Below, piece by piece: positions 1 to 64,000 of a stretch of DNA of 64,000 nucleotides; the stretch's first letter is position 1, and the number at the start of each line of letters is the position of its first letter. The translations under genes were made by a program, and so were the position numbers. The stretch covers positions 5,331-69,330 of the forward strand of contig CAWKEI010000016.1 in NCBI GenBank assembly GCA_963848695.1, read 5' to 3'. Origin of the DNA: an uncultured Acidobacteriota bacterium (GTDB lineage: Bacteria > Actinomycetota > Acidimicrobiia > Spongiisociales > ZC4RG35). Below the pieces are notes generated by a model. The model worked only from the letters and a program-made list of their open reading frames with translations. It did no database searches and had not been told where the DNA came from.

Positions 1-115
1 GTCCATCGCCGATCGCGGCTATGTGCTCCAGACCGGGAAGATCGTGCTCAACGACACCTCGGAGGCATTGCTGGCCAACCCCCAGATGAGGGCGGCTTAT
101 CTAGGCGACGTCTGA
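1..115 (+). CDS. Branched-chain amino acid ABC transporter ATP-binding subunit (LivF-type), 3' end only
   Basis: Frame 2 reads SIADRGYVLQTGKIVLNDTSEALLANPQMRAAYLGDV*, the typical LivF C-terminus (ADRGYV..TG..AYLG). Confidence 0.85.
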   Translation, partial: SIADRGYVLQTGKIVLNDTSEALLANPQMRAAYLGDV

Positions 116-1344
116 TCTGACGGATCGAGCGTCGCCGGCTCCTCGTCGACGACTGACGGCATCTCCTGCGTGTCGAACAAACGGCTCTGATTGGGCTGAC
201 GGCGTCTGATTCCGGCGATGCGGTCGGGCGGCTCGGTGTACTCGATCATGTGCTGGCTCGCCTCGCCCCAGGTCTCTCCAAGCACCCTGGTTCGCCACAG
301 ATGGCCCACGATGATCCGGATCGCCGCAGTCATCGGCACCGCGACCAGGACACCGAGGAGACCGGCCACCGTGCCGCCGATGATCAGGGCGAGCACGATG
401 ACAAGGGGGGACAAATTGACCCGCGTTCGCTGCACTAGGGGGGTGATCACGTGATTGTCGAGCTGCTGGATCGCGATCATGATGAGCACCGCCCAGAACG
501 CCTGGGTCGGGTCGCCGTTGAGCAAGGCGACGAGTGCGGCCAGCGCGCCTCCGACCACTGGGCCAAGGAACGGGATCAGGTTGAGGAACCCGGCGATGAT
601 CCCGATCAGAAGCCAGAAGGGGAGGTCGATGAGCCACATCCCGAGGCTCGAGGCAAAACCGACGATGAATGCCACCAGCAGCTGGCCACGAACGAACGAA
701 CTGAGTGCCGTCCCCACCTCGCCCGAGACGAAGGCGAACTCCTCCCGGTGCTTGGGCGGAGTCATCTCCAGTGAGCTCGCCTTGAACCGCTCCAAGTCGA
801 TCAGGATGTAGAGCGCCAGGATGGGGGCGAGACCGAGCACGGCGACAGCCTCGGCCACTCCCCGGATCACCAGACCGGCCCCGGCTCCGAACCCGAGGAG
901 AAGGTTCTGCACCGTCTCCTGATTGGCCGGGTCGTTGAGCCAAGCCTCGATGGCCTCCTGGCTGAGCAATTCGTCGACGTCCAGTCCGAGATTGGCGCCG
1001 ACATCCCGGACCCAGTTGATCCCGGCCAGGTAGAGATCCGGAAGCTGTTGGCCGAACTCGGCCGCCTGCTCCCTGATTGTGGGGAAAACAAGGACTCCAA
1101 CCGCGATGAACACCCCGATGAGCCCGAGCAGAGCCAGCACGGCGGCCACCGGCCGGGGCAGTTTCATCCGCTCGAGGGCGCGGACGAGTGGCTCGAGAAG
1201 AAAGACGATCCCGGCTCCAAAAGCGATGGGAAGCCAGACAACGCGAATCGACCCGGCGACAAAGAGCAGGACATAGCCGAGTGCGAAAGCCCCCACCGCA
1301 GTCCAGACGATCAAAGCGGCGCGTCTCAGCCGTTCAGAGGGCAC
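97..1344 (-). CDS. AI-2E (PerM/TqsA) family transporter
   Basis: 415 aa, multi-TM, motifs FVRGQLLVA, NLIPFLGP, QQLDNHVITPLV, GLLGVLVAVP; TACACT -10 lies 6 nt before the GTG (leaderless). Confidence 0.9.
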   Translation of the reverse strand: MPSERLRRAALIVWTAVGAFALGYVLLFVAGSIRVVWLPIAFGAGIVFLLEPLVRALERMKLPRPVAAVLALLGLIGVFIAVGVLVFPTIREQAAEFGQQLPDLYLAGINWVRDVGANLGLDVDELLSQEAIEAWLNDPANQETVQNLLLGFGAGAGLVIRGVAEAVAVLGLAPILALYILIDLERFKASSLEMTPPKHREEFAFVSGEVGTALSSFVRGQLLVAFIVGFASSLGMWLIDLPFWLLIGIIAGFLNLIPFLGPVVGGALAALVALLNGDPTQAFWAVLIMIAIQQLDNHVITPLVQRTRVNLSPLVIVLALIIGGTVAGLLGVLVAVPMTAAIRIIVGHLWRTRVLGETWGEASQHMIEYTEPPDRIAGIRRRQPNQSRLFDTQEMPSVVDEEPATLDPSDQTSPR

Positions 1345-1365
1345 GGTTTGAGTGTAACTAGTGGG

Positions 1366-2229
1366 TCACTGACGCTCGATGACAGTGAGGGTCGACCCCT
1401 CGCCCACCGAGATCACCCACCCCGGGCCCGGCGTGGGGCTCTCGAACCCGTCGTCGCTCGCCACCCAGCCATCGGGAACGGACGCCTGGCCCACCACCCG
1501 GACCGGAATCCCGGCGGGAACGCTTATCTCGAAGACCCCAGAGACCGTCACCACCACGTCTTCCGTGGATGCGCCCAACGACGCGAGGCCCTCGCCATCC
1601 AGCTGCAGGGAGGAAAGTCGAAGCCGGCTGAGATCGGCCTCCACCTCGCCCCCGAGGGAGAGACTCCATAGAGGAGCCTCATCGAGATCCAGCTCCCACC
1701 CGTCGAACGTGTAAAGGCCAGGATCGGCGGCGGGCTCGAGGGCGACTGCGATGTTGGGGCCCTGCAGTTGTTCGACCGCCACCGGAGGCCCGATGTCACC
1801 GCCGCGTCGCACCGGCTCGACTGAGTACAAGAAACCCGATTGGCCGGTGCTCACCTCGACCGGGCCCTCGATATGGGCGGACAGGGCACCAGTTGACACG
1901 GAACCGGCCTGGGGCCCGTTGAGACCGACGGAGGCCGATGGCATGACCGCCCAACCGCGGAGATGCCCGGCGATGAAGACACCCAGGACCACCACGGAGA
2001 GAATCGCCACCAGACCGGTGAGACGGACTCTTCCCCACCGGCGCCCCCTGGCGAGGAAACCGATGACCAGCAGGGCGAGCCACACCGGCCACCAGGCAAG
2101 GAGATCGACCAGCACCGACTTGCTCAGGTACTCGAGCGCTATCGCACCGAGGACGAGAACGAGGGCCAACACCGGGAAGACCCACGCCTTGGGAACCCCC
2201 CGGCGTGAGCCACCGGCGCGATGGGTCAT
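1366..2229 (-). CDS. Hypothetical membrane protein (LiaI/LiaF-like N-terminal TM segments plus beta-rich C-terminal domain)
   Basis: Three N-terminal hydrophobic helices with WWPV motif, then a soluble beta-rich region; start overlaps the upstream stop (ATGA). Confidence 0.6.
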   Translation of the reverse strand: MTHRAGGSRRGVPKAWVFPVLALVLVLGAIALEYLSKSVLVDLLAWWPVWLALLVIGFLARGRRWGRVRLTGLVAILSVVVLGVFIAGHLRGWAVMPSASVGLNGPQAGSVSTGALSAHIEGPVEVSTGQSGFLYSVEPVRRGGDIGPPVAVEQLQGPNIAVALEPAADPGLYTFDGWELDLDEAPLWSLSLGGEVEADLSRLRLSSLQLDGEGLASLGASTEDVVVTVSGVFEISVPAGIPVRVVGQASVPDGWVASDDGFESPTPGPGWVISVGEGSTLTVIERQ

Positions 2230-2783
2230 TCCGCGTAGCCGGCGCCCAGCACGAGCACTACATCTGCGCCCGTCTCCAGAGCGGGGTCCGGGAGGGGCTC
2301 GACCAGTGCCCCGGGCAGAAATGCCAGGAGGGCATTGGCCTCTGCCGCGAAGCCCTCCCGGTACCAGACCCGAGAGGGATCTTGTGCGGGCTCGAGGTCG
2401 TCGGCCTGCTGAGTCTGATATCCGCCGTCTGCCAGCTGCTGGGTCAGCCGACCGGCAGCGCCGGCTAGGCCGATCGAGTTGAGGACCACGACCCGCACCT
2501 CGTCGGGCGGCCGCACCGGGACCGCGGTCGTGTCCGCGGCCGCAGAAGTCGTCGTCGAGCCTGGCGTGGTGGTCGTGGTCGTCGACGGATCGCTCGTGGC
2601 AAGGACGCTGGTGGAAGTCGACGCAGCGAGTGTGGTGTCGGCAGCCACAGGATCGTCGTTGCCGGCAAGCAAGAAGAGGATGAGGAAAACGGCAGCTCCG
2701 ACCAAGACGATGCCGGCGATCATCATCGCCAGATCGCGATTGAACGAGTCGGTTTCCTCGGAGGCGTGGCGACCACGACTCAA
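2226..2783 (-). CDS. LytR C-terminal domain protein (VirR/Rv0431-like)
   Basis: TM helix, Thr-rich linker, then VRVVVLNSIGLAGAAGR...ADVVLVLG; TTG start overlaps the upstream TGA. Confidence 0.85.
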   Translation of the reverse strand: MSRGRHASEETDSFNRDLAMMIAGIVLVGAAVFLILFLLAGNDDPVAADTTLAASTSTSVLATSDPSTTTTTTPGSTTTSAAADTTAVPVRPPDEVRVVVLNSIGLAGAAGRLTQQLADGGYQTQQADDLEPAQDPSRVWYREGFAAEANALLAFLPGALVEPLPDPALETGADVVLVLGAGYAE

Positions 2784-3013
2784 GACGCTGCCTCCTCTTC
2801 GCCGTGGTCGGCCTCGATCACTGCCCTGACCCGGGCAACGGTCAGCGGATCGAAACGGGATGCGCCGGGCAGACCCACGATCCTTATCAGTCGTTGGTAG
2901 TAGTCGGAGGCGGTGAGGCCCAGCACATGCTCGATCACCAGATCCTTCGGACCGGGTTGAAGCCACCAATTGCTCTCGAACTCGAGGATGGACCGATCCT
3001 CGTCACTCAACAT
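2780..3013 (-). CDS. DUF3263 family protein (Rv0430-like)
   Basis: MLSDEDRSILEFESNWW..GPK..I...LGL...YYQRL..FDPLTVAR matches DUF3263; paired with LytR_C as in other actinobacteria. Confidence 0.85.
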   Translation of the reverse strand: MLSDEDRSILEFESNWWLQPGPKDLVIEHVLGLTASDYYQRLIRIVGLPGASRFDPLTVARVRAVIEADHGEEEAAS

Positions 3014-3109
3014 GACGATGAGGGTATTTGTGGACCATGTGTTTGTTGAGGATTTGAGAGACCGATCTCTCTGCGAACGCAACCGGCTTGGATCGGTAGC
3101 CTCGATGGG

Positions 3110-3427
3110 ATGGATGACAAACAGAAGATGCCCACCGTGATGAGGGACATCTGGAGACTGGTTCTGGCGGTCATCGGCGTGGTCGCGATCGTCCAGGAAC
3201 TTCGCAAGCCGCCAGACGAGAGAACCTGGCACGGGAAAGTCGCTGACTTCGTGCCCTACGACTTCCGGGTCCCGACCGTCGAGCGAGTTCGGAACACCTA
3301 CTGGAATCCGGAAGGTCCCATCCTTTCAGGGAAGGTGTTCGGCGTCGGCTGGGCGCCCAACTTCGGCGCCCTGACGTCATTGTTTGGGAAGCGGACAGAA
3401 GTTGAGCCAAGTCCTGCTGATTCGTGA
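3110..3427 (+). CDS. Small membrane-associated hypothetical protein (DUF5808-like)
   Basis: N-terminal hydrophobic segment plus VPYDFR.PT..R....WNP....KVFGVGWAPN; the start may be the ATG at 3140. Confidence 0.65.
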   Translation: MDDKQKMPTVMRDIWRLVLAVIGVVAIVQELRKPPDERTWHGKVADFVPYDFRVPTVERVRNTYWNPEGPILSGKVFGVGWAPNFGALTSLFGKRTEVEPSPADS

Positions 3428-3443
3428 CCAGCCAGGCGAGGTT

Positions 3444-3519
3444 TGGAGCCGGGTACCGGAATCGAACCGATGACCTGCTGTTTACAAGACAGCTGCTCTA
3501 CCGACTGAGCTAACCCGGC
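3444..3519 (-). tRNA. tRNA-Thr(TGT)
   Basis: GCCGGGTTAGCTCAGTCGGTAGAGCAGCTGTC-TTGTAA-ACAGCAGGTCATCGGTTCGATTCCGGTACCCGGCTCCA; full cloverleaf with encoded CCA. Confidence 0.97.
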
Positions 3520-4277
3520 GAGAGGTCAGATTGTAGGGAGAGGCCGCCGTCACCCCTGACCCGCATGATCTCGAAACAGGCCAGCGCAGCCGACACCGAG
3601 GCGTTGAGACTCTCGAAGCTGGCGGCCATGGGAATCGAGGCCAGCAGGTCACACCGCTTGGCGGTGAGGACGCTGAGCCCAGCCCCCTCGGCGCCAACTA
3701 CCACCGCAACCGGCTCGGTGAGCAGCTCCAAGCCAAACAACGATTTCGGGGCTCCAGCTTCCAGCCCAACGATCCACATGCCGCGCTCCTTGAGCCGGCT
3801 CAACGCTTCGGGGATGGAACCCACGACTGACACCCTCAGTTTCTCCAGTGCACCTGCAGCCGCCTTGAAAGCTGCAGCCGATAGCGGCGCGGCCCGTCTC
3901 GACGACACCACCATCCCCGTCATCCCCGAAGCAAGGGCGCTGCGGGCGATCGCGCCGACGTTGTGGGGGTCTTCGATGTGGTCGAGCACGACGACAGCCG
4001 CGGCGGGCTGACCGAGGTCGTCGAGCGTGGCCGGTGTGATCGGGGCGCAGTCGGCGATGACACCCTGAGGGGTTTCGGTCTCAGCCATCGACCGCACGTC
4101 CCGAACCACGACGGTCCTTTGCCGGCCAACGATGCCGACGATCTCGCTGACCTCGGACCGGCCCATCCGTCTTTCCTCGACCCAGAGCTTGCGGACCCGG
4201 CCCGCGGCGGCCGCCGCGGCAACCGAATGAACCCCCTCGACCCTATTTCCGTAGCCAGCGAGTGCCATCCGGGCCAT
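3510..4277 (-). CDS. rlmB: 23S rRNA Gm2251 methyltransferase (SPOUT/TrmH family)
   Basis: LDHIEDPHNVGAIARSA, VVGAEGAGL, ESLNASV motifs; downstream of cysS. Confidence 0.93.
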   Translation of the reverse strand: MARMALAGYGNRVEGVHSVAAAAAAGRVRKLWVEERRMGRSEVSEIVGIVGRQRTVVVRDVRSMAETETPQGVIADCAPITPATLDDLGQPAAAVVVLDHIEDPHNVGAIARSALASGMTGMVVSSRRAAPLSAAAFKAAAGALEKLRVSVVGSIPEALSRLKERGMWIVGLEAGAPKSLFGLELLTEPVAVVVGAEGAGLSVLTAKRCDLLASIPMAASFESLNASVSAALACFEIMRVRGDGGLSLQSDLSPG

Positions 4278-5634
4278 CCTCCAGCATCACCCCGGCGGCC
4301 TCCAGCCCATCCCGAATGGCATCGGCATCCTCGAATCGCCGCTCATCCCGGGCCTGAGCACGAAGCTCGACCAGTCGATCGACCACCTCGTGGCCATCTC
4401 CCTCTACGCCGAACCGGGCGGGGAGATCGCCTAGGTCCAACGAGGTCTCGATGGGCATCGAAGCATCGTCGAGACCCAGCACCTCCACGATCACCTCCAC
4501 CGCGCCTGCAATGGCGCCCGCATCGCCCCCCGCGTCGAGGAGCCGATTTCCCTCCCTCACCAAGTCGAAGAGCTGGGACACAGCGAGGGGGGTGCCGAAG
4601 TCATCGTCCATCGCCTCCCGGAAGCGGGTGACGGCCTCCATGTCGGGATCTCCCGCGATCGCCCGGTCACGGAAACGCTGGAGACGGTCGAGCGCGTCCT
4701 CTGACTCGGCCAGCAGCTCGTCGGAATACTCGATCGGGGACCGGTAGTGCGCTCGAGTCAGGAGGAGGCGCAGGGCGCGGCCACCGTGCTTCTCCGTGAT
4801 CGAGGCGAGATCGACGAGGACACCGGTGGACTTGGCCATTTTCTCGCCGCCGAGGTTCACCATCCCGTTGTGCAGCCAATACCTGGCGAAGGTGGAGCCC
4901 GAGGCACCCTCACTTTGGGCAATCTCGTTCTCGTGATGGGGGAAAACGAGGTCGCTGCCGCCGCCGTGGATGTCAAAGCCCTCGCCGAGATACTTGGTCG
5001 CCATCGCCGAGCACTCGATGTGCCAACCAGGTCTTCCCGCACCCCAAGGCGAGTCCCACCACGGCTCTCCCGGCTTGGCCGCCTTCCACAACGCGAAATC
5101 GAGGGGGTCGTGCTTCGACTCCCCAACCTCGATCCGGTAGCCCGATCGGAGCTCGTCTGGGTTCCGACCCGACAGTTTGCCGTAGCTCTCGTCGGACCTG
5201 ACTGAGAAGTAGACGTCCCCGTCCGATGCGTAGGCGAGACCGCGGTCGACCAGCACCTGGATCAGATCGATGATCTCCGGGATGTGCTCGGTGGCTTTCG
5301 GCTCGAGGTCAGGGGAAAGAACGCCGAGAGCCTCGTAGCCGGCGGCAAATCGGGCCGCCATCCGCACCGCCAGCACTTCGACGTCTTCCCCACTCTCGGC
5401 CGCGGCAGCGATGATCTTGTCCTCGATGTCAGTGACGTTGCGGACGTAGGTCAACTCGTAACCGCTCCAGGCCAGATACCGCCGAATCACGTCGAAAGCG
5501 ACCGCCGAGCGCCCATGACCGACGTGGGGCTCGCTCTGGACGGTTGGTCCGCACACGTATATCGCAGCCTTTTCCTGGTCCCTCGGTTCGAAGGGGACCA
5601 CGGCGCGGTGAATCGTGCTGTAGAGGCGGAGCAT
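4243..5634 (-). CDS. cysS: Cysteinyl-tRNA synthetase
   Basis: [43 protein letters not shown]. Confidence 0.98.
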
Positions 5635-5644
5635 CGCCGAAATC

Positions 5645-6136
5645 CTACGGCAGGGCGTTGACCGTGACCACAGCGACGGCAGCCAGCCCTTCGCCGCGCC
5701 CGATGAATCCCAACCCGTCGGTCGTGGTCGCCTTCACCGAGACCAGGTCGACGGCGATGCCAAGCGCTCGCGCCAGATTGGCCCGGATCTCGGCCCGGTG
5801 TGGGGCGATGCGAACACCCTCGACGACGACGGTTGCGTCGACGTGCCAGACCTGCCATCCGGCGGCGACGGTCATCACGGCGGCCTGCCCGAGCAGATCG
5901 AGGGATGGAGCGCCGATCATCGCCGGGTCATCTGACGGAAAATGCTCTCCGATATCGGAGAAGACGCCTGCCCCAAGGACGGCGTCCGTCACCGCGTGCG
6001 CCAGGACGTCGCCGTCAGAGGTGGCCGTGACCCCGAGAGTGTCCGAGACGTTGACGCCGCCGATGATCAGCGGAGGCTCCCCGTCGAGGGGATGGGCATC
6101 GAAACCCCAGCCGACCCGGGTGCCGACGACCGGCAT
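5645..6136 (-). CDS. ispF: 2-C-methyl-D-erythritol 2,4-cyclodiphosphate synthase
   Basis: G.GFDAH, SDGDVLAHAVTDAVLGA, DIGEHFP, VSVKATTTDGLGFIGRGEG. Confidence 0.95.
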   Translation of the reverse strand: MPVVGTRVGWGFDAHPLDGEPPLIIGGVNVSDTLGVTATSDGDVLAHAVTDAVLGAGVFSDIGEHFPSDDPAMIGAPSLDLLGQAAVMTVAAGWQVWHVDATVVVEGVRIAPHRAEIRANLARALGIAVDLVSVKATTTDGLGFIGRGEGLAAVAVVTVNALP

Positions 6137-6305
6137 TTAGCGGCCCGTCGGCCAAAGACTGATGGCGCCTCTCCGGCCCTCGAGGCCCCTGACTGCGTCG
6201 AAGTGCTCGCCGCAGCGCCCCGGCTGCGACTGCGCTCTTCTCCTTGCCAGATGACCCCGATGACTCGGAGATACGCGCACCCTATTTGACCGACAGACCA
6301 CTAAC

Positions 6306-6818
6306 TCATTCCTCGTCCGCTTCGACCTTGGGCAGGGCCCGGTCCAGCCGCTTGATCGCCTCCTCCTCGTCGATCTCGAGACTGAAGGCCAACTCCGAGC
6401 TGAGGGTGAGACGCGCCTTGGACAGCATCCGCTTGAGAGCGGGGCTGATCCCCTTGGTCTGCTGGGCATACGACAGATCACGGACGACCTCGGCGACCTG
6501 AAAGATGTCCCCCGAGGTCATCTTCTCGTTGAGGACCTTGTACCAGCGGCTCCAGTTCGAGCCCGCCTCCTCCGGCTCCCCTTTGAGCGATTTGAGGACG
6601 TCGCGAGACTTGGTCTTGGAGATCACCGGGCGGATCAGGTCCTCGACCTTGTCGAGGGGGACCATCACCGTGAGCTGCTCGGTGGCGATATCGAGGACGA
6701 AGTAGTCCTGCTTCTTGCCTCCGAAAGACTGTCTGACCTTTTTCTGGATGGTGGCCGCCCCGTGTTGGGGATGCACCACTTTGTCGCCTACCGAGTATTT
6801 GGACGCTGTTGATGCCAT
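6306..6818 (-). CDS. carD: CarD family transcriptional regulator
   Basis: VGDKVVHPQHGA..., NWSRWYK, SGDI.QVAEVVRDL; lies downstream of disA. Confidence 0.93.
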   Translation of the reverse strand: MASTASKYSVGDKVVHPQHGAATIQKKVRQSFGGKKQDYFVLDIATEQLTVMVPLDKVEDLIRPVISKTKSRDVLKSLKGEPEEAGSNWSRWYKVLNEKMTSGDIFQVAEVVRDLSYAQQTKGISPALKRMLSKARLTLSSELAFSLEIDEEEAIKRLDRALPKVEADEE

Positions 6819-6849
6819 TTGCGGGGGCGGAGTGTACCGGTGCCGGTAC

Positions 6850-7920
6850 TCAATCCAGCACTGGCTCCCATTCGTCCACGTTGTCCCGCAAACGGTCGAA
6901 GAAGGCCCGCAGCTGTCCGGCCCGGGTCTCACCGACCCCCTCCACCGACAGCAATTCGTCGACGCGGGCTCCGAGAAGAGAGGCGGCGGAACCGAAGTGC
7001 CGGATGATGTCGTCCCGGACCGGGTCAGGGAGCCGGCCGACTTGTGAGAGCAATCGATAGCCGCGGGGGTCGGCAGGGTCGTCGAGGTCGGGGAAACCCA
7101 TCTCCTTGCCAATGCGACTCGGATCCTCCAAATCGGTGCCAGCCATCGCGCTGAGATCTTCCATCGCCTGGCGGATGTTGCTGTTGCGGAGAGGTTTGAT
7201 GTAGTCCCTGAGCACGGCTCTCTTGGTGAAGTCCACCCCGGAAAGGAGATCGTGCAGCTGGAGATAGACGATTCGCCCTTCCTCACCGAGGGTCAAGGTG
7301 CGTGCCTCGACGACGCGGCCCAACCGCTCCACCAGCTCGGCGCGCTGGAGCACGGTGACCGCCGACCGGTAGGTGGCCAATCCGGCGACCTCGAGACGGG
7401 TCAATTTGCTCTCGGCATCATCGAGACGACTGCGCAGACGATCGAGGCTCTGCAGCTCCTGGTTGACATGGGCTGCGACCTCGGTGGGAGAGGCGAGCTC
7501 GATCTTCTGCCCCCCATAGAACAGCGTGGCCACCTTGCGCCCTTCGCTCACCGCGACCACCGGCTTCCCGGTCTGGACCGCCATCCTCTCTGCTGTGCGG
7601 TGGCGGGCCCCGGTCTCGTCGGTCGGGATCGAGCCGTCCGGTATGAAGTGGACGCCTGCTTCGAGGATATTCGACCACGAGTCGTCGAGAACGATCCCCC
7701 CGTCCATCTTGGACAGCTCGGCAAGACGGGCCGGGCTGAAAATGGCGCCCTTCAAGGCAAAGCCGCCGGAGCTGGCCTCATTCACCTGAGCGCCATCGCC
7801 CAGCACGACCAGGCCTCCCTTGCCCTGCTGGATGATCCGCTCGAGGGCTCGACGCATTGGCGTCCCCGGAGCCAATCGTTCGAGTGTCTCGGTTATCGAC
7901 GGTCCACCCACAGATGTCAC
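6850..7920 (-). CDS. disA: DNA integrity scanning diadenylate cyclase
   Basis: LAPGTPMR, ELSKMDGG, ETGARHRTAER, VSE, C-terminal HhH (VEGVGETRA). Confidence 0.95.
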   Translation of the reverse strand: MTSVGGPSITETLERLAPGTPMRRALERIIQQGKGGLVVLGDGAQVNEASSGGFALKGAIFSPARLAELSKMDGGIVLDDSWSNILEAGVHFIPDGSIPTDETGARHRTAERMAVQTGKPVVAVSEGRKVATLFYGGQKIELASPTEVAAHVNQELQSLDRLRSRLDDAESKLTRLEVAGLATYRSAVTVLQRAELVERLGRVVEARTLTLGEEGRIVYLQLHDLLSGVDFTKRAVLRDYIKPLRNSNIRQAMEDLSAMAGTDLEDPSRIGKEMGFPDLDDPADPRGYRLLSQVGRLPDPVRDDIIRHFGSAASLLGARVDELLSVEGVGETRAGQLRAFFDRLRDNVDEWEPVLD

Positions 7921-7996
7921 AGTAGTTGATCGGCAACTTGCGCCGTCCGGGTGAGTGGCATCTAAACCGCGGCGGAAACCTCGTTCGGCCGGCCAA

Positions 7997-9286
7997 TCAA
8001 GTAAGACCTGCGTCGGTCAGCGCCTCCCTCAGACGAAGCGGCTTGCCACCGATCGGGGCGATCCGATTCTCCAGCCCCATTCGGTCCAGCTCCTCGATCC
8101 GGCGCACCTCCATCGGTATCGAACGGACCTCCCCGGCGAGGCCGATCTCGCCCCAGGCGGCCATACGTCCCAAGGGCCGGTCCGAGTAGGACGAAGCGAC
8201 CGCCAAGGCTATGGGTAGGTCGCAACCCGGTTCGTCGAGCCGCCAACCGCCGACCACGTTCACATAGACCTCTTTGTCGTGGAGGACGAGCGAGCTGTGG
8301 CGATCCAGCACCGCCAGGACCTGATTGACCCTCGTCGGATCCAGGCCACGAATCGACCGGCGAGGCTGCGCCTGATTGGTGGGTGAGACCAAAGCCTGGA
8401 TCTCCACCAGGATCGACCGCCTCCCCTCCACCGCCGGATAGATGACCGTGCCGGGCACATCCGACTCCCATCCGTCGAGAAAGAGCTTGGAGGGATCGTC
8501 CACCTCGGTCAGGCCCTCGCTTCTCATGTCGAACATGCCGGAGACGTGGGTGGCGCCGAAGCGGTTCTTGATGCTCCGCAACACCCTGAACCCACGATCG
8601 GGATCACCTTCGAGGTAGAGAACGACGTCGACCATGTGCTCGAGCATCTTCGGGCCGGCCAGGCCACCCTCCTTGGTGACGTGGCCAACCAGGACCACCC
8701 CCACCCCGGTGGTCTTGGCCAGGCGGACGAGCCTGGCCGCGCTCTCCCGAACCTGGGCCACCCCGCCCGGGGCAGCTCCGATTTCGGGGACGCCAACCGT
8801 CTGGATCGAATCCACGATGAGCAGACTGGGGCGATCCCGCTCGGCGACGGCGACGATGGCATCGACGTCGTCATCACTCACCAGACTGATCCCCTCCTCG
8901 ACAATGCCCAGGCGGCCCGCGCGCATCGCCACCTGGTCGGCCGACTCCTCGGCGCTGGCCACGATCACCGAATCGCCCCTGCCGGCCATGGACCCCGCCA
9001 ATTGGAGCAAGAGCGTCGACTTGCCAACTCCGGGCTCACCGCCGAGGAGCAGCACCGACCCGCTCACCAGCCCGCCACCGAGCACCCGGTCGATCTCCCC
9101 CCACCCGGTCGCCCGCCGTTCGTTGGCGACCTGTGAGGCGGACCTCAGCCCGACCGCTTCGGCCGCCCTCGCCTTGCCGCGCACCTCGCCCCCGACCTCG
9201 GCCAGCGGCTCATCCGAACCGCATTGGGGGCAGAATCCCATCCATTTGGCGGACCGATGGCCGCAATTCTCACATCGAAATGCCAT
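7997..9286 (-). CDS. radA: DNA repair protein RadA/Sms
   Basis: C4 zinc finger, GEPGVGKST, KNRFG, Lon-like C-terminal domain. Confidence 0.97.
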   Translation of the reverse strand: MAFRCENCGHRSAKWMGFCPQCGSDEPLAEVGGEVRGKARAAEAVGLRSASQVANERRATGWGEIDRVLGGGLVSGSVLLLGGEPGVGKSTLLLQLAGSMAGRGDSVIVASAEESADQVAMRAGRLGIVEEGISLVSDDDVDAIVAVAERDRPSLLIVDSIQTVGVPEIGAAPGGVAQVRESAARLVRLAKTTGVGVVLVGHVTKEGGLAGPKMLEHMVDVVLYLEGDPDRGFRVLRSIKNRFGATHVSGMFDMRSEGLTEVDDPSKLFLDGWESDVPGTVIYPAVEGRRSILVEIQALVSPTNQAQPRRSIRGLDPTRVNQVLAVLDRHSSLVLHDKEVYVNVVGGWRLDEPGCDLPIALAVASSYSDRPLGRMAAWGEIGLAGEVRSIPMEVRRIEELDRMGLENRIAPIGGKPLRLREALTDAGLT

Positions 9287-9304
9287 GCTTTTCCCTCGTC
9301 CCGG

Positions 9305-9427
9305 TTAACGATTGCGCCGCTGAACGACGAAAATCAAGGCAGCCACAAGTGCCATGAACACGATCGTCGAGGTCAGGATTGAGGCGATCGTCCAGGGCTC
9401 ATGAGTTCTAATCGCCCACAGAAACAT
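9305..9427 (-). CDS. Putative 40-aa single-pass membrane small protein (not in the ORF track)
   Basis: MFLWAIRTHEPWTIASILTSTIVFMALVAALIFVVQRRNR*; long hydrophobic stretch and basic tail; fills the radA upstream gap. Confidence 0.55.
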   Translation of the reverse strand: MFLWAIRTHEPWTIASILTSTIVFMALVAALIFVVQRRNR

Positions 9428-9457
9428 CCCATGGCACAATAACTACGAAGGAGGGAT

Positions 9458-10486
9458 GTGGCCTCTCGCAAATGTGATCACTGCGGCGCGAGTGTCGCGG
9501 CCGACGAACAGTTCTGCCCGAACTGCGGCTCGTTCCTCGATCCGTTGGAGCCAAAACCTGCCCGGGGCAGGGAAAATGTGATCTCGGTCAGCTCTGACGG
9601 CAACTACGAAGAGTTCGAATTGGGGGCGCCACCCCCTTCGGCCGAGCGATCGAGCTCGGGCGAGGGCGGAGCCGAGGTCAACTGTCCCTCTTGCGGCGCG
9701 GGCAACCCTCCCAACAACCGTCATTGTCAGGAGTGCGGGGCGCGCTTGAGCCAGGGACCGTTGCCCACCGCTCCCCGTCCTGCCGTGCAGGCGACCGCAG
9801 GCGTGCGCGCCGCCCTCGCCATCAGCGCCTTGCTCTTCGGCGTGGTGATCATCGCCCTCCTGTTCAACATCTTCAACGGCGATCCCGAGGCGAGCTCGAC
9901 CAGCACCACCGCAGCCACCGCCACCAGCACGACGATCGCAGAATTGGCCCCCGTCGACGTCCTGGACGTCGAATGCAGCCAGGAAGGGGTCGGCTCCTTC
10001 GTCTGCGACAACCTGATCGACGGCACCGAGGCCGAATACCAGTTCGACTACGAAGCGGTGCCCGAAGGGCAGCCGATCACCATCCGGCTCATCTTCGACC
10101 GGCCGACCGTCGTCCAGCGCATCGACTGGATCAATCTGGAGGATGCCACGAGGTTCAAGCGGAACTACCGGGCCCGGGGCATCCAGGTGGAGGCCGACAA
10201 TTCGCTGCAGCCGGTGCTGGTCCAGCTCGAGGACTTGGCCGGGAGTCAGCCGATCGCCTTCGCTGCCCTGGATGCCACCTCCATCGTCATCACCATCGAG
10301 AGCGACTACCCGGCCGAGGTGGTGGAGGAGGAGCGATTCACCGAGATGGCGATCCAGGAGATCAGGGTCATTGGGCGCCCCGGCACCATCAGCAATGGGA
10401 CCGCAGGTACGACGCCGACCACGGTGCCCGGCGCGACCACGGTGCCCGGCGCGACCACGGTGCCCCCGACCACCGTCGCCTCCTAG
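9458..10486 (+). CDS. Double zinc-ribbon membrane protein with an extracellular discoidin/carbohydrate-binding-like domain
   Basis: Two CxxC..CxxC ribbons, one TM helix, Thr-rich linker, beta-sandwich (NLIDG..AIQEIRVIG); RBS GAAGGAGG. Confidence 0.75.
   Translation: MASRKCDHCGASVAADEQFCPNCGSFLDPLEPKPARGRENVISVSSDGNYEEFELGAPPPSAERSSSGEGGAEVNCPSCGAGNPPNNRHCQECGARLSQGPLPTAPRPAVQATAGVRAALAISALLFGVVIIALLFNIFNGDPEASSTSTTAATATSTTIAELAPVDVLDVECSQEGVGSFVCDNLIDGTEAEYQFDYEAVPEGQPITIRLIFDRPTVVQRIDWINLEDATRFKRNYRARGIQVEADNSLQPVLVQLEDLAGSQPIAFAALDATSIVITIESDYPAEVVEEERFTEMAIQEIRVIGRPGTISNGTAGTTPTTVPGATTVPGATTVPPTTVAS
10416..10474 (+). repeat. 18-bp coding tandem repeat (TTVPGA, about 3 copies)
   Basis: CGACCACGGTGCCCGGCG occurs twice in full plus one partial copy. 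Confidence 0.85.
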
Positions 10487-10504
10487 CCCTTCTTCACGAG
10501 CATC

Positions 10505-11731
10505 TCAGGCAGCTTCGATCTCGACCGTCAGGTTCTCCAGCCCGCGGAAGACCAATGAGCGGATCCGCCCCGAGGCTTCGCTGAGCTCGATCGCGGCGAC
10601 TCGTGAAGCGAAAATGCCAATCGCAGCCTCCAATTCCACCCTCGCCAGGGGTGCCCCGACGCAGTAGTGGAGGCCCGCACCAAAAGAGACGTGTGGGTTT
10701 GGACTTCGGGCCAGATCCAGCCGCTCCGGCTCATTCTCGAAGACATCCGGATCGTGGTTGGCCGAACCGAAGAGGAGGCCGACCTTTGATCCCTTTGCCA
10801 GCGAAACACCGGAGACGTCGGTGTCGACGAGGACCCATCGCTCGAACATCTGAAGTGGCGAGTCGAACCGAAGCAACTCGTCGACTGCGGTCTCGATCGT
10901 CATCTCTCCTCGGTGGAGTCGCCGATACTGGTCAGGGTCACGGGCCAACGCCAGCAGGCCGTTGCCGATCGCGTGCACCGTCGCCTCATGACCGGCGTTG
11001 AGGGTGAGGATCGACGTTCCGACGATCTCCTCGTCAGTCAAGGTGTCTCCGGAATCCTCCACATCGACCATCGAAGAGATCAGGTCGTCTCCACGGTGAC
11101 GTCTCCGCTCCTCAACCGCTGCCGCTAGGTAGGCGACGAAATCGGTGGTGGCCGATTCGGCGGCATCCCCGTCCTCGGCGCTCACGTTCTGGTCGAACAC
11201 TTTGACGATGGCGTGACTCCAGTCCAAGACCTGTTGATGATCCTCCGCAGGCAGGCCCATGAGCTGTGCGATCATCGCTACCGGGATCGGGGTGGCGAAG
11301 TCCCGGATCACATCGAGGGTGCCCGTATCGAGGACCCGGTCGATCACCAGGGTGGCGGCGTCCTCCAAGCGAGGGCGGAAGGCCTCCGACGACCTCCTGG
11401 TGAATGCCTTCGACACCAGACGGCGAAGTCGGGTGTGCCGGGGTGGTTCGAGGTCGATGAACGACTCCCGGATGTACCGGGTCCAGGTCGGCCACTGCGG
11501 CGGGTAGATCCGCTCATATAGACCCGGGTCCACGTCGGTGATATCGAGCCGGTGACGGAAGTCGCGGCCGAAACGGTCCCGATCCTTCAGGATCGTCGAC
11601 ACGTCATCGTGTCGGGCAAAGAAGGTCAGCTCCCAGGCCTTGTCGTAGAACACCGGAGACTCCTCACGCAACCGGGCGTAGGTCGGATATGGGTTATCGA
11701 GGAAGCCCGGGTCATACGGATCAAAGCTCAC
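10505..11731 (-). CDS. Cytochrome P450
   Basis: AGHEAT I-helix, ELLR (ExxR), FGAGLHYCVG heme motif; GTG start inferred. Confidence 0.95.
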   Translation of the reverse strand: MSFDPYDPGFLDNPYPTYARLREESPVFYDKAWELTFFARHDDVSTILKDRDRFGRDFRHRLDITDVDPGLYERIYPPQWPTWTRYIRESFIDLEPPRHTRLRRLVSKAFTRRSSEAFRPRLEDAATLVIDRVLDTGTLDVIRDFATPIPVAMIAQLMGLPAEDHQQVLDWSHAIVKVFDQNVSAEDGDAAESATTDFVAYLAAAVEERRRHRGDDLISSMVDVEDSGDTLTDEEIVGTSILTLNAGHEATVHAIGNGLLALARDPDQYRRLHRGEMTIETAVDELLRFDSPLQMFERWVLVDTDVSGVSLAKGSKVGLLFGSANHDPDVFENEPERLDLARSPNPHVSFGAGLHYCVGAPLARVELEAAIGIFASRVAAIELSEASGRIRSLVFRGLENLTVEIEAA

Positions 11732-11739
11732 GCCCGCCT

Positions 11740-11772
11740 GAACGTAGAACCTAGAACGTAGAACGTAAAACG
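11740..11772. repeat. Heptanucleotide tandem repeat (RAACGTA)n
   Basis: GAACGTA GAACCTA GAACGTA GAACGTA AAACG, flanked by CGCCCG/CGGGCG. Confidence 0.8.
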
Positions 11773-11783
11773 GGCGATGCCCC

Positions 11784-13046
11784 CTAGCGGGCCTCGCCCT
11801 TGGCGTATCGGGCGCCATCCGCTGCCGGCATTCGGAGATGTTGGGAGGCCGCTGCCAATACCAGCAGCGTGATCACGTAGGGAAGGGCGGCGAGGAGCTG
11901 GTTGGAGACTTCCACCACCTGCAGGTAGTAGACGAGGAAGGCGGCCCCGATGACGATCTGAATCGAGGCGGCCCGCATCCTCGATCGGGCGGCCGAGTAG
12001 ATGCCGTAGGCGATGAGGCCGATGGCAACGGCGAGGATGAATGATTTGACCACCTCCGGCCCGCGGAACCGCAGCGAGTCGCCGAACCCAAAGACCAGTG
12101 ACCCACCCAGGACCCCGACCGGCAACCAATTCCCGAAGATCAGTGCGCCAAGCCCGATGAAGCCCCGGCCCCCCGTCATCCCTTCCCGATAGATCCCGGC
12201 CTGGACGAGCACGAGGAAGGCACCGGCGAGCCCGGACAGGATGCCGGAGATGACGACCCCGTAGTACTTCATGCGCAGGACCCGGACGCCAAGGGACTCC
12301 GCAGCCCACGGGTCCTCACCACATGATCGGAGTCGGAGACCCCAGGGAGTCCGCCACAAGAGCCAGGCGGTGATGGGCACCAGCGCCAGCCCGATCAACG
12401 TGAGCCAGTTGATACCGCCGGTGAAGCCCCGGATTATCCCGGCCACGTCCGAGAGGAAGAACAGTTCGAGGTTTTCCAGCCAGCCGAAGAAATCGGGGGT
12501 TTGCCAACCGAAGAGAGCGCCGCCGGCCAGAAACGGCATATCTATGTTGGCGAGGCCATCGATCGGTGGCGATTGGATGACAGAGCCACCGGTCTCCTGG
12601 GTGTAGACGATTGACGAGAGGAATCGCATCGCCCCTAACCCGAGGATGTTGATGGCGACGCCCGAGACGATGTGGTCGACGTTGAAGGTGACCGTGGCCA
12701 TGGCGTGGAGCAAGCCGAACACGGCGCCGCCGGCCATCCCGAGGAACACGCCCTCCCAAGGCCCGTACATCCATGCCCCCCAGGCAGCGAACCAGGTCCC
12801 GGCGATCATCATGCCCTCGAGGCCGATGTTGACCACTCCGGAGCGCTCCGAATAGAGACCGCCCAGGCCGGCGAGCAGAATCGGGATGGCCAAGCGAAGG
12901 GCGGCGCTGGCGGTGCTTCGGGAGGTCAGATCGGAGGTCCCCGTGACCACTTCGGCGATGGTCATCACCAGGATCGCGGCGAGGACGATGACAACGATCC
13001 TGGTGCGACGGCCGGCCTTCCGGTAGCTGTCGACCAGGGCAGTCAT
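11784..13046 (-). CDS. Nucleoside/sugar ABC transporter permease
   Basis: SERSGVVNIGLEG, GLRLRSCGEDP..AESLGV, GRGFIGLGALIFG. Confidence 0.93.
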   Translation of the reverse strand: MTALVDSYRKAGRRTRIVVIVLAAILVMTIAEVVTGTSDLTSRSTASAALRLAIPILLAGLGGLYSERSGVVNIGLEGMMIAGTWFAAWGAWMYGPWEGVFLGMAGGAVFGLLHAMATVTFNVDHIVSGVAINILGLGAMRFLSSIVYTQETGGSVIQSPPIDGLANIDMPFLAGGALFGWQTPDFFGWLENLELFFLSDVAGIIRGFTGGINWLTLIGLALVPITAWLLWRTPWGLRLRSCGEDPWAAESLGVRVLRMKYYGVVISGILSGLAGAFLVLVQAGIYREGMTGGRGFIGLGALIFGNWLPVGVLGGSLVFGFGDSLRFRGPEVVKSFILAVAIGLIAYGIYSAARSRMRAASIQIVIGAAFLVYYLQVVEVSNQLLAALPYVITLLVLAAASQHLRMPAADGARYAKGEAR

Positions 13047-14161
13047 GGCGTGACCCCCGCGGTGATCGGGTCGAAGTCGGTCGCAGCCGCCGCCGTCGCG
13101 ATGACCCGACGTTGGACGTATTTCGAGATCACCTCGTAGACGATGACGACGGCAAGGACCACGATGCCCTGGATGATGGTGACGATCTCCTTGGGCACAT
13201 CCCGGAGGTCGAGGATCAACGCCGACCTCTGCATGAAGCCGAAGAGGAGGGCGCCGAACGCCATCCCGATCGGGTTGTTTCGTCCAAGGAGAGCCACAGC
13301 GATACCGGTGAAGCCGAGATTGCGGGGGAAGTCCTGCGGGTACTGGTGATAGAAGCCGAGGAGCGGGGCGATCCCGACGAGACCGGCCAGACCCCCCGAG
13401 ATGAGCATCGTCTTGATGATCATCCGCTTGGGGTCGACCCCGCTCGCGTTGGCGGCGGCCGGGTTGACGCCACTGGATCTCAGGTCATAGCCAAACCGGC
13501 TCTTGGTGACCAAATAGTGGTATCCGACGCCGAGCGCAATCGCAATGAGCAGGAAACCGTGGAGATTGGCACCGGCACGAACCTCCACTCCGAACCAGCC
13601 GAGGATCGGGTTGAGTGAGGGGATCCAGCCCGTTTCTGGGATCAGATCCGTGGCGATGGTGAGCCCGGATGTCTCGGCCTTGAAGACGTTGAGGAACAGG
13701 TAGGCGCTCAGGGCGAAGGCGATGTAGTTGAGCATGATGGTGGAGATGACCTCGTGAACGCCACGCTTCACCTTGAGGATCGCCGGGATCCAGGCCCAGG
13801 CGGCACCCACCCCCACAGCGACGGCCAGGATCAAGGTGACGTGGAGGATCGGAGTCACCGAGAACTGGGCGCCGACATAGGCAGCGAACAATGCTGCCAG
13901 TAGGTAGGTCCCCTCGACGCCGATGTTGAACAGACCCATCTTGAATCCGACCGCGACCGCCAGCGCGGAGACGAACAGGGGCACGGCGTTGTTGACCGTG
14001 ATGATCAGCGATTCCGGGGTGGTCCCGAACACCCACATCTCCTTGTAGGCCTCCAGCGGGTTGATGTCGACCATGAGCAGTGCGAGTGCGGCGATCCCGA
14101 AGGCAATCACCAACGCGATGAGGGGCGCCACCACCGAGGTGAGCAATCGGCCGCTCTTCAC
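13043..14161 (-). CDS. Nucleoside/sugar ABC transporter permease
   Basis: GLFNIGVEG, HEVISTIMLNYIA, GFTGIAVALLGRNNP; GTG start overlaps the ATPase stop. Confidence 0.93.
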   Translation of the reverse strand: MKSGRLLTSVVAPLIALVIAFGIAALALLMVDINPLEAYKEMWVFGTTPESLIITVNNAVPLFVSALAVAVGFKMGLFNIGVEGTYLLAALFAAYVGAQFSVTPILHVTLILAVAVGVGAAWAWIPAILKVKRGVHEVISTIMLNYIAFALSAYLFLNVFKAETSGLTIATDLIPETGWIPSLNPILGWFGVEVRAGANLHGFLLIAIALGVGYHYLVTKSRFGYDLRSSGVNPAAANASGVDPKRMIIKTMLISGGLAGLVGIAPLLGFYHQYPQDFPRNLGFTGIAVALLGRNNPIGMAFGALLFGFMQRSALILDLRDVPKEIVTIIQGIVVLAVVIVYEVISKYVQRRVIATAAAATDFDPITAGVTP

Positions 14162-15696
14162 GAGGCCTTCTTCTCCCCAGCACCGGTCATGTAGGAGCCC
14201 AGGATCTCGGGCGTTATCTCGGCCGGGTTGAGCCTGGCCACGAATCTGCCCTCGAACAGGACATGGATCGCATCGGAGAGACCTATCAACTCGTCGAGGT
14301 CGGCCGAGATGAGGAGGATCCCCATGCCGGCGGCCCGGGCGGCCTTCAATTCCTCCCAAACAGCCGCCTGAGCGCCGATGTCGATGCCCCGGGTCGGTTG
14401 GGCGGCAATCAGAACCGCGGGATTGGCCATGATCTCCCGGCCCACCACCAGCTTTTGCTGATTCCCACCGGAGAGAGCCGCCGCGGGGACGTCGACGCTC
14501 GGAGTGGCCACGTCGAAGCGGCGGACGATCTCCTCGGTCTGCTCCCTGGCGCCCTTCTTGTCGATCCAGATCCCATTGGCGTAGGGCTCCTTGCTCTGAT
14601 GACCCAACGCCGCGTTCTCCCAGAGCGGGGAGGGCAATAGCAGGCCCTGACGATGCCGATCCTCGGGGATCAGGCCGATCCCGGCGCTCCTGCGCTCTCT
14701 GGTGTTCAGCTCTGCGACCGAGTCACCGGCGAGGTTGATCTCTCCAGTCGCGTCCGGTGTGAGACCGATCAGCGCGTCGACCAGCTGTGACTGGCCGTTT
14801 CCTTCCACCCCGGCAACGCCGACGATCTCGCCGGCATGCACGTCGAACGTGATGTGATCGAGCACGGGACGACCGGTCTCGGAGAGGAGGCAGAGGTCGT
14901 TGACGCTCAGCATGACCTTCTCCTGGACCGTCGATTCCCGGGTCTCCGGGGAAGGCAGCTCGGATCCGATCATCATCTCGGCCAGCTCACGGGCGTCCAC
15001 TTCGGCCGGCGTCGTGTTGCCAACGGTCTGACCATCCCGCATGACGGTGATTCGGTCGGCGACCGACAGCACCTCATCGAGTTTGTGAGAGATGAAGATG
15101 ATCGTGTGGCCCTCACCCTTGAGCTCGCGCATCGACTCGAAGAGCTCGTTCACCTCTTGGGGGACAAGCACGGCCGTGGGCTCGTCCAGAATCAGGATCT
15201 TCGCCCCGCGGAAGAGGACCTTGATGATCTCGACCCGCTGCCGCTCACCGACCGACAGTCTCTCCACCTTCCTGTCGGGATCGAGTTTGAGCCCGTAATC
15301 GGCTCCGAGCTGGCGGATCCTCTCCGCGGCACCGTCGAAGTCGATCATGATCCCGGACCGGGGCTCAGAGCCGAGGATGACGTTCTCCAGGACGGTGAGA
15401 TTGTCCGCCAGCATGAAATGCTGGTGGACCATCCCGATCCCGGCATCGATGGCGTCCTTGGGAGTCTTGAAGTTGGCCGGCTGACCGTTGATGGTGACGG
15501 TGCCCTCGTCGGGACGGACCATCCCGTAGATGATCTTCATCAGGGTCGACTTGCCGGCCCCGTTCTCGCCGACGACAGCATGGACGTCACCGAAAGCGAC
15601 GGTCAGCTCGACGTCCTTGTTGGCCACTACTCCCGGATACCGCTTGGTGACGCCCTCGAGCTGTATTGCGGGTGCCTCAGCCATCTCCCCATCCAA
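14158..15696 (-). CDS. Nucleoside/sugar ABC transporter ATP-binding protein (two NBDs)
   Basis: GENGAGKST, GMVHQHF, LSVGERQRVEI, LSGGNQQK. Confidence 0.95.
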   Translation of the reverse strand: MDGEMAEAPAIQLEGVTKRYPGVVANKDVELTVAFGDVHAVVGENGAGKSTLMKIIYGMVRPDEGTVTINGQPANFKTPKDAIDAGIGMVHQHFMLADNLTVLENVILGSEPRSGIMIDFDGAAERIRQLGADYGLKLDPDRKVERLSVGERQRVEIIKVLFRGAKILILDEPTAVLVPQEVNELFESMRELKGEGHTIIFISHKLDEVLSVADRITVMRDGQTVGNTTPAEVDARELAEMMIGSELPSPETRESTVQEKVMLSVNDLCLLSETGRPVLDHITFDVHAGEIVGVAGVEGNGQSQLVDALIGLTPDATGEINLAGDSVAELNTRERRSAGIGLIPEDRHRQGLLLPSPLWENAALGHQSKEPYANGIWIDKKGAREQTEEIVRRFDVATPSVDVPAAALSGGNQQKLVVGREIMANPAVLIAAQPTRGIDIGAQAAVWEELKAARAAGMGILLISADLDELIGLSDAIHVLFEGRFVARLNPAEITPEILGSYMTGAGEKKAS

Positions 15697-15717
15697 TTAG
15701 ACGCCGCCCAAATAGAA

Positions 15718-15745
15718 CGCCGGGCCCAGCAACCTGGGCCCGGCG
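15718..15745 (-). terminator. Intra-operon hairpin after the BMP gene (terminator or mRNA stabiliser)
   Basis: 12-bp stem CGCCGGGCCCAG/CTGGGCCCGGCG with a 4-nt loop, followed by TTCTATTT on the minus strand. Confidence 0.65.
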
Positions 15746-15768
15746 CAAGTTAGCAGGACTGCCTTCGG

Positions 15769-16947
15769 TCAGGCCCCTGGCTCTGTGGGGACGGTGATGT
15801 CCCCGGCGATGATCTGCTCGGCGTAACCGTCGAGGTCAGCGGCGATGTCATCAACGAAGCCGCCCGAGGTCGCGTAGCCGATGCCGCCCTCGGCAAGACC
15901 GAGACGGACCGAGCCCGGGGTGAACTCGTCGTTGAGGAAATCGACGATGGCCTTGTCCACGGCCACGTCGACCCGCTTCAACATCGAGGTCAGGATGTGC
16001 TCCTGCAGAGCCGGGTCGGTGACTGCCTGGTACTGGTCCGAGTCGACACCGATCGCCCATAGGAAGCTGTCGTCGGTCGACAGCTCAGCGGCCGCCTCGA
16101 ACAGACCGAGACCGGAGCCACCGGCGGCATGGAAGATCACGTCCGCCCCCTGGCCATAGAGCGCCAGAGCGGCTTCCTTGCCCTTCACGGGGTCATTGAA
16201 CCCGGTGAAGTCGGGCACCTGGGTCAGGTACACGGCAGGCAGGATGGTGATGTCGGGGTTCGCCGCCACTGCTCCAGCTTCGAAACCAGCCTGGAACTTG
16301 AGGATGAGCGGAACCTCGACGCCCCCGATGAAGCCGACGGTGCCGGTGGTGCTCTTCATAGCCGCAGCGACGCCCATCAGGAACGCTCCCTGCTCCTCAG
16401 AGAACTGCATGCAACGGACATTTGGCATCTCCACCACTGTGAAGGTGTCGTCCTGCGGGCAATCGTCGGTGATGGCGAACAAGGTGTCCGGGAACTCGGT
16501 GCCGACCCGCCACACGTTCTGGGCGAAGGCGAAGCCGTTGGCGATGATCAATTCCATGCCGGACTCCGCCAGGAGACGGAGGTTCTCTTCCCGGTTCTCG
16601 CCACCTGCGTCAGGGGCCAGCTCCTCACCGGTGACCCCGTAATTCGCGATGGCGTCGTCCCAGGCGAGGGCGGCAAGGTCGTTGAACGACAGGTCGCCGC
16701 GCCCACCGACATCGAAGGCCATGCCCACGGTACGGCCGGTGCCGTCCGGGGCAGCCGCCGCTGATGTGGTCGTGTCGCCGGCAGCAGTTGTAGTGGCCGC
16801 CTCACCTGCCGTAGTGCTCGTGTCACCGGCGGTCGTCGAAGCCTCGCCCGCCGTAGTGGTGGTGTCACCGCCCTCGCCGTCCCCACAGGCCACGAGGACC
16901 AGGGTGAGGACAGAGAACAGGGCGAGATACCGCAAATAGCGTTTCAC
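15769..16947 (-). CDS. BMP/PnrA family nucleoside-binding ABC lipoprotein
   Basis: Lipobox LVAC, GGRGDLSFND, GADVIFHAAGGSGLG, IGVDSDQ, TSMLKRVD. Confidence 0.93.
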   Translation of the reverse strand: MKRYLRYLALFSVLTLVLVACGDGEGGDTTTTAGEASTTAGDTSTTAGEAATTTAAGDTTTSAAAAPDGTGRTVGMAFDVGGRGDLSFNDLAALAWDDAIANYGVTGEELAPDAGGENREENLRLLAESGMELIIANGFAFAQNVWRVGTEFPDTLFAITDDCPQDDTFTVVEMPNVRCMQFSEEQGAFLMGVAAAMKSTTGTVGFIGGVEVPLILKFQAGFEAGAVAANPDITILPAVYLTQVPDFTGFNDPVKGKEAALALYGQGADVIFHAAGGSGLGLFEAAAELSTDDSFLWAIGVDSDQYQAVTDPALQEHILTSMLKRVDVAVDKAIVDFLNDEFTPGSVRLGLAEGGIGYATSGGFVDDIAADLDGYAEQIIAGDITVPTEPGA

Positions 16948-17004
16948 GCTGATATTCCTCCGTGTATATGAAATGACAGGGAACCCCCTGCCCAACCAGG
17001 GACA

Positions 17005-17646
17005 TTAACGGCCATTTTGGGTCAAGGTCGCCGCCAGGGGCTCGGGGCGGACCCAGTAGATCGACGGGATCGAGATCACCGTGACCAGCGCCTTGAGCAC
17101 CACATTCACCCAGAAGATCGACCACGCCACCTCGGGGGGAAAGACCCCGAAAACGGTGACCAGGCCGACGAAGATCGCCGAATCGATCGGAATCGCGATC
17201 GCGTTGCTGAAGAGGACACGGCCCCATTGTTGGCGCTCACCGTGTCGCCGGACCCACCACTGATAAGCCTCGGTGTCGATCAACTCCGAGACGACCTCGG
17301 CAATGATGGAGGCGGCCACGATCCCCCAGACGGGGGCGAGCACGGTCCCGAACTCGAGCTGAGGGCCAGTGACCGCATCCGCCGGGAGCCTTGCAACCAG
17401 CCAGAAGAACGCCGCCATGAACACGTTGATCCCGGCGGCGAGGAAGATCAGCGTGCGGGCCGCCGGCTTCCCGGCGATCTTGTGCACCAGGTCGCGCAGG
17501 GTGAACGTGAAGGGGTAGATCAGGGTGCCGGCGTCGACGGCGAACCCACCGACCTCGATGATCCGGAGACTGGCGACGTCCGCCAACATCTGCGCCGCGA
17601 CATAGGCGCCGCCAACGATCAACAGTGATCGAACACCTCGGTTCAT
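17005..17646 (-). CDS. Queuosine precursor transporter (YhhQ/VUT family)
   Basis: GTLIYPFTFTLRDLVH, SIIAEVVSELIDT, RVLFSN....IDSAIF. Confidence 0.85.
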   Translation of the reverse strand: MNRGVRSLLIVGGAYVAAQMLADVASLRIIEVGGFAVDAGTLIYPFTFTLRDLVHKIAGKPAARTLIFLAAGINVFMAAFFWLVARLPADAVTGPQLEFGTVLAPVWGIVAASIIAEVVSELIDTEAYQWWVRRHGERQQWGRVLFSNAIAIPIDSAIFVGLVTVFGVFPPEVAWSIFWVNVVLKALVTVISIPSIYWVRPEPLAATLTQNGR

Positions 17647-17684
17647 GGGACCTCTTCCATCCCGAGCGTGAAGTTAGAGCGAGA

Positions 17685-18998
17685 ATGCCCGCCATGGGTT
17701 TCGCGGCTTCGATCCGACGCACCGCCGACAGCACGCCATCGGATCGCAATCGAGTCGTCGACCTGCTCCGAGCCCTCTCGATCCTCGTGGTCGTGTTCGG
17801 TCATTGGCTGATGGCAGCGGTGACCATCGAGAACGACGAGCTCGTAGCGGGACATCTCCTGATCCTGGCCGACTGGACTCATCCCCTCACCTGGCTCTTC
17901 CAGGTGATGCCAGTCTTCTTTCTGGTCGGCGGTTACGCCAATGGGCTCTCTTGGAGGTCGGCCCGGCGCCGCGAGGAGACCTACGGGGGATGGCTGCGGG
18001 CGCGCCTCCGCCGGCTGACCTTGCCAGTGGTGCCACTGCTTCTCTTTTGGACGGTTGGTGGATGGCTCGCCCTGAGGTTGGGCTTCGATTGGGAGGTGCT
18101 CCAGCTTGCCTCCCAGGTGGCACTGGTTCCAACCTGGTTCCTGGCGGCCTACGTTGTGATCGTCACCATCGCCCCTCTGGGTTTATGGATTTGGGAGCGC
18201 TGGGGGTGGTGGTCGATCATCGCCGGGCTCGTCCTATCCGGTCTCTGCGATTGGCTGTCGATCTCCGTCGGGATCGTGGCGGTCGGGTTCCTCAACTACA
18301 TCTTCGTCTGGGGGACGGTCCATCAGATCGGATTTGCCTGGCTCGACGGGACCCTGGTTGAGACCTGGAAACGCGCTCTCATGGCCGTTGCCGGCCTGGC
18401 TGGAACATTGCTTCTCGTTGGCCTCGGACCGTATCCGGTGGCCATGGTGGGCCTCGACACGACGGAGATCACAAACTCCTATCCGCCACGCGTGACCCTG
18501 GCCTTTCTCGGCATGTTCCAGTCGGGTCTGGCGCTGGTCTTCGAGAAACCACTCAAACGACTGACCCAGCGAAGCGGGGTTTGGATCTTTGTCGTGGGGG
18601 TCAGCGCCCGGATCATGACCCTCTATCTGTGGCACCTCACGGCCATGGTGATCGTCATCGGTCTGTCGATCGCCGTCGGCGGATGGGGCCTCGGCATCGA
18701 GCCGTTGAGTGCCCCGTGGTGGCTGACCCGCCCGATTTGGTTCTTGGTCCTCGGCCTCGTGACGATCGGCATGATCGCGCTGTTCGGGCGCTTCGAAAGC
18801 CCGGTCGAGGACCTCCGGCCCGCGCCGGTTTGGTGGCGGCCGCTGTTCGCGGTCTTCGGGATCTGCGCCGGGCTGGGCCTGCTCGCCGCTATTGGGATCG
18901 CCGACGCCGATGGCCTCAACGGTCTGGTTCTCAGCCTCCCCATCATCGGTGTGATCCTGGGAGGGGTCGCCCGACTCCCCAACGCCGGCCGGCCTTGA
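17685..18998 (+). CDS. Acyltransferase-3 family membrane protein
   Basis: RNRVVDLLRALSILVVVFGHW, QVMPVFFLVGG, WFLAAY, MTLYLWH. Confidence 0.88.
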   Translation: MPAMGFAASIRRTADSTPSDRNRVVDLLRALSILVVVFGHWLMAAVTIENDELVAGHLLILADWTHPLTWLFQVMPVFFLVGGYANGLSWRSARRREETYGGWLRARLRRLTLPVVPLLLFWTVGGWLALRLGFDWEVLQLASQVALVPTWFLAAYVVIVTIAPLGLWIWERWGWWSIIAGLVLSGLCDWLSISVGIVAVGFLNYIFVWGTVHQIGFAWLDGTLVETWKRALMAVAGLAGTLLLVGLGPYPVAMVGLDTTEITNSYPPRVTLAFLGMFQSGLALVFEKPLKRLTQRSGVWIFVVGVSARIMTLYLWHLTAMVIVIGLSIAVGGWGLGIEPLSAPWWLTRPIWFLVLGLVTIGMIALFGRFESPVEDLRPAPVWWRPLFAVFGICAGLGLLAAIGIADADGLNGLVLSLPIIGVILGGVARLPNAGRP

Positions 18999-19011
18999 GG
19001 CCCAAGCCCCC

Positions 19012-19692
19012 CTACTGGACGACTTCGAGCACCTTCGGGTCGAGTTGGCCGCCGCCGAAACCGGGGAGGATGGGGTCGGTGACCCCGGCATACTCCCAAT
19101 GCCAGGGCTCCTGAGTGCTCATGCCACAGTGGGCCCAGTCCGGGTTGACCCATCCGAAGCGGTGGGCGTTGCCCTGCATCCACCGAAACGTCGCATCACC
19201 ACAGCCCAGAACACCATTGCCGTCGGTGAAGTCGACCGCCCGGCCCCAGCCGTGATTGGAGTAGCCCGGTCTGGCGGTCGGCGGTCCCGAGCAGACCCTG
19301 GCCGACTTGGCCCCCGCCTGCACAGTCGCCCCAGTGAGGGGATCGACTGCGTAGATCGGGGTCTCGATCACGGGACATCGTGAGTTGTATGAGGCAGCCT
19401 GGGTCTGATAGGACCGGTAGCAGTCCTCGTAGCTGAGTGGCACGCCATCCTCTTCGGCAGCTTCGATGAGGAGGGCATACATATAGGCGGCGTCACGCTC
19501 GAGCGTGCATCCGGCGAATGTCATCAGCCGGTCCGAGTCCATCGCCCCGTTGACATAGCCGTCGACCTCGAGGTCGAGGGTGTAGGCCTCATCGTTCGCC
19601 GGGACATACTCGGGCGTCGACAAGGGGGCCAGCGCGGCTGTTATCGAGAAAAGTAGAGCGGCTATGGGCATGCGAGCACTTCGATGGCCCAA
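19012..19692 (-). CDS. M15B (VanY-like) D-Ala-D-Ala carboxypeptidase, secreted
   Basis: YRSYQTQ, PGYSNHGWGRAVDF, EPWHWEY; signal peptide; true start may be MPIAALL. Confidence 0.88.
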   Translation of the reverse strand: MGHRSARMPIAALLFSITAALAPLSTPEYVPANDEAYTLDLEVDGYVNGAMDSDRLMTFAGCTLERDAAYMYALLIEAAEEDGVPLSYEDCYRSYQTQAASYNSRCPVIETPIYAVDPLTGATVQAGAKSARVCSGPPTARPGYSNHGWGRAVDFTDGNGVLGCGDATFRWMQGNAHRFGWVNPDWAHCGMSTQEPWHWEYAGVTDPILPGFGGGQLDPKVLEVVQ

Positions 19693-19727
19693 AGAACATC
19701 GGCTTCAGCAGCCGAAAGCTTTAACGG

Positions 19728-22223
<2,496 letters not shown>

Positions 22224-22323
22224 TCTTGACTCCCAAGCCTGGCATATGCAACTTTACCACCGGGCGATCTTTGATCTTCGAGCATGATCGCCGGGGCGTC
22301 GACACGTAATACCATCGTCACGA

Positions 22324-23316
22324 ATGGACGACCTCCAAAGTCTCATTCGCATCCCCCGAGTATGGGATTCCCTGACCCGAGTCGAGGAGCGCCTGCTCGA
22401 GGCGGCAACAGCGGATGACGCTTATCTGACCAAGATCGCCCAGCATCTCCTCCTGGCCGGCGGGAAGCGGTTCCGGCCATTGCTGGCGCTGCTCGCGGCG
22501 GAGTTCGGTAGTGGGCGCGACCGTCGACCGGTGGAGGCGGGAGTGTCGGTCGAGCTGATCCATGTCGGCTCGCTCTACCACGACGACGTGATCGACGAAG
22601 CCGACGTTCGGCGGGGCGCGGCGTCGGTCAACGCCAACTGGAGCAACACCGTCGCCATCCTCGCCGGTGATTTCCTAATGGCTCGGGCCTCGGAGGTCGC
22701 CGCGACGCACCTGAGCCAGGAGTCCGTCCGACTCCTCGCCGCCACTTACGCCGAGCTGGTCGAAGGACAGACCCGAGAGTTGCAGCTGGACTTCAACCTC
22801 GACCATGGGGTCTCCGAGTACGAACAGGTCATCGCAGGCAAGACGGCCTCCCTGATTCGCACCTCGGCACGTCTCGGTGCGATGGCCGCCGACGCCGACA
22901 CAGGTGTCGTCGAGGCCCTCTCCGACTGGGCCTGGGAGCTGGGAATGGTGTTCCAGATCGCCGACGACGCCCTCGACCTCGTCGCCGACGAGGAGACCAT
23001 CGGCAAGCCGGCAGGGTCGGACATCCGCGAGGGCAAGTTCACCATGCCCGTCCTCGAGGCGCTGGCAGGAGCGGAGGGCCAGCGGGTTCGGACACTGCTC
23101 GACAGCACCCACCCTTACGCGGACGAGGTGGTCAATGACGTGATCGACATCGTGCGTGAGGGCGGTCACGTCGAGTCCTCTCTCTCCGAAGCGACCCGAC
23201 GTCTCGATTTGGCCTCGAAAGCGCTGGGCGGGGTGCCGGACGGCGAGCCGAAGCGGATCCTGGAAGGGCTGGGCGACTACCTGCTGGGCAGGGTCGAGGC
23301 CGCCAAACTGGTTTGA
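22324..23316 (+). CDS. Polyprenyl diphosphate synthase (HepT/GrcC-like)
   Basis: GGKRFRP, HDDVIDEADVRRG (FARM), FQIADDALD (SARM), GKPAGSD. Confidence 0.93.
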   Translation: MDDLQSLIRIPRVWDSLTRVEERLLEAATADDAYLTKIAQHLLLAGGKRFRPLLALLAAEFGSGRDRRPVEAGVSVELIHVGSLYHDDVIDEADVRRGAASVNANWSNTVAILAGDFLMARASEVAATHLSQESVRLLAATYAELVEGQTRELQLDFNLDHGVSEYEQVIAGKTASLIRTSARLGAMAADADTGVVEALSDWAWELGMVFQIADDALDLVADEETIGKPAGSDIREGKFTMPVLEALAGAEGQRVRTLLDSTHPYADEVVNDVIDIVREGGHVESSLSEATRRLDLASKALGGVPDGEPKRILEGLGDYLLGRVEAAKLV

Positions 23317-23340
23317 AGAACCCGCGAAGTCGGCCGGCAA

Positions 23341-24840
23341 TTATTCAGGCCGCAAGGTCGGGAACAGGATCACTTCCCGGATGTGCGCCTGGTCGGTGAG
23401 CAGCATCACCAGGCGATCGACCCCCAGGCCCAAACCTCCGGTTGGGGGCAGCCCGTATTCCAGAGCCAGCAGATAGTCCTCGTCGACCGGATGTGCCTCG
23501 TCGTCGCCGGCGGCGCGGGCGACCGCCTGCTCCTCGAACCGCAGTCTCTGATCATCGGCGTCGTTCAGCTCGCTGAAGGCGTTGGCGTATTCGGAGCCGG
23601 CAATGACCAACTCGAACCGATCCGCCAGCCGTGGATCGTCTGGATTGCGCCGGGCCAGGGGTGAGATCTCGACAGGCTGGTGAGTCACGAAGGTTGGCTC
23701 CCAGATCTCGGGCTCGACGACCTCCTCGTAGATCTCCGAGATCACCAGTGCCTGACTCCACCCTTCCTCCACCTCGACACCGGCTTTCGTGGCTAGTGCG
23801 AGCAATTCCTCTTGCCCGCTGTCGAGGGTGACCTGGTGGCCAAGACGCTCCGAGACCAGATCGGTCATTGTCCCTCTCCGGAAGGGAGGAGAAAGATCGA
23901 GAGCACGTCCCTGATACGACAGGGTGGTGGCCCCGGTCACCGTCCGGGCCACTTCGGGGACGATCTCCTCGATGAGAGTCATCATGTCGGTGTAGTCCGC
24001 GAGGGCCTGATAGGCCTCGAGCATCGTGAACTCGGGATTGTGGGTCGAATCGATCCCTTCGTTGCGGAAGATGCGCCCGATCTCGAACACCTTCTCCATC
24101 CCGCCTACGACGAGGCGCTTCAAGTAGAGCTCTGTGGCGATGCGGAGGAACATCTCCAAGTCCAGCGCGTGGTGGGTGGTGGCGAAAGGCCGCGCGGTGG
24201 CGCCGGTCGCCTGGCGGAGGAGGACTGGAGTCTCCACCTCGACGAAACCGCGGGCTTCGAATTGCCTGCGCAACTCGCCGACCACCATGGAGCGGGCTCG
24301 AGCGACATGTCGGGACTCCTCGTTGACCATCAGGTCGAGATAGCGCCTCCGGCTGCGCGTCTCGATGTCCTGGAGGCCGTGCCACTTCTCGGGAAGGGGC
24401 CGGAGACTCTTCTGGAGGATGACGAAATCGTCGACCCTCACACTCAGCTCCCCCTTTCGGGTCGTCATCACCTGTCCGGTGGCTCCCAGCCAGTCCCCGA
24501 GGTCGACCCTGGCAAAGACATCGGCCTGCTCGTCTCCAAGGACGGCCCGATCGACGAAGAGCTGGATCGTCCCCGAATCGTCTTGGAGAGTGCCGAACTG
24601 CAGCTTTCCAAAAGAGCGGTGCAACATCAGACGACCGGCCACTGTGACCCTGGTCTCGGTGTCGGAGCCCGGCTCCAGGTCGGCGAAGGTCTCGTGGAGC
24701 TCACCGGCTCGATGAGTCCGGTCGAAGCGATGCGGATAGCCACCGGAGTCGAGGATCTCCAGGTGGTGCTCCCGCCGCCCGGCGACGAGGGCGTCGCCTT
24801 GCTCGGATGGATCGGTCATGTCGCTCGGTGGCAGGGTCAC
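23341..24840 (-). CDS. lysS: Lysyl-tRNA synthetase, class II
   Basis: LPEKWHGL, ARPF.THH, FRNEGID.THNPEFTMLE, YGLPPTGGLGLGVDRL. Confidence 0.98.
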   Translation of the reverse strand: MTLPPSDMTDPSEQGDALVAGRREHHLEILDSGGYPHRFDRTHRAGELHETFADLEPGSDTETRVTVAGRLMLHRSFGKLQFGTLQDDSGTIQLFVDRAVLGDEQADVFARVDLGDWLGATGQVMTTRKGELSVRVDDFVILQKSLRPLPEKWHGLQDIETRSRRRYLDLMVNEESRHVARARSMVVGELRRQFEARGFVEVETPVLLRQATGATARPFATTHHALDLEMFLRIATELYLKRLVVGGMEKVFEIGRIFRNEGIDSTHNPEFTMLEAYQALADYTDMMTLIEEIVPEVARTVTGATTLSYQGRALDLSPPFRRGTMTDLVSERLGHQVTLDSGQEELLALATKAGVEVEEGWSQALVISEIYEEVVEPEIWEPTFVTHQPVEISPLARRNPDDPRLADRFELVIAGSEYANAFSELNDADDQRLRFEEQAVARAAGDDEAHPVDEDYLLALEYGLPPTGGLGLGVDRLVMLLTDQAHIREVILFPTLRPE

Positions 24841-25724
24841 GGCAGAGTAGTGAGACGACTCGGCTCGCTGAGGAGCAGACCGCGATCGGGGACGGGCTTG
24901 CCGTCGACCCAGTCGAACGTGACGTTGTCGATCAGGCGAACCCCGCCGACGTGAGCGGCGACGGCCAGGACCGAGGGTTGGTCGAGCTCGGGAATCGGGA
25001 CCATCGTGTCCTGAGAAGCGAGGGTGGCGTAGTCGACCTCGAAGCCTTTGAGGGAGCGTCTCACAGTGCCTTCCAGCCGATCGCCGCGGCGCTCCCCAGC
25101 ATCCACCTGCTCGGCTGCCTGAAACAGACCCCGGCTGATGGCCAGTGCTCGCTCCCGGTCCATCCGGGAGAGCCTCACATTGCGGCTGGACAAGGCGAGC
25201 CCGTCAGGCTCTCGCACCAGAGGAGCGTCGATGACCGAAACCGGGAACCTGAGGTCCCGCACCATCGACTTGAGCACCGCCAGCTGCTGAGCGTCCTTTC
25301 TTCCGAACATGGCGATGTCCGGCTGTAGCCCTGCGAAGAGCTTGGCCACCACCGTCGCCACGCCGGTGAAATGGCCGGCCCGATAGCGGCCCTCCATCTC
25401 CTGGGAGACGCCGCCCACTTCGACGATCGTGGTTTCGCCGACCGGGTAGACCTCGTCCATCTCGGGGACGAAGAGGAGGTCGGCGCCATGTTGCTCGGCG
25501 AGCCCGGCATCACGCTCGGTATCCCGGGGGTACGCGGCGAAGTCCGCCTTGTCGTCGAATTGGGTCGGGTTCACGAAAAGGGAGACAACGAGGGTGTCGC
25601 ACTGGGCGCGGAGAAGATCCATCAGAGCCAGGTGGCCCTCGTGGAGAAAGCCCAGGGTCGGCAGCAGGCCCACCGAGCCGCTGTAGAGCTCTCTGGTCCC
25701 GACAAACGTCTTGGTCAGCTCCAT
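24837..25724 (-). CDS. panC: Pantoate-beta-alanine ligase
   Basis: LHEGH, FVNPTQF, GHFTGVATVV, FGRKDAQQ, GLALSSRN, RLIDN. Confidence 0.96.
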   Translation of the reverse strand: MELTKTFVGTRELYSGSVGLLPTLGFLHEGHLALMDLLRAQCDTLVVSLFVNPTQFDDKADFAAYPRDTERDAGLAEQHGADLLFVPEMDEVYPVGETTIVEVGGVSQEMEGRYRAGHFTGVATVVAKLFAGLQPDIAMFGRKDAQQLAVLKSMVRDLRFPVSVIDAPLVREPDGLALSSRNVRLSRMDRERALAISRGLFQAAEQVDAGERRGDRLEGTVRRSLKGFEVDYATLASQDTMVPIPELDQPSVLAVAAHVGGVRLIDNVTFDWVDGKPVPDRGLLLSEPSRLTTLP

Positions 25725-26506
25725 CGGTCGACATCGCCCTTCCGATTGGCTCGGATGGCGGTCGCCTCGGCCATGAGCAGGTATTGGTCTCCCACCGCTT
25801 CCGAGACTCGACGCGCCGCAGCGAGCTGGCCGGCCACGGTAGAGATGTCGCCCCTTGCAATCGGCCCGGTGAGAGGAGTTACGGATTCGATCTCGTAGAC
25901 GTTCGCCACCGCCTGTTCTACGAGGGGCCGGGCGACGACGGGGTCGATCCGAGCGTCCTCCATCAGGTCTCCTGCCGTGGCCAGGGCGGTGATGACGAAA
26001 TTCGATGCAGCGGAGGCGGCAGCGTGATAGGAAGGGCGCGCTTCGTCACTCAGCGGGAAAGGCTTCATGCCGAGCGATTCGGCCAACACGGAGAGGCTCG
26101 TGATGACCTCGGTGCTCCCACCAATCCCCACAAAGGCTCCAGCGAGCGCAGCCGCGCCTCGCTCCGGGTCGGGGAGGGTCTGGAGTGGGTGAAATCCACC
26201 GGTGGCCACGCCGGAGCGGGCAAGGCCATCGAGGGCGGTGACCGGGGTGAAGCCGGACGTGTGTGCCGCCATCCCAACCGAGCGCGCGTGTGGCGCCAGC
26301 CGGCTCGACACCTCCTCGATCGCATCGTCACGCACCGCGATGAGCAGGAGATCGGACGCGGGCAAGACTTGGTCCCAGTCGAGAACGGGCCCATACCGGC
26401 TGTCCCGGGAACGGGAGAGGACGCCGACTATCTCGTGACCCGAGCGGGCAGCGGCAAGGGCAATCGAACCTCCGGCCCTTCCCGGGCCGACAATCGTCAA
26501 TCTCAC
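25715..26506 (-). CDS. Rossmann-like/DUF2520 oxidoreductase (PanG-type ketopantoate reductase candidate)
   Basis: GPGRAG, AVRDDAI, HTSG, FHPLQT, YHAAA..ASN, LTGPIARGD; adjacent to panC. Confidence 0.85.
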   Translation of the reverse strand: MRLTIVGPGRAGGSIALAAARSGHEIVGVLSRSRDSRYGPVLDWDQVLPASDLLLIAVRDDAIEEVSSRLAPHARSVGMAAHTSGFTPVTALDGLARSGVATGGFHPLQTLPDPERGAAALAGAFVGIGGSTEVITSLSVLAESLGMKPFPLSDEARPSYHAAASAASNFVITALATAGDLMEDARIDPVVARPLVEQAVANVYEIESVTPLTGPIARGDISTVAGQLAAARRVSEAVGDQYLLMAEATAIRANRKGDVDRWS

Positions 26507-26555
26507 AGGGTTACCTCGGCCGACTGGCGGCGAGGCTAGCTAGCACCCCGTGACG

Positions 26556-26897
26556 TCAGACCTGGTCTTCCAACTGATTGGGGGTGATGACGGGCCAGTT
26601 CGAGTCCAACTCAGACTTCATCTCGTGATAGTCGTCCCGTCGCTTCCAGAACTTGGTCTTCCAGATCTTGAATCGCCGCCGGCTCGACTCTTGCGGCTCG
26701 GCGAGCGGGGTCGCGTGGTTGTCCCCTGTGCCCCTGACCTCGGGCACGACGACCTCGTCCGGATCGTCTGTCATGTGCAAAACCTGATGGGTGGAGTGCC
26801 GCACGGCGCGGTGTTGTTGCTTGCGCTCCTGGCGGTTTGGGCGGCCGTCGTTGTATCCGGGGATTTCCTGGCGATGCTCTCGCGACCGTTTTGCCAT
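26556..26897 (-). CDS. Hypothetical 113-aa protein with basic segments
   Basis: Strong SD AGGAGG 10 nt upstream; Arg/His-rich N-terminus and RRRFKIWKTKFWKRR motif. Confidence 0.7.
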   Translation of the reverse strand: MAKRSREHRQEIPGYNDGRPNRQERKQQHRAVRHSTHQVLHMTDDPDEVVVPEVRGTGDNHATPLAEPQESSRRRFKIWKTKFWKRRDDYHEMKSELDSNWPVITPNQLEDQV

Positions 26898-26916
26898 CTA
26901 GATCGTTCCTCCTGTC

Positions 26917-26967
26917 TCAGACGCTGCTCGGTGTCCGGACCGGAGGAGGGCCGCGGCCGCTTCCCAT
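26917..26967 (-). promoter_or_regulatory. Putative leaderless leader peptide MGSGRGPPPVRTPSSV with an anti-SD (translational attenuator)
   Basis: TG-C-TAGCTT extended -10 lies 6 nt before the ATG; Pro codons CCT CCT are complementary to the downstream AGGAGG. Confidence 0.55.
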
Positions 26968-27006
26968 GCGCCGAAGCTAGCACGGTTGGTCGGCTCCGCG
27001 CCAGGG

Positions 27007-27528
27007 TCATTCGACCCGGTTCGGGGCCGGCTCCGATTCGTCCTCCAGCCAGTTCGTTGCCACCAACAAGATTTCCTGATCCTGGACCAGCTCCTTGGCC
27101 ATGTCCGCCGAGAGACCCTCCCCCACCATTGCTTCGGGCCAGACCTCACTCAGCGGATCGAGCACGAAGCGGCGCTCGGCGGCCCGAGGATGCGGAATCT
27201 GTAGCTCCGGCGTGTCTATCGGCCCGTCATCCATGGCGACGATGTCGAGATCGAGGGTCCGCGGCCCCCACCGCATCTCGCGGACCCGGCCATGAGCGTC
27301 CTCGATCTCGTGCAACCGACCGAGGAGCCCCGCCGGGGACAGATTGGAGTCGAGGAGAACGACCGCATTGAGGTAGGAGTCCTGGGCGGGCCCCCCGATC
27401 GGCGCCGTCTCATACAGAGCGGATACTTCCACAATCACACCCGCCTTCCGTAGATCCCCGATTGCCCCTCGAAGGTGGGCGGCCCGGGCTCCGAGGTTGG
27501 AGCCGAGGGCGATGGCGAACCGGGTCAT
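27007..27528 (-). CDS. folK: 6-hydroxymethyl-7,8-dihydropterin pyrophosphokinase
   Basis: IALGSNLG, YETAP, YLNAV, RWGPRTLDLDI, IPHPR..ERRFVL. Confidence 0.97.
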   Translation of the reverse strand: MTRFAIALGSNLGARAAHLRGAIGDLRKAGVIVEVSALYETAPIGGPAQDSYLNAVVLLDSNLSPAGLLGRLHEIEDAHGRVREMRWGPRTLDLDIVAMDDGPIDTPELQIPHPRAAERRFVLDPLSEVWPEAMVGEGLSADMAKELVQDQEILLVATNWLEDESEPAPNRVE

Positions 27529-27884
27529 CGGGAACGATCGACGGTCACCGCCACGTCCTCGAATACCAGTGGGATCGGAGCCTCCGGCTTGTGGACGGTC
27601 ACGATCACCCGTTCGACGAGAGGCCGGGTGAGAACCATCCGGGCGATTCGGTCGGCCACGGATTCGATCAAATCGTGACTCTCACCCTCCACGAGGTCAT
27701 GTGTGTCCTGGGCGAGGCTTCCGTAATCGACCGTGTCGGCGAGGTCGTCCGACGCGCCGGCTCCGGCCAGGTCCAGGAACAACTCGAGATCGATTCGGAA
27801 GATTTGAGCTACTTGCTTCTCTTCACCGAGCACCCCGTGCCGGGCCAGCACCTCTATGCCTGTGATCTCGATCCGATCGGTCAC
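27525..27884 (-). CDS. folB: Dihydroneopterin aldolase
   Basis: HGV..EE...Q.F.ID, SDDLADTVDYG, LIESVA, VHKPEAPI. Confidence 0.96.
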   Translation of the reverse strand: MTDRIEITGIEVLARHGVLGEEKQVAQIFRIDLELFLDLAGAGASDDLADTVDYGSLAQDTHDLVEGESHDLIESVADRIARMVLTRPLVERVIVTVHKPEAPIPLVFEDVAVTVDRSR

Positions 27885-28375
27885 GAGGCCGCGGATGCCG
27901 GGATGAGCGAGCGACCCTCCGGCCCCAACGCCCGTCCCAGAATCTGCTGTATCACCGCCAGGGCCAGGATCGGGTCCTTCACCAGCCCCGAATCGACCAG
28001 GAAACCGCCGAGCAGCCCCCCAACCGTGTCATCGATGGCTTCTCGATGCACGAGAACCCGTGACCTTTTCTTGGCTGTCGCCTTGCTCAGGGTCAGGAAG
28101 AACTCTTCAACGTCCTGATTGCTGAGGTCGGGCCCGATGGGGACCGAGTATGTTGCGATCCCGGCCTCCCGGTAGGCGAGGAGATTCTGATTGCCAGGAA
28201 GCATCGAGACGACAGTGTTGATCCCCGCCTCCTCGACTAGCCAGGTGATCTCCTCCTCACGACGGACTCGGCGATGCTGGAATCCCGAGCCCCCGACCCG
28301 CTCGGAGACAGCGAGACGATCGGTGATGACCCAGGTGAAACCCCGGGGCTTTAGTCCTGCGACCATTCGTCCCAT
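27881..28375 (-). CDS. Protein-tyrosine/dual-specificity phosphatase-fold protein lacking the catalytic CX5R
   Basis: FTWVI..RLAVSER.GG, GINTVVSML, VLVHRE..D..GG pattern follows the DSP fold; overlaps both folP and folB. Confidence 0.6.
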   Translation of the reverse strand: MGRMVAGLKPRGFTWVITDRLAVSERVGGSGFQHRRVRREEEITWLVEEAGINTVVSMLPGNQNLLAYREAGIATYSVPIGPDLSNQDVEEFFLTLSKATAKKRSRVLVHREAIDDTVGGLLGGFLVDSGLVKDPILALAVIQQILGRALGPEGRSLIPASAAS

Positions 28376-29205
28376 TGCTTGGGATTCACGATAGCGGCGG
28401 CAAGACTCAGCGCCGCTCTTGACGAACCGACGTCGTGCACCCGAAAAACCCTTGCACCACGCTCGAAACCGAGGGCCGTAGTGACCGCGGTAACGCCATC
28501 GCGCCCGGCCGGGTCATCGATGCCTGCCACCTTCCCCAGGAAGGCCTTGCGCGAGGCGCCGAGGACCACCGGGAATCCCAACTCGACGAGCTTGCCCAAG
28601 CCATCGATCAGGGCGAGGTTGTGGGTTGTCGTCTTGCCGAAGCCGATCCCCGGGTCGATCGCCACGGATGCCGGATCGACCCCGGCGTCGGTGACAAGAC
28701 GTGCCCTGGAGCCGAGGAAACCCGCCACTTCGGCCACCACGTCCTTATAGACCGGGTCTCGTTGCATCGTGCGAGGCGTGCCTCTCATATGCATGAGAAT
28801 CACCCCCGATTTCCACGCCGCCATCACCCCGGCCATCCCATCCATGCCTGCAGCAGTCACGTCGTTGACGATCTCGGCCCCGGAGTCGAGCGCGGCGTGG
28901 GCTACCTCGGGCTTCGACGTGTCAACCGACACCACCGCTCCTTCGGCAGATAGGGCCTCGACCACGGGGATGACCCGCCGCAGCTCTTCGTCGGCGGGGA
29001 CCGAATCCGCTCCCGGACGGGTCGACTCGCCCCCGACATCGACGAGATCGGCTCCGGATCCCATCATGGCCAGCCCTGCTTCGATGGCATCTGCCTGATC
29101 CAGGTGCAGCCCACCGTCGGAGAAGGAGTCAGGCGTCACGTTGACCACCCCCATGATCAAGCCCCTGGAGACGTCCAGCTCCCTCGTGCGCAGCTTCCAG
29201 ATCAC
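28351..29205 (-). CDS. folP: Dihydropteroate synthase
   Basis: MGVVNVTPDSFSDGG, DVGGESTRPG, DPGIGFGK, GASRK, RVHDV. Confidence 0.97.
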   Translation of the reverse strand: MIWKLRTRELDVSRGLIMGVVNVTPDSFSDGGLHLDQADAIEAGLAMMGSGADLVDVGGESTRPGADSVPADEELRRVIPVVEALSAEGAVVSVDTSKPEVAHAALDSGAEIVNDVTAAGMDGMAGVMAAWKSGVILMHMRGTPRTMQRDPVYKDVVAEVAGFLGSRARLVTDAGVDPASVAIDPGIGFGKTTTHNLALIDGLGKLVELGFPVVLGASRKAFLGKVAGIDDPAGRDGVTAVTTALGFERGARVFRVHDVGSSRAALSLAAAIVNPKQWDEWSQD

Positions 29206-29212
29206 GTCGTAG

Positions 29213-29245
29213 AAACGTATGACGAAGAACGTAAAACGTAAAACG
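29213..29245. repeat. Second heptanucleotide tandem repeat (RAACGTA)n
   Basis: AAACGTA TGACGAA GAACGTA AAACGTA AAACG between folE and folP. Confidence 0.7.
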
Positions 29246-29259
29246 GCGAGCGCAGCTCG

Positions 29260-29847
29260 CTACCGATTGGTGCCGAACAGGAGCGACATCGCCTCGGCCC
29301 GGGTGGCAGGCTGTGACTCCATCGTGCCCCTCACCGCCGAGGTCACAGTCACTGCCCCCGGCTTCCGCACCCCGCGCATCGACATGCACAGGTGTTCGGC
29401 CTCGACCACCACCATCACTCCGAGCGGCTGGAGCCGGTCCGTCAGGGCATCGGCGACCTGGGCGGTGAGACGCTCCTGCATCTGGGGCCGGCGGGCATAT
29501 CCCTCGACGAGGCGGGCCAGCTTGGAGAGGCCGGTGACACGTCCCTTCGGTATGTAGGCCACGTGGGCCTGCCCGTGGAAGGGGACGAAATGGTGCTCGC
29601 ACATCGAGTAGAAGGGGATCTCTCGCACCATCACGATCTCCTGATAGTGCTCCTCCCCGAAAAAGGCGTCGACCACATCGCCCGGGTCACGGTGGAGACC
29701 GTCGAAAACCTCGGCGTAGAAGGCAGCGACCCGCTCGGGGGTGTCGATCAGACCTTCACGATCGGGATTCTCACCCAAGGCCTCGATGATCTCCCGCACC
29801 GCCTTCTCGATGCGGGCTTTATCGATTTGCCCCTCTGTTTCGTGCAT
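29260..29847 (-). CDS. folE: GTP cyclohydrolase I
   Basis: [40 protein letters not shown]. Confidence 0.97.
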
Positions 29848-29905
29848 CTCCGAAGAAAATAGACGGGCGGTGCCCTCCTATTCCCGAAAACCCCAGCTTC
29901 TGGGA

Positions 29906-29953
29906 TTGACAACACCGTCGCGATGACTGTATAGTGATGTCATAGTGACATCA
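29906..29953 (+). promoter_or_regulatory. Sigma-70-type promoter with an overlapping palindromic operator
   Basis: TTGACA (29906-11), 18-nt spacer, TATAGT (29930-35); perfect inverted repeat TGATGTCA-TAG-TGACATCA (29935-53). Confidence 0.8.
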
Positions 29954-29984
29954 GTGACGACATCAAATTGAGGAGGTGACCCTG

Positions 29985-30125
29985 ATGTTCATCGAAACAC
30001 CCGACACCGTGGAAACCACGCTGGAGGAGAGAGTCCGCCGTGTTCGCCGCAAGAAAATCCGCCGTGTCGTGGATGCCCCCACCCGGCACGTCGCCGAGGC
30101 ATCGCGGTGGGCCCATCCTCGCTAG
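29985..30125 (+). CDS. Putative 46-aa Arg-rich small protein (not in the ORF track)
   Basis: MFIETPDTVETTLEERVRRVRRKKIRRVVDAPTRHVAEASRWAHPR*; SD GAGGAGGT; first ORF after the promoter. Confidence 0.65.
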   Translation: MFIETPDTVETTLEERVRRVRRKKIRRVVDAPTRHVAEASRWAHPR

Positions 30126-30135
30126 GGAGAAGCCG

Positions 30136-30594
30136 ATGCAACTGACTCAAACAGCTCACATCATGGAGGCCGCGGTGCAAGCCCAGCTTCGGCTGGCCGA
30201 TCCTGAGCTCAGTGCCCTCGGCTCCGAATTGCTCGAGGTCCTCCGCCCCGCCATCAGAATGGCGCTCATGGAAGTGGTGGAGATGGCCGCCCAAGAGATC
30301 AACGGGCAGCTCGTGGGACAACGGGTCGAGATCCGGCTGATCGATGGCGATCCGGAGCTCGACGTCCGATCCGACCAGTCGAACATCCCTCCTCCCCCGC
30401 CTCCGCCCCAGGGAGAAGCCGTGGACGCCGAGGCCCGGATAACACTCAGACTTCCCGGATATCTGAAAGACCTCATCGCCGAAGCTGCGGAGGGAGCTGG
30501 CGACTCGGTCAACTCCTTCGTCGTCGACGCCCTGCGGTCTAAGGCCTACGAGCGAGCACCGTCCCATTCGGTGAGAAGGACCATCGATTTGTGA
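30136..30594 (+). CDS. Ribbon-helix-helix (HicB-like/Arc) DNA-binding protein
   Basis: C-terminal ARITLRLP..LK..I..AA...G.SVN.F; SD GGAGA. Confidence 0.78.
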   Translation: MQLTQTAHIMEAAVQAQLRLADPELSALGSELLEVLRPAIRMALMEVVEMAAQEINGQLVGQRVEIRLIDGDPELDVRSDQSNIPPPPPPPQGEAVDAEARITLRLPGYLKDLIAEAAEGAGDSVNSFVVDALRSKAYERAPSHSVRRTIDL

Positions 30595-31328
30595 TCGATC
30601 GGGAGTTCACGGTCGAAGACGTCCCGGCCGTGAGGATCACCATCAGGTCGGGCCGGGTGCACGTCGAGAGCGGTGAGTCGGGCCTGGTCCGCTTCGAGGT
30701 CGACACCAGTGACCCGACGTTCGAGATTCGTCGGGCCGCCGACGCCATCGTCGCCTCCGGCGACCGGGGCGGCCGGGTGTATGTGACAGTCAGCGTGCCC
30801 CCATCGACCGACTTGGAGATCGGCACGATAAGCGGCGATGTCGACATCGATCCCCCAATCGGCCGTCTCGATGTGACCACCATCAGTGGCGAAGTCGACT
30901 TCGACGCGGCGGAGCGCCTCCACGCTCGGACCACCAGCGGCGCGATTCGGGGCAATCGGGTGCAAGGTGAGGCAACGTGCGTGACGACATCGGGGGATAT
31001 CAAGGTCTTGGAGATAGTCGAGCGCGGCGAATTCTCGACTCGGTCCGGATCGGTGGTGATCGGCAGTTGCTCAGGGGTCGTCTCGTGCGCGACGTTGTCG
31101 GGCAACATCCGCATCGACGAGCTGACCGCGCCCGTCGCCAAGATCAAGTCGATGTCGGGCGGGGTGCGGGTGGGTATCCCATCGAAGACGAGGCTCGATC
31201 TCGACGCCAACACCCTTTCCGGCAAGGTGACCCTCCCCACTCCCAGTCCGAGTCAGGAGCCGCCCGAGCGTGAGATCAGCCTCAAAGTGCGTCTCGGCTC
31301 GGGCAACCTCAAGATCGAGAGGTTGTGA
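30591..31328 (+). CDS. DUF4097 beta-strand repeat protein
   Basis: Repeated T.SG.(V/I) motifs; GTGA overlap with the RHH gene. Confidence 0.85.
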   Translation: MIDREFTVEDVPAVRITIRSGRVHVESGESGLVRFEVDTSDPTFEIRRAADAIVASGDRGGRVYVTVSVPPSTDLEIGTISGDVDIDPPIGRLDVTTISGEVDFDAAERLHARTTSGAIRGNRVQGEATCVTTSGDIKVLEIVERGEFSTRSGSVVIGSCSGVVSCATLSGNIRIDELTAPVAKIKSMSGGVRVGIPSKTRLDLDANTLSGKVTLPTPSPSQEPPEREISLKVRLGSGNLKIERL

Positions 31329-31355
31329 TTCCCGGCCGAAGTCGGCCGGCAATCA
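31326..31355. repeat. Palindromic REP-like element between convergent genes
   Basis: TGATT-C-CCGGCCGA-AG-TCGGCCGG-C-AATCA; half-sites recur at 7984, 23325, 42990 and 55736. Confidence 0.75.
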
Positions 31356-31357
31356 AA

Positions 31358-33358
31358 TCAGCCTGCGTCGGTGGCGGGGCGAGAGGAGCGGCGCAGCTTC
31401 CGGTTGAGTTGAAGGGACTCGGTGACCGGCTCCTCTTCCTTCTCGGCTTCCTCCGCAGCGGCGAGGTGGTCTTCTCGGGGCTGGGGAAGAACCGGGTTGT
31501 CCGGGTACTTGAGACGCATCGCCCCTTCCGAGCTGTGCTCCCATTTCGGGACATCGGCGAACACCTCGGCTACTTCTTCCCGATCGACGGTCTCCCGCTC
31601 CAGCAGAGCCTCGACCATTCGCTCCATCGACTCCCGGTGCCGCTCCAGGATGACCCGCGCCTCCTCGTGGGCGGCATTGATCATCTTGCGTACTTCGTTG
31701 TCGATGTTGGCCGCTACCTCATCGGAGTAGTCCTGCTGGCGGGAGTAGTCACGCCCGAGGAAGACCTCTCCGTTGGGCTTCCCGTACTGCATCGGGCCCA
31801 AGATGTCGCTCATGCCGTATTCCATGACCATCCGCCTCGCGATGGCCGTGGCCTTCTCGATGTCGTTGGCGGCGCCGGTGGTCGGGTCAGCGAAGATGAG
31901 CTCCTCGGCCGTCCGGCCGCCCAGCAGCATGGCGAGCTGATCGACCAGCTCGGAGCGGCGCACCAGGTACTTGTCATGGGTGGGCAGAGCCAGGGTGTGC
32001 CCGAGCGATCGTCCCCGTGCCACGATGGTCACCTTGTGCACCGGGTCGGAGTTGGGCAGGGCGTAACCGACCAGGGCATGACCGGTCTCGTGATATGCGA
32101 TTAGGCGCTTCTCTTCGTCGGTCATGACTTTGGTCTTGCGTTCCGGCCCTGCGATGACCCGGTCGATGGCTTCCTCGAGCTCGAGCATGCCGATGTCCTT
32201 GCGGCGACGGCGGGTGGCGAGGAGTGCGGCCTCGTTGATGAGGTTGGCCAGGTCGGCACCGGTGAACCCAGGGGTCCGTCGGGCCAGGACCCTCAGGTTG
32301 ATCTCGTCGTTGAGGGGCTTCCCCTTGGAATGCACCTCGAGGATCTCTTTGCGGCCCTCGACGTCAGGGGCGTCGACGACAATCTGGCGGTCGAAGCGGC
32401 CCGGGCGAAGTAGCGCTGGGTCGAGGATGTCGGGGCGGTTGGTCGCCGCCATCACGATGACACCACTGTTCCCCTCGAACCCATCGAGTTCGACCAGCAG
32501 CTGATTCAGCGTTTGCTCACGCTCGTCGTGCCCGCCGCCGAGACCGGCTCCGCGATGGCGGCCGACGGCATCGATCTCGTCGATGAAGACGATGGCGGGC
32601 GCGCTCTGCTTCGCCTGGTCGAAGAGGTCACGGACGCGGGAAGCGCCGACGCCAACGAACATCTCGACGAAATCGGAGCCGGAGATGGAGAGGAATGGCA
32701 CGCCGGCCTCCCCGGCCACTGCCCTGGCGAGCAAGGTCTTGCCCGTCCCGGGAGGTCCGAAGAGGAGCACGCCCCGTGGGATCTTCGCCCCCATCGCACG
32801 GTACCTGTCCGGATTCTGGAGGAAGTCCTTGATCTCTTCGAGCTCTTCTTTGGCTTCGACGAGACCGGCGACGTCATCGAAGCTGATCTTGGGCTGTTCC
32901 TTGCCCACCAGCTTGGCCCGGGACTTCCCGAACTGCATGACCCGGTTCCCGCCACCCTGCATCTGCATGAAGATGAACACCATGAAGCCGAGCAGAAACA
33001 GCCAGGGGAGGAAACTGATCAGGACTTCCCAGAAGCTCGGGGGTTGCGGGTCGGAGCTGAACTCGACACCCGATTCGCGGATCAGGGTGACCAGGTCACC
33101 CTCGGCCCCTTCGGGGTAGCTGGAGAGCTGATCCCATGCCTCCTCGGGCAGGGTGGAGCCGGTGAGGCGGCCCTGAAGCTCATTGGAGCGGGCCAGCATT
33201 TCGACGGACTGGTAGTCGCCAGCTTCGACATTGTCGATGAATTGGGACAGCTCGATGACCTCGGGCCCCTGGACCTGGTCGAACCACCATTGGGCGAGGA
33301 TGGCGAGCATGATGATCGACAGCCCGTAGACGACGAGCGTGCGCAGCGTTCGGTTCAC
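31358..33358 (-). CDS. ftsH: ATP-dependent zinc metalloprotease FtsH
   Basis: Two TM helices, [24 protein letters not shown]. Confidence 0.98.
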
Positions 33359-33467
33359 TGAGACCTCAAGGCAGACTCCGGGGAAGACTCCGAGACCTCA
33401 ATGCTACGTGAAACCCCCGGATAGTCGAACCCCTTCTCGGGTCCCACCGACGCATCCGGCGCCAGCC

Positions 33468-33989
33468 TCAAGACTCGACGCCCATCACCCCCACGTAGGG
33501 GAGGTTGCGGTATTTGCCGGCGTAATCGAGGCCATAACCGACGACGAACTCGGGGCCGATCGGAAAGCCCACGTATTTGACCTCGATGGGAACTCGCTGG
33601 ATGCCCTCCTTGAGCAACAGCGCCGCGATCTCGAGCGACGCCGGCTTTCTGACGTTGAGACTCTTCATCAGGTAGTTCAGAGTGAGCCCGGAGTCGATGA
33701 TGTCCTCGACGATCAGAACGTGGCGGCCGTCGATCTCCTCATCGAGGTCCTTGAGGATGCGGACGACACCCGACGTCTGTGTCGATGCGCCGTAGGAGGA
33801 GACCGCCATGAAGTCGAACTCGACCGGCAGGTCGATGTGACGGGCCAGGTCGGCCATCACCATGAAAGCCCCTCTGAGCACACCGACCAGCAGCACGTCC
33901 TTGCCGGCGTAATCCTCCGTGATCTGCCTGCCGAGCTCGGCGAGTTTGTTGTCGATCTCGTCGGCGGTGATCAGGGGCTTGATGTCCAT
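33468..33989 (-). CDS. hpt: Hypoxanthine phosphoribosyltransferase
   Basis: VLRGAF, SSYG, LIVEDIIDSGLTL, FVVGYGLDY..YRNLP. Confidence 0.97.
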   Translation of the reverse strand: MDIKPLITADEIDNKLAELGRQITEDYAGKDVLLVGVLRGAFMVMADLARHIDLPVEFDFMAVSSYGASTQTSGVVRILKDLDEEIDGRHVLIVEDIIDSGLTLNYLMKSLNVRKPASLEIAALLLKEGIQRVPIEVKYVGFPIGPEFVVGYGLDYAGKYRNLPYVGVMGVES

Positions 33990-35218
33990 CCGATTCCCTC
34001 TGTGGCGAACACGGAAAGGTAGCCGTTGCTCCCGGGCTGATACCAGGCCACGGGAAGCCTTCGCTCCCCGGGCACCCAGGCGCTCTCTGCATCGGCTGCC
34101 ACCACCAGCCGGCCACTGTCTTCGAGCCGGGCTTCCAGCGTTACATCGTCCGGGAAGACGGCCGACCACAGGCCGATCGGGGCCACCCGACATCGCCCGT
34201 CCACTCGTTCGACGAAGATCTCGAAGTTCCCGACCTCATTGGCTCCGACCTCCAGGTCGACCCGGGCCGGAGTGGTCGGCACCTGCTCCATCGAGCGGAA
34301 GGTGAGCAGTGGCCCGTCGTGGGCAACAACGATCCCTCCTTCGAGAGTGACCGAACTGTGAGTTCGCCTCGCCACGGCCCAGACCTCTTCGATCTCTCCG
34401 CCAGACCCGCCGTATGGCGGTCTGATCCGACTGAGACAACTCCGGATGGCACGATCGGCCACCGGTCGAGAGACGGCGAGGAGGGATCCGAGCGGAACGG
34501 CCAGGGAGGCACCGTTGCCCACGACCGGCACCAAGGCGGCCTCATCCTGGAGGAATGCATCATCGGCATGGGCCAGGGCGGCGGACCGGGCCAATGCCTC
34601 CACGAGTCTCGGATTGAATCGCGCCGCCAGCTCCGGGATGATTTCGAGCCGCACGGCGTTCCGACGAAGGCCATGGTCGAGGTTCGACGGGTCGTCGAAA
34701 AAAGGGAGCCCGGCGAGAGCGGCCAACTCCCGGGTGTCGGATCGGCTCACACTGAGCATGGGTCGGGCCAAGGAGGCGGACCGGGCAGGGATCCCCGCTA
34801 GCCCGGTCGGGCCTGCTCCACGGAGCAGGTTCATCATCACGGTTTCCGCCTGATCGTCGAGGGTGTGCGCAGTGAGCAGAGTCTCGGCCGGCTGCAAAGC
34901 GCCGAGCAGCGCCTTGTATCGGGCCCCACGTGCCCGACCTTCGATCGAAGAACCCGACGGGACCTCGATCTCCAACACGTCGACCTGGACACCGACTGTC
35001 GCGGCCACTGCTCGAGCGGCTGTCTCCAGTTGGTTCGATGCAGGCAGACCGTGGTTGATGTGGATCGCCCTGATCGGGAGCTCCTGCCCGGCCAGCAGAA
35101 AAGCCAAGGTCGCCGAATCGGCGCCACCGGACAAAGCCACCACCAGATCCCCGGGAGGGAGCACGAGGAGCTCTCGAGTTCTCCTCGTCAGCTCTTTCAG
35201 GCGACGCGTCTCAACCAT
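33971..35218 (-). CDS. tilS: tRNA(Ile)-lysidine synthetase
   Basis: ALSGGADS, HINHGL, AHTLDDQAET, RPML, DPSN; start approximate. Confidence 0.93.
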   Translation of the reverse strand: MVETRRLKELTRRTRELLVLPPGDLVVALSGGADSATLAFLLAGQELPIRAIHINHGLPASNQLETAARAVAATVGVQVDVLEIEVPSGSSIEGRARGARYKALLGALQPAETLLTAHTLDDQAETVMMNLLRGAGPTGLAGIPARSASLARPMLSVSRSDTRELAALAGLPFFDDPSNLDHGLRRNAVRLEIIPELAARFNPRLVEALARSAALAHADDAFLQDEAALVPVVGNGASLAVPLGSLLAVSRPVADRAIRSCLSRIRPPYGGSGGEIEEVWAVARRTHSSVTLEGGIVVAHDGPLLTFRSMEQVPTTPARVDLEVGANEVGNFEIFVERVDGRCRVAPIGLWSAVFPDDVTLEARLEDSGRLVVAADAESAWVPGERRLPVAWYQPGSNGYLSVFATEGIGWTSSP

Positions 35219-36240
35219 CGCTCGGGACTCTCGATCTCCTCGAGCGTGGGAAGGCTCGTTGCCCCACGGAAGGCATAGCCGACCGTGTCCCAACCGGCTT
35301 CGCGCTCGACGACCTCGATGAATCGCTCCCCCATCTGGTATTGGTTCATCTTCATCTCGAGCCCGGTCAGGCGGAAGAACGCCGCAGTGCGCTTGTCCGT
35401 CCGTCTCGCCTTGAGGACATTGCTCATCCGACTCTGAGTGCGTAGATGCTCGCGGCCGAGACGGTCCATCACGACATGCCCGTGACCTTCGAGAAGGGCC
35501 ATGAGAGCCTGGACCTTGTCGATCACCGCGGTCTGCTCGGTCGAGGCGAAGAGGCCAAGGAGGCCGCGCTCGTCGATGACAGGCCCGCCAGAGAACCGAC
35601 GCCGTGTCACCTCGTCGATGACACGGTTCAACCGGCCAGGCTCGGGCCGGGAGTGCTCGACCAGCTCGTTCACCAGGCTCATGAAATAGTCCCGGAGCCA
35701 GGGCACTCCCTGGAACTGGGCGCGATGGGTGAGTTCGTGGAGGGCGACCCAGAAGCGGAATTCCTCGGGCCGGAACTGATGGGCTCGCTCCAGCTGCATG
35801 ACGTTGGGGCCGACGAATGCCACCACGTCAGCGTCCTCGCCGGTGGGCAACACGAGCTCATATTGACCAAGTACCCGGCGGGCAATCACCCCGAGAACCG
35901 CGGTGAGCTCCGCGTGCACCATCCGGTTGGCGAACACGGCCATGCCGCGGCCCCGAGGACCGGAAGCCTCCATCTTCTCCGTCAGCTGGCGCTGCACCGG
36001 CTCCATCAGATGGGTGAAGCTGGCCACGTTGCGCTCGATCCATTCCGCCCGACCGATCACGATCGTGGTCGGGTCGCCGGGAAGCTCGAGCCCGGTGGCA
36101 GCGGGGACGAGTTGGGAGACCTGGTCGGTCAATCGGATCATGTCGGCCTCCAGGGCCGAGCGGTGATAGGTCTCGGCGAGGGGGTAGGTGCCTGCGATCC
36201 TCCCGGCGAGACGGCCCGACCCGGACCGGCTGGAAGTCAC
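35197..36240 (-). CDS. Zinc-dependent metalloprotease (DUF2342/zincin-like)
   Basis: VLGQYE, ALHELTHRAQF, MALLEGHG, GLEMK..QY..G; conserved position upstream of tilS. Confidence 0.88.
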   Translation of the reverse strand: MTSSRSGSGRLAGRIAGTYPLAETYHRSALEADMIRLTDQVSQLVPAATGLELPGDPTTIVIGRAEWIERNVASFTHLMEPVQRQLTEKMEASGPRGRGMAVFANRMVHAELTAVLGVIARRVLGQYELVLPTGEDADVVAFVGPNVMQLERAHQFRPEEFRFWVALHELTHRAQFQGVPWLRDYFMSLVNELVEHSRPEPGRLNRVIDEVTRRRFSGGPVIDERGLLGLFASTEQTAVIDKVQALMALLEGHGHVVMDRLGREHLRTQSRMSNVLKARRTDKRTAAFFRLTGLEMKMNQYQMGERFIEVVEREAGWDTVGYAFRGATSLPTLEEIESPERWLRRVA

Positions 36241-36557
36241 TCCTTGACGATTCGGTACCGCTTCCGAACGACCCTCGTGAAGTACTGGATCGTGGTCATC
36301 ACGATGACCACCACGGCCAGGACGATCCCGGTCGGGATCATGTAGCGGTAAGTCCAATCGGGCAGCGGCTCAGTCGGCTCGGGTGTAGTGGCGGGCACGG
36401 CCGGTTCGATGCCCGAAGTGGTGGCGGTCTCCTCCGCGACTGTGGTGGGGGTCCCCTCCTCCTCGGTCCCCTCAGTTGCCACCGCGACCGACATGAAGAA
36501 AGCGGCGTGTGCGGCGATGAGAAGGAGCAGGGTCGCGATACGACTGAATCGCTTCAT
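36237..36557 (-). CDS. Hypothetical membrane protein
   Basis: Signal-like N-terminus, Thr/Glu linker, C-terminal TM with basic tail; GTGA coupling to the zincin gene. Confidence 0.65.
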   Translation of the reverse strand: MKRFSRIATLLLLIAAHAAFFMSVAVATEGTEEEGTPTTVAEETATTSGIEPAVPATTPEPTEPLPDWTYRYMIPTGIVLAVVVIVMTTIQYFTRVVRKRYRIVKE

Positions 36558-36580
36558 CTGACGCGGAGATTAGTGGGGAG

Positions 36581-36823
36581 TTAGGAGGATGCCGCTTCGC
36601 GGGCGATTGCGTCGCGGAGCCGCTCGAGGAACTCGGGCGGCACGTCCTCGGCGAGACGCTCCTTCACCACGATCTGCAGTCTGGCTTCGAAATCGAAGCT
36701 GCGGAGACACCCGGAACAATCTTCGAGATGAGCGCGGATCACCTCTGTTGTGGTGGCCTCGATCTCACGGTCCAGATATTGATAAAGGTTGGTCAGTGCG
36801 TCATCGCACTCGTGGCCACTCAT
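36581..36823 (-). CDS. rsrA: Zinc-binding anti-sigma factor RsrA/RshA
   Basis: N-terminal Cys, [12 protein letters not shown] (ZAS HxxxCxxC); coupled to the ECF sigma. Confidence 0.9.
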
Positions 36824-37398
36824 GGTCGCTCCGCGCCCTCAGGCACCAGGCCTCTCTTGACTGCGTATTCCCATAACGATTTCTGCATCGCCTTTCTTCC
36901 CCGGTGCAGCCGCGACATGACGGTACCGATCGGGATGTCAAGGATGTCGGAGATCTCCTTGTATGAGAAACCTTCGAGGTCGGCGAGGAGAACCGGAAGC
37001 CGGAAGTTCTCTGGGAGGTCCTCGACCGCCTTCTTGATGTCGGCTTCGACCAGCCCGTCGAGCACCCTGTCCTCGGTGGTTCGGGCCGCCTCGGCGGATT
37101 CTTCGGAACCGATGTTGCGATATAGGTAGAGGTCTTCGACCGTGCCCAGGTCGACCTCGGAGGGGCGTCGTGACTCTTTCCGGTACTTGTTGATATAGGT
37201 GTTGGTCAGAATGCGATAGAGCCAGGCCTTGAGGTTGGTGCCTTCCTCGTACGTGTGATACGCCCGGTAGGCCTTGAGAAATGTCTCCTGGACCAGGTCT
37301 TCGGCATCTGCCGGGTTGCGGGTCATGCGCATGGCAGCGCTGTAGAGCTGCCGCGCATACTGCATCGCATCACGCTCGAAGTCGGCCTGGTCAGCCAT
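36820..37398 (-). CDS. sigR: ECF sigma factor SigR/SigH
   Basis: [55 protein letters not shown]. Confidence 0.9.
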
Positions 37399-37433
37399 GA
37401 GGCGGGACGGTACAGGGTGGCGGTCGAAAAGGC

Positions 37434-38096
37434 CTAAGCCGACGGATAGGCGAGCAAGATCACGGCGCCCGCGATGAGCCCGATGATGGCAAGCAACAGG
37501 ATCGCCCACCGATTGGCATCCCCCATCAGCTTCGAGCTGATCGAGGCAAAAAACAACACCGTCGCGAACAGGACGGTTGTCAGGACGTATTCGTTCGCCC
37601 GCTGGGCCGCTTCTTGCGCGGCCACGGTGTGCTCCTCAGCGGACACCGCCAGCTCTTCGGCGCGCAAACCCGCTGTCACGACGTATTCCTCCATGGCGAA
37701 GGGGGAAGGCGGGGCATCGGGGTCTTCGAAAGGATCGAGGGCCAGCCAGGCATCGGCCGCCACCTTCAGCCGCTCGGGAAATCGCTCGTAGATGAACTCT
37801 GCGGCGTCTTCATCCTCATCGGTCCGCTCGTCGAGCCAGGCGGTGAATACGACCAGGTCGATGGATATCGCCTCCTCGGCCGAGTTGGAGGCGCGCACCG
37901 ATTCGGCCTGAGCGTCGGTGGCCTCGGAGTATCGCTCGGTCTGGATCGCGGTCCATTTGGCGCCCTGAAACCCTGACCACGCGGTGAGGACGGCGGTGAT
38001 CGACATCACGATGACAGAGATCAACTCGAAGTTGTGATTGAGCCAGTGACGGGCGGCGGGGGGCACCTCATCGAGAATCGGATCGTCGCCGGCCAC
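37434..38096 (-). CDS. Hypothetical membrane protein (DUF4337-like)
   Basis: TM-coiled coil-2TM layout, TAWSGFQ..W, TVLFA.VLFF; TAACGT -10 lies 6 nt before the GTG. Confidence 0.65.
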
Positions 38097-38120
38097 GGAG
38101 GCACGTTACCGATGGGTCGG

Positions 38121-38192
38121 AGCCGGAGAGGGGAGTCGAACCCCTGGCCTACTCGTTACGAGCGAGTTGCTCTACCACTGAGCTACTCCGGC
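38121..38192 (-). tRNA. tRNA-Thr(CGT)
   Basis: GCCGGAGTAGCTCAGTGGTAGAGCAACTCG-CTCGTAA-CGAGTAGGCCAGGGGTTCGACTCCCCTCTCCGGCT; intact, no intron, CCA not encoded. Confidence 0.96.
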
Positions 38193-38653
38193 GCTACACC
38201 CAATGGTAAAGGCGGAGAGTTCCCTGTTCCAGATGCTGTGGGTTCCCCGGTGAGGCGGATGAAGTCCCGAGCAAATCTGATCCGTTTGGCCTGACCGTTG
38301 GCGGTGGGGGCCAGACGGAGATTGAGCGTTCCTCGCCCATCCCACAACGACGAAGGGAGGTAGAAGCACTGATCCGTGGTGGCGTCATAGACCGCGATCC
38401 AGTCCACCTCGTCCTTGGTGTAGCGATGATGTACCCAGGCGGATGTGCTGGTCACCTTGGCGAAGATCACTCGGCCATTCGACGTCGTGTACTTGCACTG
38501 CACCTTCTCCAGGGCGCCGTCTTCCTTGCGGACCACGATCAGATCGAAAGGGAGATCATGACCGAAAGGGATGGCAATGCCATGGCCCTGACGCTGCAGA
38601 TCGGCCAGGATCATGGCCTCGCCGATCTCCCCTTTGGCGTTGGTCTTCCCCAT
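38183..38653 (-). CDS. PD-(D/E)XK endonuclease, I-Ssp6803I-like (group I intron-associated family), free-standing
   Basis: KGEIGE...L...G..I.IPFG.DLPFDLIV....KVQCKY...Y....VD.IAVY......YLP..L.LRL.PT.NGQ.K.IR.A.DF. Confidence 0.8.
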   Translation of the reverse strand: MGKTNAKGEIGEAMILADLQRQGHGIAIPFGHDLPFDLIVVRKEDGALEKVQCKYTTSNGRVIFAKVTSTSAWVHHRYTKDEVDWIAVYDATTDQCFYLPSSLWDGRGTLNLRLAPTANGQAKRIRFARDFIRLTGEPTASGTGNSPPLPLGVAPE

Positions 38654-38696
38654 CGACACCCTCGATGTCGAAGGTATCGGGACCGAGGGACAGAAA

Positions 38697-39734
38697 TCAG
38701 TTCTCAGAGCCGAGACCTGCGAAGAGGTTGGTGAGCACCAGCTCCCGGCGCAGATTGGCCTGGATATCGACCACCGCATCGAGGATCTTCTCTGCCGAGG
38801 CCACTGCCCGACGCGGGCTGACATCGGTGAACGACGCCAAGGGCAGATCGCTGTTGCGCACCGGCCCTCCCATCTGGAGCGAGGCAGAGTCGGTGTACCA
38901 AGAGGCCAGGATCTCCAGCCCATTGACCAGGAGCGACTGCTCTGCCCGCCGTCGTGCCCGCTGCTCACGCTCCTTTGACATTCCCTCGGCCACGGACTGG
39001 TCGACCAACGGGGCGATCTCGGCAAGGACGCCGGAGGCAAGACGCTGGCCGTCACCAGGGTGAGGTGTCACCTGACCGGGGATGGCCAGCCAGAGGTCCC
39101 GGAAGCGGGACACCTCCGGGCGATCCATCAACGCAAGGGCCAGACCAGGTCGTCCTCCCGACACCACTGCCACACCTTCGGCTGAGGCGTGGTCCATGCC
39201 CCGCGCCTCGAGTGCAGCCACCATCGTGGCTTGGGGCACCCGGCCCACATGGATAGTCCTGCACCTCGAGGCCACGGTCGCCGGGAAGTCGTCCTCCGAT
39301 TCTGCCACCAGGAGGAAGACGACTGATGCGGTCGGCTCTTCGAGAGTCTTGAGGAGCGCGTTGGCCGCCTGCTCGGTCATAGAGCCCGCTTCCGGGAAGA
39401 GAAACACGGATCGGTCAGATTCGACCGGGCGGAGCGAGGCCCTGGTCACCACCTCCCGGGCCTGGTCGACGCCGAGACTGGTAGCCCCCTCCGGCTCGAC
39501 GATGGCGACGTCGGGATGAACCCCGGCGCGGACGAGACGGCAGGACCGGCACTCGACCTCATGGTCACCGCCTGACTGGCAGAGCAACGAAGCGGCGAAT
39601 CTGGAGGCGAGCGTCCCCTTCCCCACCGAATCCGGGCCGGTGAACAGATATGCCTGAGCCGGGGCGGCGACCTCCCGACGCAGCAACTCGACCACCTTCT
39701 CGTGCCCGATCACGCCATCGAAGGAATCGCCCAT
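38697..39734 (-). CDS. holB: DNA polymerase III delta-prime subunit
   Basis: AYLFTGP..VGK, C..C zinc module, HPDV, AANALLKTLEEP, TVASRC. Confidence 0.92.
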   Translation of the reverse strand: MGDSFDGVIGHEKVVELLRREVAAPAQAYLFTGPDSVGKGTLASRFAASLLCQSGGDHEVECRSCRLVRAGVHPDVAIVEPEGATSLGVDQAREVVTRASLRPVESDRSVFLFPEAGSMTEQAANALLKTLEEPTASVVFLLVAESEDDFPATVASRCRTIHVGRVPQATMVAALEARGMDHASAEGVAVVSGGRPGLALALMDRPEVSRFRDLWLAIPGQVTPHPGDGQRLASGVLAEIAPLVDQSVAEGMSKEREQRARRRAEQSLLVNGLEILASWYTDSASLQMGGPVRNSDLPLASFTDVSPRRAVASAEKILDAVVDIQANLRRELVLTNLFAGLGSEN

Positions 39735-40345
39735 CAGTCGAGGACCTCCATGACCCGATCCACCAGGGCATCGATCGGCTTCGACCCATCGAGGAGGGTC
39801 ACACGCTCCGGCTCGGCGACGGCGAGGTCCTGATAGGCGGCTCTCACCGACTCCTGGAATTCCAGACTCTCGCTGCCGATTCGATCGGGACGGTCTTGAC
39901 GACCCAGTGCGGTGCCAGGATCGACTTCGATCACGAACACCCGGCCCGGCTCAACGCCATCGAGCCCGATCTCGTTGATCTGGCGGACACGCTCCTCACC
40001 GAGGCCTCGAGCGCGGCCCTGGTAGGCAATCGACGAGTAATAGGTGCGGTCGCTGATGACCCAGGCCCCCCGTTCCAGCGCCGGCGCCACGACTTCACTT
40101 ACCAACTGGGCCCGTTGGGCCGCGAAGAGGAACACCTCGGCCCACCGATCCACGTGCTCTGAGTCGAGAACCAGGGCTCGCACCGTCTCCCCGAGGACGG
40201 TCCCGCCGGGCTCCCTCACCTCGACCACCTCGTCGCCGGAAGAGCGCAGGCGAGCGGCAAGTGCGGCCGACAACGTGGTCTTGCCGCTGCCATCGCCGCC
40301 TTCGAGCGCAATATATCGGTGGTTACCGGGCCGTTTCCCTGTCAC
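39734..40345 (-). CDS. tmk: Thymidylate kinase
   Basis: EGGDGSGKTT, REPGGT, LFAAQR, SDR...SSIAYQG. Confidence 0.96.
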   Translation of the reverse strand: MTGKRPGNHRYIALEGGDGSGKTTLSAALAARLRSSGDEVVEVREPGGTVLGETVRALVLDSEHVDRWAEVFLFAAQRAQLVSEVVAPALERGAWVISDRTYYSSIAYQGRARGLGEERVRQINEIGLDGVEPGRVFVIEVDPGTALGRQDRPDRIGSESLEFQESVRAAYQDLAVAEPERVTLLDGSKPIDALVDRVMEVLD

Positions 40346-40424
40346 TCAGAGTGACGGTAACGGTCACCAGAGACACGAGTCGTATTGACATCGGACAGTC
40401 AGATGAAGTCAACTCTCACCACCC

Positions 40425-42993
40425 ATGCCTAAGAGCCTCGTCATCGTCGAGTCCCCCACGAAGGCCCGAACCATCTCCGGATTCCTCGGACCGGACGTGG
40501 CCGTCGAGTCTTCGATGGGGCACATCCGCGACCTGCCGCGCTCGGCCGCGGAGATACCGGCGAGCGTCAAAGGCGAGGGCTGGGCACGCCTCGGAGTCAA
40601 CGTAGACGAGGATTTCCAACCGCTCTACGTGGTGCCCAAGGAGAGAAAGGACCGGGTCAAGAAGCTGAAGCAGATGCTGGCCGGAGTCGAGCAGCTCTAC
40701 CTGGCCACTGATGAGGACCGTGAAGGTGAGTCGATCGCCTGGCATCTCACCGAAGCCCTCAAGCCCAAGGTTCCCGTCCACCGCATGGTGTTTCACGAGA
40801 TCACCCAGCACGCCATCGAGGAGGCCTTCGCCAATCCTCGCGATCTGGACCTCCGTCTCGTCCAGGCCCAGGAGGCCCGCCGGATTCTCGACCGCCTGTA
40901 CGGCTACGAGGTGTCGCCTGTCTTGTGGCGGAAGGTCCAACAAGGCCTCTCGGCGGGGCGGGTGCAAAGTGTGGCGGTGCGCATCGTGGTGGAACGAGAA
41001 CGAGAGCGCATGGCCTTCCGGTCGGCGGGTTACTGGAGCCTCGAGGGTACGTTCGCTCCAGAAGACGACCTCGACAAGATCTTCGAGGCGACCCTCCTCC
41101 AGGTCGACCAGGCCCGGGTCGCCACAGGCAAGGACTTCGGAGCCGACGGCATGCCCAAAGCCGGGACGCTGGTACTCGACCAGGCCCAGGCGACGAAGCT
41201 CGCAGAGGACCTCCTCGACTCCCGATTCGAAGTCCAGTCGGTCGAGGAGAAGCCCTACCGACGCTCTCCGTATCCTCCGTTCCGTACTTCGACTCTGCAG
41301 CAGGATGCGGGCAGGAAGTTGCGTTTCTCGTCGTCGCGCACGATGTCCGTGGCTCAGCGTCTCTACGAGAACGGCTACATCACGTACATGCGGACCGACT
41401 CCACCTCGCTGGCCGAATCAGCGGTCGCCTCGGCACGCTCTCAGATAGCCAAGCTCTATGGCCAGGAGTACCTCTCTCCCAAGCCCCGCACCTACGCCTC
41501 CAAGGTAAAGGGAGCGCAGGAGGCCCATGAGGCGATTCGCCCTGCTGGAGACGACCACTTCCAGACGCCTGAGCAGGTGGCGACTCTCGTCGGGCCCGAC
41601 GAAGCCCGCCTCTACGACCTGATCTGGAAGCGAACCATCGCCTCTCAGATGGCTGACGCAGTCGGCGTCACCGTCTCGGCGCGTCTTGGGGCCGAGGCGG
41701 CCGACGGGCGTCAGGCGGTGTTCAGCACCAGCGGCCGGACCATCACCTTTCCCGGGTTCCTCAGGGCCTACGTCCAGGGATCGGATGATCCCGAGACCGA
41801 TGCCGACGACACCGAGAGGGTGCTCCCTCCGCTGGCACAGGGAGACGCCCTGGCAGTGCAGCGTCTCGAACCGACCGGGCACGAGACCCGGCCACCCGCT
41901 CGGTACACCGAGGCCTCCTTAGTGCAACGTCTCGAGGAGCTCGGGGTGGGGCGTCCATCTACCTACGCATCGATCATGACCACCATCCAGGATCGCGGCT
42001 ACGTGTGGAAGAAGGGCGCGGCCTTGGTGCCAACCTTCGTTGCCTTCGGTGTGGTGGGTCTGCTCGAGCAGCATTTCCCTCAATTGGTCGACTACAGCTT
42101 CACGGCAGCGATGGAGGACGACCTCGACCGCATCGCCGCCGGCGAGGAGGAGTCCGTCCCTTGGCTCACCCATTTCTATTTCGGTGACGAGGGGCTCAAG
42201 CACAAAGTCGCCACCCGCCTGGACGAGATCGATCCACGGGCGGTCGGCTCGATTCCCATAGGTGTGGACGAGGCCGGTAACGACGTGATCGCCAGGATCG
42301 GCCGATACGGCCCGTATGTGGAGATCGGCGAGGAGAGGGCATCGATACCGGATGACCTGCCGCCGGACGAACTCACGGTGGAGAAGGCGACCGAGCTGGT
42401 CCTGCACCAGAACGCCGGCGACAAGATCTTCGGGACCGATCCCGAATCGGGGCAAACCGTTTATGGGAAGACCGGCCGATTCGGCCCCTATATCCAGCTC
42501 GGCGAAGTCGAGGAGGGCAGCAAGGAGAAACCGAGGAGGGCGTCGTTGTTCAAGTCGATGATCCTCGACGAGCTGTCTCTGGACACCGCCCTCCGCCTGC
42601 TCTCCTTGCCCAGGACCGTTGGCGCTGACCCGGAAGGCATCGACATCGTTGCCCTCAACGGGCGATACGGCCCTTACATCCAGCGCGGCACCGACCGCCG
42701 CAGTCTCGAGAGTGAGGACCAGCTGTTCACCCTCACCGTGGACGAGGCGCTGAAGCTCCTCGCCGAGCCTCCCCGGCGAAGGGGCCAGCGTGCAGCAGGA
42801 CCGTTGAAAGAGCTCGGACCCGACCCGGTGAGTGGCAAGCCGGTGACGGTTCGGAATGGGCGCTACGGGCCCTATGTCACCGACGGCGAGGTGAACGCCT
42901 CACTTCGTCAAGGGGACTCCCCGGAATCGATCACGATCGAGCGGGCCGCCGAGCTGCTCGCGGCGAGGCCGGGAAAGGCTCGAGTCAACTTGA
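40425..42993 (+). CDS. topA: DNA topoisomerase I (actinobacterial C-terminal repeats); apparent +1 frameshift near the 3' end
   Basis: IVESPTK, ATDEDREGE, SAGRVQS, ITYMRTDS, GRYGPY repeats; removing one C at about 42969 gives ...AARRERLEST* ending 42993 (the ORF as given runs to 43142). Confidence 0.95.
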
Positions 42994-43022
42994 TTGCCGG
43001 CCGAATTCGCCCTTCGGCCAAT

Positions 43023-43077
43023 CCCCCTCCGGCCCTTCGGGCCACCTCCCCCAACGTCGCTCCGCTCCTGGGGGAGG
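43023..43077. repeat. Two-hairpin REP-like element
   Basis: CCCCCTCC-GGCCCTTCGGGCC-A-CCTCCCCCA...TGGGGGAGG between convergent topA and phoH2. Confidence 0.65.
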
Positions 43078-43083
43078 AAACGG

Positions 43084-44388
43084 CTACAGAACAGTTGCGG
43101 CCATCTCGGCCAGTGGGGACCGCACCGTCTTCTCCAGGGTGACGTGTCCGAAGAGTGACGACCCCTTGAACTTCTCGATCAGGGCGGCCATCCCCCCGAA
43201 CGGCGAGATGTAGGGATTGTCGACCTGGGTCAGGTCACCACAGAAGACGACCTTCGAGTCACGGGACATCCGGGTCAGGATGACCTTGAGGGTGGGCAAC
43301 TCGAGGTTCTGCGCCTCGTCGATGATGACGAACTCGCCGGTGATGGAGCGGCCGCGGAGGTAGGTGACCGCCGCCATCTCCAGATCACCCCGGTCGACCA
43401 ACTCCTCGATCGCGTGTTTGGCCCCGTCCACTCCGGCATCGGAGAACAGGGCGAAGAGGTTGTCGTGCACCGCCGCCATCCACGGAGCGAGCTTCTCGTT
43501 GAGGTCTCCCGGCAGGTAGCCGACCTCTTGTCGGCCGACCGCGACCAGGGGCCGGTACACCGACACCCTCCGGTAGCGGCCCAGCTCCAACACCTGTTCC
43601 AGCGCTGCGGCAAGGGCGAGGAATGTCTTCCCGGTGCCGGCCATGCCCATGAGCGACACAGCCGGGATGTCGGGATCCAGCAGTTGGTGCAGGGCAACCG
43701 TCTGACGCACGTTCTTGGGCTCGACCCCGAAGGCGCGGACATGGGTCGGGACCCTCTCGATCACGACGGTCGGCTCCGACTGGATGACCCGGGCCAGGGC
43801 TGATCGGGAGGCCCCGGAGCGGAGCAGGACGAATTGGTTCACCATTGCCTCGGCGTGGTCGAGGGTGATCTTCCCCTCGTCGAACAACCGGTCGATGGTC
43901 TCCCCGTCGGTGGCGTGCTCGACGAGCCCGGATTGGAGCTGCTCGACCGGCACGGTGTCGGCTCGATAGTCCTGAACCGGGACGCCGAGCTGGGCGCCCT
44001 TGATGCGGAGCGAGGCGTCTTTGGTGACCAGGACCGCCGGCGAGCGCTCGTGAAGGTTGAGGCAGGTGGCGAGGATCCGATGATCCGGGGTCAGCGGGTC
44101 GAGCACCGCCGGGAGCCGCTCGGACACGACGCCGTTCAGCTCGATCCTCAGTGTGCCTCCGCCGGGAAGTCCCACCGCGTCCCGCAAGCCACCAGAGCGC
44201 GATGCACCGAGCTCCTCGAGGAGGCGGATCGCCGCCCTCGCGTTGCTCCCGACCTCGTCCATACGGGTCTTCTTCCGGTCCAGCTCCTCCACCACTACGA
44301 GCGGCAGCACAACGTCGTGTTCATCGAATCGGAGAGGAGATTGGGGGTCGGCGAGCAGTACACAGGTGTCGAGGACGTAGGTGGCCAC
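43084..44388 (-). CDS. PhoH2 (PIN-PhoH) ATPase/RNA helicase-RNase
   Basis: YVLDTCVLL, VVEELD, LVTKD (PIN); GMAGTGKT, YLRGRS, DEAQN, GDLTQVD. Confidence 0.92.
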   Translation of the reverse strand: MATYVLDTCVLLADPQSPLRFDEHDVVLPLVVVEELDRKKTRMDEVGSNARAAIRLLEELGASRSGGLRDAVGLPGGGTLRIELNGVVSERLPAVLDPLTPDHRILATCLNLHERSPAVLVTKDASLRIKGAQLGVPVQDYRADTVPVEQLQSGLVEHATDGETIDRLFDEGKITLDHAEAMVNQFVLLRSGASRSALARVIQSEPTVVIERVPTHVRAFGVEPKNVRQTVALHQLLDPDIPAVSLMGMAGTGKTFLALAAALEQVLELGRYRRVSVYRPLVAVGRQEVGYLPGDLNEKLAPWMAAVHDNLFALFSDAGVDGAKHAIEELVDRGDLEMAAVTYLRGRSITGEFVIIDEAQNLELPTLKVILTRMSRDSKVVFCGDLTQVDNPYISPFGGMAALIEKFKGSSLFGHVTLEKTVRSPLAEMAATVL

Positions 44389-44467
44389 CTGATCGGTCTC
44401 CTTAGAGGTCGTCGCCAAGGACCACAGCTTCCTGAACCTCGAGGCGAAATACAAGGATCGCCGCTGA

Positions 44468-44890
44468 TCAGTCGGTGGTACCCACCTTGAACACCGGGAA
44501 CATCGATGCCCTGGCTGCGAAATCATCGACGGTCGGGCTCGCGGGGACGTCCATGTATTGGCGGGCGTAGCTCTCCCGCTCGTAATAGGCGGCCACGACC
44601 GGCGCTGCCTCCGCTGCAGGGGTCTCCTCCAGACGAACCCGTCTCTCCTTAGGCCCATGGCGCAGCGTCGCGGTCGGATCGGCCCGCACGTTGCGCACCC
44701 ACGAGACCTCACCGTACGGCGACACGACGTATTCGGACCCGTCGATCTCGATAGGGCTGACCGGCACGTCGCGCTTCTGGCCGCTCTTCCGCCCGGTGGT
44801 GCTCAGCAGCTGGGTCTTGCCCATCCCCCTCCTGGCCATCCAAGACATGAGCCGGTTGAGGTTCTGGGGCGCCTGGTATTGCTTGGCCAT
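44468..44890 (-). CDS. Deazaflavin (F420)-dependent nitroreductase family protein
   Basis: LLSTTGRKSGQKR.VP, WVRNVRADP, PVF. Confidence 0.85.
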   Translation of the reverse strand: MAKQYQAPQNLNRLMSWMARRGMGKTQLLSTTGRKSGQKRDVPVSPIEIDGSEYVVSPYGEVSWVRNVRADPTATLRHGPKERRVRLEETPAAEAAPVVAAYYERESYARQYMDVPASPTVDDFAARASMFPVFKVGTTD

Positions 44891-44907
44891 GCCCGAAAGC
44901 TACCCGG

Positions 44908-46635
44908 TCAACGTCGCCGAGACACCCACGCCATGAACTCGTCCAACGGCTTGGCGTTGACCACGCGGTCGGTTGTCACCCACCCCCTCTGGGCATAGCT
45001 GACCCCGTATCCCATCCGGACCAGATCGCTGGTGTGATGGGAATCGGTGTCGATGGCGAAGTCGACATCGCGAGCCATTGCCCGGCGGACGACCTCGGAG
45101 GTGGCATCGAGCCGATCGAGTGCCCCGTTTATCTCGAGGGCCACCCCGGTCACTTCGAGTGCCTCGAGGACAACATCGATGTCGAGCTCCACCCCCGGTC
45201 GCCGACCCACATAGCGCCCGCTGAGATGGCCAATGGCGTTGACCGACGGGTCGTGGAGAGCACCGAGAATTCTCGCCGTCTGCCGATCCTGGGACAGATC
45301 GAAGTGGGAATGGATGGAGGCAACGCAATAGTCGAATTCGAGCCGGAAGTCGGCGTCGTAGTCGAGGTCGCCGTCGGGGCCGATGTTGAGCTCACAGCCG
45401 AAGAGGAGTCGGATGTCTTGGTACTTGTCCTGGAGCTGACGAATCTGGTCGCGGTGCTCGAGCATGACCTCCTGGGACGATCCGTTGATCGACAGGTCCT
45501 CCCCGTGGTCGGTGAAGGCGACGTACTCATATCCACGGGACAGCGCTGCCTCGATCATGTCCTCGAGACTCGACCTACCGTCGCCGGAGCGGTCGGAGTG
45601 ATAGTGGAGGTCACCCCGGATCTGGGACAGCTCGATGAGCGCGGGCAATGCGCGATTTGCAGCCGCCTCCACCTCACCCGTTCCCTCCCGGAGCGGCGGC
45701 GGCACCGGGTCCATGTCCAGCGCTTTGTAGATCTCATCCTCCGTCGCCGAGACGATCACTTTCTTGTCCTCGAATAGCCCGTACTCGCTGAGCAGCCAGT
45801 CACGGTCGATGGCCCGTTGCCGCAGGGCGATGTTGTGAGCCTTGGACCCGGTGAAGTAGAGAAGCGCCGAGCCCAGCTGGTCAGGCTCGACCGTGCGAAC
45901 GTCGACCTGCATCCCCTCACGGGTCAGGAACGAGGTCTTGGTGCCACCGGAGCCGATCATCTCCGCTGCCTCTGGCAGGCCGGCGACGAATGCGGAGACA
46001 GCCGCAGCATCGGTGGTGGCGACCACGATGTCGATGTCCCCCACAGTGTCCGAGAAACGACGGATGGAGCCACATGGTTCGGCCTTCACCACCGATTCGA
46101 GGTCCGCGATTCGTGCCGCCAGCGACCGGGCGAGCGGGAGAGCCTCCACCAGCGCTGTCCGCCGGTCCTTGCCGTGCAGACCGAGACGCTCGATCGACTT
46201 GGCGATCTTCTCCTCGGACGTTTTGCCCAGACCGGGCAGCTCCCGCAACTGCTCCGCAGCGATGGCTCCACGAAGCCCATCGACGTCCTCGACACCAAGC
46301 TCGGCACGGATGAGTTTGAGGGTCTTCGGGCCGAGTCCGGGGATCTTGGTGAGCTCCACAAAGGCAGGTGGGTACTTCTCTCGAAGAGAGTCGAGCTTGG
46401 CCACCGAGCCGGTGCTCATGAACTCGAGGATCTTGTCGGCAGTGGAGCCCCCCACCCCCTTGATCTCAGTCAACTCCTTCTTGCTGAGACCGGTCAGCTC
46501 GCCCTCAAATCCCTCGATGCCGTGGAGAGCAGTCTCATAGGCCCGCACCCGGAATGCCTGTGGGCTCCCCTCGTCCAGCGCAGTGAGCTTGGCCAACTCG
46601 GCAAGCATGCGGAGTACCTCAAGACGGGTGGCCAT
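44908..46635 (-). CDS. polX: DNA polymerase X with a PHP exonuclease domain
   Basis: HhH repeats, GSIRR...GDIDIV, QVDVR, YFTGSKAHN; PHP HYH, TDH, DTDSHH. Confidence 0.93.
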   Translation of the reverse strand: MATRLEVLRMLAELAKLTALDEGSPQAFRVRAYETALHGIEGFEGELTGLSKKELTEIKGVGGSTADKILEFMSTGSVAKLDSLREKYPPAFVELTKIPGLGPKTLKLIRAELGVEDVDGLRGAIAAEQLRELPGLGKTSEEKIAKSIERLGLHGKDRRTALVEALPLARSLAARIADLESVVKAEPCGSIRRFSDTVGDIDIVVATTDAAAVSAFVAGLPEAAEMIGSGGTKTSFLTREGMQVDVRTVEPDQLGSALLYFTGSKAHNIALRQRAIDRDWLLSEYGLFEDKKVIVSATEDEIYKALDMDPVPPPLREGTGEVEAAANRALPALIELSQIRGDLHYHSDRSGDGRSSLEDMIEAALSRGYEYVAFTDHGEDLSINGSSQEVMLEHRDQIRQLQDKYQDIRLLFGCELNIGPDGDLDYDADFRLEFDYCVASIHSHFDLSQDRQTARILGALHDPSVNAIGHLSGRYVGRRPGVELDIDVVLEALEVTGVALEINGALDRLDATSEVVRRAMARDVDFAIDTDSHHTSDLVRMGYGVSYAQRGWVTTDRVVNAKPLDEFMAWVSRRR

Positions 46636-46645
46636 TCGTCGGAGC

Positions 46646-47140
46646 CTATTCCTGACCTGGGTCGTCAACCAGGGGAGCCAGAGCCCCGCCGGTCAGCTCG
46701 AGAATTGTCCGCGGAGACACCTCCAACTGCAGGCCTCTCATCCCACCGGAAACGGCGACGGTCTGATGATTGACGGCCGAGGAATCGAGGATCAGCCGGT
46801 GCCGTTTGCGTTGACCGAACGGGCTTATCCCACCGATGACGTAACCGGTCTCGCGTTCGGCCACCGCTGTTGATGCCAGTGAGCAGTGTTTGCCGCCCAG
46901 AGCCCGGGCCAGGTTTTTTGTCGACAGTCGCCGGTCGACCGGGATCACCGCAACTACTGGCTCGCCGTCGAGTTCGGCCACGAGGGTCTTGAACACTCGG
47001 GCGGGGTCCATCCCGATCGCCGCTGCCACGGCCTCTCCATACCCCTGCCCAACCTTCTCCGCCACTGCAAACCTGTGGGCCTGATAGACCGCGCCCGCCT
47101 CGTCCAGGGCGCCGGTGGCCCTCGTCGCTCCCGCGGCCAT
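46646..47140 (-). CDS. ybaK: YbaK Cys-tRNA(Pro) deacylase
   Basis: VFKTLV, TGYVIGGISPFGQ, VSGG.RGLQLE. Confidence 0.9.
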   Translation of the reverse strand: MAAGATRATGALDEAGAVYQAHRFAVAEKVGQGYGEAVAAAIGMDPARVFKTLVAELDGEPVVAVIPVDRRLSTKNLARALGGKHCSLASTAVAERETGYVIGGISPFGQRKRHRLILDSSAVNHQTVAVSGGMRGLQLEVSPRTILELTGGALAPLVDDPGQE

Positions 47141-47143
47141 AGC

Positions 47144-47521
47144 TCAGTAGCGCTCTACCAGGTGTTCACGGCCGGGCGGCGGCTCGTACGGCTCGGGCCA
47201 GAAGTCCGTGACGGAATCGATCAGCCCGTCGGAGAACGTGAAGAAAGCCATACCGTCGGCAGGATCGGCCCCATCGAGCTCCCAGCCGAACCAGACGACG
47301 CCATTGACGTCATCAGCGATGGCCACCCGCAGATGGAGATGCCAGTCCCCGGGATATTCCTGATTGAAATGGAGATACCGCTCCCGGCCCCTGATCCGCT
47401 CCCTGGTCTGGGGGACCTCGTAGACGACATCGGGATCCAGGAGGTCGGCCCATGACCCCCAATCGCGGTTCTCCAGCGTCTCGATGAATCGAGTCAACAG
47501 TTCTCGGTTGTCGTCGGTCAT
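47144..47521 (-). CDS. NTF2/SnoaL-like protein
   Basis: DW......L..DVVYE.PQTRERIRGR, DFWPEPYEPP. Confidence 0.85.
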   Translation of the reverse strand: MTDDNRELLTRFIETLENRDWGSWADLLDPDVVYEVPQTRERIRGRERYLHFNQEYPGDWHLHLRVAIADDVNGVVWFGWELDGADPADGMAFFTFSDGLIDSVTDFWPEPYEPPPGREHLVERY

Positions 47522-47552
47522 GGCAGAACGGACGCTAACTCGATCTGATGAC

Positions 47553-47939
47553 TCATCTCCCCAGCCACACTCGTGGCTCGAACTCCGCCCTGGCTGTGCG
47601 ACCGACCAGCACCTCGCCGAACATCGGGATGTTCGCCTCGAGAGCAACCGTGACCGCCACAACCCGTGGCCTGAGTGTCCGATCGATCGGACACACGCAA
47701 CTGACGAGACGTGCCCCATTGCGCGAAGCGAAATCGGCGGCCATGCCCTCGGGCTCATCCGACCCTGTCGGTGGGTAGGTGGCGACTGCGGCGGCCAACG
47801 CGGCCGCCTCGGCGGCCGTGGCAGCCTGCTCTCGGGCATCGAACAAGACGCCGAGAGCTGCGGTGGCGACCCCGATGGTGGCGACCAGGGCGCAGAGGGC
47901 GATCATCAAGATCGTCATGGCGCCCCGCTCGCCCGTCAT
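47553..47939 (-). CDS. Rv3654c-like TadE/TadG pseudopilin
   Basis: ERG followed by a hydrophobic helix, A..AAEAAALAAA, NGARLV.C. Confidence 0.8.
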   Translation of the reverse strand: MTGERGAMTILMIALCALVATIGVATAALGVLFDAREQAATAAEAAALAAAVATYPPTGSDEPEGMAADFASRNGARLVSCVCPIDRTLRPRVVAVTVALEANIPMFGEVLVGRTARAEFEPRVWLGR

Positions 47940-48319
47940 CTCTCGGTTCGCATCGTCGCTCTCGCCGACAGGTCGACGCCAATACTGGACGGGAACGGCT
48001 GGCCCAAGGCGTGACGCATCGACACTGTCACGGTCGCGACCGCCCCGACCCGGGATGGTCTCTCCACGGAGACCCGGGCGTGGTCACGCATCGCTGGTGT
48101 CAACGAGGCCAGCACCGCCTCGACAGCCTTGGCCGGATCAGGCGTCGTCGCTGCCACCCGGGCCCCTTCCCGGACCGCCCCTTGCAGCTCGATCCGGGCT
48201 CTGGCGACTCCGATCAACTGGATCGAAGCCACAACGACGAGGATGGCAATGGGAAGGACGAGGAATAGTTCCACGGTCGCCGAACCGCGCTCCTCACTCA
48301 GAATCGCCCCGCCACCCAA
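47936..48319 (-). CDS. TadE-like pseudopilin
   Basis: ERGSATVELFLVLP, AVREGARVAA; true start likely near 48301. Confidence 0.85.
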   Translation of the reverse strand: MGGGAILSEERGSATVELFLVLPIAILVVVASIQLIGVARARIELQGAVREGARVAATTPDPAKAVEAVLASLTPAMRDHARVSVERPSRVGAVATVTVSMRHALGQPFPSSIGVDLSARATMRTER

Positions 48320-48489
48320 TCGATCACCTTTCCAAACAGGCTTCCCAGGAGACCGCCGCCGCTACCCGACTGCAGCCATTTCAGAGCGATCACTGCCAAC
48401 GCAGTGGCCGCCAGGATCACCAGGAAGTACTCAACCGTCCCCTGTCCGCGCTCGTCGCGGCTCGCCAACCAGGCGAATATCCGTGCCAT
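48298..48489 (-). CDS. Flp-type pilin (DUF4244-like)
   Basis: DERG|QGTVEY followed by a hydrophobic helix; SD AAGGAGAGG. Confidence 0.85.
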   Translation of the reverse strand: MARIFAWLASRDERGQGTVEYFLVILAATALAVIALKWLQSGSGGGLLGSLFGKVIDWVAGRF

Positions 48490-48557
48490 TTCCTCTCCTT
48501 CTCATCCGGTTGCCGACCGGTGCGGGGAGAAGTGCGGATCTCACGACCATGTGAATC

Positions 48558-49097
48558 TCATAGCAGGGGCCCCGAGAGCTCCTCGAAGAGCTTGAGCAGC
48601 GATGGTGCGTAGAGGAGCAGGACGAGACCGGGAAGCAGCAGCAGGGTGATCGGAAGCATCAAACGCACCGGCAGTGCGCGTGATCGGGCCACCCGTCTCG
48701 CCTTCTCGGCCGCGATATCCGCCTCGATCATCGACCGGACGGTCTCACCAACCGCTGCACCGGATCGCTGGGCCCGGGCCAGCTGCGAGAGGACACTCTT
48801 CACATCGCCGCTCATGAGGAGGGCTGCCTGAGTGAGGCCGGAGATGGTGGCCACGCGGGCCGCGCGAACCAGTTCGTGATCACCCGGGAACGCGGTCGCA
48901 GCGGTTTGCAGCGCCCCGAGGACTGATCGTCCCGAACGAAGCTCGATGAGTAGGACGATCAGGATCGAGCGGAGGTGGGAAGGCGGCCGGCGGAATCTGT
49001 GACGGAGGCGCCAGCCGCCGTAGAACGAGGCGGCAAGGAAGGCGCCCATCGGCCCGGCCACGACCAGCCCGATCGAGCCCGCGATCAATGCGCTCAT
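48558..49097 (-). CDS. TadC / type II secretion F family protein
   Basis: IELRSG, RSGA, LPVRLMLPITLLLLPG. Confidence 0.8.
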   Translation of the reverse strand: MSALIAGSIGLVVAGPMGAFLAASFYGGWRLRHRFRRPPSHLRSILIVLLIELRSGRSVLGALQTAATAFPGDHELVRAARVATISGLTQAALLMSGDVKSVLSQLARAQRSGAAVGETVRSMIEADIAAEKARRVARSRALPVRLMLPITLLLLPGLVLLLYAPSLLKLFEELSGPLL

Positions 49098-49735
49098 CTG
49101 GCTCTCCGCAGGATGACGATGGAGACGCAGAGGCCTGCTCCGACCAGGGCCAGCCCGAGCATCACAGCCGCTCTCTGCGTGGGCTGTCGGACAAAAGGCT
49201 CGAGACCGCCCCGCCTCAGAGCCCACGCGATCGCGACGACGGGTGCGATGAGGAGGACTGCGCCGGTCGCTCTCGCCGGGGCTGAGGCGATCGAAACCTC
49301 GTGAGCCAGTTCCACTTGGGCGATCGCCAGCCCTCCGATCTCATCGAAGAGCGCTGCCGGGGACACACCCAAGTCGTCGGCACGGGCCAAGAGAGCTTTG
49401 AGCTCCGGGCCTATCTCACCGAACTCAGCGCCGGCCGCGAGGGCTATCTCCGCCATGGACGCTCCCTCCCGGCACCTGGTGACGATCTCGGACGCCTCCA
49501 CCGATACCCCAGCTCGCTCCAGCGACGCCCGCAACGTTGCCCCGGCGCGGAGCTCGGTCGAGACCGCTTCACAGAACCTCACCGCCCGCATCGAAAGACC
49601 AGGGCGGGCCCGCCACCAATGCAGGGCGATGACGCTGATCATCGGTACTGGGGCGATGAGTGTCAGAGCGAGGATGAGGAGACGGCGCCACTCGATTCCC
49701 GCAGCCACGCCGAATGCGACGAGCACCCAGGTCAC
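49094..49735 (-). CDS. TadB / type II secretion F family protein
   Basis: ELRAGA, A.ARATGAVL, C-terminal TM helices. Confidence 0.8.
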   Translation of the reverse strand: MTWVLVAFGVAAGIEWRRLLILALTLIAPVPMISVIALHWWRARPGLSMRAVRFCEAVSTELRAGATLRASLERAGVSVEASEIVTRCREGASMAEIALAAGAEFGEIGPELKALLARADDLGVSPAALFDEIGGLAIAQVELAHEVSIASAPARATGAVLLIAPVVAIAWALRRGGLEPFVRQPTQRAAVMLGLALVGAGLCVSIVILRRAR

Positions 49736-50784
49736 AGCCCACCCTCGACGCCCTCATCGACGACTACCGACATCTGTGAGATGAGGCGAGTGCCCTGGTC
49801 TCGGTCCATCTGGACCACGATGTCGATCGCAGCATGCAGTTGCCGCCTGACTGCGAGCTCAGAGGTATCGCCGGCGGACAGGGCGAGCGTCTCCAGCCTC
49901 CACAGGGCCTCCTGCGGACTGTTGGCATGGATGGTCGACATCGAGCCCCGATGACCGGTGTTCAAGGCCCAAATCAAATCGAGTGCTTCCGCTCCCCGCA
50001 CCTCGCCGACGATCAGCCGATCGGGCCGGAGGCGGAGAGCCGAGCGGAGGAGCTGGCGAATGGTGATCTCCCCGATGCCCTCGGCGTTGGGTGGATGAGC
50101 CTCGAGCCGCACTCGGTGGCCGGGGATGCTGAGCTCGGCAGCATCCTCGATGGTCACCACCCTCTCGTCGAGTGGAATGAGGCCGGCAAGGAGGTTGAGG
50201 AGGGTCGTCTTTCCCGTTCCGGTTCCGCCGGAGACGAGCACCGTCTTTCTGTCCACCACTGCTTCGGTCAGGGTCCGGACCTGCTCCTGCGACGCCGTAC
50301 CCACTGACACGAGCTCATCCAGGGAGCTCACAGCCTGAGTGAACCGACGGATTGCGATGGTCGGGTGGTCGACCGCAGCAGGCGGCACGACCACGTGGAT
50401 CCGGCTGCCATCACTCAGGCGTCCGTCCACCATCGGCGAGGCACGATCCACTCTGAGGCCAAGAGGCGCGATCACCCGCTCGACGACGGCGTAGAGATCT
50501 CCATCGCCGGCAAAACGCGCTTCGACCCGGGAGAGGGCGCCACCACGGTCGACCCAGATGTCATCCGGCCCGTTGACCAGGATGTCGGTCACCAATGGGT
50601 CGGCGAGCAGCGGCTCGAGCGGGCCCAAGCCGAGCACCCGGTCGGCGATGCCACTGGCCCACGATCCGGAGTGACGGGGCGAGGCGATCGACAACAGGCG
50701 CTCGGCCTCGGAGGCGACCTCGGAGCGCCGCAGCGGTACTGGGCCGGCCGCAATGTCGCTGATGACCCGCTCGATCACCCCCAT
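49732..50784 (-). CDS. TadA/CpaF pilus assembly ATPase
   Basis: GLGPLEPLL.DP.VTDILVNG, GGTGTGKTT, TIEDAAEL, LRLRPDRLIVGEVRG, NTGH.GSMST.HAN. Confidence 0.95.
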   Translation of the reverse strand: MGVIERVISDIAAGPVPLRRSEVASEAERLLSIASPRHSGSWASGIADRVLGLGPLEPLLADPLVTDILVNGPDDIWVDRGGALSRVEARFAGDGDLYAVVERVIAPLGLRVDRASPMVDGRLSDGSRIHVVVPPAAVDHPTIAIRRFTQAVSSLDELVSVGTASQEQVRTLTEAVVDRKTVLVSGGTGTGKTTLLNLLAGLIPLDERVVTIEDAAELSIPGHRVRLEAHPPNAEGIGEITIRQLLRSALRLRPDRLIVGEVRGAEALDLIWALNTGHRGSMSTIHANSPQEALWRLETLALSAGDTSELAVRRQLHAAIDIVVQMDRDQGTRLISQMSVVVDEGVEGGL

Positions 50785-51338
50785 GGCATCTCCCAGATGC
50801 GCTCCCAGGCGCGTACCCAGCGGGTCTTGCCCGCAGACCTTCCCGCAAGCATTCGCCGCACCAGGGACGATCTGAGTCGGGGAAGGACGGGACCGGGTCC
50901 GGCCGGCTTCGCTCCCGCTCCCACCGGCTGCCACACGGCCGGGGTTTGCTCGACGGGCCGGAGCAGACCAGGGAGGAGCGGTCTGACCGGGACGGTGGGA
51001 CCGTCCCACAAACCAAGAGGGCACCGGACGACTACGGCCGGCCAACCCTCGGCAAGGCCGTGAATGATCGATCGGGCCTCGAGATGACCGATCGGCCCGG
51101 ACGAGAGAAGGGCGACTCCTGCCCGACCCGGGCTCAATTCGGCGAGAGTTGGGCCCTCCGCGGCCAGATCCGAGAGGGTACGGCCGCTCTGGAGTGCCAG
51201 GTCTCGACACATGTCGACCACCAGAGCGCTGCCCGCCGCCTGGGCGAGGCCCAGGGCGGAAAGGAGCGAAAGGACTGGCTCGGGCGATGCCACCGCGAGA
51301 ACGCCGAACTTGCCTGGAGATCTCCCCATCCCCACCAT
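50775..51338 (-). CDS. Degenerate Ssd/CpaE (MinD-like) protein
   Basis: ALGLAQ...ALVVD..., TLSDL, WPAVVV; position directly upstream of tadA; no intact Walker A. Confidence 0.55.
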   Translation of the reverse strand: MVGMGRSPGKFGVLAVASPEPVLSLLSALGLAQAAGSALVVDMCRDLALQSGRTLSDLAAEGPTLAELSPGRAGVALLSSGPIGHLEARSIIHGLAEGWPAVVVRCPLGLWDGPTVPVRPLLPGLLRPVEQTPAVWQPVGAGAKPAGPGPVLPRLRSSLVRRMLAGRSAGKTRWVRAWERIWEMPWG

Positions 51339-51368
51339 CTCTCCGAACGTATCCGGCGGGGAAACGCT

Positions 51369-51668
51369 CTACAAGGGGGCTGACCTCCAGGTGAAGCCCG
51401 CTTCGACCACGACCTCGATGAACTGCTCGCTCGAGTAGACACCGTTGGGAAGGCCCTCGAGCACGTCCTTGTCGAGGATGAATCCCTCGATGGCCCACAT
51501 CGCGTCGCGGTCGAGATCATCTAACAGCCGCCCCGCTTCCACCCGCTTCACCGCCTCGGTCAGGGCACGGACCAAAAGGCCGGGGACCGGCAGATCCTCG
51601 GGCAGCCCGTCGGTTTCCAGGGGCCGTCCGACGAGGTCCACCATCAACACTGAGGAGCCCGATGCCAT
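51369..51668 (-). CDS. Small IspD-arm-like hypothetical protein (99 aa)
   Basis: VRALTEAVKRVEAGRLLDDLDRDAMWAI resembles the IspD PVxDTxKxV..TxDRxxLW segment; divergent from ispD. Confidence 0.55.
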   Translation of the reverse strand: MASGSSVLMVDLVGRPLETDGLPEDLPVPGLLVRALTEAVKRVEAGRLLDDLDRDAMWAIEGFILDKDVLEGLPNGVYSSEQFIEVVVEAGFTWRSAPL

Positions 51669-51717
51669 CCGCAACACGGCTCCTGGGTCGATCACCCGAC
51701 AAAAGTACCCTCGACCT

Positions 51718-52374
51718 GTGACCGATCGAGCCATGGTCGTCGTCGCTGCGGGAAGCAGCGTCAGATTCGGTGAGGACAAGATGATGCTGTCGGTGGCCGG
51801 CCGGCCGATCGTCGCTCACGCAGTCGACGCGGTGATGGAGCACGTCGACCGCTGCATCCTCGTCTGCCGCCCCGACCAGATGCCCCTCCTCACGGAGCTG
51901 AATTTGGGCGCCGACCTGGTCGCGGGCGGGCCAAGCCGGACCGCCTCGGAGATGGCCGGGCTCCATGCACTGGGGGAACCGCCCGGTCTGATCGGGATCC
52001 ACGACGGGGCACGGCCTCTGGTTTCTGGCTCCCTGATCGAGATTCTCTTCGAGACCGCTGCACTGGTCGGCGGGGCGATTCCGGTGGTGGGGCCGGCCGG
52101 ACCCCTGGTTCACAAGTCGGATTTGTCGGTCGTGGAAGACGCAATGGTCGCACAGACTCCTCAGGTCTTCCGGGGGCAGGCGTTGCTCGCGGCGTATGCG
52201 GCCGCTGCCCGTGCTGGTTACCAGGCGCTGGACACTGCCGAGATCGCGCGCGCCTTCGGCCAGATGGAGATCGCCGCCGTGCCCGGAGACCCCGAGAACG
52301 TGAAAGTCACGCTCCCCGGCGACATCGAGTTGGTCAAGTCAGCGCTAGAGACTTCTCGTAGCGAACCTCATTGA
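51718..52374 (+). CDS. ispD: IspD/TarI family cytidylyltransferase (atypical)
   Basis: AAGSSVRFG..K, GG.SR..S, IHDGARP, QTPQ.F, N.KVT.P.D. Confidence 0.82.
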   Translation: MTDRAMVVVAAGSSVRFGEDKMMLSVAGRPIVAHAVDAVMEHVDRCILVCRPDQMPLLTELNLGADLVAGGPSRTASEMAGLHALGEPPGLIGIHDGARPLVSGSLIEILFETAALVGGAIPVVGPAGPLVHKSDLSVVEDAMVAQTPQVFRGQALLAAYAAAARAGYQALDTAEIARAFGQMEIAAVPGDPENVKVTLPGDIELVKSALETSRSEPH

Positions 52375-52831
52375 CGTCGGTGCCGCCGATGGTCTCTATC
52401 CGTATCGGCTTCCCCAGCGTCCATCCCTGCCGCTCGTAGAAGGCGCGAGCGCGGGCATTCCGGTCGAGCACCCAGAGCAGCCCCCTCCAGTAACCATCGT
52501 CGATCAAAGCCTGCTCGCTCTCCGCGAGGAGGTCGCGGCCCAGGCCACGGCCCCACTGGTCAGGATCCAGGTAGATGGCATACACCTCGCCCCAGTCGTC
52601 GTCGGTCGCCGGGCCAACTGCACAGAAACCCACGATCACCCCATCCTGTTCGGACACCAAGACCCGGCCCCTCGTCTGGCGGAGTATCCGATTCCAGCTC
52701 TCGGTTCGGCCCTCGACGTCCAAGGCGTCGAGAAAACCCTGGTCGATCAAACCGGGATAGGCCGTCTGCCAACTGGCCACATGGACACGGGCGACACCGG
52801 TCGCATCTCCTGGCTCGGCGGTCCGGATCAT
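52334..52831 (-). CDS. GNAT acetyltransferase
   Basis: ARVHVASWQTAY, EVYAIYLDP..WGRGLG, LWVL..N.RARAFYE. Confidence 0.9.
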   Translation of the reverse strand: MIRTAEPGDATGVARVHVASWQTAYPGLIDQGFLDALDVEGRTESWNRILRQTRGRVLVSEQDGVIVGFCAVGPATDDDWGEVYAIYLDPDQWGRGLGRDLLAESEQALIDDGYWRGLLWVLDRNARARAFYERQGWTLGKPIRIETIGGTDVNEVRYEKSLALT

Positions 52832-52840
52832 CTTCCCACT

Positions 52841-53503
52841 TCAAGAGACCTGGTTTGACTCCTCTCCAGGCGGAGCCGTGTCGGATCGATCCGTCTCGGG
52901 TTGATCCGGCTCGGAGTGGTCCGGCTCGAGCTGATCCGGCTCGAGCTGATCCGGCTCGGGGTGATCGGGCTCGGAGTGGTCGGGCTCGAGCTCGTCTGAT
53001 TCCGCGACCTCATCGGACACCGTGTCCGGCTCCCGCTCATCCCGACCACCCAGGACCCAGAACGCAAGAGCGGACAAAGAAGCCGCTCCGAGGGCAACGC
53101 CGAGCCAGAGCCATTGTTGTGTCCCCGAGCTCGACTCCTCGTCCTCGGTGGGGTCGGTGGTCCCGGGCGTCGAGCTGAGATCGGCGCCCAGATCGGTGAG
53201 CGACACCGGGTCTGACTCGGCACCGGGGTCACCAATGGCCTCGAAGACGACGAGGTAGTTGGCCGGTTTGACCTCGGTGGTGACACCGAACGTTCCATCG
53301 TCGCGGGGCAACATCGGGATGGTGATGGTGTCCTCGTCGGGAAGCGCGAGATGGGCCACGACCGAGTCCGCCGACTCGTCCACTTCGACACCCAGTTCCA
53401 GGATCACCGACTCGTCGGTCGCCGAGACGACTGACGCCGTTGCGGTGCCGAAACCCGACCCAAGGTCGACCGCGAAAAGGAGTAGGGCGGCGAACCTGAT
53501 CAT
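52841..53503 (-). CDS. Hypothetical membrane-anchored protein with an acidic pentapeptide-repeat tail
   Basis: Signal-like N-terminus, C-terminal TM, then EPDHS/EPDQL repeats. Confidence 0.7.
   Translation of the reverse strand: MIRFAALLLFAVDLGSGFGTATASVVSATDESVILELGVEVDESADSVVAHLALPDEDTITIPMLPRDDGTFGVTTEVKPANYLVVFEAIGDPGAESDPVSLTDLGADLSSTPGTTDPTEDEESSSGTQQWLWLGVALGAASLSALAFWVLGGRDEREPDTVSDEVAESDELEPDHSEPDHPEPDQLEPDQLEPDHSEPDQPETDRSDTAPPGEESNQVS
52885..52993 (-). repeat. 15-bp coding tandem repeat (EPDxx, about 7 copies)
   Basis: xxxGAGCCGGAxCAx units; LEPDHSEPDHPEPDQLEPDQLEPDHSEPDQPETD. Confidence 0.85.
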
Positions 53504-53548
53504 CGGTGCCCGATGCTACCCGTCAGCGTGTGAGCTCCTCGCTGGAGG

Positions 53549-54334
53549 TCATTTCCACTCACCCCGTTCTTCGAGCAATTGCTTGAGGAGGTCGGGCCGG
53601 TCAGTGATGATGCCGTCGACGCCGAGATCGAGGAGCTCGCCCATTTCGGCAAGTGTGTTGATGGTCCACACGTGAACCTGGAGACCCCGGGCATGCGCCG
53701 CCTCCATCAATTTCCGGTCAACCACACGCAGCCCTCGGGAATGGCGGGGTAGCTGAAGGGCCACAGCGTCGGAGAGGACTCCCCGGCCCACCCGCGAGGC
53801 AAGGAGCCAGGATCGAGCCTCAGCGGACCCCGTGGAGGTGGCGACCCGCCCCCGGGACACCATCCGGAACTCCTCGAGTCTGTGGTCGGAGAACGAGCCG
53901 ACGATCAGCCGGTCATGCGCATCGAGGCGTTCGATCAGGTCGTTGAGTGGCTCGGCCAGCCCCTCGGACTTCAGATCGACGACAAACGACACCTCGGGAA
54001 AAGCAACGATGGCTTCTTCGAGGGTCGGGACCCGGATCTTCCTCCCTCTGAACGCAGGCCCTTCGACGCCGAAATGACGATGCCCTGCATCCAACCCCGA
54101 CAAGTCCTCGAAAGTGAGGTCGCTCACCGGCCCGGAGCCGTTCGTGGTGCGGTCCAAAGTGGGGTCGTGGAAACAGACGAGCACCCCGTCTCGGGTGAGG
54201 CGCAGATCGGTTTCGAGGTGGCGATAGCCGAGGGAAACAGCGCCTGAGAAGGCCTCCATTGTGTTTTCGGGCCAGAGAAGACGGCTACCGCGGTGGGCAA
54301 TCGCGACCGGAGGTCGCCAATGATCGAGAATCAT
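53549..54334 (-). CDS. Glycerophosphodiester phosphodiesterase
   Basis: IAHRG...[32 protein letters not shown]. Confidence 0.93.
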
Positions 54335-54349
54335 GCCGGGCAAAAAGTA

Positions 54350-54377
54350 ATGGGCCCCGTCAATCGACGGGGCCCAT
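54350..54377 (-). terminator. Rho-independent terminator after hup
   Basis: 12-bp stem ATGGGCCCCGTC/GACGGGGCCCAT followed by TACTTTTT on the minus strand. Confidence 0.85.
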
Positions 54378-54398
54378 CAAATCCCGGTTGGAGGGCGC

Positions 54399-54692
54399 TT
54401 ACTCGGCGACTCGGTCCTTCAGGCCCTTTGAAGCGGAGAAATGGGCATATCTCTTCGCTGCGATCGTGATGGTCTCCCCGGTGGCCGGGTTGCGGCCCTG
54501 ACGTGCAGAGCGCTGCTTGGTGGCGAAATTGCCAAACCCGGTGATATTCACTTTGCGGCCCGCATCGAGCTCCACGGCGATGATGCCCTCGCCTGACTTC
54601 GTCGAGAAGATGTGGTCGATGATCTCCGCGGCCTTGCCTTTGGAGATGTCCGCCCTGTCGGCGAGCTTGTCCGCCATCTCGGATTTGTTCAC
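54399..54692 (-). CDS. hup: HU family DNA-binding protein
   Basis: NKSE, GFGNF, R.GRNP.TGE.I.I; SD AAGGAGG before the GTG. Confidence 0.93.
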   Translation of the reverse strand: MNKSEMADKLADRADISKGKAAEIIDHIFSTKSGEGIIAVELDAGRKVNITGFGNFATKQRSARQGRNPATGETITIAAKRYAHFSASKGLKDRVAE

Positions 54693-54815
54693 GGCCCCTC
54701 CTTGTGGGTCGACGTTCGGCACCCTGTGTTTGGTGACGTTCCGAGTAACCATAGGCGAAAAACCCAGCATTGCTTGGCTTTCCCGGGCAGTTAGCCTTCG
54801 CCGGTGAGGAGGAGC

Positions 54816-55592
54816 ATGAGCGTCGACTACGTCCTCGAGGACGATGTGGCCATAGTCACCCTCGACCGTCCCGATCGTTTCAACGCCATCGAGGCATCGC
54901 TCGGCGAGGGCCTGATCGACGCGATGGCACGGGCCGGAGGGGAGGCGAGGGCGGCGATCCTGACCGGGGCGGGTAAGGCCTTCTGCTCGGGAGCCGACCT
55001 CAACGACCTGTTGCCCGACTACGAGAGCGGCGACGGGCCCGACCTTGCCCGTCTTCTCGTGGACGTGTTCCATCCTGCCCTTCACTCGATCCTCGATTGC
55101 AGGGTGCCCGTGATCGGTGCCATCAATGGCGTGGCAGCCGGAGCCGGGCTTGGCTTCGCCCTTGCCTGTGACCTCCGCGTCATGGCCGAGGGTGCCTTTC
55201 TCACCTCGGCGTTCACGGCGATCGGGCTAGCCCCGGATTCGGGAACGACATGGTGGCTCTCGCACCATCTGGGCGTGTCCCGGGCTCTAGAGCTCGCCTT
55301 GACCAACCGCCGGGTCGATGCCGAGGAAGCCCGTCAGTTAGGGCTTTGTGTCGATGTCGCGCCCGCCGACGTGTTGATCGATCGGGCGAAGACCCTGGCC
55401 GGGCAGTTGGCAGATCTGGTCCCCGATTCACTCGTGACCACCAGACGTCTCATCAGGGAGGCGGCCGGGGCCAGCCTCGAGGAAGCGCTGGCAGCCGAGC
55501 AGACGGAACAGGGCCGTCTCGGCAAGACCCCCGAGCACCGGGAGGGAGTGATGGCCTTCATCGAGAAACGGAAACCCAACTTCCGTGTTTGA
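54816..55592 (+). CDS. Enoyl-CoA hydratase/isomerase (PaaG-like)
   Basis: LDRPDRFNA, FCSGADL, NGVAAGAG..ALACD, IGLAPDSG, EGVMAF.EKRKP.F. Confidence 0.9.
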   Translation: MSVDYVLEDDVAIVTLDRPDRFNAIEASLGEGLIDAMARAGGEARAAILTGAGKAFCSGADLNDLLPDYESGDGPDLARLLVDVFHPALHSILDCRVPVIGAINGVAAGAGLGFALACDLRVMAEGAFLTSAFTAIGLAPDSGTTWWLSHHLGVSRALELALTNRRVDAEEARQLGLCVDVAPADVLIDRAKTLAGQLADLVPDSLVTTRRLIREAAGASLEEALAAEQTEQGRLGKTPEHREGVMAFIEKRKPNFRV

Positions 55593-55747
55593 TCATCTGG
55601 CCGCGCGGCGGAAGCTCCGGCCGACCAGCAGCCCTGATTGGCGGCGGACTTTGCCCTCGACGACCCTCAGCGAGGATCCGGCTCGATGCTTTTCCAGAGC
55701 CAGCAGTCTCGGGCAAACAGACGCCGGTCCGCCGCTTCGGCCGGCAA

Positions 55748-56158
55748 TCAAGACGGTTTGACCAGGTAGACCTCGACGGTCAGCTTCCCCGCCTCGCCTT
55801 TGCCAAAGGCGACCCCGATCTCATTGTTCAACCAGGCCAGATCCTCGTTCCCGGTCTGGAAGGTGAGGAGCTCCCTGGGCTCGGCTGATTGATCCGGATT
55901 GACGATGGAGACCCCGCTCCCCCGATAGGCGACCGTCTCCCGCTTCTCACCCACGCTGGCATGGATGTCCAGCTCCATGTTCCCGTCCGAGCGAACCGTC
56001 ACGTAGTCGATGCCTGAGACGGGACGCTCTCCTTCCCAATGCGGGCCGGTGGCGGTGCCTTCGAAGGGGAAATCGATGCGCATGCCGGTGGGCGTCGTTC
56101 CAATGATCTTCCTGCCCATCTCGGCCGTGATCGTGCAGAACTTCTCCAATGAAGGCAT
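55748..56158 (-). CDS. DUF3237-like beta-barrel protein
   Basis: G.TP.G.R, G.DY..VR.DG...LD, FQTG....AWLN. Confidence 0.7.
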   Translation of the reverse strand: MPSLEKFCTITAEMGRKIIGTTPTGMRIDFPFEGTATGPHWEGERPVSGIDYVTVRSDGNMELDIHASVGEKRETVAYRGSGVSIVNPDQSAEPRELLTFQTGNEDLAWLNNEIGVAFGKGEAGKLTVEVYLVKPS

Positions 56159-56192
56159 GCCGGGTCTACTCCTGGATCGGGGACGTGCAACG

Positions 56193-56828
56193 CTAGTTCC
56201 GGGATTGGCGGAGCAGCTCGACGACTTGATCGTCGGGTGTCGGGGTGAAGTCGCGATACCACGCCCCCACCGCCATGAACCTCTTCGGATGATCGACCAC
56301 GATCACCCTGTCGGCGACTTTCTCCATGATCGGGACGGCATCAGCAGGGGCCACGGGCACGGCCAGCCACACTCCCAACGCCTCTCTGGCCCGCAGGACT
56401 CTGATGGCGGCGAGCGCAGTCGAGCCGGTGGCCAGCCCATCGTCGACAACTACCGCCGTCCGGCCACCGGGGTCGATCGCCGGCACCGTCTCGCGATAGC
56501 GAGCGAGTCTTCTCTCCAGCTCCGTTTTCTCAGCCTCGGCTCGCGCCAGGAACGTCTCCTCGTCGATCCCAACTGCATCGATGATCTCCTGGTTTCGGAT
56601 CACGACGTCCCCCTCGGCGACGGCTCCCATGGCCAGCTCGGGGTGAAAGGGCACGCCGACCTTTCGGACCGCCAAGACGTCCATCTCACAATTCAGGGCT
56701 CCGGCGACCTCGAATCCGACCGGAACGCCCCCGCGGGGAAGCGCGGTCACGAGTGGCGCATCCGGGTGATGTGCCGCCACCTCGAGCCCGAGCCTCGCCC
56801 CCGCCTCGCGGCGGTCGGCGAACTTCAT
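56193..56828 (-). CDS. Phosphoribosyltransferase family protein
   Basis: F.DRREAG..L, LPRGGVPV, VVVDDGLATGST, AVG.WY.DF. Confidence 0.9.
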   Translation of the reverse strand: MKFADRREAGARLGLEVAAHHPDAPLVTALPRGGVPVGFEVAGALNCEMDVLAVRKVGVPFHPELAMGAVAEGDVVIRNQEIIDAVGIDEETFLARAEAEKTELERRLARYRETVPAIDPGGRTAVVVDDGLATGSTALAAIRVLRAREALGVWLAVPVAPADAVPIMEKVADRVIVVDHPKRFMAVGAWYRDFTPTPDDQVVELLRQSRN

Positions 56829-56832
56829 CGCC

Positions 56833-57819
56833 TCAGCCGTAGTGATCGACGTAACGCCGAAGCCACGGCGTCACCTGAGTGAGATACTCCTCGGCCTCGC
56901 CCATGGGAAGGGTGCGTGCCGCGTAGTTCATGAGCATGATCTGCCGGGCGGCGTGAAAGCCATCCAGCTGCTCTTCGTCCTCGATAGGCCAGGGTGCGAT
57001 CTCCTCGAATCCCTGACGGTAGGCCGCCCGGATCTCGTTCCGCCGGTCACTCGCCCGTGACGAGTAGAGGCACACCGAGACGTCCTGGCCGGGAGTGGCG
57101 ATCATCACGTCCTCGAAGTCGAAGGCGTGCAGCCGGGAACGGACGAGGTGCACATTCCACTCATGAAGATCGCCATGCACGACGTGGGGGAAGTCGGTGG
57201 CCCAAGCATCCTTGATCACTTGCTCGGACAACTCCGAGGCCTGACTGATCGTCTTTCGGCGATATGAGTCGAAGAGATGATCGAATCTCGGGCTGTCGAT
57301 GATGACCGGGTCGTCCTCGGGCTCGTAGTAGAAGATCCGGTCCCAGCGTCGCATCCCGTCGGGGTTGGGTACCTGCCAGTTACGGCCGTGCTCTTGGAGC
57401 GACGCGCTGATCCGGCCGAGGAGCCGATATCCGAAGCTGCCGGCACCGTCCGCCAAGGGCGCTCCGGGAACCCAGCTGAACAGCACACATGGCCTCGTCT
57501 TGTCCGAATCGGGCTCCTTGGCGTCGACGATCAGGGTCCCGTACCCGGTCTTGATGGGCGCCACGATCTCGAGATCGGTGTCCTTGTTCAACGCCGATAG
57601 CCAGGCAACCTCGTAGTCGAGGTTCGACCGAGAGTTCCCCTGAGGGCTGCCAACCCTCAGCACGCATTGGAAGCCGTCCGAGGTGACTACCCGGTACATC
57701 ACGTTGGAGTGTGTGGCTAGATGCTCGACTTCCCTCACCCGGAACGGGTAGTGCTCGAGCACCTCTTGGGCGAGCGGCAGCAACCGCGCTGCCTCGTGGC
57801 CAATTCGATGTAAATCCAT
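56833..57819 (-). CDS. APH/homoserine kinase type II-like phosphotransferase
   Basis: N..YRV, VLRV, E..WL..L, HGDLHEWNV, FDFED. Confidence 0.85.
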   Translation of the reverse strand: MDLHRIGHEAARLLPLAQEVLEHYPFRVREVEHLATHSNVMYRVVTSDGFQCVLRVGSPQGNSRSNLDYEVAWLSALNKDTDLEIVAPIKTGYGTLIVDAKEPDSDKTRPCVLFSWVPGAPLADGAGSFGYRLLGRISASLQEHGRNWQVPNPDGMRRWDRIFYYEPEDDPVIIDSPRFDHLFDSYRRKTISQASELSEQVIKDAWATDFPHVVHGDLHEWNVHLVRSRLHAFDFEDVMIATPGQDVSVCLYSSRASDRRNEIRAAYRQGFEEIAPWPIEDEEQLDGFHAARQIMLMNYAARTLPMGEAEEYLTQVTPWLRRYVDHYG

Positions 57820-57906
57820 CCCGCCCGGACCCTCTCCCTGCCAAGGGGGACCAGTGCCCTCCCCCAGGGTCATTCTGGTCGCTACGGGCTCCGCTGACTA
57901 CTGGTT

Positions 57907-59029
57907 CTAACGGCCCAATTCCCGAGATGGCGCCGACGGCTCGGACTCAGCGACGACCTCGTCCAGGGCGTCCAGAAACCGCCGGTTCTCGTGATCGGTC
58001 CCAATCGTCACCCTCAACCATCGTCCCCCCATCGCCCGGACGATCACACCACGCTGCGTGAAGAGGTCTGCGGCTTCTTCGCCGGCCATACCCAGCTCGA
58101 AATAGACGAAATTGGCCTGGCTTGGGGTGTGGGGAAGCGATCGCTCGGACAGGGCCCTGAGGACCTGTTGCCGTGCGGCCGCGTTGGACTTGGCCCTGCG
58201 TTCCAGCTCACCCTGGTCCCGCAGTGACGCAGCCGCCGCCACCTGGGCCACCTGGGCGACCGTGAACGGAGGCTGCGCCTTGCGCAGCTCGGTGATCATC
58301 TCGGGCCGGCCTACTCCATATCCGATCCGATGGGCGGCGAGGGCATAGATCTTGGAGAAGGTCCGCAGGACCAGGACATTGGGCCGGCGAAGCGCCTCGG
58401 GTATCGCGCTCGGCGTAACTCTCATCGGTCACGAAGTCGTGATAGGCCTCGTCGATCACGACCAGCACCGATTCGGGTAGGGAGTCGATGAAGCCACCCA
58501 TTGCCTTCGCCGAGACGATGGTCCCGGTCGGGTTGTTTGGATTGCACAGATAGACGACGGTGGTGTCGGCACGGATCGCGTCTCTCATGGCGTCGAGGTC
58601 GTGGGTGTGCGCCGCATCGAGCGGGACCTCGATCATCTCGGTCATGGCCCAACGAGAGGCGATCCGGTACATGATGAACGACGGCCAGGCATAGACAGCA
58701 CTCGTGCCGGGACCGCCCATCGCCACTGCGATGTGACCGATGAGGCCGACGCTCCCATTGCCGAACCAGAGATGGTCGGCCGGAACCGATAGATGGGCCG
58801 ACAGCGTGGCGCTGAGATCGCGCATGTCGTCGTCGGGATACCGGTTCGACTCGGCCAATGCCTTGGAGACTGCCTCGACCACACCCGGGAACGGGCCATC
58901 CGGGCTCTCGTTGGAGGCGAGCTTCACGATCTCGTCGGGCCTCATCCCGATCTCGGCGGCGACCTCCTCGATCGATCGGCCCGGGACATAGGGGCTGATA
59001 GCAGCTACGTCCGGCCGAAACCTGGGCAT
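57907..59029 (-). pseudogene. HisC/Pat-family PLP aminotransferase split by a single frameshift (probably a sequencing error)
   Basis: The 5' frame has PYVPG, KLASNE, NRYPD, CNPNNPTG, DEAY; the 3' frame has RTFSK.Y.LA..RIGY; removing one base at about 58412 restores ESYASAIPEA. Confidence 0.85.
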
Positions 59030-59089
59030 GGGGGAAAGGTAATGGGTGGCGGGTGGTGGGCAGCGGTCCGAAAGTATGGTTGGCCAGAA

Positions 59090-61183
59090 TTGGACACCGA
59101 AAGCCCCTTCACCGAACTCCAGGTGATCGATCAGCAGGGCCGATTCGTCGGCGAGGACCCCGGCCTCGACCCTGACCTCTACCAACGGATGTATCGCAAC
59201 ATGGTCCTCGCCCGTGAGCTGGACCGGCGAATGCTCGCTCTACAGCGTCAGGGCCGGATCGGCACGTACGCCATGCTCGAGGGCCAGGAAGCGGTGCAGA
59301 TCGGATCCGCCCTCGCCCTCGACCCCGACGACTTCGTCTTTCCCTCATATCGGGAGCACGGCGTCCAGGTCACCAGGGGGCTTCCGATCGAGGTGCTGCT
59401 CGCCTACTGGAAGGGGCTCCCCAACGCCCGTTGGGACATGGAGAAATACCGCACCGGGATCGTGGCGGTGCCGATCGCCACCCAGCTCCCACATGCGGTC
59501 GGCTATTCGTATGTGACCAAGCTGAGGGGTGAGAGGACCGTCACCGCGGTCTACTTCGGGGACGGCGCCACCTCCGAGGTCGACTTCCACTCGGGGATGA
59601 ACTTCGCAGGCGTCTGGAAGACACCGACAGTTTTCATTTGCGCCAACAACCTCTATGCCATTTCGGTGCCCTACGACAAGCAGACCGCTTCCGAGACCAT
59701 CGCCCAAAAGGCAGGGGCCTATGGCTTCGAAGGGATCAGAGTCGACGGGATGGACGCAATCGCCGTCTACCAGGCCACCACCGAGGCGGTGCGGCGGGCC
59801 CGCGACGGAGGGGGCCCGACCTTGATCGAGGCCATGACCTATCGCTACGGCCCGCATGCCACAGCCGACGATCCGACTCTGTATCGATCCCGGGAGGAAG
59901 AGGAGTCATGGCGTCAACGAGACCCGATCGAAAGGCTCCGTCGCTTTCTCGAAGGGCGGGGCGAGTGGGACGAGGCCGTCGAGGAGAAGGTGACGATGGA
60001 GACCTCGGACCTGGTCGCCGCGGCAATCACCGAGATCGAAGCTCAGCCCCTCCCCGGGCGTGATGACGCCATCCGGCACGGCTTTCATCGCATCCCGGCC
60101 CATGTCGTCGACCAACTCCACGAAATGCAGCGCTCTCATGGCGAGCCGCCGACGCATTTCGACCCCGCCGAGATCTGGTCTGTAGAGCGAGACGAGATGC
60201 CGGCCGGTGGCCCGGCTCGCTCGATGACGATGGCGGAGGCGATCAATGCCGCCCTGCACGAATCGATGGAGCGCGATCCGAGCGTGATCGTGCTCGGTGA
60301 GGACGTCGGCCTGTCAGGCGGTGTCTTCCGGGTGACCGAGGGCTTGCAGTCGAGCTACGGGGAGAGCCGTGTGATCGACACCCCTCTCAACGAGTCCGGC
60401 ATCGTCGGCGCCTCGGTGGGGATGGCGCTCGCCGGGGCACGGCCGGTGGCCGAGATCCAATTCGACGGCTTCGTCTACCCGGCGTTCGACCAGATCGTCA
60501 GCCATCTCGGGAGGTACCGATTCCGGACGCGGGGCACCTCCGAGGTCCCGGTCGTGGTGCGTTTTCCGAGCGGGGCCGGGATCGGAGCGCACGAGCATCA
60601 TTGCGACTCGCCCGAGGCCTACTTCGTCCACGCCCCCGGGCTGGTCGTGGTGTGCCCATCGACCCCGATCGAGGCGAAAGGTCTGCTTGCCTCGGCCCTC
60701 ACCGGCCATGACCCGGTCATTTTCCTGGAGCCAAAGGTCCTGTATCGGGCCATCCGGGAGGATGTGCCCACCGATCACTACACCCTCCCCATCGGAAGGG
60801 CGCGGGTGAGACGGGAGGGAAGGGATCTGACCCTCGTCACCTACGGCGGGATGGTCCCGGTGGCCCTGGAGGCGGCGGACCGGGTGAGCTCGTCGGTGGA
60901 GGTCATCGATCTCCGCACCCTCTTCCCGTGGGATCGGGAAACCGTCCTCGCCTCGGTGAGGAGGACGGGCCGGTTGCTCCTGATCCAGGAGCCACAGGGA
61001 TCGGCCGGCGTAGCCGCCGAGGTGGCCGCCGTCGTCGCCGAGCAGGCGCTCTACGACTTGCAGGCCCCGATCGTTCGCGTCACGGGATTCGACGTGCCCT
61101 GGCCTCAGTTCGCCATCGAGTCCCATGCTTTGATCGATGCCGAGCGTGTGGTGGCGGGGATCGAGCAGGTCATGACCGGGTGA
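59090..61183 (+). CDS. Fused E1 alpha-beta subunit of a 2-oxoacid (pyruvate/branched-chain) dehydrogenase
   Basis: Alpha: LQRQGRI, GQEA, YREH, GDGATSE..NN, YRYGPH.TADDP; beta: GEDVG..GGVFRVT, DTPLNE, EIQF, HEHH, VIDLRTL; TTG start inferred. Confidence 0.92.
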   Translation: MDTESPFTELQVIDQQGRFVGEDPGLDPDLYQRMYRNMVLARELDRRMLALQRQGRIGTYAMLEGQEAVQIGSALALDPDDFVFPSYREHGVQVTRGLPIEVLLAYWKGLPNARWDMEKYRTGIVAVPIATQLPHAVGYSYVTKLRGERTVTAVYFGDGATSEVDFHSGMNFAGVWKTPTVFICANNLYAISVPYDKQTASETIAQKAGAYGFEGIRVDGMDAIAVYQATTEAVRRARDGGGPTLIEAMTYRYGPHATADDPTLYRSREEEESWRQRDPIERLRRFLEGRGEWDEAVEEKVTMETSDLVAAAITEIEAQPLPGRDDAIRHGFHRIPAHVVDQLHEMQRSHGEPPTHFDPAEIWSVERDEMPAGGPARSMTMAEAINAALHESMERDPSVIVLGEDVGLSGGVFRVTEGLQSSYGESRVIDTPLNESGIVGASVGMALAGARPVAEIQFDGFVYPAFDQIVSHLGRYRFRTRGTSEVPVVVRFPSGAGIGAHEHHCDSPEAYFVHAPGLVVVCPSTPIEAKGLLASALTGHDPVIFLEPKVLYRAIREDVPTDHYTLPIGRARVRREGRDLTLVTYGGMVPVALEAADRVSSSVEVIDLRTLFPWDRETVLASVRRTGRLLLIQEPQGSAGVAAEVAAVVAEQALYDLQAPIVRVTGFDVPWPQFAIESHALIDAERVVAGIEQVMTG

Positions 61184-61725
61184 GCGGCGATAGAGCGGTC
61201 GCGGTATTCGGCTCTTCGCAGACGGAGCCGGGATCGGACGAATGGGAGGGAGCACACGACGCCGGGACCCGCCTCGCCGCGGCCGGATACGCCGTGATCA
61301 CCGGTGGCTACGGGGGCACGATGGAGGCGGTGTCGAGCGGGGCTGCCGGAGGCGGGGGTCGCGTGATCGGCGTCACTGCGCCGATCCTCTTCCCCGACCG
61401 GGTGGTGGCGAATCCTTTTGTCGATGAGGTGATCGAGGCGTCGAGCCTGGCCAACCGGATCGAAATCATGATGCAGAGGTCCACTGCCACGCTCGCCCTC
61501 CCCGGCTCGATTGGCACAGCCGCCGAGCTTCTCATCGCCTGGAACACCAACCATCTCCTCCGTCACGCCGGGGCCGCACCCCGGGTGAGTGTGGCCGTCG
61601 GACAAGGCTGGCGGGCCCTGGCCCGTGCCCTCGTCGACATGAACGGCGCCGTCGAGGACGACGTGATCTGGGCCGATTCGGTCGAGGAGGGAGTGGACCG
61701 CCTGCTGGCCGGCCTGGCTGACTAG
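61180..61725 (+). CDS. LOG/SLOG family nucleotide-binding protein
   Basis: AVFGSS, TGGYGGTMEAVS.GA, LPGSIGT..EL; GTGA overlap. Confidence 0.85.
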   Translation: MSGDRAVAVFGSSQTEPGSDEWEGAHDAGTRLAAAGYAVITGGYGGTMEAVSSGAAGGGGRVIGVTAPILFPDRVVANPFVDEVIEASSLANRIEIMMQRSTATLALPGSIGTAAELLIAWNTNHLLRHAGAAPRVSVAVGQGWRALARALVDMNGAVEDDVIWADSVEEGVDRLLAGLAD

Positions 61726-61791
61726 TCATATCAGACGCGGCCGGGACGTGTCTTGACATTCGCCGCCACGGCGTGATCCTCAGGCGAGCAG

Positions 61792-61998
61792 ATGAAGCAT
61801 CTCCGCCCCCAGGGAATCTCCCTACTTCACCGCAGGTCGTCCTGCCGCCGAGGCCATCATCGATATGGCCCCCCGCAACAGGTTGGGGGTGGCATTCTCC
61901 GCCAGGTCTGCATGACCTGCGGATCGGTGACCATCGACCTCACCGGAGCGACGGACGTCGTCGATGAGCCGATGACGGCGAAACACTTGGAGACGTAG
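61792..61998 (+). CDS. Putative 68-aa Cys/His zinc-binding small protein
   Basis: C..GHH...CxxCG motif; TTGACA at 61753 upstream. Confidence 0.5.
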   Translation: MKHLRPQGISLLHRRSSCRRGHHRYGPPQQVGGGILRQVCMTCGSVTIDLTGATDVVDEPMTAKHLET

Positions 61999-62024
61999 GC
62001 TCCGCCGCATCTAGAGTCCCCGCG

Positions 62025-62903
62025 GTGACACGACACGTTCGAGCTGCCGGGGGTGTCGTCTACCGCAAGACGCCGAAAGGCAAGATCCGGGTCCTGGTCG
62101 TCCACCGTCCGCGCTACGACGATTGGACTCTCCCCAAGGGCAAAGCAGATCCCAAAGAGACACCTGAGGGGACTGCCGTCCGGGAGGTGCTCGAGGAGAC
62201 CGGGAATCACTGTCGGATCGTCGCCCCACTCGGGGCAACGCGGTACCGGGTGGTGGGTGGAGTCAAAGAAGTCAATTGGTTCGCCATGAAGCCCCTTCCC
62301 GACAGCCCAGGGTTCTCCAAGAACTCCGAGGTGGACAAGGTGAAATGGCTCTCACGTCGCAAGTTGCTCGATCGTCTCACCTACGACCAGGATCGTGAGC
62401 TGGTCGAGGGGACAGACCTCAAGAAGCTGGCTCAAACCGGCGCCCTGTACTTGATCCGGCACACCACTGCCGGGAACCGAGAGAGTTGGAAAGGCCGCGA
62501 CGAGGACCGCTCGCTCACGAAGAAGGGTTGGCGTGAGGCCGATGCCATTGCCGGCTCCCTGGCTGACTCCGGGATCGAACGGATCGTCTCCAGCCCGTTC
62601 GAGCGCTGTGTGCAGACGGTCAAGCCATTGGCCAAGTTGATCAAGGCCCGAATCGAGACATCGCCGCTGCTGGCCGAAGAGCCTGACATCGATGCCGCCT
62701 ACGAATTGGTCGACAGTCTGATCGGCGCCAACACCGTGATCTGCTCACATGGCGACGTGATCCCGGCACTGATCAACAGGATGATGTGGGCGGGCCTCAC
62801 CCTCGAGTCCCGGTTCTACTGCTCGAAGGGCTCGATCTGGGAGGTCGGCGTGGACAGCGGGAAGTTCACCACCGCCCGTTACATGCCCCCTCCCGAGGTC
62901 TGA
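62025..62903 (+). CDS. NUDIX hydrolase plus histidine phosphatase fusion (MutT1-like)
   Basis: AAGGVV, HRPRYDDWTLPKGK, REVLEETG; IRH..AG.R..W...D..R.L, SSP..RC.QT, CSHG.VIP. Confidence 0.9.
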   Translation: MTRHVRAAGGVVYRKTPKGKIRVLVVHRPRYDDWTLPKGKADPKETPEGTAVREVLEETGNHCRIVAPLGATRYRVVGGVKEVNWFAMKPLPDSPGFSKNSEVDKVKWLSRRKLLDRLTYDQDRELVEGTDLKKLAQTGALYLIRHTTAGNRESWKGRDEDRSLTKKGWREADAIAGSLADSGIERIVSSPFERCVQTVKPLAKLIKARIETSPLLAEEPDIDAAYELVDSLIGANTVICSHGDVIPALINRMMWAGLTLESRFYCSKGSIWEVGVDSGKFTTARYMPPPEV

Positions 62904-62945
62904 CACCGTCCACCGAGCCTTCTACACAGGCGTACATTTCCGCCG

Positions 62946-64000
62946 ATGGACATCGAAAAGGGCCATATGTTCATCGGCCACGAGTTGGGCGACTCCAACG
63001 AGCCACTCATCTATGACAGCGCCGACTTCACCACTCACGGCGTGATCGTTGGCATGACCGGCTCGGGCAAGACCGGTCTCGGCATCACGATCCTCGAGGA
63101 GGCCCTGCTCAACGATATCCCCTGCCTGATCATCGATCCCAAGGGCGACATGGGCAACCTCCTCCTCAGTTTTCCCGACTTCGCCCCCGCCGACTTCCGA
63201 CCCTGGATCGACGAGGCAGAAGCGAATCGGCAGGGGGTGACCCCAGACCAGCTCGCCACCGACGCGGCCACCTCCTGGAAGGAAGGCTTGGCCGGATCAG
63301 GGATCACACCGGAACGGCTCACCGCCCTCCGTGATGGCACCGAGATGACGATCTACACCCCCGGCTCGGGAGCGGGTGTCGGCCTCAACGTGCTCGGCTC
63401 GATGAAGGCGCCTTCGCTCGATTGGGAGACACAGGGCGAATTGATCAACGACGAGATCGAGGCGTTCGTCTCTTCGCTCCTCTCCCTGGCCGACATCGAG
63501 GCAGACCCCGTGTCGAGCCCTGATCACATCCTCCTGTCCACCATCATCGCCACGTTCTGGCGGGAGGGCAGGGACCTCGACCTGGCCACTCTCGTGGGCC
63601 AGGTTCCCCAGCCACCATTTCGCAAGCTCGGCGTATTCGATATCGACACCTTCTTCCCGGAGAAGGACCGAATGGCGCTGGCGATGAAACTGAACGGATT
63701 GCTGGCATCGCCATCGTTCGCGGCGTGGCTGGAGGGAACCCCTCTCGACGTTGGCGAGATGCTCTCCGGCGGCGACAAGACGAAAGCCGCGATCGTGTAC
63801 CTCACCCATCTGTCAGATTCGGAACGACTATTCGTGGTGACCCTGCTCCTCTCCAAGGTGGTGTCATGGTTCCGGGCCCAGCCGGGCACGGCCGACCTTC
63901 GGGCCCTGATCTACATGGACGAGGTGTTCGGTTTCGTGCCCCCGACCGCTGAGCCTCCATCGAAGAAGCCGATACTGACGATTCTCAAACAGGCGCGGGC
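62946..64000 (+). CDS. HerA/FtsK-like ATPase (DUF87/DUF853-type), truncated by the window end
   Basis: MDIEKGHMFIG...TTHGVIVGMTGSGKTG, IIDPKGD, IYTPGS, LIYMDEVFGF.PP, LKQAR. Confidence 0.88.
   Translation, partial: MDIEKGHMFIGHELGDSNEPLIYDSADFTTHGVIVGMTGSGKTGLGITILEEALLNDIPCLIIDPKGDMGNLLLSFPDFAPADFRPWIDEAEANRQGVTPDQLATDAATSWKEGLAGSGITPERLTALRDGTEMTIYTPGSGAGVGLNVLGSMKAPSLDWETQGELINDEIEAFVSSLLSLADIEADPVSSPDHILLSTIIATFWREGRDLDLATLVGQVPQPPFRKLGVFDIDTFFPEKDRMALAMKLNGLLASPSFAAWLEGTPLDVGEMLSGGDKTKAAIVYLTHLSDSERLFVVTLLLSKVVSWFRAQPGTADLRALIYMDEVFGFVPPTAEPPSKKPILTILKQAR

What the first reader, a model, noticed from the sequence alone, without database searches (positions are those of the whole stretch)
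26556..26985. Candidate ribosome-stalling attenuator: leaderless RGPPP peptide controlling an unknown basic protein
Seen: extended -10 TG-C-TAGCTT (26982-74) sits 6 nt before ATG 26967, the same geometry as leaderless genes in this window (44890, 59029, 1344, 38096). The uORF is MGSGRGPPPVRTPSSV*. Its first two Pro codons are CCT-CCT (unusual at this GC), giving CCTCCT, exactly complementary to the AGGAGG SD (26913-08) of the 113-aa ORF starting 19 nt after the uORF stop. Established: PPP stalls ribosomes without EF-P, and RAPP/RGPP-like motifs occur in arrest peptides (SecM RAGP, ApdA/ApdP). Inference: a ribosome paused at RGPPP masks the anti-SD and switches on the downstream gene. The product (Arg/His-rich N-terminus, RRRFKIWKTKFWKRR) looks RNA- or ribosome-binding and may be an undescribed rescue, hibernation or anti-stalling factor under feedback control.
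Basis: partly seen in the sequence, partly recalled or inferred. Interest (0 to 1): 0.82.

Follow-up and report, generated by a model that had tools for sequence, protein, structure and literature searches.

The report
Leaderless RGPP stalling mini-ORF before unknown gene
A tiny upstream reading frame that starts at the very 5' end of its mRNA and always encodes Arg-x-Pro-Pro, a known ribosome-stalling motif, is conserved across a whole family of uncultured Acidimicrobiia in front of a conserved small basic protein of unknown function, and probably switches that gene on by freeing its hidden ribosome-binding site.

Summary
On the minus strand, an extended -10 (TGcTAGCTT, 26982-26974) lies 6 nt before ATG 26967. 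The uORF reads MGSGRGPPPVRTPSSV*. AGGAGG (26913-26908) precedes a 113-aa ORF (26897-26556).

All 88 distinct leaders from 130 related loci have the same design (86 by script, 2 by hand). Each has a TANNNT -10 close to a start codon and [R/H]-x-Pro-Pro at residues 4/5-7/8: RGPP 67, RAPP 7, RDPP 5, RSPP 3+2. All four Pro codons are used at both positions. What follows Pro-Pro is free, and in 10 leaders it is a stop. This points to selection on the peptide. The motif spectrum matches published RAPP/RGPP arrest peptides, not generic polyproline.

The SD is predicted to be paired (unpaired probability 0.06, against 0.38 in shuffles). Its partners lie inside the footprint of a ribosome stopped at Pro-Pro. 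Column-wise covariation is not significant.

The 113-aa protein is conserved but matches no Pfam, NCBIfam, PHROGs or PDB entry.

Verdict: a likely new, minimal, leaderless variant of RAPP-type arrest attenuators. There are no experimental data, and the signal it senses is unknown.

The parts
26974..26982 (-). Extended -10 promoter element TGcTAGCTT; its last T lies 6 nt before the uORF ATG, which implies a leaderless transcript
   Evidence: Among 86 related leaders, TANNNT is present in 86/86, the TG extension in 83/86, and the gap to the start is 6 nt in 74/86. No TSS data exist.
26917..26967 (-). uORF of 16 codons plus stop, MGSGRGPPPVRTPSSV*
   Evidence: Only residues 1-8 are conserved among relatives. 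uORF length ranges from 7 to 131 codons and the stop position is not conserved.
26944..26955 (-). Codons 5-8, CGC GGC CCT CCT = Arg-Gly-Pro-Pro, the candidate arrest core. The predicted stall has Pro7 in the P site and Pro8 in the A site.
   Evidence: [R/H]xPP is present in 88/88 distinct leaders. The first and second positions of both Pro codons are invariant and the third positions vary freely. The stall geometry is taken from the literature and was not tested here.
26942..26949 (-). Anti-SD (CCUCCUCC), overlapping Pro7, Pro8 and the start of codon 9
   Evidence: In the MFE fold of the window leader, UCCUCC (nt 21-26) pairs with GGAGGA (nt 56-61).
26908..26913 (-). Shine-Dalgarno AGGAGG of the 113-aa gene, 10 nt before its ATG
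   Evidence: Predicted unpaired probability is 0.17 in the free leader and 0.84 when the first 33 nt are held by a stalled ribosome (L001).
26556..26897 (-). 113-aa basic protein (pI 9.1) of unknown family, with invariant motif W-K-T-K-F-W-K-R-R
   Evidence: 318 homologues at E<=0.01. Found in 31/36 genomes of the same family. No Pfam, NCBIfam, PHROGs or PDB match.

Best explanation
This is a translational attenuator built from a minimal, leaderless arrest peptide.

Proposed mechanism:
1. Transcription starts at or next to the A of ATG 26967, so a 70S ribosome initiates directly on the uORF.
2. [quoted passage not shown]
3. In the free mRNA, the SD of the 113-aa gene is base-paired to a CCUCC-type anti-SD that lies at or up to about 16 nt after the Pro-Pro codons.
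4. The arrested ribosome holds that stretch in its mRNA channel. The SD, about 20 nt beyond its leading edge, becomes free and the 113-aa gene is translated.
5. Output therefore depends on how often the uORF is initiated and how long the arrest lasts.

Shown here: conservation of the uORF, the motif, the promoter geometry and the SD/anti-SD complementarity.

Inferred: the transcription start, the arrest itself, the unmasking of the SD, and any signal that tunes the arrest. With a 7-residue nascent chain, a pulling force from secretion is excluded. Candidate inputs are factors acting at the peptidyl-transferase centre, such as ABCF ATPases or EF-P, or the rate of leaderless initiation. The function of the 113-aa product is unknown.
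For: (1) uORF conservation. Of 140 loci held, 130 had the gene plus at least 150 nt upstream, giving 88 distinct leaders. 86 carry a uORF with [R/H]xPP at residues 4/5-7/8. The other two carry the same promoter and a uORF with a 20-codon in-frame insertion and G-R-S-P-P at residues 24-28.

(2) Selection on the peptide.
- Arg is encoded by CGC 66, CGT 11, CGA 4, AGA 2, CGG 1.
- Pro1 is encoded by CCG 31, CCC 22, CCT 18, CCA 15. Pro2 is encoded by CCT 39, CCG 21, CCC 18, CCA 8.
- The alignment shows C19 C20 C22 C23 invariant with free third positions.
- The residue after Pro-Pro is unconstrained: L 19, P 12, stop 10, and others.

(3) Motif spectrum. RGPP 67, RAPP 7, RDPP 5, RSPP 3 (+2), RPPP 2, HVPP 1, HAPP 1. 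This matches the published arrest-competent or proteome-depleted set RAPP, RGPP, RDPP, RSPP, HGPP. RGPP is reported as the most robust arrest, with the third and fourth residues in the P and A sites.

(4) Leaderless geometry. TANNNT is present in 86/86 leaders, the gap is 6 nt in 74/86, and the TG extension is present in 83/86. Four other genes in the window have the same geometry.

(5) SD masking.
- Mean unpaired probability of GGAG is 0.06, against 0.38 in dinucleotide shuffles; 84/86 leaders fall below their shuffle mean.
- 88% of the SD's pairing mass is with bases inside start..P-site+14.
- The unpaired probability rises to 0.58 when that stretch is blocked (a similar result).
- The core GGAG(G/A) pairs are 88-100% canonical, including CG 64 / TA 10 at one position.

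(6) Specificity. It is 1 of 835 comparable sites in this genome, and the strict pattern hit 2 of 401 genomes of the phylum, both at this locus.
Against: - No experiment and no TSS mapping exist.
- The RNA-library contigs that could be laid say nothing about 5' ends.
[quoted passage not shown] Here only 3-4 residues precede the Arg. A different passage cites a study in which minimal RxPP sufficed, so this point is open.
- Column-wise structure tests are weak. RNAalifold on 86 leaders returned no consensus helix. On a 36-leader sub-alignment the helix is 76.5% paired against 74.4% in shuffles (22/500 shuffles as high), with one pair changed on both sides. The SD side is nearly invariant, so covariation has little power.
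- The window's own leader is not unusually stable (MFE -32.1, z = -0.88).
- Four leaders deviate from the R-small-P-P form (RPPP x2, HVPP, HAPP).
- Distant homologues of the protein in other Acidimicrobiia families have no such uORF.
Confidence: 0.62

Rival explanations
1. EF-P-responsive polyproline pause. Pro-Pro(-Pro) causes a pause that EF-P normally resolves, so the uORF reports EF-P or prolyl-tRNA capacity rather than acting as a RAPP-type arrest.
For: - Pro-Pro is invariant.
- With only 3-4 residues before the Arg, the arrest may be weaker than in full-length RAPP peptides and so open to EF-P (an inference).
- Di-prolyl pauses depend on flanking residues.
Against: - The residue after Pro-Pro is free, and Pro follows in only 12/86 leaders.
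- The strongly constrained positions are Arg two residues before the first Pro (84/86 Arg, 2 His) and a small residue immediately before it. These define the RAPP class.
- RAPP/RGPP arrest is reported as refractory to EF-P.
Confidence: 0.13
2. Plain translational coupling. Any ribosome translating the uORF melts the hairpin or terminates next to the main ATG and reinitiates. No arrest is needed, and R-x-P-P is conserved for another reason.
For: The uORF stop abuts the main ATG in 20 of 86 leaders and overlaps the main ORF in 15. The SD is predicted to be masked.
Against: - The stop position is not conserved: in 51 of 86 leaders the uORF ends upstream of the main ATG, and 10 uORFs end directly after Pro-Pro, 43-52 nt before it in those tabulated.
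- This model does not explain strict conservation of R-x-P-P with synonymous codon turnover.
Confidence: 0.1
3. An untranslated nucleic-acid element: an operator for a DNA-binding regulator (GGCCGCGGCC is a palindrome) or an RNA thermometer or other structured leader.
For: Within the genus the first 24 nt are nearly identical at the nucleotide level. The SD-masking hairpin could work alone.
Against: - Across genera the nucleotides change while the residues stay: four Arg codon types, all four Pro codons, and GGC/GGA/GGT/GCT/GCC/AGC/GAC at position x.
- The variation has three-base periodicity.
- A 60-nt insertion kept the frame.
- No Rfam family matches; the best hits have E = 0.3 and 0.97 and lie below gathering scores.
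Confidence: 0.06
4. The uORF product is itself a functional micropeptide.
For: The first eight residues are conserved.
Against: Length varies from 7 to 131 residues, with no conservation after residue 8. Several products are only MxxxRxPP.
Confidence: 0.02

Closest known systems
RAPP/RGPP-containing arrest peptides: ApdA, ApdP, ApcA, CruR, and seven Streptomyces lividans peptides (Fujiwara et al. 2025, PMC12992588; Morici et al. 2024, PMC10951233)
   Same: - The same four-residue core with the same tolerated variants (G/A/S/D at position 2; His variants are known as HGPP).
- Encoded upstream of, and on the same strand as, the controlled gene.
- Present in Actinomycetota.
- Downstream genes can have diverse functions.
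   Different: - Known members are annotated proteins, analysed as ORFs under 300 residues, with the motif near the C-terminus and mostly with signal peptides or TM segments. Release is thought to need a pulling force.
- Here the motif is at residues 5-8 of a leaderless 7-24-codon uORF in most leaders. There is no localisation signal and no tunnel-filling N-terminal module.
- The target is a protein of no known family.
SecM-secA, MifM-yidC2 and Erm leader peptides (translational attenuation by SD unmasking); this item is recalled general knowledge, with SecM RAGP also mentioned
   Same: A ribosome arrested on a leader ORF disrupts an mRNA helix that hides the downstream SD.
   Different: - SecM and MifM sense secretion or insertion through long nascent chains.
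- Erm leaders need an antibiotic.
- Here neither can be said to apply, and the leader ORF has no SD of its own.
Leaderless polycysteine short ORFs that attenuate operons in mycobacteria (bioRxiv 10.1101/834739; only the search listing and the start of the abstract were seen)
   Same: An actinobacterial, leaderless, unannotated short ORF that is the first cistron and controls downstream genes through its own translation.
   Different: Those ORFs sense an amino acid through runs of Cys codons. This one carries a peptidyl-transferase arrest motif and no amino-acid run.

Membership tests
RAPP-like (RxPP) ribosome arrest peptides | Core R-[A/G, small]-P-P (His tolerated at position 1 in HGPP) | tested here: met
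   88/88 distinct leaders carry the core. Counts: RGPP 67, RAPP 7, RDPP 5, RSPP 5 including L097/L098, RPPP 2, HVPP 1, HAPP 1.
RAPP-like (RxPP) ribosome arrest peptides | Purifying selection on the peptide, not only on the nucleotides | tested here: met
   All four Pro codons are used at both positions and five Arg codons are used. First and second codon positions are invariant and third positions are free. An in-frame 60-nt insertion retains the motif.
RAPP-like (RxPP) ribosome arrest peptides | An adjacent N-terminal region in the exit tunnel that supports the arrest (the two-module architecture) | tested here: not met
   Only 3-4 residues precede the Arg in 86/88 leaders, with Gly directly before Arg in 74/86. 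The literature is divided on whether the core alone suffices.
RAPP-like (RxPP) ribosome arrest peptides | Motif near the C-terminus of a small secreted or membrane protein with a localisation signal | tested here: not met
   The nascent chain is 7 residues long at the predicted stall, so no signal peptide or TM segment is possible.
RAPP-like (RxPP) ribosome arrest peptides | [quoted passage not shown] | not testable with these tools
   Needs toeprinting or in vitro translation. The geometry is known.
SD-unmasking translational attenuators | The downstream SD is paired to a segment that the arrested ribosome covers | tested here: inconclusive
   Per-sequence folding supports it: 0.06 unpaired against 0.38 in shuffles, with 88% of partners inside the footprint. 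There is no RNAalifold consensus, and the covariation test is not significant.
Leaderless short-ORF attenuators of Actinomycetota | Transcript begins at the start codon of the short ORF | tested here: inconclusive
   A -10 lies at the canonical 6-nt distance in 74/86 leaders and there is no room for an SD. No TSS data exist. A sigma-70 scan that requires a -35 element found 0 sites.

The most novel reading that the evidence does not exclude
The 113-aa protein is a previously unknown ribosome-associated factor that acts on ribosomes blocked at R-x-P-P or similar peptidyl-transferase-centre arrests. The 7-residue leaderless arrest peptide is its 'monitoring substrate': when the factor's activity is low, the arrest lasts longer, the SD stays open and more factor is made. 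This would also show that an RxPP core can arrest a ribosome with almost no nascent chain in the tunnel and be released without any pulling force.
Probability: 0.1. Interest if true: 0.9.

Novelty: new variant of a known kind. Interest (0 to 1): 0.62.

Why it matters
RAPP/RGPP arrest peptides are currently described as two-module sequences. They sit at the end of small secreted or membrane proteins and are released by force on the nascent chain.

A family-wide conserved uORF that places R-G-P-P at residues 5-8 of a leaderless transcript would be the shortest natural member of this class. It cannot use a pulling force. It would therefore make two open questions directly testable:
- Is the core enough to arrest a ribosome?
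- What releases such arrests in cells?

Published surveys worked from predicted proteomes, so uORFs of 7-24 codons were probably outside their reach. Mini-uORFs of this type may be an overlooked layer of regulation.

The finding also points to a conserved, unannotated, strongly basic 113-aa protein family in Acidimicrobiia whose tight translational control suggests a dose-sensitive role.

Tried and rejected
Function of the 113-aa protein. All of the following led nowhere:
- Pfam, NCBIfam and PHROGs.
- PDB profile search at E<=10 (41).
- Search for longer or fused forms (39).
- ESM Atlas, all clusters and named clusters only (40, 68): only 'hypothetical' clusters, best named score 0.81.
- AlphaFold2 on a 23-sequence alignment gave pLDDT 65.1 and pTM 0.33, with one confident helix at residues 22-42 (25). 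I ran no fold search because the model is too poor.
- Neighbours of distant homologues were uninformative (61).

Rfam gave only two sub-threshold chance-level hits (4).

The sigma-70 scan that requires a -35 element found 0 promoters, and one terminator-like site on the other strand at chance level (5).

Structure by alignment:
- RNAalifold gave no consensus on 86 leaders (64).
- The count of structure pairs on 36 leaders was not significant (67).
- I keep the helix only on the strength of per-sequence folding against shuffles.

RNA evidence. Four metatranscriptome runs, held as contigs, carry short pieces over 26242-26483, 26548-26744 and 26787-26927, and none over folK (52). Contigs cannot show starts, strand or level, and DNA carry-over is possible, so I draw no conclusion on transcription or on the TSS.

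A crude count of RGPP/RAPP against AGPP/AAPP in long ORFs of the genome (44) mixes real and spurious frames, so I did not use it.

The 79-aa ORF at 26771-27010, whose ATG overlaps the folK stop, has no family and runs out of frame across the uORF and the main ORF (2, 3). I reject it as a gene.

Supplementary tables of PMC12992588 (lists of RAPP/RGPP ORFs and their downstream genes) were closed. I cannot exclude that related ORFs are listed there.

Literature check for prior description:
- 'RGPP' + 'leaderless' returned 0 papers (53).
- A five-term search on leaderless / upstream ORF / ribosome stalling / Actinobacteria / anti-Shine-Dalgarno listed nothing describing this element among the 15 of 84 papers shown (54).

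Full report
WHAT IS THERE

The region lies on the minus strand inside a gene row typical of actinobacteria. The order is folE (29847-29260), folP, a 164-aa ORF without a family, folB, folK (27528-27007), then a 109-nt spacer, a 113-aa ORF (26897-26556), a DUF2520/Rossmann-like gene (26506-25715), panC and lysS.

- TGcTAGCTT at 26982-26974.
- Six bases, then ATG at 26967.
- MGSGRGPPPVRTPSSV followed by TGA at 26919-26917.
- AGGAGG at 26913-26908.
- ATG at 26897.

CCT is a minority Pro codon here, 14 of 101 in eight neighbouring genes.

THE DOWNSTREAM GENE IS REAL BUT UNNAMED

- The 113-aa protein has 318 homologues at E<=0.01. Every source name among the 120 listed is 'hypothetical protein', and the organism labels given there are Acidimicrobiia or Actinomycetota MAGs.
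- It was found in 31 of 36 other genomes of the same family and in 0 of 24 genomes from eleven other families of the order.
- An alignment shows an invariant block W-K-T-K-F-W-K-R-R, a basic N-terminus (MAKRSREHRQEIPGY...) and an acidic, variable middle. The pI is 9.1.
- A profile search of 1.84 billion representatives found 71 proteins at E<=0.001, mostly 90-135 aa. The 26 that I retrieved and inspected share WK[TQ]xxWKRR. The one named cluster is from Microthrixaceae.
- No Pfam, NCBIfam, PHROGs or PDB entry matches. No longer form was found. The Atlas gave only hypothetical clusters.
- The AlphaFold2 model is mostly disordered, with pLDDT 65 and one helix at residues 22-42.

THE uORF IS CONSERVED AS A PEPTIDE

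I collected 140 loci.
- 130 contain the close subfamily (MA[KRQ]R[SA]...[IT]PGY) with at least 150 nt upstream.
- The other ten are four loci cut too short upstream and six distant homologues.
- The 130 collapse to 88 distinct leaders.

In 86 of the 88, a script found a uORF with these properties:
- It begins with ATG (84) or GTG (2).
- A TANNNT hexamer lies upstream, with a gap of 6 nt in 74 leaders, 7 in 5, 8 in 6 and 9 in 1. TG precedes the hexamer in 83.
- It encodes [R/H]-x-P-P with the Arg at residue 5 (79 leaders) or residue 4 (7 leaders).

The two leaders that the script missed have the same promoter and start. They carry a 20-codon in-frame insertion followed by G-R-S-P-P-P-A-P-V, which matches relatives that read GRGPPPAPV. 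All 88 therefore carry the motif.

The codons turn over while the residues stay:
- Arg uses five codons.
- Each Pro position uses all four Pro codons.
- Position x is G (67 leaders), A (7), D (5), S (3, plus 2), P (2), or V/A after His (2).

In the 86-leader alignment, the only invariant columns in the uORF are the first two bases of the two Pro codons. After Pro-Pro nothing is conserved. The next residue is L 19, P 12, stop 10, E 8, F 7 and others. Lengths run from 7 to 131 codons. The stop lies upstream of the main ATG (51 leaders), abuts it (20) or overlaps it (15).

This pattern is what selection on an N-terminal peptide motif predicts. A DNA operator, an RNA motif or a functional micropeptide would not produce it.

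WHICH KIND OF STALLING MOTIF

The conserved unit is not polyproline, because the third Pro of the window's RGPPP is present in only 12 of 86 leaders. The conserved unit is R-small-P-P.

Published findings:
- From the sections of Fujiwara et al. 2025 that I read (PMC12992588: outline and sections 8, 10, 13, 14, 15): RAPP and RGPP give the most robust arrest, refractory to EF-P, and RGPP is the most excluded tetrapeptide in bacterial proteomes.
- From the same paper: RDPP, RSPP and HGPP are also depleted or arrest-permissive. The arrest occurs with the third and fourth residues in the P and A sites.
- Passages of Morici et al. 2024 (PMC10951233) give the mechanism at the peptidyl-transferase centre.

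The variant spectrum seen here (G, A, D, S) matches that set closely.

The known peptides differ in architecture. They are annotated proteins with the motif near the C-terminus, usually with signal or TM segments, and release is thought to need a pulling force. Here the chain is seven residues long at the predicted stall. The same paper states that the motif alone is insufficient without an N-terminal module, whereas Morici et al. cite a study in which minimal RxPP sufficed. This is the main biological uncertainty.

THE SD IS MASKED BY A SEGMENT THE STALLED RIBOSOME WOULD HOLD

In the window, UCCUCC (leader nt 21-26, window 26947-26942) pairs with GGAGGA (nt 56-61) in the MFE and centroid folds.

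Across 86 leaders:
- The mean unpaired probability of GGAG is 0.06, against 0.38 after dinucleotide shuffling of the region between the start and the SD. 84 of 86 leaders lie below their own shuffle mean.
- 88% of the SD's pairing probability is with bases between the 5' end and 14 nt past the first base of the P-site Pro codon.
- Forbidding pairing of that stretch raises the unpaired probability to 0.58.

An earlier run on 76 leaders gave 0.12 rising to 0.62.

In other genera the Pro codons are CCG/CCC/CCA and a separate YCCUYCUG lies 8-16 nt downstream. Pro-Pro is therefore not conserved merely because it encodes the anti-SD.

Anchored on the SD, the core pairs are 88-100% canonical. GGAGA leaders carry U where GGAGG leaders carry C (CG 64, TA 10).

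Results against the helix must also be stated:
- RNAalifold finds no consensus helix on the sequence alignment, because the anti-SD is out of register between clades.
- On a 36-leader sub-alignment, 76.5% of cells pair against 74.4% in shuffles (22 of 500 shuffles as high). Slid controls give 53-63%. Only one pair changed on both sides.
- The window leader is not unusually stable overall (z = -0.88).

The helix rests on conserved complementarity to an invariant SD, not on covariation.

HOW SPECIFIC IS IT

- In this genome, 835 sites have TANNNT, 5-8 nt and ATG/GTG. One of them encodes R[GASDP]PP in its first 12 residues, and that is this uORF.
- A strict DNA pattern for the -10, a 6-nt gap and M-x-x-G-R-G-P-P hit 2 of 401 genomes sampled across the phylum. 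Both hits are at this locus, and the reversed control pattern gave none. That pattern misses other spacings and variants, so it does not exclude analogous uORFs elsewhere.
- Six loci with distant homologues of the protein, from three other Acidimicrobiia families, show no R-x-P-P uORF.
- Synteny folB-folK-(an extra gene of about 450 nt in most relatives)-uORF-gene-DUF2520-panC holds in nearly all loci of the close subfamily.

MECHANISM AND CONFIDENCE

I commit to the following at 0.62. A leaderless uORF whose R-x-P-P core arrests the ribosome at codons 7/8 keeps the anti-SD inside the ribosome, frees the SD about 20 nt beyond its leading edge, and so turns on the 113-aa gene.

What modulates the arrest is unknown, and a pulling force is excluded by the chain length. 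Factors acting at the peptidyl-transferase centre are candidates. ABCF ATPases are one, since a listed paper reports YheS-mediated release of SecM-arrested ribosomes (I saw only its listing and the start of its abstract). EF-P is possible if the minimal context weakens the arrest. The frequency of leaderless initiation is another candidate.

Rivals: an EF-P-type polyproline sensor (0.13), plain coupling without arrest (0.10), an untranslated element (0.06) and a micropeptide (0.02).

NOVELTY

The arrest core and the unmasking logic are known. These features are new:
- The minimal leaderless format.
- The absence of any localisation signal or tunnel module.
- The regulated protein family.

Two literature searches found no description. 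'RGPP' with 'leaderless' returned 0 papers. Among the 15 of 84 papers listed for the five-term search (leaderless, upstream ORF, ribosome stalling, Actinobacteria, anti-Shine-Dalgarno), none describes it.

That survey used predicted proteomes, which probably omit ORFs of 7-24 codons; this last point is my inference.

Noticed in passing
window 27000-27006 (just after the folK stop); related loci about 23-27 nt upstream of the -10 hexamer: A short motif, G.CCCT (here tGACCCTgg), is conserved directly after the stop codon of the upstream gene. It ends about 23 nt before the -10 hexamer, which is too far for a standard -35 element. It could be a regulator site or the 3' end of the upstream transcript.
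   Followed up: partly
related loci such as L003, L016 and L057-L105, compared with window 27007-26968: In most relatives folK starts about 1060-1100 nt before the 113-aa gene, against 631 nt in the window. An extra gene of about 450 nt therefore lies between folK and the uORF in those relatives, and it is missing in this genome and a few others. I did not identify it.
   Followed up: no
window 27881-28375 (-): A 164-aa ORF lies between folP and folB, overlaps both neighbours by a few bases, and has no Pfam match at E<=0.1.
   Followed up: no
L028 / L059 (genome G026, contig C16, 154641-154977): The homologue of the 113-aa gene matches in two overlapping pieces in different frames (residues 1-35 and 18-112). 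This suggests a frameshift or an assembly error in that genome. Its uORF is intact.
   Followed up: no
window 26950-26959 and 26883-26896 (-): In many predicted folds, the GC-rich palindrome GGCCGCGGCC inside the uORF (codons 4-7) pairs with codons 2-5 of the main ORF (GCC AAA CGG TCG). This could be a second contact that a ribosome on the uORF would also break, or it could be chance between GC-rich stretches.
   Followed up: no
L111-L114, L129, L134: Distant relatives of the protein share WK[TQ]xxWKRR and occur in three other Acidimicrobiia families, outside the fol-pan context (one lies next to a fumarase gene). They lack an R-x-P-P uORF. L111 still shows a CCUCCU stretch shortly before its AGGAGG.
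   Followed up: partly
window 26771-27010 (-): A 79-aa ORF has an ATG that overlaps the folK stop (ATGA) and runs out of frame through the uORF and into the 113-aa gene. It has no family match and I judge it spurious.
   Followed up: partly
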